A stretch of DNA of 40,722 bases from Candidatus Nanohaloarchaea archaeon (GTDB lineage: Archaea > Nanohalarchaeota > Nanosalinia > Nanosalinales > Nanosalinaceae): NCBI GenBank assembly GCA_042218325.1, contig JBDGRE010000002.1:1-40722 (forward strand), in the 5' to 3' direction. Under the pieces are notes generated by a model. That model saw only the letters and a program-made list of their open reading frames with translations, searched no databases and was not told the origin of the DNA. Both the position numbers and the translations under genes were made by a program. Below are positions 1 through 40,722 of the stretch, in pieces. Position 1 is the first letter of the stretch, and each line of letters begins with the position of its first letter.

Positions 1-106
1 ACTCCGACGCATTACAGTCTATTAAACTGTTAGTCAAAAGAACTGTTTTACTTTTTTCAACGAGAGTCTAACAGGTACACTAAATGGAAGGGTGAGACCA
101 CTGTCT

Positions 107-244
107 ATGACCTCTTCAACATCCAACAGGCTCGGAAAATGTCTTGTCTGCCAACAACGGGTCAAAACCTCTCACACCTACCTCACTACAGCTGAGGGAT
201 ATGCACATAGAATCTGCCTTGACCAGCAAGGAATCCTCGCATAG
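107..244 (+). CDS. Zn-finger microprotein (CxxC-x18-HxxC), 45 aa
   Basis: Read manually, not in ORF track: MTSSTSNRLGKCLVCQQRVKTSHTYLTTAEGYAHRICLDQQGILA*. SD-like GGGTGA upstream; stop abuts the SD of the next gene. Confidence 0.65.
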   Translation: MTSSTSNRLGKCLVCQQRVKTSHTYLTTAEGYAHRICLDQQGILA

Positions 245-257
245 AGGTGAATGCTCT

Positions 258-503
258 ATGTATGAAGCAGTCGGAAAGACACTGGCAGCTTCATTCCTGA
301 TGCTCGGATTAGCAATCGGACTCATAGGAATCAGCAACAACCCAGACAGCCAACTAACAGAAGTAGGGATGACAGACGGAATCAGCAAACCCGCAGAGAC
401 AGGAACTACCGAGACCATTTCCAGCCACGGAGAAAGTGAACACTCGATACAGAAGTTACCGAAGACGCAGAAAGGGATGGAGAGACCGCGGGGACAGGCA
501 TAG
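258..503 (+). CDS. small membrane-anchored hypothetical protein
   Basis: ATG at 258 follows SD GAGGTGA (244-250); N-terminal hydrophobic helix LAASFLMLGLAIGLIGI. The track start at 144 is probably too early. Confidence 0.6.
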   Translation: MYEAVGKTLAASFLMLGLAIGLIGISNNPDSQLTEVGMTDGISKPAETGTTETISSHGESEHSIQKLPKTQKGMERPRGQA

Positions 504-574
504 CCCGATGCAGGAATCCAGCCTGTCTGTTCAATATTTTTAATTGTCCCACAGGCTCGCCACAATTATTGTAG

Positions 575-1033
575 GTGAATCCATCGATAATTGATTTGGA
601 CAACGACAAGCAGGTCTGGGCTGCAAGCCTGATAGCAGTCCTCGGAGCATTAGCCTTCTTCGAGGCAGGACTACTCCTCTCAGGAAACCTCGGACTACTC
701 GGAGCAGACACCAAGAAAGTGATGAGCAAGGAGAAAGTCCGAGACAAGGTCCAGAACTATGTCTCAGTGACCTCAGGAGAAAGAGCCAACGCCACAGTAA
801 CCTCAATCGAAAGAAGCGACCAACTGGAATCATTCTACACAGTAGGAGTCAAAGTAACCGCACAGGTCCTGAACCAGACACGGACATCCGAGACCACGGT
901 CCTGGTTTCCAGAGATGGAGAATACATCCTGTCAGGTCAGCCCAGAGACCTTGACGAACCAAAACCACCACAACCAAGAACACCGACAATCCAACCACAA
1001 ACAGGAGAAGGAGAGGAAGAAGGAGGACGATAA
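575..1033 (+). CDS. membrane-anchored exported protein with DsbC-N-terminal-like motif
   Basis: One TM helix, motif VLVSRDGEYILSGQPRDL, Pro/acidic tail. Confidence 0.7.
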   Translation: MNPSIIDLDNDKQVWAASLIAVLGALAFFEAGLLLSGNLGLLGADTKKVMSKEKVRDKVQNYVSVTSGERANATVTSIERSDQLESFYTVGVKVTAQVLNQTRTSETTVLVSRDGEYILSGQPRDLDEPKPPQPRTPTIQPQTGEGEEEGGR

Positions 1034-1082
1034 ACAACGCATTTCCTCCTTTTTCCCTCCTAACCCTTTATTTCAACAGGAG

Positions 1083-2189
1083 ATGAGAACAGTGAACCAC
1101 GAACTCCAAACCAAGCACATACTACTACTCTCAGTAAGCCTTTCTCTTATCGCAGGGGTAATAGGAGGATACTCCGCCACCAAGATATATTCCAAGCCAA
1201 CTGAAACCTTCCAGCCCGAACCCATAAGCTCTCAGAAACATCCCAATTCCTCACTATACAAAGAAGCCTACCGAAGCCTGATGGACTCAGTAGTATCCAT
1301 AAAAGTAAACAAAGTCACTGGAGGAAGCTCACAGGGAACAGGATTCATCTGGGACAAAAAAGGACACATCGTAACCAACCACCACGTCATACAGAACGCA
1401 GAAACAGTAGAAATACGATTCAAAAAAGGAGAATGGAGAAAAGCCAGTATAGTCGGAAAAGACATCTACAGCGACCTCGCAGTCCTCAAAGTCGAAAACC
1501 CTCCCAACTACACCGAACCACTCCCTGTAGCTAAGTCAAACCCAGAACCAGGAAGCTTCGTAATGGCATTAGGAAATCCATTCGGACTACAAGAAACCAT
1601 AACACACGGGATAATCTCAGGAGTCAACCGCAGTATGCAGACAGCAGGGAACTTCCAGATACCCGACACCATCCAGACAGACGCACCTATCAACCCTGGC
1701 AACAGCGGAGGACCGCTCATCAACAAACAGGGAGTGGTAGTAGGAGTCAACAGAGCAAAGCAGGGAGACAATATCGGATTCGCCATAAGCCCTGCCATCA
1801 TAAACCGAGTAGTTCCATCTTTAATTGAGAAAGGAGACTACACCCATCCTTACCTCGGAATCAGTATGCGGACAGTATCACCGAGCGTAGCAGAAGCCAA
1901 CAATATAAGGGAAGCCGACGGAGTCCTCGTAGTAGAGACACTGGAAAGAGGTCCAGCAGCAGGCGAATTACAAGACAGCAGATATACTGCAATAACAGAA
2001 AACAGCAGAATACCTATCGGTGGCGATGTAATCAAAGCCATCAACGGAAGAAGCATAGATTCAAGCCAGGAACTATCCAGCTATCTCGCCACCCAAACCA
2101 GTCCAGGAGAAAAGATCACTATCACCATCCTCAGAAACCAGAAAAGAAAAAAGGTGGAAATAAAACTCGGAAAAAGACCTGAACCGTAA
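1083..2189 (+). CDS. htrA: HtrA/DegP-family serine protease with PDZ domain
   Basis: TNHHV, DLAVLK, QTDAPINPGNSGGPL motifs; N-terminal TM; C-terminal PDZ (YLGI...GDVIKAING). Start moved to 1083 to avoid overlapping the upstream gene. Confidence 0.95.
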   Translation: MRTVNHELQTKHILLLSVSLSLIAGVIGGYSATKIYSKPTETFQPEPISSQKHPNSSLYKEAYRSLMDSVVSIKVNKVTGGSSQGTGFIWDKKGHIVTNHHVIQNAETVEIRFKKGEWRKASIVGKDIYSDLAVLKVENPPNYTEPLPVAKSNPEPGSFVMALGNPFGLQETITHGIISGVNRSMQTAGNFQIPDTIQTDAPINPGNSGGPLINKQGVVVGVNRAKQGDNIGFAISPAIINRVVPSLIEKGDYTHPYLGISMRTVSPSVAEANNIREADGVLVVETLERGPAAGELQDSRYTAITENSRIPIGGDVIKAINGRSIDSSQELSSYLATQTSPGEKITITILRNQKRKKVEIKLGKRPEP

Positions 2190-2193
2190 AAAA

Positions 2194-2282
2194 GGGTTAA
2201 ACTCCGTAAAATCACTCAAACCCGTTATTTCTTTGAAAGAGCTTCTAAACTGCTGAAATATCGGGAAAGCTCGCCGGGGGCG
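2194..2282. repeat. direct repeat copy 1 (att-like; last 11 nt of tRNA-Ser plus 78 nt of downstream sequence)
   Basis: Ungapped alignment with 3421-3509, 5 mismatches in 89 bp. Confidence 0.95.
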
Positions 2283-2357
2283 TCATAGAAACCAGAGGTT
2301 ACAACGCTCCGACGCAATACACTTTGTTACAAAAATTATAGATGAGAAACATGTGTT

Positions 2358-3413
2358 ATGGGTCACAATTTCATCCTCCCGCCAGTACTTGAAAAAGGCG
2401 ATAAGGTCGCAGTTATTGCAACTTCGAGTGGCGTGCAAGAGTTTCCAAAGGTTCTGGAAAAAGGCGTAGAAAAACTGGAAAACCGATTTGGGTTAGAACC
2501 CGTGGTCTACGATACAGCAAGGAAAGACACAGAATACCTGAACAATCACCACAAGGAGAAAGCTGAAGAATTAATGCGGGCATTTGAAGACCCTGAAATC
2601 AAGGGAGTTGTAGCTTTGACAGGTGGTTCAGAGCAAATTAGGATGCTGAAACATTTAGAGCCAAGAAGACTGAAACAGAATCCAACTCGGTTCTACGGCA
2701 TAAGCGACAACACCAACCTACATATATACCTCTGGAACTTAGGCATCCAAACCTTCTATGGAGGGCAGATACTGGATGACTTACTGGCTGAAGGAGAAAT
2801 CGGAGAATACACCTACAAACACTTAGAGAAAGCTTTCTTCCAAGATGGTTTGGGAACGGTAGAGCCTTCAGAACATTTTACAGATGATTACTTCGATTTG
2901 TTCCAAGATGAGATTAAGGATGACCGTGAAAGATACGATAGTCCTGGATGGAGTTTCTGGAACTTTGATGGAGAAATTGTGGAAGGCAGGCTTTGGGGAG
3001 GTTGCCTCGGAGTATTACCAGAACAGATGGCGGTAGAAAAATACCTCCCAGAAATGGAAGAATTGGAAGGTAAAATACTGGCTTTGGAAACATCAGAAGA
3101 ACATCCTGACGAGTTAGAGGTGAAGAGAAATCTGCTATGTATGGGTGAAAAAGGAATGCTGGAAAAGTTCTCCGCAGTAATAGTTGGCAGACCGATGAGA
3201 AGCCCATTATTCGGAGAAGACAAAAGTTTAGAGGAAAAGCAGGAATATCACGAAACTCAGAAACAGACAATCAAGGATGAAATTAAGCGATACGCACCTG
3301 ACACCCCTGTAGTCTTCGATGTAGACTTCGGACACACCCATCCGAAAATTCCGATGCAGTTAGGGGGCATAGTAAGACTTGAACCTGAGAAAAGTCAAAT
3401 ATTCTTCAAGTAA
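2358..3413 (+). CDS. S66 family peptidase (LD-carboxypeptidase/MccF-like)
   Basis: PPVLEKGDKVAVIA start; Ser-Glu-His triad motifs GISDNT, LETSEE, DFGHT; GRLWGGCL. Confidence 0.92.
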   Translation: MGHNFILPPVLEKGDKVAVIATSSGVQEFPKVLEKGVEKLENRFGLEPVVYDTARKDTEYLNNHHKEKAEELMRAFEDPEIKGVVALTGGSEQIRMLKHLEPRRLKQNPTRFYGISDNTNLHIYLWNLGIQTFYGGQILDDLLAEGEIGEYTYKHLEKAFFQDGLGTVEPSEHFTDDYFDLFQDEIKDDRERYDSPGWSFWNFDGEIVEGRLWGGCLGVLPEQMAVEKYLPEMEELEGKILALETSEEHPDELEVKRNLLCMGEKGMLEKFSAVIVGRPMRSPLFGEDKSLEEKQEYHETQKQTIKDEIKRYAPDTPVVFDVDFGHTHPKIPMQLGGIVRLEPEKSQIFFK

Positions 3414-3420
3414 CTTTCTC

Positions 3421-3509
3421 GGTTTAAAATCCGTAAAATAACTCAAACCCGTTATTTCTTTGAAAGAGCTTCTAAAATACTGAAATATCGGGAAAGCTCG
3501 CCGGGGGCG
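3421..3509. repeat. direct repeat copy 2, overlapping the tRNA-Ser 3' end
   Basis: Matches 2194-2282. Confidence 0.95.
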
Positions 3510-3588
3510 GGATTTGAACCCGCGTGGGAGCGTTGCACCCCCAGTGGCTTAGCAAGCCACCGCAATGGCCAGGCTATGCGACCCCGAC
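3499..3588 (-). tRNA. tRNA-Ser (GCT), no encoded CCA
   Basis: Cloverleaf: acceptor GTCGGGG/CCCCGGC plus discriminator G; anticodon arm GTGGC-TTGCTAA-GCCAC; long variable arm; T arm GCGGG-TTCAAAT-CCCGC. Confidence 0.95.
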
Positions 3589-3706
3589 AGTGGTGTAAGG
3601 TTAAAGGTGGCGTGCAAATGTTTAAAATGCCAAGTTCTCGGGCTGTGAGGTCAACAAGCTATTTAAATTTCTGACCGGCAACAGGTCTTAAGAGGTATAA
3701 TAAAAG

Positions 3707-3991
3707 ATGGCGGATAACATCATCGACTTTTCAGACATCACTGACAAGGACGTCTTCACGAGAAACGGTTCTTACTGCGGGAAGCTGAAGGATGTGGAGC
3801 TGAACCTCGGCAAGTTCGGGGTCCGCGCGGTAGTCGTGGGAGCGAAGAAAGGCTCCTACCTGGCGCAGAAGGTCGGCGGCGCGAAGAACGTCGTCATCCC
3901 GTACAACATGGTGGAAGCCCTTGACGATGTCATAATCATCAAGGATTTCCAGACCTCTGACATGGACGCGGGCGAGGCGGAAACGGCTTAA
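3707..3991 (+). CDS. PRC-barrel domain protein (CdpB-like)
   Basis: KDVFTRNGSYCGKLKDVEL and VVIPYNMVEALDDVIII pattern typical of archaeal PRC barrels. Confidence 0.88.
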   Translation: MADNIIDFSDITDKDVFTRNGSYCGKLKDVELNLGKFGVRAVVVGAKKGSYLAQKVGGAKNVVIPYNMVEALDDVIIIKDFQTSDMDAGEAETA

Positions 3992-4013
3992 ACCTGCCTC
4001 CTGACTTTTCGTT

Positions 4014-4310
4014 ATGGTACTCCAGCTCGTAGTTTCAGCTATCTACCAGACCGTCAGGCATTCGTGGCTGTTCGCGGCGGTCGCCGTGAAGTACATTCTG
4101 GCGGCCCAGTTGATCGAGATCATCTACAGGGGCGGAGGCCTTTCGGAGTTCTCGGAGAAGATCATGGAGCGGTCGGCTGCCGTCGTCACAGGTATAGTCG
4201 TGGCGGGCTTCCTTCTTTCGCTGGCGGATTACCAGCCCTCGCCGCTGTTGAAGCCTTTCAGCGAGTTCGTGGCGCTGGCGTATTTCGCCTATCTTTTCTG
4301 GCGTTACTGA
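4014..4310 (+). CDS. small membrane protein
   Basis: About three hydrophobic segments; directly follows the PRC gene. Confidence 0.65.
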   Translation: MVLQLVVSAIYQTVRHSWLFAAVAVKYILAAQLIEIIYRGGGLSEFSEKIMERSAAVVTGIVVAGFLLSLADYQPSPLLKPFSEFVALAYFAYLFWRY

Positions 4311-4633
4311 CTGAGCTTGTCCTTGACGTTCTGGTGCCAGGCGTCGAGCGCTTCCTCGGTTATGTCCCGGATCTCTTCCATCGGCAGCGCGGTGTAGACG
4401 TAGTAGACCGTCTTGTCAGTCTTGCCCTCCCGCATAACCAGGTCCTTGTCCAGCATGTCCTGCAGCGCGCGCTGGACAGTCGAGCGGTTGCGGTCGACCC
4501 GGTTCGACACTTCCTGCACCGTGAGCTTCGCATCCCTCAGTTCGTCGAAAACGTCTTCCTGGAGGCCGTTGAGGTCGAAAACGTCGCAAATGATATCTTC
4601 TTCATCTTTTCCATCAAGGTCCAGGAAATCCAT
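4304..4633 (-). CDS. winged-HTH transcriptional regulator (TrmB-like)
   Basis: LTVQEVSNRVDRNRSTVQRALQDMLDKDLV and YYVY motifs; ATG at 4633. Confidence 0.88.
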   Translation of the reverse strand: MDFLDLDGKDEEDIICDVFDLNGLQEDVFDELRDAKLTVQEVSNRVDRNRSTVQRALQDMLDKDLVMREGKTDKTVYYVYTALPMEEIRDITEEALDAWHQNVKDKLSQ

Positions 4634-4721
4634 TGTGTAAAGCTGCGACACTGAAAAATAAAAATCAGCCCCCTCCAGACCCCGAGAGAAGTTAAAGCCT
4701 GCAGGTTTAATCTCCAGCCTG

Positions 4722-5390
4722 ATGAAGAAGGCTGCGATGGGATGGAGCGGAGGGAAGGACAGCGCCTACTGCCTCGGAAGGGCCAGGAAGAGCGAGGAGT
4801 ACGATGTCGTAGAGCTCTTCACTACGGTTTCCGGCGAGTTCGACAGGGTATGTTTCCACGGACTCAGCAAAGCTCTGCTGGAGAGACAGGCCGGGAGCAC
4901 CGGCATACCTGCGAGGACGGTCGAGCTACCGGGCGGTTACTCGCAACAGGAGTACGCAGGAAGGATGCAGGAGCTTTACCGCGAGTACAGGTCCCGCGGG
5001 ATAGAGACCGTTATATTCGCAGATATCTACCTGGAGGAGGTAAGAGAGGAGCGACAGGAGATGCTGCGGGAAGCAGGCCTCGAGGGTGCCTGGCCCGTAT
5101 GGGGCGAGGATACCGGCGAACTTGCGCAGGACTTCGTTGACAGGGGTTTCCGAGCCGTAACTGTATCTGTGGACGGCAGTCGTCTCGACAGGTCGTTCGC
5201 GGGCCGGGAGTTCGACAGGGAGTTCATAGAGGACCTGCCCTCCGGCGTCGACCCTTGCGGCGAGAACGGCGAGTTCCATACATTCGTCTACGACGGCCCG
5301 GTGTTCGAGAACGCACTGGAGATCGAGACCGGGGAGGTCGTGGAGAAAGCTGTCAGCGGCGGGAAGAACTACTACACGGAAGTCAGGTAG
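4722..5390 (+). CDS. PP-loop ATPase, diphthine-ammonia ligase (MJ0570/Dph6) family
   Basis: WSGGKDS PP-loop; DPCGENGEFHTFVYDGP motif. Confidence 0.9.
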   Translation: MKKAAMGWSGGKDSAYCLGRARKSEEYDVVELFTTVSGEFDRVCFHGLSKALLERQAGSTGIPARTVELPGGYSQQEYAGRMQELYREYRSRGIETVIFADIYLEEVREERQEMLREAGLEGAWPVWGEDTGELAQDFVDRGFRAVTVSVDGSRLDRSFAGREFDREFIEDLPSGVDPCGENGEFHTFVYDGPVFENALEIETGEVVEKAVSGGKNYYTEVR

Positions 5391-5408
5391 CGCCCACGGG
5401 GTCCGGTA

Positions 5409-5621
5409 TCATCCGCCTGCTATGACGTCGCGCACCGTCACAGTGTCGCCGTCCTCAAGCTCGTGTTCGCCCGAGATTATCGTACCGTTCCGGGATACGA
5501 GCACCTCCTCGCTGGCGACACCCTCCTGGTCCAGGAGTTCCGAGACCTTCGTGCCCTGTTCCACCTCTATATCGCGCTCCCGTTCCTCCTCGAGGTCGTC
5601 TCTCACCATCGTCACCTTCAC
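5409..5621 (-). CDS. ubiquitin-like SAMP / ThiS-MoaD sulfur carrier
   Basis: 70 aa beta-grasp pattern (VSRNG, LEDGDTV), C-terminal IAGG. Confidence 0.92.
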   Translation of the reverse strand: MKVTMVRDDLEEERERDIEVEQGTKVSELLDQEGVASEEVLVSRNGTIISGEHELEDGDTVTVRDVIAGG

Positions 5622-5791
5622 TTTTCACCACCCATGCTGTAGGCGTAGAAGTAAGTCCCGGCGAAGCCGCCGAGCAGGGTGAGGTAGAAGACTGTTACCG
5701 GTGAGGCGCTGTAGAGCAGTGCTCCCTCGCCCAGCAGCGCCATACCTGTGAGGGTGGCGGCCGCGTACTTGTGACTCTCGTCCACGTCCAC
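5618..5791 (-). CDS. 57-aa two-helix membrane microprotein
   Basis: Read manually: MDVDESHKYAAATLTGMALLGEGALLYSASPVTVFYLTLLGGFAGTYFYAYSMGGEK*. Fills the gap; stop overlaps the SAMP start (GTGA). Confidence 0.7.
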   Translation of the reverse strand: MDVDESHKYAAATLTGMALLGEGALLYSASPVTVFYLTLLGGFAGTYFYAYSMGGEK

Positions 5792-5794
5792 CTG

Positions 5795-6655
5795 CTACAC
5801 CTCTATTATGTCGTTGCGGGCGGCGTGGAAAAGGTACTCCTGAGCGTAGCCCGCGTGCTCGCCGAAGTGTTCTCGCAGGTTTTTCGAGGCCTCGCTGTAT
5901 CTCTCTGAGTGCAGTTCAGGGTAGTGCTTTTTCACGGCTTTCAGGGCCCAGGTATCGAGCGGGTAGGCCTCCGTGAAGCCGAGGGAAAACAGTGCGACGC
6001 AGTCCGCCACCTTGTCGCCGACGCCGTGGAACTTCTTGAGCTCCTCGCGGGCGTTCTCGTACCGCATGTTTTCGACCTCCCCGGGGTCGAAGCCGTTCCT
6101 GAACATCTCCGTCGACCTCACGATGTAGGGCGCCCTGTAACCGACGCCGAGGTCGCGGAGTTCTTCCTCGGTCGCACCGGAAAGCTCCCCTGACGAGGGA
6201 AAGCGGAGAAGTTCGCAGCCGTCGACTTCCACGGTTTCGCCGTACTCCCGGGCGATATCGTTGTGCATCTGTTTTATCCGGGGGATGCGCATCTGCGGGG
6301 AGCAGAGGTAGCTGATGAGACACGGGAAGAACTCGTCTCTTACTATCCGCAGGCCGTACAGCTCCTCGCGCGCCTTCTCTACGCGTTCATCATGCGGGAA
6401 CGTCGAGAATATACTGTCAAGGTCGTGGTGGAGCCCCAGTGCTTTCCCTATCTCGGCCCGCGAGAGTTCGGTCCGGGCGAACACCGTATCTTCTTCCTGC
6501 TCAACAATCAGCGGCTCCCCCTTCCTGAAAGTGTAGAACTTGCCCGGCCCGGAGCCATAGAGCTCGCCGTCCATGCGGTGCCAGCAGAAGGTCTGGCCGC
6601 AGGTCATCGTCAGCTCCAGGTCGAAGCCGGGCGCTTCGATCGAGTACTGTTTCAC
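5795..6655 (-). CDS. 8-oxoguanine DNA glycosylase, OGG1-like (HhH-GPD)
   Basis: TMTCGQTFCW, LRDLGVGYRA, GVGDKVADCVALF, YPLDTW, AGYAQEYLF. Confidence 0.92.
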   Translation of the reverse strand: MKQYSIEAPGFDLELTMTCGQTFCWHRMDGELYGSGPGKFYTFRKGEPLIVEQEEDTVFARTELSRAEIGKALGLHHDLDSIFSTFPHDERVEKAREELYGLRIVRDEFFPCLISYLCSPQMRIPRIKQMHNDIAREYGETVEVDGCELLRFPSSGELSGATEEELRDLGVGYRAPYIVRSTEMFRNGFDPGEVENMRYENAREELKKFHGVGDKVADCVALFSLGFTEAYPLDTWALKAVKKHYPELHSERYSEASKNLREHFGEHAGYAQEYLFHAARNDIIEV

Positions 6656-6681
6656 AGCCTGTTTTCGGGAGGCAAGTTATT

Positions 6682-6855
6682 TCAGTCCTCCTTCGAGTAG
6701 CGGAAGAAGCCTGTTCCCTTCTCGTCCGGCTTCTTCTTCGTCTTCTTCGCGTCCCGCTTGAGGTAGCTCCGGCCGCACCGGTGGCACTGGACGCGTTTCT
6801 GGGCCTTCGATCTCTGCTTGAAACCGCAGTCGGGGCACTGGTAGTAGAGGTCCAC
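6682..6855 (-). CDS. basic CPxCG zinc-ribbon microprotein, 57 aa
   Basis: Read manually: MDLYYQCPDCGFKQRSKAQKRVQCHRCGRSYLKRDAKKTKKKPDEKGTGFFRYSKED*. Confidence 0.78.
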   Translation of the reverse strand: MDLYYQCPDCGFKQRSKAQKRVQCHRCGRSYLKRDAKKTKKKPDEKGTGFFRYSKED

Positions 6856-6919
6856 GATTCTCTACGCGAGGTCAAGCGTGAAAAACCTTCATATCCGGGC
6901 GGCAACAAAAGCCATATTT

Positions 6920-7210
6920 ATGAAAAGAGAGGCCATAAGGGGTGCAGCATTAGGTATGATTTTTTCAGGCATAGCTTACCTCGTAGTAAGATTTTCAGGG
7001 TACGGATGGCGCAGTCTCACCGTCCTGCTGTATCTTTACGTTTTCATGGGCGCCACGATATCTGCAGCAGGCAGCTTTGACATTCTGGACTCCAGTATAG
7101 CGGAAATATTTGACCGCGTGGTGCTGGTCGCCGAACGGGAAGAGCTGGTACTGAGGAAGCTCGTCTCGGGAGAAAAATATAGGGTGGAGGGAGAGCTTGA
7201 GAAGCTCTAG
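6920..7210 (+). CDS. small membrane hypothetical protein
   Basis: Two hydrophobic helices; ATG at 6920. Confidence 0.55.
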   Translation: MKREAIRGAALGMIFSGIAYLVVRFSGYGWRSLTVLLYLYVFMGATISAAGSFDILDSSIAEIFDRVVLVAEREELVLRKLVSGEKYRVEGELEKL

Positions 7211-8073
7211 TAGCTCTCCCTGTCGATCTCCTGTCCGTCCGCGTTCATGAGTACCGCGGTGTCTCCGCCGTCGTTCCACGAGATGCCTGAATCGAAAATC
7301 GCCGGCTCCTGTTCGTCTACTGCGGAGTCGCTGTCGGTGTAGACGCGGAGTTTTTCTCCGGCTTCGACCGTTACGTCTCCGAACTCGTGGGTGGAGGAAG
7401 TGTCGGAGAGCGTCCAGCCCTCCAGGCTCACGGGTTCGAACTCGCGGTTCACGATGACAACGTGCTCCGGCGAACCCGAGGAATCGGAACTGGCCGCTGC
7501 CGAGCTGTTGGCTATGACCTCGATGTCCGGCATCGCTCTCTTTCTAAGCCGCTTTTTCCTGTCCTCGAGCTCCTTTTTCTTCCGCTCCAGAAGCTGGCGT
7601 AGCTCTCTTCTTGTCTGCTCGACCTTAGGCCTCTCGCTTCCCGAGAAGCTCGTCTCCCGGGAACCTTCTTCGACGACTATCCGGAGATCCCCCTGGGGTG
7701 TCGAGACCTTCTCGACAGTCCGTTCGCTGGATTCCTTGATCGTCAGCGTTCCCTGCGGAGTGGTGAGAGACCACTCTGTGCGGCCAGGAGTCCTCTGGAC
7801 CTCAAGCTCGGAGCCAGCGTTCTCGAGCGTGACGTTGGCCTTCCCAGAGCTTATCGAGGTCCTGAAGCTGTTGAACGCTGTCTCGACGGTGGCCCGGAAA
7901 CCTTCCGGCGTGGTGGTCCTTGATACCTCTTTCGGGACCGATTCACTGGTGGAAACATCCGGTAGTTCAGCTGTTGCTGCTCCTGTCATCTCGACTTGCT
8001 GTGAAGCTACCGGAACAGACAGTAGACCGACTATCACCGATGCAGCGATAGCTGCCTGCGGTATAGCTGCCAT
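7207..8073 (-). CDS. secreted lamin-tail-domain protein
   Basis: Signal-like N-terminus, coiled coil, then EHVVIVN..VSLEGWTLSD..WNDGGDTAVL (LTD signature). Confidence 0.85.
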   Translation of the reverse strand: MAAIPQAAIAASVIVGLLSVPVASQQVEMTGAATAELPDVSTSESVPKEVSRTTTPEGFRATVETAFNSFRTSISSGKANVTLENAGSELEVQRTPGRTEWSLTTPQGTLTIKESSERTVEKVSTPQGDLRIVVEEGSRETSFSGSERPKVEQTRRELRQLLERKKKELEDRKKRLRKRAMPDIEVIANSSAAASSDSSGSPEHVVIVNREFEPVSLEGWTLSDTSSTHEFGDVTVEAGEKLRVYTDSDSAVDEQEPAIFDSGISWNDGGDTAVLMNADGQEIDRESY

Positions 8074-8211
8074 ATCCAGCTATTCCTGTTGCTTTGTTTT
8101 TAAACCTTTTTGCGGCTAAGCAAGACTTGGAAGTCTTCATAGACGCCTTCTTGCTCCAAAAATCTCTCTAAGAGCTTCTATAGCTCTAAAAGCTTTTCCT
8201 ATTGCCCTTTC

Positions 8212-9222
8212 TCATCCTTTCTTGCTGTTTTCGTAGTTGTTCTTGACCACGAGTATGACAGACTTGAAGACCCCGAGGAGGATAGGACCGAAGAAAAGAC
8301 CGGGCGCGCCGAAGATGTAGACCCCACCTATGACACCTATCATTATGACCGCGGGGTGTAGCTCGGCGGACCTGTCGACCACTATCGGCCTGAGAACGTT
8401 GTCCGTGAGCCCCACGACGATCACGCCGTAGACCAGCAGGAAGATGCCCGCGGCATGCCTGTCCACGAGGAAAAGGTACACCGAGGCCGGTCCCCAGACC
8501 ATGAACGAGCCCACGAGAGGTATGAAGCCGAGGACAACCATCATGAAAGTCCAGAAGACGTAGTTAGGTACGCCCGCGATGAAGAGGCCGAGGCCCGCTA
8601 TCAGGCCCTGGGCTACCGCAACGAGTACGTGTCCCTTTATGACGGCCCAGGTTGTCTTGTCCGTACGCCTGTAAAGGCCTTCCTTCACGGGTTCTGGCAT
8701 CGGTATTATCTGCTTTATCCATGCCACCATCTCGTCGCCGTCCTTGAGGAAGTAGTAAAGCAGGAACAGCATCAGAGTCATCCCTATCGCGAGGCTTGTG
8801 AGAAGGTTGACGAACTCCGAGAAGCTGCCGAAAGTGGCGCTGGTGAACTCCCTGACCGCGTTATCTATCGTTGTCTCGACATCTATGCTCCGGCCCGTCC
8901 TGTCCTTTATTATCTGTTCCACTTGGGTCGTGTTGATGACATCGGTCTGGTTCAGGTCCTGTGTGAAGTCCTGCGCGTCCTGTATGACCGCGGCAGTGGC
9001 TATGGATAGTGGCAGGACCGCTGCAGCCACGGCGAAAAGCATCAGCAGGAACGCCGAGACCCTCGCACCGGTCACCGGCTCTATCCTCTTCTGCAAAGGG
9101 TACAGGATGAACGCAAGGAGCACTGCGAAAAGCACGTAGGCCAGGAAAGGCTTAACCATAAGCCATGTCGCGGCACTGAGCACGGCGACCAGCACCGCGA
9201 GGAAGGTCTTTTCGGCCTCCAT
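8212..9222 (-). CDS. AI-2E family transporter
   Basis: LAFILYPL, YYFLKDG, DNVLRP, GLFFGP motifs. Confidence 0.92.
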   Translation of the reverse strand: MEAEKTFLAVLVAVLSAATWLMVKPFLAYVLFAVLLAFILYPLQKRIEPVTGARVSAFLLMLFAVAAAVLPLSIATAAVIQDAQDFTQDLNQTDVINTTQVEQIIKDRTGRSIDVETTIDNAVREFTSATFGSFSEFVNLLTSLAIGMTLMLFLLYYFLKDGDEMVAWIKQIIPMPEPVKEGLYRRTDKTTWAVIKGHVLVAVAQGLIAGLGLFIAGVPNYVFWTFMMVVLGFIPLVGSFMVWGPASVYLFLVDRHAAGIFLLVYGVIVVGLTDNVLRPIVVDRSAELHPAVIMIGVIGGVYIFGAPGLFFGPILLGVFKSVILVVKNNYENSKKG

Positions 9223-9243
9223 ATACCGGAATTGTGCCCGATA

Positions 9244-10428
9244 CTAAATAAAACCCGGCAGGTAGAAGGATATGGCCGGCACCATCAGCACCGCCATGCA
9301 GCACGCCCGCTCGCCGGAGAGCAGAGCAGCGTAGCCAATCGCCGACGCCGTGGCGAGCAGGAGAAAGCCCACGGGACCAGTGAGAGCGACCGTTACAGCG
9401 ACGAGAAGCGCTGCGACTGCGTAGAACACCCTGTCGATATCGGTCCGGCGCATCAGCGAGACGAACCGGGGAGAAACGGAAAGCGCGAGCGGCGCGGACA
9501 GGCCTGCTGCGACGAGTGAACAGCCGGCGAGGAAGACGGAGTCCGGCATACCGAAGCTGGATATGCTGGAGAGCGCGACCGAGGCCCCGGAACGGCTCTT
9601 GCCTATCAAAAGCAGGGCCATGAAGGACACTATTATGTCCGAGGTGTTGACCCCTCCCATGCCTGCGAGGAACTCTTCGCGGGACGAGATCAGCGGCGAG
9701 AGAAAAGATGTCGAGACAGCCGCGCCCAGGCCCGGGAAGACACCGGCCAGGAGGCCCGCCATAAGGCCTGTTATGCCTCCCCTGAATGCGGTGGAGCCCG
9801 GGGGATAAACGTCCGCCTGGGGGGGTAGCTCGAAACCGTTCCGCAGGCCATGGTATATAGAGGGCAGTGCGAAAAGCCCCGAGAACACCGGTACGAGAAC
9901 GAACTCCTGGTTCACCGGCATCGAGAAAGACAGGAGGCCGAGCGCGCCTGCAAGGGCCGCGATGGCCGCGGAATTCCTGAGCCTGGCCGAGCGGAAGACG
10001 ATATACGACAGGAAGAACACCATGATGTAACCCATGTACGGTTCGACTGCGGAGTACGCGGGGCGGAGGTACAGCAGGATGAACGGCGCAGCCACGACGG
10101 CGGCCGCCACCGAGAAGACGCCACCGAGCACCGTGAGACGGAAAGCCTCTATACCCCTGCCTCTCACCGCCATCCTGGCCCCGGGGAGGGATGAAAGCGC
10201 GGACTCGGCCTCGGGAGCACCGATAAATATAGCGGGCAGGAAGTCGTGGAAAGTATGTGAAACCGACAGGCCGGCTACCAGCGCCATGTAGATGTTAAAA
10301 CCGATGCCAGAGGCGAAATAGAGCGGTAAGGTCGTAAATATCACAGTATTCGGGTGTATTCCCGGAACAAGACCTGTTAAAACTCCAAAGATTACTCCAA
10401 GGGCCAGAAAGGCGGCATAGACCAGCAT
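9244..10428 (-). CDS. TctA-like (tripartite tricarboxylate transporter permease / DUF112) membrane protein
   Basis: GVLTGLVPGIHPN, HTFHDFLPAIFIGAP, internal repeat AGVFPGLG. Confidence 0.85.
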   Translation of the reverse strand: MLVYAAFLALGVIFGVLTGLVPGIHPNTVIFTTLPLYFASGIGFNIYMALVAGLSVSHTFHDFLPAIFIGAPEAESALSSLPGARMAVRGRGIEAFRLTVLGGVFSVAAAVVAAPFILLYLRPAYSAVEPYMGYIMVFFLSYIVFRSARLRNSAAIAALAGALGLLSFSMPVNQEFVLVPVFSGLFALPSIYHGLRNGFELPPQADVYPPGSTAFRGGITGLMAGLLAGVFPGLGAAVSTSFLSPLISSREEFLAGMGGVNTSDIIVSFMALLLIGKSRSGASVALSSISSFGMPDSVFLAGCSLVAAGLSAPLALSVSPRFVSLMRRTDIDRVFYAVAALLVAVTVALTGPVGFLLLATASAIGYAALLSGERACCMAVLMVPAISFYLPGFI

Positions 10429-10450
10429 GGTTCGGGGTGGTCATCACGGA

Positions 10451-10458
10451 TATAAAAA
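10451..10458 (+). promoter_or_regulatory. TATA box of nac (probably a leaderless transcript)
   Basis: TATAAAAA begins 28 nt upstream of ATG 10479. Confidence 0.6.
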
Positions 10459-10478
10459 ATGTCCTCGCATCACGGCCT

Positions 10479-10784
10479 ATGTTCGGCGGAGATATGTCCA
10501 AGATGATGAAGCAGATGGGTGTCGATATGGAAGAGATCGACGCCGATCGGGTAGTGGTCGAAATCGGTGACAGGAAGCTCGTTTTCGAGACCCCACAGCT
10601 CTCGAAGATCAACGCGCAGGGGCAGGAAGTCTTCCAGCTCCAGGGCGACTACAGCGAGGTGGAGGACGTCTCGAGCGAAGACATCGAGCTCGTGATGGAC
10701 AAGACCGGCTGCAGCGAGGAAGAGGCCCGGGAAGCACTTGAGAACGCGGATGACGTCGCCGGCGCGGTCATGGAGCTCCAGTAG
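10479..10784 (+). CDS. nac: nascent polypeptide-associated complex protein
   Basis: KMMKQMGVDMEEIDA, EDIELVMDKTGCSEEEAREAL (NAC plus UBA). Confidence 0.95.
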   Translation: MFGGDMSKMMKQMGVDMEEIDADRVVVEIGDRKLVFETPQLSKINAQGQEVFQLQGDYSEVEDVSSEDIELVMDKTGCSEEEAREALENADDVAGAVMELQ

Positions 10785-10923
10785 CAGATTCACTCGGAGC
10801 CGGAACAAAGCATGATGCTCGCCCCGATTGCGTCCGCGACAAGCTCCTGACAACTTCCACTCATATCTTTTCTTGATTTAACCTGCCGCCTCTTACTCAG
10901 CCATGATTCAGCACCCAAAGTGT

Positions 10924-12576
10924 TCAGCTCTGGATGTACTCCAGTATCTTGGAGTAGGCGGGCCGCGTTATCGCTATCCCGATGAGTATGCCTACTATCG
11001 TGGTCGTCGCGAACCCTCTTATCGATACGAGTGCGTCGCCAGTACCTGCGAGAGGGTATGATATCGCCGCGACGAGCACGGCGAACACTCCTATAGCGAA
11101 GTAGTGAGGGTTGCTGTTGCCCGAGTAGCGGTTGTAGCCTACTAGACCGAGGCCCGCGAATCCCACCATCAGGTTGGCGAAAGCTGGCGAGATGATCGGC
11201 ACCATGGCGCCTATCGTGGAGGCTGCGGAGGTGAATATGACGAAGAAAGCGGTCTTCATCCTCTTCTTCCAGTCCCTGACTCTTTCCCTGCCGGACTCGT
11301 CGGTTATGATTATCTGGTCGTCCACGCCGGTTCCTACCGCCGCGATTATACCTGCGACCGCGGAAAGCGTTAGCTCCCCGAAGGTCGAGAACCACAGGCC
11401 GAGGAGTATGAAAACCTCGGAGGAACCGGTTATGAAGAGCGGCAGGGCTATCTTCGGTTCTCTGTACCTCGCGAACACGAGGAGGGCGACCGCTACCAGC
11501 GAGAGAGCTATCGAGATCGTGGAAACCTTCATGAACTCGTTGCCGAGCGAGGAGCCGAGCTCGGTCTTCGACTCCACTCTGATGGATGCGTCAAGCGAGC
11601 CTGACTTCAGTATGGTGCGTATCCTGTCCGCCTCGAGCCGGGCCTTCTCCCTCCCTTCAGGCGTCTGCTGTGAAGCCGGTATCATTATTATGCGGTCGGT
11701 GGGCACTCCCGGCCCTATCGAGCCTATGCCGAGCGAGGTCTGGAGGTCGCCGTCGAGGTAGTACTTCAGCTGGACACTTGAGCCGTCTTCGTGGACGTAG
11801 TCGCCGCCGACGGTATCGAAGTTCTCCATAAGCGCCTTGAAGTCTCTCGCAGGCCCTGTCTTGTAAGTGACCGGTATCACCCAGTCGTACCGCGTCATCC
11901 GGTACTTTGCGCCGTTCTCCACCTGGCCGACGCTGGCCAGGTCCTCGCCGGTGTAGACACGCACTTCAAGGTTCGATACTTCCTCACTCGAGTTTATGTA
12001 GTGGAAACGGTATCCTTCAAGCGAGAACCGGTCGCCAGGCCTGTAGGTGCCGAGCGTGACCGAGTCGTCCTGTCTCTCCACAGTAACGGTGGAGTTACTC
12101 TTGCTCAGGAGGTAGCTTTCGCCTATGTCCAGCTGTTTCGAGTCCTTGACAGGCAGCGTCACTCGGGCCTCGAACATTCCCTGCCGGGCGATTATCTCCT
12201 CGAGGCTGCGGTCGGTCTGGTTCTCGTTGACGTTGCCGACCACCCTTATCTTCCAGCCGTCTATTTTGACCGTGTTGACCTTCGGGTCTTTTATCGAGTC
12301 TATCTGCCTGGCCCTGAGACGCAGAGTCGACGCCACGTCCTTGTTCAGTTTTCTCAGGTCGTCGCCAGTCTCATTCGTCTCGAGCGACAGCAGGAGCCTT
12401 GTCCCCCCTGTGAAGTCGACTCCGAGGTTGTCTTCAAGCCCCGTGAACTTGAGGTGGATGTCGCCGTTCTGTGAGACGTAGTTCGGCCGGAGAGCAGCCG
12501 CGGAGAGCAGCAGGACGACAATAAGGAATATTATCCTCCACTCCTTCATGAGAGATTTCAGCTCCAAGGCAGCCAC
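10924..12576 (-). CDS. secD: protein translocase subunit SecD
   Basis: LGVDFTGGT, ILKSGSL, AGIIAAVGTGVDDQIII, IAITRPAY. Confidence 0.95.
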   Translation of the reverse strand: MAALELKSLMKEWRIIFLIVVLLLSAAALRPNYVSQNGDIHLKFTGLEDNLGVDFTGGTRLLLSLETNETGDDLRKLNKDVASTLRLRARQIDSIKDPKVNTVKIDGWKIRVVGNVNENQTDRSLEEIIARQGMFEARVTLPVKDSKQLDIGESYLLSKSNSTVTVERQDDSVTLGTYRPGDRFSLEGYRFHYINSSEEVSNLEVRVYTGEDLASVGQVENGAKYRMTRYDWVIPVTYKTGPARDFKALMENFDTVGGDYVHEDGSSVQLKYYLDGDLQTSLGIGSIGPGVPTDRIIMIPASQQTPEGREKARLEADRIRTILKSGSLDASIRVESKTELGSSLGNEFMKVSTISIALSLVAVALLVFARYREPKIALPLFITGSSEVFILLGLWFSTFGELTLSAVAGIIAAVGTGVDDQIIITDESGRERVRDWKKRMKTAFFVIFTSAASTIGAMVPIISPAFANLMVGFAGLGLVGYNRYSGNSNPHYFAIGVFAVLVAAISYPLAGTGDALVSIRGFATTTIVGILIGIAITRPAYSKILEYIQS

Positions 12577-13556
12577 CTACTGTCCATCATGGATTCCACG
12601 GGTTTCCAGTCCTCCTCCTCCGCGTATCTCTTGAGTATGTACGCGTTCCCGAACCAGGTCAAGGGCATGTCGGCCAGCAGGCCTATCACCATCACCGACG
12701 CCACCTCTGTCAGGATCGACGGGGCGCCGACCAGGCCCATCGCCACTATGTACAGTATTGTGAACGCAACTATGCCCCCCGAGCTCATGGTGACACCCGT
12801 CTTCAGGCTGCTGAATATACGGCTCTTCAGGCTGCCGTGCGTCTTCTTCAATACGCGGCTCGACAGCACGATGTCGGTGTCGACCGAGTAACCTATGAGC
12901 ATCAGCAGCGCCGCGATGGTGCCGAGCGTCAGCGGGATACCGAGCAGCGACATCATGGCGAGGGAGAATATTATGTCTCCCGAGGCGGCGAATATAACCG
13001 CGAGAGACGGGGTGATGTCCTTGAAGGCGGCGAATATCACTATGCTCATCGTCGTGAACGCAAGCACCACTGCGACCACGGCCTGGGTGAAGAAGCTCTG
13101 CGAGACCGCCGGCGAGTAGGTGGCAAGCTGTATGGAGTCCGGGCCGCCGGGCAACGTGTAGCCGGCGCCGGATAGTATCTCGGCGACCTCGGTCTTGTTC
13201 TTCGTACTTTCCTTCAGCTTGACGAGTATGAGCGGCCGATCCGCATCGGGCTCCCCGATGGTCGCCTGGGCGTCAGGATAGCCGGCGGATGCGAACGCTC
13301 TCTCCACCTCGAGTACGTCGGGCGTGGATGAGAGGCGGGCCTGTATCTCTGTGCCGCTGGAGAACTCTACACCCTTCTCGAAGACGCTGCCAGGCGTGAA
13401 CGAAAAGGAGCCGTTCTCGACCTGGACGTAGGGGAACTCGGCGGTCGCCATGTAGCTTGCTCCAAGTATCCCTACTGACAGCAGTACGAGGGCCAGCGGT
13501 ATGATAGCGTACCGGTCGTAGTTCTCGTATACGCGGTCGAAATATTGCTCGAACAC
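12558..13556 (-). CDS. secF: protein translocase subunit SecF
   Basis: GVEFSSGT, AALLMLIGYSVDTDI; overlaps the secD start. Confidence 0.95.
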   Translation of the reverse strand: MFEQYFDRVYENYDRYAIIPLALVLLSVGILGASYMATAEFPYVQVENGSFSFTPGSVFEKGVEFSSGTEIQARLSSTPDVLEVERAFASAGYPDAQATIGEPDADRPLILVKLKESTKNKTEVAEILSGAGYTLPGGPDSIQLATYSPAVSQSFFTQAVVAVVLAFTTMSIVIFAAFKDITPSLAVIFAASGDIIFSLAMMSLLGIPLTLGTIAALLMLIGYSVDTDIVLSSRVLKKTHGSLKSRIFSSLKTGVTMSSGGIVAFTILYIVAMGLVGAPSILTEVASVMVIGLLADMPLTWFGNAYILKRYAEEEDWKPVESMMDSRWLPWS

Positions 13557-13640
13557 AGCTAAAATGCGGGCGTGGAACCCTTTTAAATTAGACGGCGGTC
13601 GAGGGAGGTCATAAAAATCTCCTGCCGAAACCTTCCGAAC

Positions 13641-16094
13641 ATGCGCGACATTTTCGAGAAAATAAACGACTTCTTCACGGTGGAAGGGCTGAAAAGTAAC
13701 TGGGCGGTGCTGTCGGTGGCCGCGATCTTCATGTTCGGGGTGTGGCTACGTTACGCACCGGAACAGGGCATGGCTTACCTCCAGGCCCTGGACCCTTACA
13801 TGATATTCAGGATGTCGAAACACATGGCTCTCGAGGGCGGCCTGCCGCCGCTTGACTTCATGCGATACTTCCCGTACGCGCAACCGGTTTACAGCGTGCA
13901 GCTGGGTGATATCGCCTTCCCTGCGCTTTTCTACTGGCTGGGGCCTTTCCTGTTCTTCCCTTCCTACCTTGAATGGGCGCAGTTCTTCCCCGCACTCATG
14001 GGCGGCGTCGGGATACTGTTCATGTACCTCTTCGCCAGGGAGACCTGGAACCGGACCGCGGGTGTCTCGGCGGCTTTCTTCCTCGCTACCATCGCCGGCG
14101 TGCTTCACAGGACCTCGGCAGGCTTCTTCGAGAAGGAGCCTGTAGGCACCGCGTTCATGATGATGTCGCTCTACTTCTTCTCCAGGGCCTGGAAGCGTGA
14201 GGACTGGTACGCCGGTATCGGTTCCGGCCTGGCGCTGGCCGCTTTCACACTCTCCTGGGGTGGTTCAAGGATGATGTGGCTTCTTTACCCGCTCGTAGTC
14301 GGAACAGTGTTACTTCTCGACGAGGATATCGAGGGGCTGACCCGCGCGTACACGCCTACAGTTATAATCGGAGGAGCGGCCGCGGCCGTGCAGCCGGCAA
14401 GGTTCTGGTTCACCGGCTCGCTGTTCATCGCGAACATAGGGATGGTCGGCCTGCTGTGGAGCCGCAGGCTCGTCGAGGAGCTGGAGATCATAGGCGAAGA
14501 TAAGCTATCATACTACACTCCCACCGTCTCACTCGTCGGTGCTGTCCTGGCAGGTCTTTCACCTCTCTACTCCGATTTCATCGCATCCCGGATACTTTCC
14601 ATAATGAAGAAGGTCACACAGGGCACCTCGGGAGACGTTATCGCGGGGACCGTTGCCGAGAACCAGGCCGCGTCCCTGTCACAGGTCGTATCCCAGCTCG
14701 GGGCGCTTTCCGCGGTCCGCATTAACCCACTGCTCGGCTACATCTCGAACGTCGCCGGCCCGTGGCCGCTGATGTTTATCGGGGTAGCGTTCCTCGGGAC
14801 TTCTCTGGCGTTCATGGTGGCGAGGAAGTACGGCCTCGTCGGCGCCACCGTCGAGGATGCCAGCTACTACTACGCTTTCAGCGGTGTACTGCTGGCGTGG
14901 GTGCTGGCGTTCTCGTTCTTCTTCCAGTCATCTGTGCTCATAGCAGTCCTGCCCGCTGTATTCGCCGTGCTGGCAGGAGCTATAGCCGTCTACACACTCA
15001 AGGAGTTCGGTGACAGGGAGATAGAGTACAGGTGGTACTACTTCCTGCCGTTCTTCTGGACAGTCACAAACGTACTCGCGGCGGTAGCCAAGTCCCGGCT
15101 GATATTCCTCGCCGCCTTCCCGGTGGCGATGGGCGCAGGCTACACGCTTTCGCTGGTCATAGACCAGCTACGGGAGTTCAATCTCGGTGACCTGTTCAGG
15201 GATGTCGACCCAGGGCAGGCCCGGGCCGCGGCACTCGTACTCGTGCTGCTGCCTGTGCTCGTGGTGAACGCAGCCTCCGGCTACGCGAGCTCGCAGCAGA
15301 TAGGGGGCTCGCCCAACCAGCTCTGGATGGAGAACCTCGACTACATGTCGAGCGAGACACCGGAGGGATCGGTTATACTGTCCTGGTGGGACTACGGTTA
15401 CTGGTTCGAATCCATCGGCAGGAGGCCCGCGGTCGCGGACGGTGGAAACGCCGGTTTCTACTCGAGCGAGAGGTACGGGAAGGTCAACTACCCGATAGCA
15501 GACTTCCTGACATCATCTCACCCCTCCAACCACACTTACCTGCTGGAAAAGCACTCGGTGGACTATCTAGTGCTCGATAACTCGATGATAGGCAAGTACT
15601 CCGCGGTATCCCAGATCTCGAACCGCGATAACTCCGAGTTCGAGTCGATGCTGACACTCGGGACGAACAACCTGAGGAACTCGCTCAGCCGCAGCGGCAA
15701 CAGCACCGTCGCACAGCTGACCGGACGCGGCATCAAGGCCTACGTACCGGTCTCCATAGAGGGAAGCACGATAGATATCTCGGGAGCGCCGAACATGGAG
15801 GTCAGGGGCAGCAGGATACCTATCGACTGCGTCCTGACCGAGAACGGCAGGAAGACCTTCAACGTGACACGGCAGCCAGCCAGGTACTGCGCCGTCGAGG
15901 ACCCGTACTACAGCTTCGAGAGAGGTGCCTCGCAGCAGGGCTTACCGTCCAGAGTGATACTGGTGCCCAAGTCGATAGCTGATTCGACCCTCGTGAGGCT
16001 GTACCTGATGGACGGCTACGGGCTTGAGTGGGCGGAAAAGGTGCCCGGAGGCTCGAACGGCTACATCAAGATGTGGAAGATAGACAAGCCATGA
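13641..16094 (+). CDS. aglB: oligosaccharyltransferase AglB (STT3 family)
   Basis: DPY, TVAE, SWWDYGYW, DNSMIGK motifs; many TM helices. Confidence 0.96.
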   Translation: MRDIFEKINDFFTVEGLKSNWAVLSVAAIFMFGVWLRYAPEQGMAYLQALDPYMIFRMSKHMALEGGLPPLDFMRYFPYAQPVYSVQLGDIAFPALFYWLGPFLFFPSYLEWAQFFPALMGGVGILFMYLFARETWNRTAGVSAAFFLATIAGVLHRTSAGFFEKEPVGTAFMMMSLYFFSRAWKREDWYAGIGSGLALAAFTLSWGGSRMMWLLYPLVVGTVLLLDEDIEGLTRAYTPTVIIGGAAAAVQPARFWFTGSLFIANIGMVGLLWSRRLVEELEIIGEDKLSYYTPTVSLVGAVLAGLSPLYSDFIASRILSIMKKVTQGTSGDVIAGTVAENQAASLSQVVSQLGALSAVRINPLLGYISNVAGPWPLMFIGVAFLGTSLAFMVARKYGLVGATVEDASYYYAFSGVLLAWVLAFSFFFQSSVLIAVLPAVFAVLAGAIAVYTLKEFGDREIEYRWYYFLPFFWTVTNVLAAVAKSRLIFLAAFPVAMGAGYTLSLVIDQLREFNLGDLFRDVDPGQARAAALVLVLLPVLVVNAASGYASSQQIGGSPNQLWMENLDYMSSETPEGSVILSWWDYGYWFESIGRRPAVADGGNAGFYSSERYGKVNYPIADFLTSSHPSNHTYLLEKHSVDYLVLDNSMIGKYSAVSQISNRDNSEFESMLTLGTNNLRNSLSRSGNSTVAQLTGRGIKAYVPVSIEGSTIDISGAPNMEVRGSRIPIDCVLTENGRKTFNVTRQPARYCAVEDPYYSFERGASQQGLPSRVILVPKSIADSTLVRLYLMDGYGLEWAEKVPGGSNGYIKMWKIDKP

Positions 16095-17230
16095 TATACC
16101 TCACAGCGTCGCTGCTGCTCGGATGCCTCGTGGTACTGCTCGGGACTCCTTACTCCCTGAGATACCTGTCCGCGTCCGGGCTTTTCGCTGTCGACCAGCA
16201 GAAGCCGGGTAAGCCCAGACTTCCAAGCTCCGGCGGAATCGTGGTGCTCTTCGGATTCATAGTATCCATCACGAGCTATCTCGCCATGTCCGCGTTTCTT
16301 GACGTCCCGGAGATAGATGCCGCGGTGACGCTCGCGGCGCTGAACTCAGCTGTCATAATCGGCCTTATAGGCCTGCTGGACGATATACACGTCGACCTCG
16401 AGTCAGTCATAAGGGAGCACATAGAGTTCGAGGGAGAAGAGATAGAGATCGATATAGACACCGGCGTCGAGGTTGAGCAGCTACCCCACCAGCGGCTGCT
16501 TGGCTCGGTGACCGGAGACTTCACGGAGGACGAGGGCTCCGAAGACATACTGAGAGAGGGCCTCGGACAGGTCCCCAAGATGCTTTTCGTCCTTCCCGCA
16601 GCGCTCCCGTTGATAGCTGTCGGCGCGGGCTCCTGGACCATGGTCTTCCCCGTGATAGGAGAGATAAGCTGGGGTCTCCTCTACCCGTTCGTGTTGCTGC
16701 CTCTCGGCCTGCTGTTCGTCGCGAACGTGGTGAACATGCTCGCGGGCACGAACGGTCTATGCGCATCCATGAGCCTCGTGGCCTCGTCCGCGCTCGGCGT
16801 TTACGCCCTTTTCAACCAGCAGATGGAGGCCGCGTTGATAGCCTTCAGCATAGCTGCTTCGCTGGCCGCGTTCCTGAAGTACAACTTCTACCCCGCCTCC
16901 GTGATGCCAGGAGACGTCCTCCCGTACCTCGCCGGGGCCGCGATGTTCTCCGCGATGGTGATAGGTAACATGGAGAAGTTCGGTGTCTTCATCTTCGCGC
17001 CGTGGTTCATCGAGTTCTTCCTGAAGCTCCGCAGCGGGTTCTCGGCGCATTCCTGGGGTATCCTCCAGGAGGACGGCACCCTTGAGCCACAGCACGAGAA
17101 GACCTACTCCCTGACGCATCCTCTCATGAGGAGGGGGCTGGACGAGCGCCAGGTAACGCTCGCGCTCGCGGGAATGGAAACATTAATCTGTGTGGCCGCT
17201 TTATTCCTGTTCACGAGAGGGATACTGTGA
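16091..17230 (+). CDS. UDP-GlcNAc:dolichol-P GlcNAc-1-P transferase-like (AglH/GPT, MraY superfamily)
   Basis: LPSSGG, GLLDD, NVVNMLAGTNGL, YNFYPASVMPGD; ATGA overlap with the aglB stop. Confidence 0.9.
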   Translation: MIYLTASLLLGCLVVLLGTPYSLRYLSASGLFAVDQQKPGKPRLPSSGGIVVLFGFIVSITSYLAMSAFLDVPEIDAAVTLAALNSAVIIGLIGLLDDIHVDLESVIREHIEFEGEEIEIDIDTGVEVEQLPHQRLLGSVTGDFTEDEGSEDILREGLGQVPKMLFVLPAALPLIAVGAGSWTMVFPVIGEISWGLLYPFVLLPLGLLFVANVVNMLAGTNGLCASMSLVASSALGVYALFNQQMEAALIAFSIAASLAAFLKYNFYPASVMPGDVLPYLAGAAMFSAMVIGNMEKFGVFIFAPWFIEFFLKLRSGFSAHSWGILQEDGTLEPQHEKTYSLTHPLMRRGLDERQVTLALAGMETLICVAALFLFTRGIL

Positions 17231-18990
17231 CAGACTTCACGGACGAGATAACAGGGAGACTGAAGAACCCGCACTACCTTTTACTGCTCGGAATACTCGC
17301 CATGGCGACCTTCCTGCGGTTCCGGTACGCGTTCTTCGACGGCCTGTGGGTCGACGAGGGGCGTTACGGCAGGATAGCCAAGGAACTGTCCACACACATC
17401 CTGGACTACTCTGTGGTGTGGAGAGGCCAGATAACGTCGTATCCCCCGGTTTACCCGTACCTGCTGGCAGTTTCCACCTATATCTTCGGGAAGACCGATC
17501 TCGCGGTCCGGGTAGTGAGCCCCCTGATGGGTGTCGCGGGCGTCGGGCTCACCTACCTTCTCGGGAGGGAGATGAAGACACGAGAGATAGGACTTATAGC
17601 AGCGGCTGTCGTAGCGGTCAATCCCATCTTCTGGTTCCTCAGCGAGCGTATCCTGATAGGTGCGACCTTCGCAACCCTCTACACGGCGGCGATGCTCGCA
17701 CTGTACTACGGCCTCGAGGACCGGGAGTACTCGCGTTACGCGCTCTGGGCTCTCGGGCCTCTCGTCTCACTGAACATAATGACCAAACAGCCGGCCTACA
17801 CTCTCGGCGTGGTGATCCCTCTCTACTTCCTGTACGTCCACCGGGAGGAACTGGAGAGCTTCGTTGTCAGGGGCACCTCTTTCAGGGAGTCGGGTCTATA
17901 CGATGTCTTCACCGACAGGGATTACTACACGGCCGCGGGGCTCGGCCTGCTTACGCTGCTGCCCTGGATGCTGAGGAACACGGCGGTCTGCAGCTTCCCT
18001 CTCTGCGGTCTTCCACGGGCCCTGGACTTCGCCGCCACCACGAACCAGGCGGCATGGGCCAGCACACAGGGACCGTTCTACTACATACTTAGCATGCCCG
18101 GTATCATGACCGCTCTCGGCACCGCCCTCGTAGGCCTCCGCGTGATCCAGTACATAGTTGATTACGCGGACAGGGACGCCGACACGATGGTGAAGGCTGC
18201 GTCGACGATTATCGGCCTGCTCGCGACCAGCTACTTCCTGAAGCCGGACCTGGTGCCGATGGTGCTCCTTACATCCATCGCGATCTTCGCGAGAAGTGAC
18301 GCGGAGAAGCTTCTCTGGCTCTGGGCCGGTATCGGTATAGGTTTCATGTCGCTGGGCCGGGTGCAGGTTCCACGTTACATAGTCTTCGTCATACCTGCGC
18401 TGGCGACGGTCGCCGCGATCTCGCTCTACTCGGTTTCGGACTGGCTCGCGTACCAACTCGACAGTAGCGGTGTCACTGCCGCGAGGCTCGCGGTCGTGCT
18501 GATGGTGCCTGTCCTGTTCCTCTCGTTCGCCCAGGGCATGCAGAACATATCCCGTGGGGGCTACACGTATCTTGAACCGGCGGGGGAATGGCTCGACAGC
18601 AACTTGCCGGAGGAAGCGAACGTGGGCGCGACCTCGGACCCACAGATGAGGTACTACATCTATCCGAGGATGGCCTACACGCTGCCCAAGAACCAGTCAA
18701 AGTTCAAGTCGTTCCTCAGGGAGAAGAACATAACCCACGTGGAGGTCGACGTGTACGAGAGAGCGCAGGCGAAATGGGCGCAGACAGGACTGCCGCCCTA
18801 CCGGCTACCGGTCTCGACCGTCCAGGACCTCCGGGCCGGGAGGATCTCACCGCAGCAGGTGGGGCAGAGCTACGGCAAGCCGCCGGGATATCTTGAACGC
18901 GTCAAATCTTTCGGCCGGACACGCGTACCTCTCACCCAAGACCAGCAGCAGCCGATGGTGATAATCTACCGGGTGAACCTGACAGGATGA
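17227..18990 (+). CDS. GT-C glycosyltransferase (ArnT/PMT-like, family 39/83)
   Basis: LWVDE, YPPVY, multiple TM helices, PRY motif. Confidence 0.88.
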   Translation: MTDFTDEITGRLKNPHYLLLLGILAMATFLRFRYAFFDGLWVDEGRYGRIAKELSTHILDYSVVWRGQITSYPPVYPYLLAVSTYIFGKTDLAVRVVSPLMGVAGVGLTYLLGREMKTREIGLIAAAVVAVNPIFWFLSERILIGATFATLYTAAMLALYYGLEDREYSRYALWALGPLVSLNIMTKQPAYTLGVVIPLYFLYVHREELESFVVRGTSFRESGLYDVFTDRDYYTAAGLGLLTLLPWMLRNTAVCSFPLCGLPRALDFAATTNQAAWASTQGPFYYILSMPGIMTALGTALVGLRVIQYIVDYADRDADTMVKAASTIIGLLATSYFLKPDLVPMVLLTSIAIFARSDAEKLLWLWAGIGIGFMSLGRVQVPRYIVFVIPALATVAAISLYSVSDWLAYQLDSSGVTAARLAVVLMVPVLFLSFAQGMQNISRGGYTYLEPAGEWLDSNLPEEANVGATSDPQMRYYIYPRMAYTLPKNQSKFKSFLREKNITHVEVDVYERAQAKWAQTGLPPYRLPVSTVQDLRAGRISPQQVGQSYGKPPGYLERVKSFGRTRVPLTQDQQQPMVIIYRVNLTG

Positions 18991-19886
18991 TAGCCGCGGT
19001 GGTCCCCACCCTGAACGAGGAGGAAGCGATAGGCCGCGTGGTAGAGGGTCTTCCCGCGGAGTACAGGGACCACGAGGTGGAGGTCTACGTGGTCGACGGC
19101 GGATCTACCGACGCGACCGTCGAGAGAGCCCGGGAAGCAGGAGCCGAGATCATACACCAGAGGCTTTCCGGCGGCAAGGGCAACGGGGTGAAGCAGGCCC
19201 TGCAGGAGATAGACGCCGAGATATACGTTATGCTGGACGGCGACGGGACCTACGACCCGGAGGAGTTCGGGAAGCTGGTCGACCCTGTGCTTTCAGGCCG
19301 TGCAGAACACGTGATAGGCAGGCGTTCCGACCGGGAGAAAGGCGCCATACCAAGGCTCAACCTCCTGGGCAACTATCTCTTCAACCTCGTTACCCGGATA
19401 TCGACGGGCGAAGAGATACATGATATGCTCTCAGGTTACCGGGCGTTCACTAGAGAGTCTCTCGCATACACAGACTTCACCAGGCCCGGTTTCGGTATCG
19501 AGACCGAGATGACCTTCACGGCGCTCGAGAACCATGTCCCGATAGAGGAAGTGGAGATAAGCTACGCCGAGCGGGAGGGCGAAAGCAAGCTCAACCCCGT
19601 GAGCGATGGCTGGCGTATCATAAACACCATGGTCTGGAGCATCCGGGACATGAACCCCCTGAAGTTCTTCTCCAGTATCTCTCTCTTCGTGCTGCTAATG
19701 GCGGCCTACCCGTCCTACCTTACGCTCCGGCAGAAGCTGGAGACAGGGTATGTGACCGATCTCGGGCCCGCACTCGCCGCCGGGGTCCTGCTCATACTCG
19801 CGGTTCAGTTCCTCGTTTTCGGGCTTCTCGCCGACCAGGTCAAGAACGTCGAGAAGCGACTCCGGAACCGTGCGGCGAAGGTTTAA
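18987..19886 (+). CDS. GT2 dolichol-phosphate glycosyltransferase (DPM1/AglJ-like)
   Basis: VPTLNEE, VDGGSTD, GKG, DGDGTY, DMLSGYR, two C-terminal TMs. Confidence 0.92.
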   Translation: MIAAVVPTLNEEEAIGRVVEGLPAEYRDHEVEVYVVDGGSTDATVERAREAGAEIIHQRLSGGKGNGVKQALQEIDAEIYVMLDGDGTYDPEEFGKLVDPVLSGRAEHVIGRRSDREKGAIPRLNLLGNYLFNLVTRISTGEEIHDMLSGYRAFTRESLAYTDFTRPGFGIETEMTFTALENHVPIEEVEISYAEREGESKLNPVSDGWRIINTMVWSIRDMNPLKFFSSISLFVLLMAAYPSYLTLRQKLETGYVTDLGPALAAGVLLILAVQFLVFGLLADQVKNVEKRLRNRAAKV

Positions 19887-19913
19887 ACCAGTGACCACTC
19901 AATTCCCCCTCAG

Positions 19914-21242
19914 GTGAAGATGACAGAGACCCCGAACGTGCTTTTCGTGGTACTTGACAGCCTCCGCAGGGACAGGATATCGGTATACAACGACGACGTA
20001 GATTTCACGGACAACCTCGAAGAACTGTCCAGGGAGGCGAAGGTTTACAGCGAGGCGGTGGCGAACGCGCCCTGGACCTTCCCGTCCCACGCCTCGATGT
20101 TCACAGGAATGTATCCGTGGGAGCACGGCGCGACCCAGCGCAACCTGAAACTGGATGTCGAACGCGACCTCCTGGCAGAGAGGTTCAGGGATGAAGGCTA
20201 CCGCACCGCATGTATTTCGACCAACGCCTGGCTTTCGGGGAGGTTCGGGCTCTCCGAGGGCTTCGAGCAGGTGGAGAACCTGAGTTCGACAGGCTTCTCC
20301 GGGCTGCTCGGCAAGGCAAGGAGAAAACTTGATAGATGGCTCTCCTCGGCCGGGAACGAGAGACTGAAGAGGACTATCGTAAGGGTAGGGAACCACGTCT
20401 TCCACTACTGGCTCGGCGGAAGCCAGACGGAGGAGATAGTGGAAAAGAGCAAGACCTTCATGGAAACGGGTGACGAGCCGTTCTTCCTGTTTCTCAACCT
20501 GATGGACGCTCACGAGCCGTACTTCCCTCCGCAGGAATACCTCGACAGGCACGACTGTCCTGACCCGTCAGATATCTGCCAGAACCCGACCGATTTCTAC
20601 GCCGGCAGGGTGGATGCCGACTTCGATGCTATCTCGAGGGTGTACGACGCCTCGGTCGACTACATGGACGACCAGCTAGGACACCTGTTCGAGGCCCTGG
20701 AGCGGTCAGGCAGCTGGGATGACACGGTCGTCGTAGTGGTAGCGGATCACGGGCAGCTGCTCGGCGAGAACGGGATGTACGGCCACCAGTACAGCGTGGC
20801 CGATGAGCTGGTGCACGTCCCGATGATGGTTAAAGCCGGCGAGATCGGGGAGGTGGAAAAGCAGGTGGAGCTCCGCGAGATATCCGATATACTTCTTTCG
20901 GAGGCCGGTCTGGAGGGAGACTACAGCGAGGGCACGAAGTATGCGATGGGAGGCTACGAGTTCCCGGACGTCCAGAGGCCGCGGATACCGAAAGGGAAGT
21001 GGAGTGAGCTGTACAGGCGCCACCATTTCGTGAGGACCCTGAACGGTAAGGCGGTGAGGTCGGAGGACGAGGACGGCGACACCGAACTGGTGTTCGAGGG
21101 ATTCGTAGGCGAGCCAGCGGAGGACGAGAGAAGGACCATGAGAGAGAAGCTGGACTCGATAGGTGAAGGAGAGAAAGGCCAGCAGCTGGACGAGAAAGAC
21201 GAGGAGATACAGAGGAAGCTCCAGGAACTCGGATACGGTTGA
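19914..21242 (+). CDS. sulfatase-like hydrolase/transferase (AlkP superfamily)
   Basis: VLDSLR, APWTFPSHASMFTG, DAHEPY, ADHG, GHQ; C-terminal KLQELGYG. Confidence 0.92.
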   Translation: MKMTETPNVLFVVLDSLRRDRISVYNDDVDFTDNLEELSREAKVYSEAVANAPWTFPSHASMFTGMYPWEHGATQRNLKLDVERDLLAERFRDEGYRTACISTNAWLSGRFGLSEGFEQVENLSSTGFSGLLGKARRKLDRWLSSAGNERLKRTIVRVGNHVFHYWLGGSQTEEIVEKSKTFMETGDEPFFLFLNLMDAHEPYFPPQEYLDRHDCPDPSDICQNPTDFYAGRVDADFDAISRVYDASVDYMDDQLGHLFEALERSGSWDDTVVVVVADHGQLLGENGMYGHQYSVADELVHVPMMVKAGEIGEVEKQVELREISDILLSEAGLEGDYSEGTKYAMGGYEFPDVQRPRIPKGKWSELYRRHHFVRTLNGKAVRSEDEDGDTELVFEGFVGEPAEDERRTMREKLDSIGEGEKGQQLDEKDEEIQRKLQELGYG

Positions 21243-21280
21243 CGAATTTCTTTTGAATCTACCTCCACAATAACCGGTTT

Positions 21281-22225
21281 ATGAACTACCGGCGGGCTGC
21301 CAAGCTGCTGTTCTCTTTCACCATACTGGGTCTGCTTTTCTGGTTCTCAGACTTAGAGGCTATCGCATCCAACATCTCGAAGGCCGACCCCGGTCTATAC
21401 CTCGCAGCGGTGGCGCTTTTCCTGACGACCTACGCGGCCGCCTCACTGAGATGGAGGAACCTCTCCCGGTCGATAGGCTACGACCTCGGCCTCACGGAAT
21501 CTTTCCGCCTGATAGCCGTTTCCTACAGCTTCAACAAGCTCTTTCCCGGGAACGCGGGGGACGCGGTCCGGTCGAAGATATTCGAGAGGTACGAGGACGT
21601 CGACAGCCACGGCAAGATACTCGGCATCGTGGCCCTCGAGCGCTATCTCGGTGTTCTCAGTCTACTGACGATAATATTTGTCTCGCTCGCGCTGGCGGAC
21701 ATACAGATATTCGAGAAGATAAGATGGGTGCTCGCGATATTCGGTTTCGTATCGGTGGGTTTTGGGCTGGCTCTCCTCGTGGACAGGGACATGATGAAGC
21801 TAGTGCTCGGCTTCCTCCCGGGCAAGGCAGAGGGGTTCCTGCTCGAGGTGATGGAGGGTTACCAGAGTTCCAGCAGGGCCAACCTCGTCAAGAACCTTTT
21901 CCTGTCACTTTACATCAGGTCCGTCGAGGCCGTGATGTTCTTCCTCATACTCGGGGCGCTATCGGCGGATATAGGGCTGTGGGAAGGAGCTCTCGTAATG
22001 TCTACACTCAGCCTTGTATCGGCGATACCTGTTTCGCCCGGCGGGCTGGGAACGGTCGATGCGACCGGCGCCGCACTCCTTACCTTCCTCGGCACGAGTT
22101 ACTCCCTCGCCCTTTCGGTCATGATACTGCAGCGCAGCATAGGCCTGTTCCTGATGGGTCTTGTAGGCGCGACGGTGTACACGGTCGAGACCTACTACCC
22201 CGTTTTCTCAGAAATCATCCGGTAG
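21281..22225 (+). CDS. lysylphosphatidylglycerol-synthase-TM / flippase-like membrane protein (UPF0104)
   Basis: LRW, FPGNAGDAVR, LER, PVSPGGLGT. Confidence 0.88.
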   Translation: MNYRRAAKLLFSFTILGLLFWFSDLEAIASNISKADPGLYLAAVALFLTTYAAASLRWRNLSRSIGYDLGLTESFRLIAVSYSFNKLFPGNAGDAVRSKIFERYEDVDSHGKILGIVALERYLGVLSLLTIIFVSLALADIQIFEKIRWVLAIFGFVSVGFGLALLVDRDMMKLVLGFLPGKAEGFLLEVMEGYQSSSRANLVKNLFLSLYIRSVEAVMFFLILGALSADIGLWEGALVMSTLSLVSAIPVSPGGLGTVDATGAALLTFLGTSYSLALSVMILQRSIGLFLMGLVGATVYTVETYYPVFSEIIR

Positions 22226-23626
22226 ATCCCTCTCTTCCAGGTCTATCCTTCCCTGTATGAACGGCAGCGGTTCACCCTCCGCCTCGAACTCGATGCCGAA
22301 GAGACCTGCTATGGTCGGCGCTACATCGTATATAGTCCCCTGTCCGCGGCCGCCGCTCCCGAAGTCCTCGCCCTCCGCCGCGAGGAAGCCTACACGTCCG
22401 TGGTGGTTGGTCCTCCTGCTTGAGTGCTGCGCCCCGTAAAGGCTCTTCATGACCCTCTCCCCCGTCTCCTCGAACACTATGTCCGGCGCGTTACCTGTCT
22501 CGGGCCCGTCGAAGATCTCTTCGCGCCTGTAAGCGTCGACCGTGTCCGGTAGCTCATCCAGTATCTCCTCCACTACCTCTCCGCGGTCCTCGACCACGCC
22601 GCTGAACCTGTCGTCGTTGATGTAGATACCTCTTATACCGGAACTCGGTGTGAAGGCCCGGGACTCCTCCATGTCGATTCCCTCACTGAGCCCGGTCTCC
22701 ACGCCTATCCTGTGGTTCTCAGGGATAGGGAGAAAATCTTTCACAGCTATGAAGGCGTTCAGCGACAGGCGGCGTGTCAGCTCGAACCTCGAGAGGGCGT
22801 CGAGCGCAGTGCTCACAACAGGGCTGTCGTTGAAAAGGTCATCCATCGAGCCGCCGGTCTCCAAGTACCCATTGTCCTTCAGCCACTGGTTCACATGGAA
22901 GACCTTCTCGAAGCTTTGGAAGCCGTGGTCGGACAGCAGTATCAGGTTGTCGGACCGCTCTCTCGCGATTCCGATGGCCTCGTCCACTATCCTGAACACG
23001 TCGAACGCGTCCTCGTTCCCGCCCTCCTTCATCTCGTGGTAATAGTCATGCATAACCCAGTCGGTGGCAGAGAAAAGCAGGAAGAAGAGATCCTGGTCAT
23101 CCACCAGTTCTTCCATCAACCTTTTCTTGTCCGACGCTGCCTTCCGTGAAGATTTCACCAGGCTGAAAGCCTTTTCGCTCGCGTCCAAAGACTTCTTGTA
23201 GTCGCCGAAGTCGAAACTCTCACCGAGGCTACGCGGCCGGATGAAGTCTTCTTCTGGCGAGAGGAAGCTGCCGACGAACTCGCCGTCGAAACCTGGCGGG
23301 TACGAGAGCGGGAGATTGACCACGCAGACCTCCCCCCTGCGCGACAGTTCGCCGTAAATCGTGTCGGCCTGTATGTCCCTGGAGTCGTAAGGCCTTCCAC
23401 CTTCGGTATGGTCTATGAAGTCGAATACACCGTGTCTACCCGGGTTTACGCCTGTCATTATCGACGTCCAGGCAGGCCCTGTTACGGGCGGGTAAGTGGT
23501 CTCGAGGTCGGCGCTGTAACCCCCCTCCACTACCTCCTGCGTGTTCGGCATGAGGCCTTTCTCGAACGCTCTTTCAAGCACGTCCCAGTCCACCCCGTCG
23601 AGACCTATAACAGAAAGCTTCGGCAC
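22208..23626 (-). CDS. AlkP-superfamily nucleotide pyrophosphatase/phosphodiesterase-like protein
   Basis: IGLDG, PPVTGPAWTSIMTGVNPGRHGVFDF, SDHGF, DVAPTI. Confidence 0.92.
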   Translation of the reverse strand: MPKLSVIGLDGVDWDVLERAFEKGLMPNTQEVVEGGYSADLETTYPPVTGPAWTSIMTGVNPGRHGVFDFIDHTEGGRPYDSRDIQADTIYGELSRRGEVCVVNLPLSYPPGFDGEFVGSFLSPEEDFIRPRSLGESFDFGDYKKSLDASEKAFSLVKSSRKAASDKKRLMEELVDDQDLFFLLFSATDWVMHDYYHEMKEGGNEDAFDVFRIVDEAIGIARERSDNLILLSDHGFQSFEKVFHVNQWLKDNGYLETGGSMDDLFNDSPVVSTALDALSRFELTRRLSLNAFIAVKDFLPIPENHRIGVETGLSEGIDMEESRAFTPSSGIRGIYINDDRFSGVVEDRGEVVEEILDELPDTVDAYRREEIFDGPETGNAPDIVFEETGERVMKSLYGAQHSSRRTNHHGRVGFLAAEGEDFGSGGRGQGTIYDVAPTIAGLFGIEFEAEGEPLPFIQGRIDLEERDLPDDF

Positions 23627-23676
23627 ACGAACAACAGCTACGTACAGACTTAATAGGATTTCCTGCGGCGCGGGGT

Positions 23677-24045
23677 TCAGTCCTCCCTCTCCTCTACGTA
23701 AGGATCCTCGACGCGGGTGATATCTCCCGGTATGTAGGGGAACGATATCTCGAGAACCTTCGCGATGGTGGAGCCGAGGTTCTGAATCTGGTGCTTCTGC
23801 CCGGATCTTATGACCATCGCGTTCCCTGGCTCGAGCTCCTCCAGGTCTTCTTCACGCCTCAGTACGACGTCTCCCTCCTCGAGGTAGATTATATCCGCCT
23901 GTTCATCGTGATATGAGTATGAGGTCATCGCCTCGGCATCTATCACCAGCCTCCTGATACCGAGCATGCCTGTGGTCTCCCCGACATCCACCTGGGTCAT
24001 CAGAACCTGGTCCTCGTAGCCCCACGGCTTTTCTATCCTGCCCAT
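23677..24045 (-). CDS. cupin protein (mannose-6-phosphate-isomerase-like)
   Basis: IEKPWGYE, QKHQIQN, LEIS, DITRVEDPY. Confidence 0.85.
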   Translation of the reverse strand: MGRIEKPWGYEDQVLMTQVDVGETTGMLGIRRLVIDAEAMTSYSYHDEQADIIYLEEGDVVLRREEDLEELEPGNAMVIRSGQKHQIQNLGSTIAKVLEISFPYIPGDITRVEDPYVEERED

Positions 24046-24071
24046 GGGAATCCAGACGAATTTCGAGTTTC

Positions 24072-25007
24072 TTATACATCACTGTAGTATCCCACAGTCT
24101 TCCGGAGGCCCTCCTCGAAGCTGTGCTCCGGCTCGTAGCCGAGCACCTCCCGGGAGCGGGAGAGATCGGCCTGTGTCGCCTGCACGTACTTATCGCGCGG
24201 GTTCTCGACGTGTTCCGGCTCTATATCGGTCCCGAGTACGTCGTTCAGCTTCTCCACGACCTTGCTGAAGGAGACATCCCGGCCTGTCCCCACGTTGAAG
24301 TACCGGCCGTCCAACTCGTCGCTGCGCCCGGCTGCCAGCATGTTGGCCTTCACGACGTCCTCAACGAAAGTGAAGTCGCGTGTCTGGGAGCCGTCACCCC
24401 AGATGACCGGTCTCTCGCCCTGCTGCATCTTCCACAGGAACTGGGTCACGATGTTGGCGTACCTGTCCTTCGAACGCTCGTGCGGCCCGTAGACGGAGAA
24501 ATAACGGAGGCCGGTGGTCTCTATACGGTCGTTGTAGGAGTAAGCCTGGGCGTATCTTTCCCTCGCCATCTTCGAGGAGGTATAAAGGTTGGTCGGCACC
24601 TCGCCGGAGTCCTCGCTGTGCGGTGGTTCGACCGAGCCGTACATGGAGGACGTGGATGCGTAGACTATCTTTTCGGCACCAGCCTCTATCGCTGCCTCGG
24701 CCGTGTTCACGAAGCCTTCCACGTTGACTCTCGCACCTTTCGCAGGGTTCTCCTGGTGCATCGGGGAGCTCGATCTCGCGGCCTGGTGGAACACTGTGTC
24801 GCAGCCCTCAACGGCGCGCTCGATTTTTTCTTCGTCCAGCACGGAGCCCTCGACGAACTCTATCTCGTCCCGGACCCCTGACAGGTTGTCTTCGCTCCCG
24901 AGGAACAGGTCGTCGAGCACGACTGTCGGGATACCTCTTTCGACGAGTTCTTCTACTATGTTCGAACCTATGAAGCCTGCTCCGCCGGTCACGAGTGCCT
25001 TTTCCAT
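24072..25007 (-). CDS. NAD-dependent nucleotide-sugar epimerase/dehydratase
   Basis: TGGAGFIGS, YTSSK, LRYFSVYGP, QTRDFT; ATG at 25007. Confidence 0.95.
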   Translation of the reverse strand: MEKALVTGGAGFIGSNIVEELVERGIPTVVLDDLFLGSEDNLSGVRDEIEFVEGSVLDEEKIERAVEGCDTVFHQAARSSSPMHQENPAKGARVNVEGFVNTAEAAIEAGAEKIVYASTSSMYGSVEPPHSEDSGEVPTNLYTSSKMARERYAQAYSYNDRIETTGLRYFSVYGPHERSKDRYANIVTQFLWKMQQGERPVIWGDGSQTRDFTFVEDVVKANMLAAGRSDELDGRYFNVGTGRDVSFSKVVEKLNDVLGTDIEPEHVENPRDKYVQATQADLSRSREVLGYEPEHSFEEGLRKTVGYYSDV

Positions 25008-25089
25008 ACTTTTAACGGGTGAAGACATCTTTTTATTAAGTCGGATTCCGCGGGAACCGGTAAATAAATTTGGCTCCATACCCATCTCC

Positions 25090-25698
25090 ATGGAAACCGG
25101 GGAAGACAGCACTGTTTTCTACGTCCTGAGGCACGCCGAGACCCTGTGGAGTCGGGAGGACAGGATACAGGGCCAGCGCGATACAGGCCTCACCGCCCTC
25201 GGGGAAGAGCAGGCCATGAAAGCCGGGGAGGCCTGCGACCTGGACTTCGACCTTTACCATTCCAGCGACCTCGAGAGGGCGGAGGAGACCGCCCGCCTGT
25301 TCCAAGAAGGGATGGACCTGGATGCGGACATCGAGCTGAGCGAGGACCTGCGTGAAAGAGATTTCGGCGTGATGCAGGGTGAGCCCTCAAGCGCCATCGA
25401 TACAGCCAGTATAGAAAGCCTTGACCCGGAGGGAGGCGAGAGCTGGGACGACATATACGAAAGGGCCACGGGATACATACAAGAGGTCGCTGACAGCGCG
25501 CCCGGCCAGCAGGTCGCGGTCTTCACGCACACAGGGGTCATACAGGCGTTGCTCGCCGAACTTGCACCGGGTATGACCGGGGGAGAGGCCTACCGGGAGG
25601 ACATAGGCTACCTCAGCGGCATGGTTCTTGAGGCACGGAGTGAGCCCAGGGTGTACGATGAAGGTGATTACCTTGTGGACCTGCTGGATGACGTGTAG
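25090..25698 (+). CDS. histidine phosphatase (candidate glucosyl-3-phosphoglycerate phosphatase)
   Basis: LRHAET, SSDLERAEETA, LRERDFG, GGES, FTHTGVI. Substrate inferred from context only. Confidence 0.85.
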   Translation: METGEDSTVFYVLRHAETLWSREDRIQGQRDTGLTALGEEQAMKAGEACDLDFDLYHSSDLERAEETARLFQEGMDLDADIELSEDLRERDFGVMQGEPSSAIDTASIESLDPEGGESWDDIYERATGYIQEVADSAPGQQVAVFTHTGVIQALLAELAPGMTGGEAYREDIGYLSGMVLEARSEPRVYDEGDYLVDLLDDV

Positions 25699-26936
25699 CT
25701 CTCGTCCAGCCAGTAGAGGTACAGCGCCGCGGTCCAGGAGAAACGGTCCGAGCCCCTCGGCTCGGCGCTTTCCGGGTTGAAGTATTCGCTGAAGCCGTTC
25801 TCTTCTATAAGCTCTATGCTCTGTTCCCGTATCCGCTCTGCCTTCGTTTCATGTCCGCGATAGTCAAGACCCTCTGATACGAGCCAGTTGGTGTTTATCC
25901 AGACCGGTCCACGCCAGTACCTGTCAAGGTCCTGATCCTCGCCGGAGTAGGTCGCGCAGCCGTAACGGTGCTCCATGAAGTTCTTCTCCATGTTCTGCAG
26001 CAGCTTTTCTTCCTGGTCCGCGTCCGGCACACCCCCGTAGAGCGAGGCGAGGCCCGCGACCGTGTTCTCCCTCAGCTTCCGGCCGCCCGCGAAGTCGTAA
26101 GACACGAAGTTCCGTAGCTCGCTGTCCCATAACCGGTCTCTCATGGCCTCTGCAGTTTCCTCCGCCTTGCGCCGCCACTCCCGGTCCTTCCCGGGGTTCC
26201 CGAGTTGCCGGTGGATGTATGAGAGCTCGCGGCAGGCCCTTACGAATATACTGTTGGTGAGGACGTCAGCCACCCTGAAAGGTGAGAGCTCGCGGAGCCT
26301 GTGCTCGTCCCAGCCGTTTTCCCGGGCCTGCCTCAGCAGGTAGACGTACCTGTCGTAGTCCCAGTCGCCGGGTCTCTCGTCCTCCGCATCCTCCAGCTGG
26401 AGGTCCTCTCTCTCGTAGTCCGGGCTGCCCGGCTCGATGTCTTCCATGACCGGCTCCCAGGCGGGCGAGTCGTCCATCCCGGTCTCCCATGGATGCCGGA
26501 CGTAGACGAGATCATCGATGGAGCGCTCCTCCCGCCACCACTCGAGGTATCTCTCCATCGGCCCGGCGAACTTCTCCAGTACGCGCTTCTCTCCCGTCTC
26601 CCGGTAAAGCTCGGTGACAGCGTGCACGGCGACCGGTGGCTGTGTTATCCCGCTCGTCTTCACGCCGTCCCTCTCGATCTGCCACTCGCCGGGACCTGGG
26701 AAGTAGCCCTCAGCCTCCTTCCAGAATATTATCTGCGGTATCATACCGTTATCCCACTGGGCCTCCACGAGGCTCTCCAGCTCCTTTTCGGCCTTCTCCG
26801 GTCTCTCCTTCGCAAGCCCCACCGCTATGAAGGCGCTGTCCCAGTTCCACTGGAACGGGTACAGGTCCTCGGAGGGCACAGTGTACCTGCCCTCTCTCCG
26901 GTTCGACTTGAGTACGGAAAGAGCCTCAGTCTTCAG
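25668..26936 (-). CDS. GH63 glucosylglycerate/mannosylglycerate hydrolase-like protein (start uncertain)
   Basis: YTVPSEDLYPFQWNWDSAF, SGITQPP, HPWETGMDDSP, YWRGPVWIN, FSWTAAL. The conserved-looking N-terminus extends upstream of the track start to a CTG at 26936. Confidence 0.88.
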   Translation of the reverse strand: MKTEALSVLKSNRREGRYTVPSEDLYPFQWNWDSAFIAVGLAKERPEKAEKELESLVEAQWDNGMIPQIIFWKEAEGYFPGPGEWQIERDGVKTSGITQPPVAVHAVTELYRETGEKRVLEKFAGPMERYLEWWREERSIDDLVYVRHPWETGMDDSPAWEPVMEDIEPGSPDYEREDLQLEDAEDERPGDWDYDRYVYLLRQARENGWDEHRLRELSPFRVADVLTNSIFVRACRELSYIHRQLGNPGKDREWRRKAEETAEAMRDRLWDSELRNFVSYDFAGGRKLRENTVAGLASLYGGVPDADQEEKLLQNMEKNFMEHRYGCATYSGEDQDLDRYWRGPVWINTNWLVSEGLDYRGHETKAERIREQSIELIEENGFSEYFNPESAEPRGSDRFSWTAALYLYWLDESYTSSSRSTR

Positions 26937-28083
26937 ACGGCACCACCTGCTGCGTACCGCTGTCCACGTAGCCTGCGTTTATAGGCTGCGAGCCTGCCTC
27001 TCCTTCCACCAGCAGGCGGGTAACGGTCTCCGCCGGCCAGTAAACCCCCGGCTCTATTTCGCCGTCCCGCAGCTCTTCCCTGTAAACCTTCGCCATGGAA
27101 CGTTCCAGCTCTTCCAGGAACCTGTCCGCGGGTTCCTCCCGGTCTGCGTCCCTCCAGACAGTGGTGTCCTCCAGCGGACGTTCCGCATCCACACCCCAGT
27201 AACGCTCCATGCTTTGCTTCAGGGCCCCGAAGACATCCCGGGCTATCTCTCCGGCGCCGTCGCTGTCGTGGCTGATGTGCGAGTGGTAGCCGAGGTCGAC
27301 GTTCTCGATACTTTCCGGGTCGAGCCTGTCTACCACCTGCATCAGCATCCCCATCTCGAGGCCGTAGCCGGGCCACGTCTCCATATCGAGGAAGAGTTGC
27401 CTGTCGACCGCGAACTCTCCGCTGAGAGGGTATCCGAACTGCTGTAGCGATTCTATACCTTCAGTATCCATCTCTGCACGGGAGTATAGGTCGAAAAGAG
27501 CCCTCGTGGCTCTCGTGACGCGGCCGCCGTACATCTGTTCTTCTTTACCATCGACCTCGAAGCTGTCGTACCTGTTGAGATCTCCTTTCGCGAACATCGT
27601 GTCGCCGTTGATAGCTGACGCGAGGTCTCTCATGTAGGTGGCTATCGACTCGCCGATCCTGTCATCCACGGTCGTGGTAACGTCGCTGTCCAGGAAGACC
27701 AGGCTATCTCCTTCGGCGAGCGCCGAGGCCTGGAACAGCGCGGAGCCCTTCCCGGGCGGTAGCTGGCCCTGCTCTACCCCTGTCTCCTTCCTCACTTCCC
27801 CCTGGAATCCGGGCGATGATTCGTTCCGGTACCGGGCGATACCGGATTTGCCTGCTATCTCGCGCAGCTCGCGAGACAGCTCCCCCTCCGGGTCGGAGCC
27901 GTCGATGAAAAGCAACTCGTCCACCGTGCCCGACTCTGCCTCCTTAAGCGCCCTGCCGGCGTTCTCGAGCGCCACATCCTCGTTGTACCTGTCCGAGTTT
28001 TCGCCGTCCCTCTCGAGGAAAGGTATCACCGCGGTGATGCTTTCGCTGGCCTCTTCTCTTCCGGAGTCCTGTTCGCCTTCCAT
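26926..28083 (-). CDS. gpgS: glucosyl-3-phosphoglycerate synthase-like (GT81)
   Basis: PGKGSAL, VFLDSD, GGRVT, YPLSGEFA, GYGLEMGML, HSH motifs. Confidence 0.82.
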   Translation of the reverse strand: MEGEQDSGREEASESITAVIPFLERDGENSDRYNEDVALENAGRALKEAESGTVDELLFIDGSDPEGELSRELREIAGKSGIARYRNESSPGFQGEVRKETGVEQGQLPPGKGSALFQASALAEGDSLVFLDSDVTTTVDDRIGESIATYMRDLASAINGDTMFAKGDLNRYDSFEVDGKEEQMYGGRVTRATRALFDLYSRAEMDTEGIESLQQFGYPLSGEFAVDRQLFLDMETWPGYGLEMGMLMQVVDRLDPESIENVDLGYHSHISHDSDGAGEIARDVFGALKQSMERYWGVDAERPLEDTTVWRDADREEPADRFLEELERSMAKVYREELRDGEIEPGVYWPAETVTRLLVEGEAGSQPINAGYVDSGTQQVVPSED

Positions 28084-28180
28084 CTGTCGATCACTCAAAA
28101 GCCGACATTCATATTACGACGTAATACAAACTTAAAGGTGGAGGGTAACCGATTTTAACACCCGGCCCGGATGACTACCC

Positions 28181-28591
28181 ATGCGGCAGCTGCTGAGGTC
28201 TATACTGGTCGGCGAATCACGGGCATACGGGTTCACCATCGCGTTCTGGGGCTCCGGGGCCCTGCTGATCAACGCTTTCGGCGTCCCCGGCACCACAGAA
28301 GTCTTCATGTACGCCACCGGGGCCATCGCAGGCTTCGCGGCGGTCAGCGTGCTCGCGTTCAGCAGCCTGTTCGAGACGGCGGAGACCGAGGACGCGGACT
28401 ACCTCGTGCTGAGCATGATACACTACCTCGCCTCTCTCGGTCCGCTCATCATAACACATTTCCTGACAGATATGGTGGCATGGCTGGCCTTCTTCCTCTC
28501 GGGAGCGTCTGTATCGCTCGTCTACAACCTGCTCCAGCTGATGGAGGAGTTCGTCTCGGAGAAGATAAGGCAGTGGGAGAACGGTCTCTAG
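28181..28591 (+). CDS. small four-helix membrane protein
   Basis: Hydrophobic helices, ESRAYGFTI motif, host-like codon usage. Confidence 0.75.
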   Translation: MRQLLRSILVGESRAYGFTIAFWGSGALLINAFGVPGTTEVFMYATGAIAGFAAVSVLAFSSLFETAETEDADYLVLSMIHYLASLGPLIITHFLTDMVAWLAFFLSGASVSLVYNLLQLMEEFVSEKIRQWENGL

Positions 28592-29337
28592 ACCTCGGCG
28601 ACATCTATCCATTCGCCGCCGTAGATATAGCCGGAAAGCTCCCCCCGGGAGGCGAGCTTCTCGAAGACCTCCTCAAGACTGTCCTCCTCGAGCCGCTCGA
28701 ATATCTCCTGGTCGAAAAGATAGCTGCCCGCGTTAATCAGGCGGGATGGCTCCTCGCCCTCCTCCGGCTTCTCCTCGAAACCGAGTATCCTTGAACCTTT
28801 CAACCGCGCGACCCCGTAGCGTGAAGGATCCTCCACCGTGGTGAGGGCCATGGTCGCCACGGAATCCTCTTCCCTGTGGACTTCCGCCATCTCATCGAAG
28901 TCCACATCCGTTATGACGTGCCCGTTCAGCACCGCGAACGCGCCTTCTATCAGGCCCTCTGCCTTCCTGAGCGCGGCCGCGGTCCCGCGGGGCTGCTCCT
29001 CAGATATGTACTCCAGTTTCAGGCCATCGAAAGCCGCGCCAAGCTCCTCCCTGAGTTCGGTGTTCCGCCCGACCAGCAGGAGCGCCCGGCGGAAACCCTG
29101 CTGCTGCAGGTGCTCAAGTATATGCTCTATCACCGGCCTGCCGTCCCGCTCATCCAGCGACCTGAGCTCCGGGTCACCGCACAGTACGACGGCTGTATCG
29201 ATGGACTGCCGGCTGAAGTAGGACTCTACTATCTCTTCCACCATCTGTGACCTGTTCAGGTCTTCGCCGGAAGCCTCCGAGTCTATCCTTTCGACGAGCT
29301 CCTCCTCTACAGTGAGCGAGACTCTCTTCTTGGCCAT
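28588..29337 (-). CDS. ribbon-helix-helix domain fused to a degenerate sugar-phosphate nucleotidyltransferase domain
   Basis: KKRVSLTVEEELVERID..NRSQMVE followed by GTAAAL, NGHV, YGVA, FEEKP, INAGSY, WIDV; the GxGTR/PK signature is absent. Confidence 0.85.
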   Translation of the reverse strand: MAKKRVSLTVEEELVERIDSEASGEDLNRSQMVEEIVESYFSRQSIDTAVVLCGDPELRSLDERDGRPVIEHILEHLQQQGFRRALLLVGRNTELREELGAAFDGLKLEYISEEQPRGTAAALRKAEGLIEGAFAVLNGHVITDVDFDEMAEVHREEDSVATMALTTVEDPSRYGVARLKGSRILGFEEKPEEGEEPSRLINAGSYLFDQEIFERLEEDSLEEVFEKLASRGELSGYIYGGEWIDVAEV

Positions 29338-29390
29338 CAACAACAACTTGTCGCTCATTCTTTAATTATTCCCGCTGCAAAAACTCCAGT

Positions 29391-30287
29391 ATGATAGAGG
29401 TCACCGGTGGCGCAGGCTTCATAGGATCACGGATAGTAGAGACGCTGCGCCAGGAACACCAGGTAATGGTGGTAGACGACCTGTCCTCGGGAAGCCGGGA
29501 GAATGTGCCAGAGGAAGCCGTCCTCGTCGAGAAGGATATCAACGATCTCGAGGCGGGAGACCTGGAGGATGTCGAAACGGTCTTCCACTTCGCCGCCAAC
29601 CCGGAGGTGAACACCTTCCCCCGAAACAGGGAGAGAGACTTCAGGGACAACGCAGAAGGCACGAAAAGCGTGCTCGACGCATGTACGGAAGCGGACGTAG
29701 ACGAACTCGTATTCGCGTCCTCCTCAGTAGTGTACGGTGAGGAAGCCGAGATACCCACGCCCGAGACCGCGAAGTTCGACCCGATATCTATGTACGCCGC
29801 GACCAAGTGCTCGGCGGAACACATGTGCCAGGTATACAGCCAGATACTCGACCTCGACATCACCATCCTGCGTTACGCCAACATCGTCGGCCCACGGAAC
29901 GAGAAGGGAGTTATCTACGACTTCTTCCACAAGCTCCGCGACGACCCGGAGCAGCTGGAGATACTTGGGAACGGGAAGCAGCGGAAGAGCTACCTGTACA
30001 TCGATGACGCGGTCGACGCCACTCTGAAGGCATGGAAGGCCCCGGGAACGGTCTACAACGTCGGCTCCCGGGACTCGGTCTCCGTCGATGAAATCGCGGA
30101 GATTGTATCAGAGGTCATGGGCCTCGACCCCGAGTTCTCCTACACCGGCGGGGAGCGAGGATGGAAGGGCGACGTCCCCGAGATGCGGCTTTCGATCGAA
30201 AAACTCGAGGACGAGGGATGGCGACCGGAACACGACTCGGAAAGCTCGGTCCGGAAGACCGCGGAAGAACTGCTGGAAAAGCTGTGA
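29391..30287 (+). CDS. NAD-dependent epimerase (GalE-like)
   Basis: TGGAGFIGS, SSSVVYG, YAATK, GNGKQRKSY, GWKGDV. Confidence 0.95.
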   Translation: MIEVTGGAGFIGSRIVETLRQEHQVMVVDDLSSGSRENVPEEAVLVEKDINDLEAGDLEDVETVFHFAANPEVNTFPRNRERDFRDNAEGTKSVLDACTEADVDELVFASSSVVYGEEAEIPTPETAKFDPISMYAATKCSAEHMCQVYSQILDLDITILRYANIVGPRNEKGVIYDFFHKLRDDPEQLEILGNGKQRKSYLYIDDAVDATLKAWKAPGTVYNVGSRDSVSVDEIAEIVSEVMGLDPEFSYTGGERGWKGDVPEMRLSIEKLEDEGWRPEHDSESSVRKTAEELLEKL

Positions 30288-30296
30288 GAGTTCAAG

Positions 30297-30683
30297 ATGA
30301 GCGAACAACCCCTGGAAGAAGACCTGCGGGAGAAACTAAGCGAGGAGGAATACCACGTGCTGCGGGAACGAGGTACAGAACCGCGAGGTAGCGGCGAGTA
30401 CCTCGAGAAGGACGACGATGGCGTTTACCGGTGCAGGGCCTGCGGCCAGAAACTTTTCCCAAGCGACTACAAGTTCGAGAGCTCCGGCTGGCCCAGCTTC
30501 CACGACGCGAAAGAAGGCGCGGTCGAGTTTAAGGAGGACTCACGCCACGGCATGAAACGGACAGAAGTCCTCTGCTCGAGTTGCGGCTCCCACCTCGGCC
30601 ACGTCTTCGAAGATGGTCCGGAGCCGACCGGAAAACGTTACTGCGTGAACTCTGCAGCGCTGGACTTCGAACCAGAAGGATAG
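30297..30683 (+). CDS. msrB: peptide-methionine (R)-S-oxide reductase
   Basis: GTE, CRAC, SGWPSF, CSSCGSHLGHVFEDGP, RYCVNS. Confidence 0.97.
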   Translation: MSEQPLEEDLREKLSEEEYHVLRERGTEPRGSGEYLEKDDDGVYRCRACGQKLFPSDYKFESSGWPSFHDAKEGAVEFKEDSRHGMKRTEVLCSSCGSHLGHVFEDGPEPTGKRYCVNSAALDFEPEG

Positions 30684-30766
30684 CGGAGTTCACTCGAGCA
30701 GACGTTCTCACAGAGAACGCTGCGATTCATCAACGCGGTGGCCCGGGAGTTCGAGGAAGCGGATAA

Positions 30767-31615
30767 CTAAGGCCGCCGTTTCTCGTAGACCGGATCTATA
30801 TTCTTAAAGAACTGGTCTTTGCTCGATGAAGATATGTAAACATTATTCGAATGAATACTAGCTTCAAGCCCTAAACACTCAATAACGCTCTTCAGGAACT
30901 TCTTTTCTGCTTCATCATACGAACATATACGTGGGCCTGAGTTACTGAAGTTGCCATCTGAGTCATAGACACCTTCTATATACTTCCAGCAATCACCCCT
31001 CCTCTTCAACCACTCCTGTTTTGAATCATAGTCGAAACTCATTAACCATTCGACAAGTTTCTTGGAAGAAGCCCAGACCTGTATCTTTCCTCGACCCGTC
31101 CCTTGGCCGGGATTAAGTCCTAAAGTTCTGAGGCAATTCATAAACTTCTTAGCGAACTTCTCTGATTTGACTTCTAAGCCGATAGTCCCCTCATTATCAT
31201 GATAACCATCTCCGTCAGTAACACCTAAAAGATAAGATAACGCTGAATGATTCTCGAAATCCAATTCTATAGTCCTTTCCTCTGAGAGCCTATTCAGCCG
31301 GTTCACAACCTCGTCGCTTCTTTGGTACTCTTCCTCATTTCTTGCAAAACCCAGTTCCATAGCCTTGTGTTTAATCGCATTCCAGGTTCGATTAAGCTCT
31401 GACGTCAACTTTTCGGACTTATCCGGATAATACTGTTTGACTTTCCCAACCTCTTCTTCCGTCCAGAAACCCGTGTATTCAGACTCAACCCCTAATTCAT
31501 CCATCTTTCTTGAAACATATGGCTGAGTTACACCAAATCTTTCTGCTATCTCACGCTGACCTAATCCTTTCTCATGATAGAGAGATACAAGTTTCTGTTT
31601 GTCCAAATCAGACAT
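30767..31615 (-). CDS. free-standing double-motif LAGLIDADG homing endonuclease with N-terminal HTH and Myb-like segments
   Basis: SYLLGVTDGDG and YIEGVYDSDG motifs; LGQREIAERFGVTQPYVS HTH; WTEEE; markedly AT-rich relative to flanks. Confidence 0.9.
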   Translation of the reverse strand: MSDLDKQKLVSLYHEKGLGQREIAERFGVTQPYVSRKMDELGVESEYTGFWTEEEVGKVKQYYPDKSEKLTSELNRTWNAIKHKAMELGFARNEEEYQRSDEVVNRLNRLSEERTIELDFENHSALSYLLGVTDGDGYHDNEGTIGLEVKSEKFAKKFMNCLRTLGLNPGQGTGRGKIQVWASSKKLVEWLMSFDYDSKQEWLKRRGDCWKYIEGVYDSDGNFSNSGPRICSYDEAEKKFLKSVIECLGLEASIHSNNVYISSSSKDQFFKNIDPVYEKRRP

Positions 31616-31691
31616 GAGATAGTTAGCAAATCTTTTTGCCTAAAAACCCAAACGAGAGTCTTCCAGAAGTTCCGATAAAAGGAAAATAATT

Positions 31692-32666
31692 TTAGAGAAC
31701 TGGAGGAAGACCTCCAGCCCCTAAAAGGCCCGAAAAACCTACAGCCAGGGACATATACCCCAATTCGCGAAGCTTGTTCATGATCTCCTTGTCGTCCTTG
31801 TTCTGGGCCCGTCCTGCGCGCTCCTTGGTGTTCTCGATGTCCTGGAGCCAGGCTGGCTCTTCCGCGGACTTGTCGGTGGAGACCTCGCTTCCGAGTGAGC
31901 GGAAGCCAGCCCAGTACTTCGGGCTGATGGGTACGTCTTCCTTGGAGACTCCCTCAGGCAGGTCGCTCTCGTCTTCCGGGTACTCGTCGAGCTCGATGCC
32001 TGTGACGTCGGGGACCATGTGGAACCAGGAGACGTCCCATACGTCGCGCTCGTCGAACTGGAGCAGCGGGTGGACGCGCATGTGCTCCGGTTCGCTTCTC
32101 GGCGAGTAGAAGTCCTCGTCGCCCCGGGATTCGTGCTCGTCCCAGCGGACGCCGTTGATGACAGCCTTGACGCCGTGGTTCTCGAGCAGCTCGTTCATCG
32201 GGACGGTCTTCAGCAGGTGGTTGCCCGCTTCAGTATCCATCAGCCACGGGACCTCCTCGTAGTCGCCGACGCGCTCCGCTTCTTCCTGGTTGCGCTCGTT
32301 GAGCTCCTCGACAGGGACCTTGTCGCCTGGCCTGTCCGCCTTCTCGATGAGGTCCTCGTTCCTGGCGACCATTATCTCGAATCCCCAGTCATCCGCGAGC
32401 TCCTTGACGTAGTCCTCGAGCTCGTCGAAGTGCTGGCCATGGTCGACGAACATGAACTTAGGCTTTTCGAGGCCTTCCTCCTCACATACGCGCTTGACCA
32501 GCCAGGCCGTCAGCGTGGAGTCTTTGCCGCCGGTGAAGCCGATGACCGAGTTCTCCGGCCCGTACTCCTCCAGCGCGCGCTTGACGACCTCCTCGCCGGC
32601 ACGTATCTTGGCTTTTAGTGGTGCGTTCTCGATCTCTTCACGTGTTACAGGTGGTTCGGGTGTCAT
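31692..32666 (-). CDS. PAPS-reductase-family protein, most like sulfate adenylyltransferase subunit 2 (CysD), with a 19-aa C-terminal extension
   Basis: FTGGKDS PP-loop, GVRWDEHESR, RVHPLL, GFRSLG, ERAGRAQNKD..LRELGYM; only one Cys and no ECG motif. Confidence 0.82.
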   Translation of the reverse strand: MTPEPPVTREEIENAPLKAKIRAGEEVVKRALEEYGPENSVIGFTGGKDSTLTAWLVKRVCEEEGLEKPKFMFVDHGQHFDELEDYVKELADDWGFEIMVARNEDLIEKADRPGDKVPVEELNERNQEEAERVGDYEEVPWLMDTEAGNHLLKTVPMNELLENHGVKAVINGVRWDEHESRGDEDFYSPRSEPEHMRVHPLLQFDERDVWDVSWFHMVPDVTGIELDEYPEDESDLPEGVSKEDVPISPKYWAGFRSLGSEVSTDKSAEEPAWLQDIENTKERAGRAQNKDDKEIMNKLRELGYMSLAVGFSGLLGAGGLPPVL

Positions 32667-32673
32667 GTTTGGA

Positions 32674-33465
32674 TCACGTAGTATCTTTCAGCGAGTCCGA
32701 GTAGTGCTGGAGGACAAACCTGCCGACGTCCTCCGGGTCCTCGATGTCGTAGTCAACGTTTTTCGTGATGAGTACGGCGTCCTCGTGGTGGTCGCCCTTC
32801 AGCTCGCCCGCGGGAGTCTCCTCCGGCAGGGTCTGTACCCGGCCCTCGCCGTGCTCTGCGAAGCCGTGGTCGCTGAGAACTATCAGCGGCTCGTCCGAGT
32901 CGAAGTCGTAGTACTCGAGCAGGTCTCCGAGGACGTCGTCCATCTTCTTGTACCATTCCAGCACCAGCTCCTCGTCGTCCCAGTAGAAGTGCGAGACCTT
33001 GTCGAGCTGCATGAACACGACCGCGAAGAAGTCCGGGCCCTCCTCCAGGACCTCCAGCGATTTCTCGCGGAGCTTCTCCATGTCCTCGTCCAGCTCGTCG
33101 AGGTCCGAGGTGACGCCGTAGCCGACCGGCTCATAATCTACGCGGTGGTTGAGCTGCGGGTAGACCGCCGGCACCTGCAGGATGCGCTGGTCGACCTTTT
33201 CGTCATCTATCCTCTCCCAGACGAACTCCGCGTCGATATCCGGCCGTTTCTGGAGCTCGTCGTCGACGATGAAATCCCTGTGACCGTGCTCCTCCTGCGA
33301 CAGGCCGGTAAATATAGAGGTCCAGACCGGCGCACTCTTCGGCTTCTCGTCGACCGTCAGGGTCTTGTGGTCGCACTCCTCCATCAGCCTCGAAAAGTTC
33401 GGCAGCTCGTCTCTGTGCGGTTTTATGATATCCCATGTCGCGGCGTCTACACCTATCAGAATCAT
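32674..33465 (-). CDS. compact AlkP-superfamily phosphodiesterase-like protein
   Basis: IGVDAA, SAPVWTSIFTG, DKVSH, SDHGF, GDHH. Confidence 0.88.
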   Translation of the reverse strand: MILIGVDAATWDIIKPHRDELPNFSRLMEECDHKTLTVDEKPKSAPVWTSIFTGLSQEEHGHRDFIVDDELQKRPDIDAEFVWERIDDEKVDQRILQVPAVYPQLNHRVDYEPVGYGVTSDLDELDEDMEKLREKSLEVLEEGPDFFAVVFMQLDKVSHFYWDDEELVLEWYKKMDDVLGDLLEYYDFDSDEPLIVLSDHGFAEHGEGRVQTLPEETPAGELKGDHHEDAVLITKNVDYDIEDPEDVGRFVLQHYSDSLKDTT

Positions 33466-33467
33466 TC

Positions 33468-33563
33468 GAAACCTCTCCAGGTTTCTGCATGTCCGGAACC
33501 TTTCAGGTTTCTAGGTTGCAGAAGATTCTTAGAATCTTCGAATCCAGAAAATCTACGATTTTC
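33468..33563. repeat. cluster of four short palindromes (two related pairs)
   Basis: GAAACCT-ctcc-AGGTTTC (33468-85); AACCT-ttc-AGGTT (33497-509); GAAGATTCT-t-AGAATCTTC (33521-39); GAAAATC-tac-GATTTTC (33547-63). Confidence 0.8.
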
Positions 33564-33576
33564 GATCATAATATAG

Positions 33577-33777
33577 TTACCCTACGTAGCCAAGATCCTT
33601 CAACTTCTTACCGATTTTACGGGCCTCTTCCTCCGATATCTTCTCCTCGGACTCCATGTCCTTGACAGCGAGGTGCTTCAGAAAGCTCTTCACAGAGTCG
33701 AACGGCTTGTCATCGAGGTACTCCTTGACATCCTCGACGAACTCTCTCTTGAATGATACTGTCGTATAATCAGACAT
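33577..33777 (-). CDS. CopG/RHH-like microprotein with LxxLGY tail
   Basis: YTTVSF strand plus two helices (FDSVKSFL); tail KIGKKLKDLGYVG. Confidence 0.82.
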   Translation of the reverse strand: MSDYTTVSFKREFVEDVKEYLDDKPFDSVKSFLKHLAVKDMESEEKISEEEARKIGKKLKDLGYVG

Positions 33778-33816
33778 CTAATTACATTTAATTAGAAGTA
33801 ATTTATAAGGGTTCGG

Positions 33817-35220
33817 CTAGAACTCGATGTCCTCGACTTCGCTCTCCGACGGCTCTACCGGCCTGAATCCTTCACGAAATACGTCCAGGGGTTCCCCGTC
33901 GCACGCAAGCTCCTGGCCGAGGTACTCCGCTATGGTGGGTGCGACGTCTATTATCTCGACCTCTTCCAGTTGCCCTTCGCGGAAAGCTGGGCCGCTGGCA
34001 GCCACTATCCCTGTATCGGAATGAACGAACGCATCGTTGGAGAGGAACTGCTCGGGGAATATAGCAGATCCTGTGGCGACGTTCTCCGCCGTCTTCACCA
34101 CCAGCTCCGGCATGTTCTCCGGCTCCTCGTAGATCTCTTCAGCAAGCCAAACCTTCTCCACACCGTCGACCTGCTCCAGCCCTTTTTTCAGCTGCTGCCT
34201 GAGCTCTCCTGCCTCTTTCCCTTGCACCACCTCATGGTTGATGTTTATGTCAGCGTAGCTCAGCGAGCCGGCCCGGTACGAGAACGCCTCTGTCCTGTCG
34301 AAATCTATATCCTCTATACCTGTGGAATCGGGTGATAGCTCTACGCCGGTACTGGAGCTTACCAGGTCGTTCATCTTTTTCAGCAGCGGTCTTAAAGGAG
34401 TGTCCGCGAGTATCTTGGCGATCCTCTGGATCTTCTCCTTGCGGTCTCTCGTGGCCGAGCCCTGCTGCTCGAGTTCAAGGTACCCGTTGTCTCTTAACCA
34501 TGCATTCGGGTAAAAACACCGTTCTACCTGCTTGAAACCGTGGTCCGAGATCGCCAGTATGTTGTCGTACTCCTCTATCTTCTGGCCGATGACCTCATCC
34601 ATCATGCCGTAGGCTTCCAGTATATGGCTTTTCCTGTCCGCCGCATGACCCATCCTGTCGGGCAGGTGGTATATCTCTATCTTCACGTCGACGTCGTCCG
34701 GTGTCTCGGAGAACACCCGCTTCTTCTTCTCGAATATCTGCCTGAAAACCTCTCTTTTCTGCTCCCCGTCCGGGACGTCCCCGTGGTCGGGATACTCAAG
34801 TGGCGGAAGCTTCTCTCGGAGCGATCCAGGATAGACACCCGGGTCCTCGGCCATCGGGAGCCCCTCTACAGCGTACCCGTCCAGCGGCCAGACCGGAGAG
34901 TTTCCCGGCACACTGTTCAGCCCGAACCGTCCATCGATCCTGTCCCATACCATGTCTCCCCTCCACCTCTCCGAGGGAGCAGTGAAACGCTCCCGGTCCT
35001 CGTCCAGCTCCGTCAGGTGGTACGTATCGAACCTGTCCGGTCTCTGCCCCGAAAATATCGACACCCACGCCGGTATCGTGACCGGCGGCACAGTAGACTT
35101 CATATCGCCGAAAAAACCTTCATCTATCAAATTCTCCATGTTCGGCATAAGACCTCTATCGATAGCTTCCTCGACGTACTCCCTGACAGCGCCATCGATA
35201 CCGAGAACGAGGAGCGTCAT
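33817..35220 (-). CDS. AlkP-superfamily nucleotide pyrophosphatase/phosphodiesterase-like protein
   Basis: LGIDG, STVPPVTIPAW, DRMGH, SDHGF, DVAPTI. Confidence 0.92.
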   Translation of the reverse strand: MTLLVLGIDGAVREYVEEAIDRGLMPNMENLIDEGFFGDMKSTVPPVTIPAWVSIFSGQRPDRFDTYHLTELDEDRERFTAPSERWRGDMVWDRIDGRFGLNSVPGNSPVWPLDGYAVEGLPMAEDPGVYPGSLREKLPPLEYPDHGDVPDGEQKREVFRQIFEKKKRVFSETPDDVDVKIEIYHLPDRMGHAADRKSHILEAYGMMDEVIGQKIEEYDNILAISDHGFKQVERCFYPNAWLRDNGYLELEQQGSATRDRKEKIQRIAKILADTPLRPLLKKMNDLVSSSTGVELSPDSTGIEDIDFDRTEAFSYRAGSLSYADININHEVVQGKEAGELRQQLKKGLEQVDGVEKVWLAEEIYEEPENMPELVVKTAENVATGSAIFPEQFLSNDAFVHSDTGIVAASGPAFREGQLEEVEIIDVAPTIAEYLGQELACDGEPLDVFREGFRPVEPSESEVEDIEF

Positions 35221-35259
35221 AGAGATACCTTGCCGCGGAAGGATTTTAACCGTTTACCG

Positions 35260-36285
35260 CTACACATCCAGGCCATCGATATCCGTGCCCGCAGATCCTT
35301 CCGGCTTTCCCGGTCTCGAAAAAATCTCCCGGCCCAGGAGACCTGAAAGCAGGATCCTCAGGTCTTCCCTCAAAACGTCTTTCCTGAGCCCGGTGTCGCT
35401 GCCGGGGTTCCAGTCACCGTTCTCGAAACGCCAGGTGTTCCTGTAGGAGGCGTATCCATCGTTCACCACCACTCCTTCACCAGGTTCCGCGGAACGGATA
35501 TCGACTCCATCCGAACCGAGAGTTTCTCTGCCGGTCATCTGCAGGCAGGTCTCCACTATATCTATCATCCTCATGCGCCGTGCGTCGATATCGACGTCGT
35601 AGAAAACAGTCGGGACACGGACGAGCTCCCGGGACATCGGATGGCCGTGCGCGTACCTCCTTCGCAGGTTCTTCCTCTCGCCCAGCAGTTCGCCGTGGTC
35701 TGACGTGAAAACCACAAGAGTATCCTCCAGTATCCCTCTCTCGGCCAGCTCCTCAAGATGGTCACGGAAATGGCTTTCCACCCCCTCCACGCCCCGCCGG
35801 TATCTATCCCTGAGCCCGTCCACGGTATCGAACGAGCGGGTGTAGTCCCCATCATGGACGTGCTCCAGCTCGTTGCCGTGGTGCACCTCATTGTACGGCG
35901 TATGAGACTCCATCGCCCTCTCCACGAAAACGAACGGCTCTTCGATATCTTTCAGCTCCGTGCCGGAGGGAAGATCTTTCAGTACGTTGCTCCTCACAGG
36001 ATCAAGCTCGTAGTCGTAGTAGCACCCGTTTTCGAACCTGTCGAACACCGTCTCGAGCGCCGGATCCAACCTGTCCTCGAAGCCTCTTACGGAGTGCTTT
36101 TCAGGGCTGACGCCGGTCAGGAGTGATGAAAATGACACCGGTGTATGCAGCCCTGCAGCGAGGGTCTGGACCGCGGTGCCTTCAGAGGCTATGCTCTCCG
36201 GCAGGTAGTCCCACCGAAGAGAGTCGGCCACGAAGATCAAGAGGTTCGTGAACTCGTTTTGCTCTCCCACGCTTTCGAGTTGCAC
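35260..36285 (-). CDS. sulfatase-like hydrolase/transferase (AlkP superfamily)
   Basis: VADSLRWD, HTPVSFSSLLTG, SHTPY, TSDHGELLGE, HGH. Confidence 0.88.
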   Translation of the reverse strand: MQLESVGEQNEFTNLLIFVADSLRWDYLPESIASEGTAVQTLAAGLHTPVSFSSLLTGVSPEKHSVRGFEDRLDPALETVFDRFENGCYYDYELDPVRSNVLKDLPSGTELKDIEEPFVFVERAMESHTPYNEVHHGNELEHVHDGDYTRSFDTVDGLRDRYRRGVEGVESHFRDHLEELAERGILEDTLVVFTSDHGELLGERKNLRRRYAHGHPMSRELVRVPTVFYDVDIDARRMRMIDIVETCLQMTGRETLGSDGVDIRSAEPGEGVVVNDGYASYRNTWRFENGDWNPGSDTGLRKDVLREDLRILLSGLLGREIFSRPGKPEGSAGTDIDGLDV

Positions 36286-36300
36286 GGCACTGTTATTTAA

Positions 36301-37335
36301 TCAACGGTTCTCTATGACCGAGAGGAACTCCTGCCTGTAACCTTCCGCCGCCCTATGCCAGGTGAAACGGTCGTTGACCGCCTCGTAGGCCGACTTCCCG
36401 AGCTCTCTTCTCAGGGAGGCATCATCCACCAGGAGCTCTACCTTCTCGAGCATCTCCGCCGCGTTCGCGGCCCTGAAGCCGTTGACACCGTGCTCGAAGT
36501 TCTCGTCGTGGACTTCCTTGTCTATCACTATCGAGGGCTTGCCGAAGAAGTTGGCTTCAAGCGGCGGTATGCCGAATCCCTCGTTGAAGCAGTTGGATAC
36601 GAAGAAACTGCACTTGCTGTAGAGCTCTGCCATCCTGTCATCGCTGACTGTTCCTTTGATCACCTCGACGCTGTCGAACCTCTCAAGCTCCTCCGGCCCG
36701 GAAAGGAGCTTTATCGGGTAGTCTACCCTCTTCGCGACGTAAGGCAGGTGCGCTATCCCGTCGGACCAGAAGATGTATCCTTCATCGTCGTCACTTATCC
36801 CTGAGCCAAGATAGTCTGCGCCGTTGTGTATCCTGACAGTCGAGGCCTTCAATCTCGACTCCACCAGGTCTCTCGACTTGTCAGATACGCAAACCACTCT
36901 CTCGTTCCCGCACATGTAACGGAAACCTCTCTTCATCAAACGGGTGCGTACGACGTGGGCGAGCTCCGGTATGCCCCGCGGAAAACGGGTCTGCGGGTTC
37001 TGGCGAAAGCTGTGGTACGTGAAAACGCTCGGGGGCCTGGAGTTAGCTACCACGCTGTTGAAGAAAAACGAATGGTTCCAGACGAGATCTGCGCCGTCCA
37101 GCCTGCGCCTGACGCTCCGCCGGTAGTAGTCGGTGCCCCACCCCGGCAGCTTCTTGTCGAAGACCTCGAACTCCACACCGTCCAGGTTCTCCCTGGCTAT
37201 ATCGGACGGCTCCGGTGTCAGGACCCTGAAATCGAACTCGCCGGAAAGCTCGGAGGTGACGGCCTGTATAACCCTCCGTATCCCGCCGAAATGAGGCCTG
37301 TCAAACGGGTGCGGTATAACGATCTCAGGCGACAT
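36301..37335 (-). CDS. GT4 family glycosyltransferase
   Basis: GGI, RIHNG, EGFGIPPLEA, FTW. Confidence 0.9.
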   Translation of the reverse strand: MSPEIVIPHPFDRPHFGGIRRVIQAVTSELSGEFDFRVLTPEPSDIARENLDGVEFEVFDKKLPGWGTDYYRRSVRRRLDGADLVWNHSFFFNSVVANSRPPSVFTYHSFRQNPQTRFPRGIPELAHVVRTRLMKRGFRYMCGNERVVCVSDKSRDLVESRLKASTVRIHNGADYLGSGISDDDEGYIFWSDGIAHLPYVAKRVDYPIKLLSGPEELERFDSVEVIKGTVSDDRMAELYSKCSFFVSNCFNEGFGIPPLEANFFGKPSIVIDKEVHDENFEHGVNGFRAANAAEMLEKVELLVDDASLRRELGKSAYEAVNDRFTWHRAAEGYRQEFLSVIENR

Positions 37336-37419
37336 AGCTCTGGTAGAGTTGCTCTCTCGAGCTTCTTAAACCGTGAGGTCGGATGAAACTGTAATAAGCT
37401 GGAGGGTCAAACAGCTGCC

Positions 37420-39006
37420 ATGGTCGACCAGAAATACCTCAACACCCTCGTAAAGGCGGCGGGATGGGGCCTAATAGGCCTGATGTTCTCGAAGGTGGTC
37501 AGCTACCTTTACCGGCTGGTGGTCGCCCGCTACATGGGCCCGGACGTTTACGGCACACTGCAGCTCGGTATAGTGGCCCTGAGCTTCGTCGGGACTGTCA
37601 CGGTCTTCTCGCTGAGCCCCGCGATAAAGACCTTCGTGCCAAAACACGTAAGGGAGGACGACTGGGCAGCGGTAAGAGGCACCGTCCTGTCCGCGCTCGC
37701 CATCACGGGAACGCTCTCGATCCTCGGCGCGGCGCTGATGTACCTCGGCGCCGGGCTGATCGCCAACCGCATATTCCAGGCCCCGCAGCTGACACCGGTC
37801 ATCCAGATCTTCGCCTTCGTAGTGCCTTTCTCCAACCTCTCCACCGTGGTGTACTCGACCATCAAGGGATTCAAGGAGGTGAAATACAACGTCTTCCTCG
37901 TAACCGTCCTGACCTCCTCCGTCCAGCTCGTGGCCACCGTGATCCTTATGCTGGTAGGTCTCGACCTGCTCGCAGCCGTCTACGGCTGGGCCGCGGGCGT
38001 CATAATACCGGTGTTCATCGGTATCTACATCCTCGAGAAAAAGATAGAGCCGGTGTTCACCCGGAACGTGAAGCCGGACATGAACTTCAGGGAGCTGACC
38101 AGCTACTCCTACCCCCTGCTCCTGTCGGGCATGATAGGCGAACTGCTGGGATGGGCTGACACGTTCCTGATAGGATACTTCATGAACGAGACCGAGGTCG
38201 GCTTCTACAACGCCGCGCTACCGACAGCGGCCATACTGATGATACCGCAGAAAGCTCTCGGCCAGCTCACTCTCGAGTCCATGTCGGAGAAGGCTCACGA
38301 CAGGGAGGCGCTTTCCGACACGCTGAAAACCCTTACACGCTGGAACACCGCGGTCGTGCTGCCGATGTTCCTCCTGATGGCGCTTTTCTCCAGGGAGGTT
38401 ATCCACCTGCTTTTCGGGAAAGAGTACCTGTCAGCGGCGGCCGCGCTCGCGTTACTGTCTTTCGGGAAGCTCTACAGCGCATCGGTCGGCTACATCGGCG
38501 ACATGCTGAAGGCCATCGAGGAAACACAGATATTCTGGAAGAACTCCGTGCTCAGCCTGGCGCTCAACCTCGGCCTGAACTCCATCCTGATACCCGGCCT
38601 CAAGATCAACGGTAGCTTCATCGTCCCCGAGCTCGGCATAACCGGCGCCGCGATCGCCACGACCTCGTCGATAATCATAATGCAGACCGTGCTGCTCGCG
38701 GAGGCGTACTACTACAAGGGCATAATCCCGTTCAACAGGAAGACCTGGAAACCTGTAGCGGCCTCCCTCGCCGCCCTGGCATTCACATACACAGCCATCC
38801 AGCTCCTCTTCCCGTCAACAACCCCTCTCTGGGTCCTGGTACCCGGCGCGGCCGCCTTCGGGCTGAGCTACGCGTTCGCATTCCTGCTGCTCGGGGGCAT
38901 CGAGGAGGAGGACAGGAACCTCATGCTCGACGCGGCCGGCAGGATCGGAAGACGCGAGGATGCCAGGAGGACGGTCGACCGCCTGGAAAAACTCGCGCTG
39001 CTCTAG
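37420..39006 (+). CDS. flippase / polysaccharide export protein (MOP/Wzx, AglR-like)
   Basis: ARYMGPDVYG, DTFLIG, VGFYNAA, GITGAAIAT; many TM helices. Confidence 0.92.
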   Translation: MVDQKYLNTLVKAAGWGLIGLMFSKVVSYLYRLVVARYMGPDVYGTLQLGIVALSFVGTVTVFSLSPAIKTFVPKHVREDDWAAVRGTVLSALAITGTLSILGAALMYLGAGLIANRIFQAPQLTPVIQIFAFVVPFSNLSTVVYSTIKGFKEVKYNVFLVTVLTSSVQLVATVILMLVGLDLLAAVYGWAAGVIIPVFIGIYILEKKIEPVFTRNVKPDMNFRELTSYSYPLLLSGMIGELLGWADTFLIGYFMNETEVGFYNAALPTAAILMIPQKALGQLTLESMSEKAHDREALSDTLKTLTRWNTAVVLPMFLLMALFSREVIHLLFGKEYLSAAAALALLSFGKLYSASVGYIGDMLKAIEETQIFWKNSVLSLALNLGLNSILIPGLKINGSFIVPELGITGAAIATTSSIIIMQTVLLAEAYYYKGIIPFNRKTWKPVAASLAALAFTYTAIQLLFPSTTPLWVLVPGAAAFGLSYAFAFLLLGGIEEEDRNLMLDAAGRIGRREDARRTVDRLEKLALL

Positions 39007-39218
39007 TCCAGGTAACCGAGGCCTCTCAGGCGCTCCTTGACCTTCTCCTCCTCTTCCTCGGAGTAACCCGAGTCTTCCTGCTGCTTCTCCCTCTTGATCT
39101 TCTCCACCACCTGCTCCAGCAGGTAGTGAACGTACTCATCGGTTTCATCAAAATCCTTCTCCTCCGCCCTGGCCTCCAGCACGGAGTAGATATCGTCGTC
39201 GATGTTCACTGAAGCCAT
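39003..39218 (-). CDS. CopG/RHH-like microprotein with LxxLGY tail
   Basis: MASVNIDDDIYSVLEARAEEKDFDETDEYVHYLL; tail EEEEKVKERLRGLGYLD; ATG at 39218. Confidence 0.85.
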   Translation of the reverse strand: MASVNIDDDIYSVLEARAEEKDFDETDEYVHYLLEQVVEKIKREKQQEDSGYSEEEEEKVKERLRGLGYLD

Positions 39219-39266
39219 CCTATCACACGCGGTTATTGGAGTCACACGGTTAAAAACAGCACGACC

Positions 39267-40628
39267 TCAGACATCGATACCCGAGACAGGGCCGAACTCC
39301 CTGTCCAGCAGGGCCTCGAGATCCGGTAGCTCAAGGCCGGCATCCTCCTCGCTGAAACCCTTTTCACCGGCCTCGAACGTGAAATCCGGGAACTCCGAGT
39401 TACGTATAAGCCCTTTCCTGCCCTCTATAACGCACCTCGACTCGTTCTCGAGGAACGGCCCGGCCTCACCAGGGAACTCGTCCCTCGAACGGTCGCTGAA
39501 ATCGAGGATGAAGGCTTCAGCACCGTGGTACTCGGCGAAAACCCTGTCCGACCCGAGCTCGTCTATCTCTTTCTCGCCGAGTATTAAGTCGTGTAGCTCC
39601 CGCAGCGACACGTTCTCCTCGATGACAGTATCCGGGACACCGTCACCCGCGATTATAATCGGCACCCGCAGCAGCTTCTCCCATATACCGAACTGGTGGT
39701 TCCACCAGCCGTAATCACCTATGAGCTCCCCGTGGTCGGAGGTTATGATGAAAACCGTGTCCCCGTCTTTCTCCATAACGCTGTTGTAGAGCTCTTCGAT
39801 ACAGGAATCCAGGTACCTGATAGATGCGTCGTAAAGATCCCGGCAGACATCAACTTTCTCCTCATCCACTCCCTCCTGGAATGTCTCGCTCCAGAAATCC
39901 ATCTCGAGAGGGACCTCTACCGCGGACTCGTAGTCGTCGACGTACTTATCCGCGAACTCGCGCGGCGGAACCCAGGGAGAGTGCACCTCCATGTAGTTCA
40001 CGAACGCGAAAAAGTCGTCCTTCCCCTCCAGCTCGTCAAGTACCAGGCCGTTCGCATCCTTCGCCCCGAAATCCTCGAACAGGCTGTCCGGGCCACCGAA
40101 CTTGCTGCCGGAGAAGAAGTACTTCAGGCCTCTCACGAAGGACCGTGGCGACCTCTCCCTCAACGCCTTCTTACCGAACTCCAGGTACTTCTCGAGGCCC
40201 TCCGCATCTGAATCCCTGGCCTGCTCAAGCGCGTCCCAGCCCCTGTTCCGGAACACGACACCTTCCTTCGAGGAAACGTAACTGTCGAAACCCCTGTCAA
40301 AGCCGAGCGTGTCGTTAAGCAGGCTGTTGGTCGACACGCCGAGAGTGAAGCATCCTTCCCGGGACAGCTCCTCCACGAAAGAATCCTCCGTGAACCTCAT
40401 GCTCCTCGACGTTGTGCCGTGATCCCTCGGCAGCTCCCCAGAGAACATCGACGCGTGCGCCGGCACCGTCCACGGCGCGTTCGCATAACCGTACTCCACG
40501 TACGTGTACTCCTCCGACAGGCCCGACAGGAACGGCGCCGTCTCCCTCTCGTGGCCGTGGAAGGGCAAATGGAACGCCGATAGCGTGTCCGCCACCACCA
40601 AGACGATATTTTTACCCTCCAACACCAT
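39267..40628 (-). CDS. sulfatase-like hydrolase/transferase (AlkP superfamily)
   Basis: VADTL, APWTVPAHASMFSG, EVHSPW, TSDHGE, NHQ; ATG at 40628. Confidence 0.92.
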   Translation of the reverse strand: MVLEGKNIVLVVADTLSAFHLPFHGHERETAPFLSGLSEEYTYVEYGYANAPWTVPAHASMFSGELPRDHGTTSRSMRFTEDSFVEELSREGCFTLGVSTNSLLNDTLGFDRGFDSYVSSKEGVVFRNRGWDALEQARDSDAEGLEKYLEFGKKALRERSPRSFVRGLKYFFSGSKFGGPDSLFEDFGAKDANGLVLDELEGKDDFFAFVNYMEVHSPWVPPREFADKYVDDYESAVEVPLEMDFWSETFQEGVDEEKVDVCRDLYDASIRYLDSCIEELYNSVMEKDGDTVFIITSDHGELIGDYGWWNHQFGIWEKLLRVPIIIAGDGVPDTVIEENVSLRELHDLILGEKEIDELGSDRVFAEYHGAEAFILDFSDRSRDEFPGEAGPFLENESRCVIEGRKGLIRNSEFPDFTFEAGEKGFSEEDAGLELPDLEALLDREFGPVSGIDV

Positions 40629-40722
40629 GCACAAGAATAGCTTGGAAGCTTTTAGAGCTTCAGCCAATTCAGGATTTCTCGACCAACTCCATAATCTTAT
40701 CATGGAAATCAGTTATATGCGG

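Follow-up and report, generated by a model that had tools for sequence, protein, structure and literature searches.

The genomes of Nanohaloarchaea are reduced to about 1 Mb, and these archaea need haloarchaeal hosts; the routes by which they gain genes are poorly known. The locus described here raises the question of how low-GC DNA encoding a protease and a peptidase came to stand, in two consecutive units, at the 3' end of a tRNA-Ser gene in one such genome. It lies at the start of a 40,722-nt stretch (hereafter the window), which is an entire contig of the assembly. An earlier note made from the letters of this stretch had proposed that the units are gene cassettes stacked at the tRNA by a recombinase acting in trans. 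With a probability of roughly 0.55, our analysis favors two or more small non-autonomous cassettes that were inserted in tandem at the 3' end of tRNA-Ser(GCT), with the recombinase provided in trans.

The anchor of the array is a tRNA-Ser(GCT) gene on the minus strand, placed by ARAGORN at 3498-3589 and by Rfam at 3499-3588 (48.1 bits); it was the sole match of the Rfam scan. The direct repeat described in the earlier note (2194-2282 and 3421-3509) was recovered with 5 mismatches in 89 nt (94-94.4% identity, E 1.4e-34), and the Rfam ends divide it, as claimed, into 11 nt of tRNA (3499-3509) and 78 nt of non-tRNA sequence (3421-3498). The tRNA portion, referred to here as the core, comprises the discriminator, the 3' strand of the acceptor stem and 3 nt of the T stem. 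Core copy 1 (3499-3509, + strand, by the Rfam ends) is the tRNA 3' end itself, and core copy 2 (2272-2282, + strand), CGCCGGGGGCG, equals tRNA positions 63-73. The repeat copies begin 4 nt past the stop codon of an HtrA-like gene (2189) and 7 nt past that of an S66 peptidase gene (3413), both within the 8 nt reported earlier. The 78 nt form a left arm, with copy A at 2194-2271 (+ strand; 88.8% identical, core included, to positions 613-701 of locus L021) and copy B, from the repeat match, at 3421-3498 (+ strand), which doubles as the present tRNA trailer. Any core without a tRNA after it precedes a conserved right arm of about 55 nt; that of unit 2 (2283-2335, + strand) is a module conserved between genera, supported by an alignment of arms (A1) and a covariance model (R1, E 9e-20). 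The chromosomal side is marked by a conserved neighbor, a PRC-barrel gene (3707-3991, + strand; Pfam) found in synteny with tRNA-Ser in relatives.

Searching the contigs of this genome (G000) for further copies, as the earlier note had recommended, revealed a third core and a right-arm homologue on contig C6 but no further arm. The first 55 nt of the window overlap exactly with the end of C6, where the third core (C6:7244-7254, window -33 to -23) is followed by an 81% homologue of window 2283-2329; C6:7244-7301 and window 2272-2329 are likewise 81% identical. The right arm of unit 1 starts on C6 and has its distal part at window 1-30 (+ strand; C6 overlap; model R1 at C6:7244-7306, E 5e-18). 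The locus reads flank, core, right arm, small ORFs, HtrA, 78-nt arm, core, right arm, S66, 78-nt arm and the core that is the tRNA end, and these three cores give units of 2305 and 1227 bp.

The locus is at a contig end, where the assembly graph branches, and a single contig contains the joins at both core 1 and core 2. Read evidence consisted entirely of Logan contigs (runs X1-X4). A 12,084-bp contig from run X1 crosses the junction between C6 and the window, and separate contigs span the passages from HtrA to arm A, from arm A to S66 and from S66 to arm B with 0-4 differences. A contig from X2 connects 2185 to 3502, like an HtrA–tRNA-Ser join in genome G036, and an X1 joint from 2287 to 3502 (depth 12.1), one side of which is just 24 nt long, falls 13 nt off a unit deletion. 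In X1, k-mer depth was 27-31 in four of the five listed cassette contigs and 21 in the fifth, versus 16.8-18.4 in the flanking chromosome. Loose ends were seen before 2194 in X1 and, twice, before 2272 in X2, and suggest further cargo and flanks attached to the same arms. Neither a circle nor a clean empty allele was seen; a circle junction would differ from its chromosomal counterpart only at the five mismatches between arms A and B. Parts of the stretch lacked cover in X2-X4, which carries no weight. Contig C22 of G036 terminates in a 55-mer identical to the HtrA gene of the window; the fusion of this 55-mer to S66 could stem from a mis-join.

All cargo ORFs of both units lie on the + strand, as the earlier note had stated. 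In unit 1, a Cys/His-rich small ORF of 50 aa (92-244; no Pfam family; 72% nt identity to L018 1320-1427 in G036) is followed by a hydrophobic small ORF (258-503), which starts at an ATG inside ORF 144-503 (no Pfam family) and is probably a real gene, by a 152-aa ORF with a hydrophobic N-terminus (575-1033; no Pfam family) and by an HtrA-like serine protease (1083-2189) with Trypsin_2 and PDZ domains (Pfam E 2.7e-34 and 1.5e-12). C6 encodes the native HtrA, of which this protease is a paralogue; the nearest relatives of the protease are 61% (G051, family f3) and 57% (G037, family f2) identical, and the remaining full-length matches, native HtrA genes among them, 37-47%. The sole gene of unit 2 encodes an S66 peptidase of the LD-carboxypeptidase family (2358-3413; Pfam E 2e-28 and 5.6e-22), with 82% aa identity to a protein from an arm-less locus in G011 and 69% to a cassette copy in G036. 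TATA-like boxes were seen by eye upstream of the cargo. Bacterial-type models of promoters and terminators, which are unsuited to archaea, found no more matches than in shuffled sequence.

GC content is 0.41-0.50 over positions 1-3500 and 0.54-0.63 further on. The deviating composition of the cargo reported earlier was likewise recovered, with unit values of 0.468 and 0.421 against 0.579 in the flank. In all six sources carrying the arms, the cassettes have a foreign base composition that is independent of the host, with a GC of 0.39-0.47 beside flanks of 0.48-0.60.

The earlier note had also named the finding that would speak against it, namely two copies only and invariant cargo. Instead, core plus right arm occurred in 5 of 70 nanohaloarchaeal species genomes (model R1), which represent five genera of one family, and on one metagenome contig (L024), bounding at least eight different cargo sets; a further search of these 70 genomes yielded nothing new. 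Mean column identity in alignment A1 was 80% (9 copies, 6 sources), and the only inverted repeat conserved in the arms is 5 bp long. Cargo elsewhere includes a cytidine deaminase (L021), an MFS transporter (G026), an unknown 160-aa protein (G036 and L024) and, in G013, a split PEP synthase, deaminases, a glyoxalase, a shikimate dehydrogenase and a NUDIX protein; S66 is bounded by core and arm again in G036. Units measure 0.66-5.6 kb, with one gene each in the S66, 160-aa and cytidine deaminase units. The cargo ORFs read adjoin the arms within 4-50 nt, and across arrays they occur in both orientations. In G000, G036, G026 and L021, the distal boundary is an 11-nt copy of the tRNA end beside unrelated flanks.

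The cores themselves vary. In L024, the tRNA-proximal core is CGCCGGGGCCG versus TGTCGGGGGCG for the internal one, a difference that tells against the cassette reading; in its favor, in G013 an internal core equals the genome's own tRNA variant and another is of a foreign CGCC type. Only G000 pairs G71 with a CCCGC T stem, a combination expected if a cassette supplied the tRNA end. In 16 of 18 relatives, the search over about 12 kb showed the tRNA end only once, and just 114 bp separate the conserved neighbor from the tRNA in G016.

The S66, HtrA and 160-aa cassettes hold differing array positions in different genomes. For example, S66 is tRNA-proximal in the window and stands behind the 160-aa unit in G036, where the HtrA 3' end (G036:C39:1-163, 94% nt identity) abuts tRNA-Ser; in L024, the 160-aa unit is tRNA-proximal. 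The recurrence of core and right arm with varied cargo, together with these shifts in position, supports the shared ends, the interchangeable cargo and the stacking at one tRNA proposed in the earlier note. Homology between the S66 units of the window and G036 starts exactly at the core, and between the 160-aa units of G036 and L024 it extends from one core through to the next (66.8% over 683 nt; 1502-2171 and 837-1493). A point against the cassette reading is that the left arm is not a constant companion of its cargo: beside HtrA stands the 78-nt arm in the window and, in G036, a 50-nt spacer unrelated to it. Toward genus g11, S66 (82% aa) and the HtrA 3' end (94% nt) are more similar than pelota and native HtrA (58-62% aa), which places the cargo nearer to distant genomes than the core genes are. 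Cassette copies have often diverged like the genomes (67-69% nt identity), so some of the pattern could reflect old, vertical inheritance.

The five ORFs scanned (92-244, 144-503, 575-1033, 1083-2189 and 2358-3413) yielded no recombinase domain, in line with the earlier reading of the cargo as recombinase-free. An SSV-type split int was also looked for: no long ORF runs across left arm, core and right arm, and the only ORF abutting a core is a 51-aa antisense one (2283-2438). The genome-wide search for recombinases, likewise recommended earlier, yielded seven tyrosine recombinases and one resolvase, but none adjoins a tRNA-Ser fragment or an arm; PF00589 matches fell on contigs C13, C26, C5, C30, C24 and C25, with none on C12 or C6. 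The phyletic pattern of integrases revealed no family common to all array genomes; in G013, which is 79% complete, PF00589 had no match at all. Additionally, no recombinase was linked to the arms in any source, and no integrase-bearing unit was present in the arrays of G000, G013, G036, L021 and L024. Searches with exact patterns or one model found no autonomous element with these arms in the 70 genomes, the IMG/VR viral contigs (three patterns, 0 matches) or the metagenome scan, and no fragment of an integrase, replication or structural gene was seen in the at least eight units read.

Altogether, the anatomy of the locus, the recurrence of core and right arm with varied cargo across genera, the homology that starts at the core, the differing array orders and the foreign, host-independent composition form the basis of the following proposal. 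Each unit, read on the + strand, comprises the 11-nt core (tRNA positions 63-73), the right arm of about 55 nt, cargo with its own putative promoter and a left arm, up to the next core. A circular cassette would present left arm, core and right arm as attP and recombine with the tRNA end (attB) within the 11-nt core, and the newest unit would adjoin the tRNA as older ones shift outward. The recombinase acting in trans would most likely be of the tyrosine type and be supplied by a co-resident element, whether plasmid, virus or island. As cargo, the protease, the peptidase, the transporter and the genes of nucleotide and amino-acid metabolism would extend the functions of a reduced genome of about 1 Mb. 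More tentatively, tRNA-Ser(GCT) may serve Nanohaloarchaea as a dedicated gene-capture platform, with a pool of minimal cassettes (core, arm of about 55 nt and one or a few self-expressed genes) circulating between genera and a recombinase encoded elsewhere that inserts, excises and reorders them; such a platform would do the work of an integron from a tRNA attachment site and equip symbiont genomes of about 1 Mb with metabolic and envelope functions.

The same observations might, though we consider this rather doubtful, reflect immobile fossils, that is, serial integrase-bearing insertions at tRNA-Ser reduced to a gene or two plus att ends (the CIME route), with later differences between genomes due to homologous recombination between arms and to gene loss. 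Decay of this kind has a clear parallel in the same genome, in an element at tRNA-Glu(TTC) with an integrase fragment, and a unit with a RadC-like gene lies at tRNA-Pro; the arms have no active integrase linked to them, copies in different genera are only 67-69% identical, and homologous deletion or insertion could proceed through an 89-bp repeat. It fits poorly, however, with at least eight units free of integrase, replication or structural gene fragments whose cargo ORFs lie 4-50 nt from the arms, and with a cassette that is core-bounded in two genomes yet at differing array positions. The 94% nt identity of HtrA across genera whose core proteins are about 60% identical, and a low GC that is unameliorated in every host, also speak against fossils.

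Homologous recombination alone, with the arm and tRNA end as portable homology through which DNA of relatives is swapped in and out, is improbable: it leaves unexplained how unrelated genes each gained the same arm and why the distal boundary lies at an 11-nt tRNA-end copy beside unrelated flanks in G000, G036, G026 and L021, even if arms of 55-89 bp (80-94% identity) flank each unit, left arms and cargo are re-assorted, and G013 carries an array with no detectable tyrosine recombinase. Least probable is that the tRNA trailer was duplicated locally in tandem, or that assembly or binning made a chimera of mixed populations. The contig-end position, the branching graph, the possible mis-join in G036:C22 and the possible derivation of several MAGs from related samples would fit a chimera, but cores 1 and 2 have their junctions within one contig, Logan contigs cover the arm joins with 0-4 differences, and assemblies of other genera contain arms as well, on contigs bearing those genera's own genes or tRNA type. 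The cargo is unlike between units, which argues against duplication.

Compared with known systems, a cassette array supplied in trans at tRNA-Ser is closer to CIME accretion and tycheposon islands than to an integron, given the lack of IntI and of an attC fold and cargo with its own promoters (TATA-like boxes by eye). In the portion consulted of a review of streptococcal ICE/IME accretion (PMC5704250), CIMEs are decayed bacterial ICEs or IMEs at tRNA or 3' gene ends, beside an integrase-bearing partner. The units share with them attL and attR kept in the absence of integration and transfer genes, and tandem stacking at a tRNA 3' end between copies of the target end. They differ in measuring 0.66-5.6 kb with no relics or array partner and in a ~55-nt arm that spans five archaeal genera and many types of cargo; neither decay relics nor a related autonomous element were found in the units read and sources searched, and no accreted integrase-bearing element that could mobilize them in cis is present in the five arrays. 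Prochlorococcus tycheposons, according to the sections consulted of the describing preprint (10.1101/2020.12.28.424599), carry an integrase in those counted (910 of 937 a tyrosine recombinase) and in many cases replication genes, and integrase-less material is described as degenerated, with unclear boundaries. Streamlined genomes, tRNA integration, partial tRNA copies between units, older units outward and niche-related cargo are common to both, whereas the units here lack an integrase of their own and have sharp, conserved boundaries.

Islander-type islands, as far as the consulted part of their description goes (PMC4383910), are integrated at tRNAs with a tyrosine integrase. The locus resembles them in an intact, regenerated tRNA at one end with its displaced 3' part directly repeated at the other, and in foreign composition (GC 0.42-0.47 versus 0.58) and patchy presence (arms in 5 of 70 genomes), but has no integrase, and only 11 nt of the repeat are tRNA, the remaining conserved site being element sequence. 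The earlier term "integron-like" holds as an analogy only. Mostly single-gene cassettes, a conserved recombination-site module and no recombinase of their own recall integrons and CALINs, which are also integrase-less. No intI, attI or Pc stands at the head, however, where a tRNA and a PRC-barrel gene lead the array, no integrase is adjacent, the anchor is a tRNA end duplicated at each junction, and cargo with TATA-like boxes seen by eye occurs in both orientations. An attC-like single-strand hairpin was looked for and not found (z-scores -0.34, -1.92, -1.45 and -2.15). The portion consulted of a preprint on integrons in archaeal MAGs (10.1101/2022.02.06.479319) contains 0 mentions of tRNA or Nanohaloarchae*, and a full-text literature search found neither an archaeal minimal cassette system nor such accretion and reduction in DPANN described.

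The locus shows a compact, repeatable route for adding single genes at a fixed chromosomal site and for sharing them between genera, with nucleotide-salvage genes among the cargo. Should a recombinase acting in trans be found, this would be a minimal archaeal cassette system that works without integron machinery and has defined att sites, an 11-nt core plus an arm of about 55 nt. Even as fossils, the units would record how integrative elements of DPANN archaea accreted and were reduced to an extreme degree.

Several further candidates were examined and rejected. A third, older cassette around a low-GC pilin-like gene (C6:5810-7081) gave nothing with nhmmer, and 130-184 of 1000 shuffles reached the local alignment scores; the GC of this gene, 0.459, is the sole hint at a foreign origin, and TGAAATAT[A/C]GGG in the C6 flank and TCATAGAA past the stop codon were noticed by eye. 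The likeness between the right arm and the tRNA-Ser variable arm (inverted repeat I4) was no better than chance repeats and absent from the other arm copies. A clean empty site in G001, of the same genus, was dropped, with a flank that could not be aligned and pilin-like neighbors that are barely similar (E 0.046), and a match in a bacterial MAG (L023) was due to chance. Weak left-arm matches were observed in G030 and G053 (E 0.005-0.008). At tRNA-Glu(TTC) of G000, the decayed element has its 51-nt tRNA repeat 2.4 kb away and encloses the N-terminal fragment of an integrase, and the unit at tRNA-Pro carries the RadC-like gene.

The direct repeats at 2194-2282 and 3421-3509 differ at 5 of their 89 nt. 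Rfam places a tRNA-Ser(GCT) gene on the minus strand at 3499-3588 (48.1 bits; ARAGORN puts the ends at 3498-3589), and by these positions 11 nt of the repeat form the tRNA 3' end (the discriminator, the 3' acceptor strand and three T-stem nt) and the other 78 nt are trailer, as the earlier note had described it. The two cargo blocks also end where that note had them end, on the plus strand, with the stop of an HtrA-like ORF at 2189 (Trypsin_2, E 2.7e-34; PDZ_2, E 1.5e-12) and that of an S66 peptidase ORF at 3413 (E 2e-28 and 5.6e-22). The difference in composition that the note had seen between the cargo and the GC-rich core was confirmed, with a GC content of 0.41-0.50 up to position 3500 and 0.54-0.63 thereafter. 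Further dips in GC occur at 30501-32000 and 33501-34000 (0.43-0.51 vs ~0.58-0.61).

The structure extends past the window start, as a third copy of the 11-nt tRNA end (hereafter the core) lies on the adjoining contig C6. The source genome, G000, comprises 1.07 Mb in 35 contigs and is 96% complete, and the window is the entire contig C12. The 55 nt with which it opens match the end of C6 exactly, contig C4 is joined to C6 likewise, and the C6-C12 junction is spanned by one 12,084-bp Logan contig from sequencing run X1. The core, CGCCGGGGGCG, is present for the third time at C6:7244-7254 and is followed by sequence with 81% identity to window 2283-2329; elsewhere in the genome, this 11-mer occurs only once more, at an unrelated place on C1. 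Read on the plus strand, the locus begins on C6 with pelota, the native HtrA, other core genes and a low-GC pilin-like gene. These are followed by a 2305-bp unit (core 3, a conserved right arm of ~55 nt, a small Cys/His ORF, two small hydrophobic ORFs, the HtrA-like gene and the 78-nt left arm), a 1227-bp unit (core 2, right arm, S66 and 78-nt left arm) and core 1, which is the tRNA end.

Searches with a 137-nt query matched the core and right arm once in comparison genome G026 and twice in G036, and pattern scans added L021, a contig of the nanohaloarchaeal MAG G067 (G067:C22), and metagenome contig L024. One bacterial match in the pattern scan was attributed to chance. The nine aligned copies have a mean column identity of 80%, and the only inverted repeat conserved among them is one of 5 bp, GCGTC...GACGC, present in eight copies with one compensatory change. 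Of the phylum's 70 species genomes searched with a sequence-only covariance model, five have the module, and these represent five genera of one family; the comparison genomes are MAGs or species representatives, some possibly from related samples, and their contigs are short at array loci. The cargo consists of a 660-bp unit encoding a 160-aa protein without a Pfam family, followed by S66, in G036; one unit and, between it and tRNA-Ser, the 160-aa unit again in L024; a cytidine deaminase in L021; and an MFS transporter in G026. In G013, ~7.7 kb separate a degenerate arm from the tRNA, with an internal core and arm and another core adjoining a scaffold gap, and contain a split PEP synthase, deaminases, a glyoxalase, serine hydrolases, shikimate dehydrogenase and NUDIX. 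At 690-720 of L021, where the cassette ends, 20 nt of a tRNA-Ser 3' end give way to non-tRNA sequence. The MAG carries its complete tRNA-Ser(GCT), which is of another sequence type, on a separate contig (G067:C55); displacement of the cassette locus, its import as one block, or mis-binning may account for this.

Homology between sources follows the unit boundaries. Between the 160-aa units of G036 and L024, it extends from one core to the next (66.8% over 683 nt), and between the S66 units of the window and G036 it begins at the core (68.8% over 638 nt). Unit order varies, being HtrA, S66 and tRNA in the window genome and the 160-aa unit followed by S66 in G036. On a separate G036 contig, an HtrA 3' end (94% nt identity, 163 nt) adjoins a tRNA-Ser with the variable arm type of G011, a genome of the same genus, and a contig from run X2 has the same arrangement, with 2185 joined to 3502, the read evidence here being limited to Logan contigs. 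S66 genes are present in 20 of the 70 genomes, and neither arms nor a nearby tRNA-Ser were found at the 13 S66 loci examined. The nearest relative of the cassette S66 is a non-cassette gene of G011 (82% aa, 80.7% nt); the cassette HtrA has its nearest relatives in two other families (61% and 57%), and its remaining full-length matches, native HtrA genes included, reach 37-47%. Core proteins of G000 and genus g11 share ~58-62% identity, so the values for the cassettes, 82% (aa) and 94% (nt), point to transfer between genera. In all six sources, the cassettes have a lower GC content (0.39-0.47) than their flanks (0.48-0.60). Additionally, G000 has a second S66 gene, 68% identical (aa) to the cassette copy, in a terminal position on a 13.7-kb contig with 44.6% GC (C3:12616-13662). 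At the end of locus L018 (G036:C22:10707-10761), the S66 reading frame runs on, in frame, through a 55-mer with 100% identity to window 1670-1724, in the HtrA catalytic region; this reflects either k-mer joining during assembly or a genuine S66-HtrA fusion or deletion.

The chromosomal site is recognizable in at least eight relatives by the order 385-aa gene, pelota, HtrA, 339-aa gene, 220-aa gene, gap, tRNA-Ser and PRC-barrel. The gap measures 114 bp in G016 and contains 1-3.9 kb of genes of host-like GC in other relatives, one of which we take, by eye, to be a putative thymidine kinase. No second tRNA-end copy was found within ~12 kb in 16 of 18 relatives, the two exceptions being G013, with its array, and G018, with a copy 112 bp off and a different flank. 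Amongst the genomes compared, only G000 has a tRNA-Ser combining G71 with a CCCGC T stem, and its core variant also occurs at cassette junctions of G036 and G013, which would be compatible with an incoming cassette having brought the tRNA end with it.

In four sources, the boundaries consist of a tRNA-end copy set against unrelated flanks, the signature of site-specific integration at a tRNA 3' end. The few core polymorphisms seen, in G036, G013 and L024, would be compatible with an exchange within core positions 3 to 9. The cassettes would be mobilised by a trans-acting recombinase encoded outside the units. The recombinases encoded by G000 are seven of the tyrosine type, which fall into three groups, and one small resolvase; it has no Y1 or IS110 transposases, and its sole match to the TnpB/Cas12f zinc-ribbon family is weak and below the cut-off. 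Two of the tyrosine recombinases lie beside, or on the same contig as, other tRNA fragments (Arg, Pro); none in G000 lies beside a tRNA-Ser fragment. None of the three groups tested is common to all array genomes, G013 has no PF00589 match, and three arm patterns had no match in a viral collection. The resolvase, the only serine recombinase of G000 (a 198-aa frame), is carried by C22 (6700 bp), which has a short identical stretch at both ends and may be circular.

Altogether, we assign a probability of roughly 0.55 to active or recently active cassettes mobilised in trans. It is possible, though we consider it rather unlikely, that the units are fossils of decayed integrase-bearing elements shaped by homologous recombination. 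Such decay is evident in G000, where the N-terminal fragment of an integrase persists between the 51-nt repeats of an element at tRNA-Glu(TTC), whereas the tRNA-Ser units showed no such relics, their boundaries are sharp and common to units, and two of them show recent similarity between genera. The 78-nt left arm is common to the HtrA, S66 and deaminase units, and the HtrA of G036 instead has a different 50-nt spacer; this left-arm mismatch does not suit a simple cassette model. Arms and cargo have therefore also been re-assorted, presumably via homologous recombination. That exchange by homology only produced the arrays is improbable, and duplication or artefact is a very improbable source of them.

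The integron-like capture system proposed in the earlier note was upheld in part. Its shared ends and interchangeable cargo were recovered, as the module bounds differing cargo in five genera and in L024, in cassettes stacked at one tRNA. The integron part holds as an analogy at most, since no attC-like fold was found at the junction and, as the note had also claimed for the cargo, a recombinase sought in the units of all array sources was found in none. The array belongs with tRNA-targeted integrative elements, as a variant, and not with integrons. Judging from the accessible parts of the sources, the nearest concepts include CIMEs and accretion (PMC5704250), tycheposon islands (10.1101/2020.12.28.424599) and integrons or CALINs in Archaea (10.1101/2022.02.06.479319), the last mentioning neither tRNA nor Nanohaloarchae* in its accessible part. 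This locus is not mentioned in the accessible passages of a preprint that deals with viruses and satellites of nanohaloarchaea (10.1101/2025.02.15.638363), and a full-text literature search turned up no account of nanohaloarchaeal cassette arrays at tRNA-Ser.

Other tRNA ends in G000 are also repeated. At C23:15160-17586 (L079), 51 nt of the 3' part of tRNA-Glu(TTC) recur 2.4 kb off, and between them lie a 99-aa integrase N-terminal fragment resembling the C26 integrase, a pilin-like 362-aa gene whose N-terminus resembles a 423-aa protein on C6, and a 140-aa ORF; this locus is a decayed integrative element. Contig C26, which carries that integrase and a tRNA-Pro-like 3' part, is one of several low-GC contigs (C3, C20, C21, C26, C27 and C33, several small ones at 42-47% GC) that may be islands, plasmids or mis-binned DNA. 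At C2:58851-60100 (L080), the last ~21-23 nt of tRNA-Pro(TGG) occur three more times downstream, bounding a unit of ~900 bp that encodes a RadC-like JAB protein (weak Pfam match, E 6e-4), as well as two hairpin mini-units. Additionally, tRNA-Met, tRNA-Tyr, tRNA-Glu(CTC) and tRNA-Ala have their own last 21-24 nt copied directly 47-67 nt downstream (C1 ~107148-107291 and ~201675-201827; C31 ~74019-74163 and ~77312-77475). Within the spacers lie a T-loop-complementary segment and, immediately before the copy, a conserved hairpin, AGAAAA...TTTTCG, like the two-hairpin module and tRNA-end copy behind the tRNA-Ser of G001, G007 and G018 (L037, L042 and L043). These short-range copies could be att scars of an element family, or something functional.
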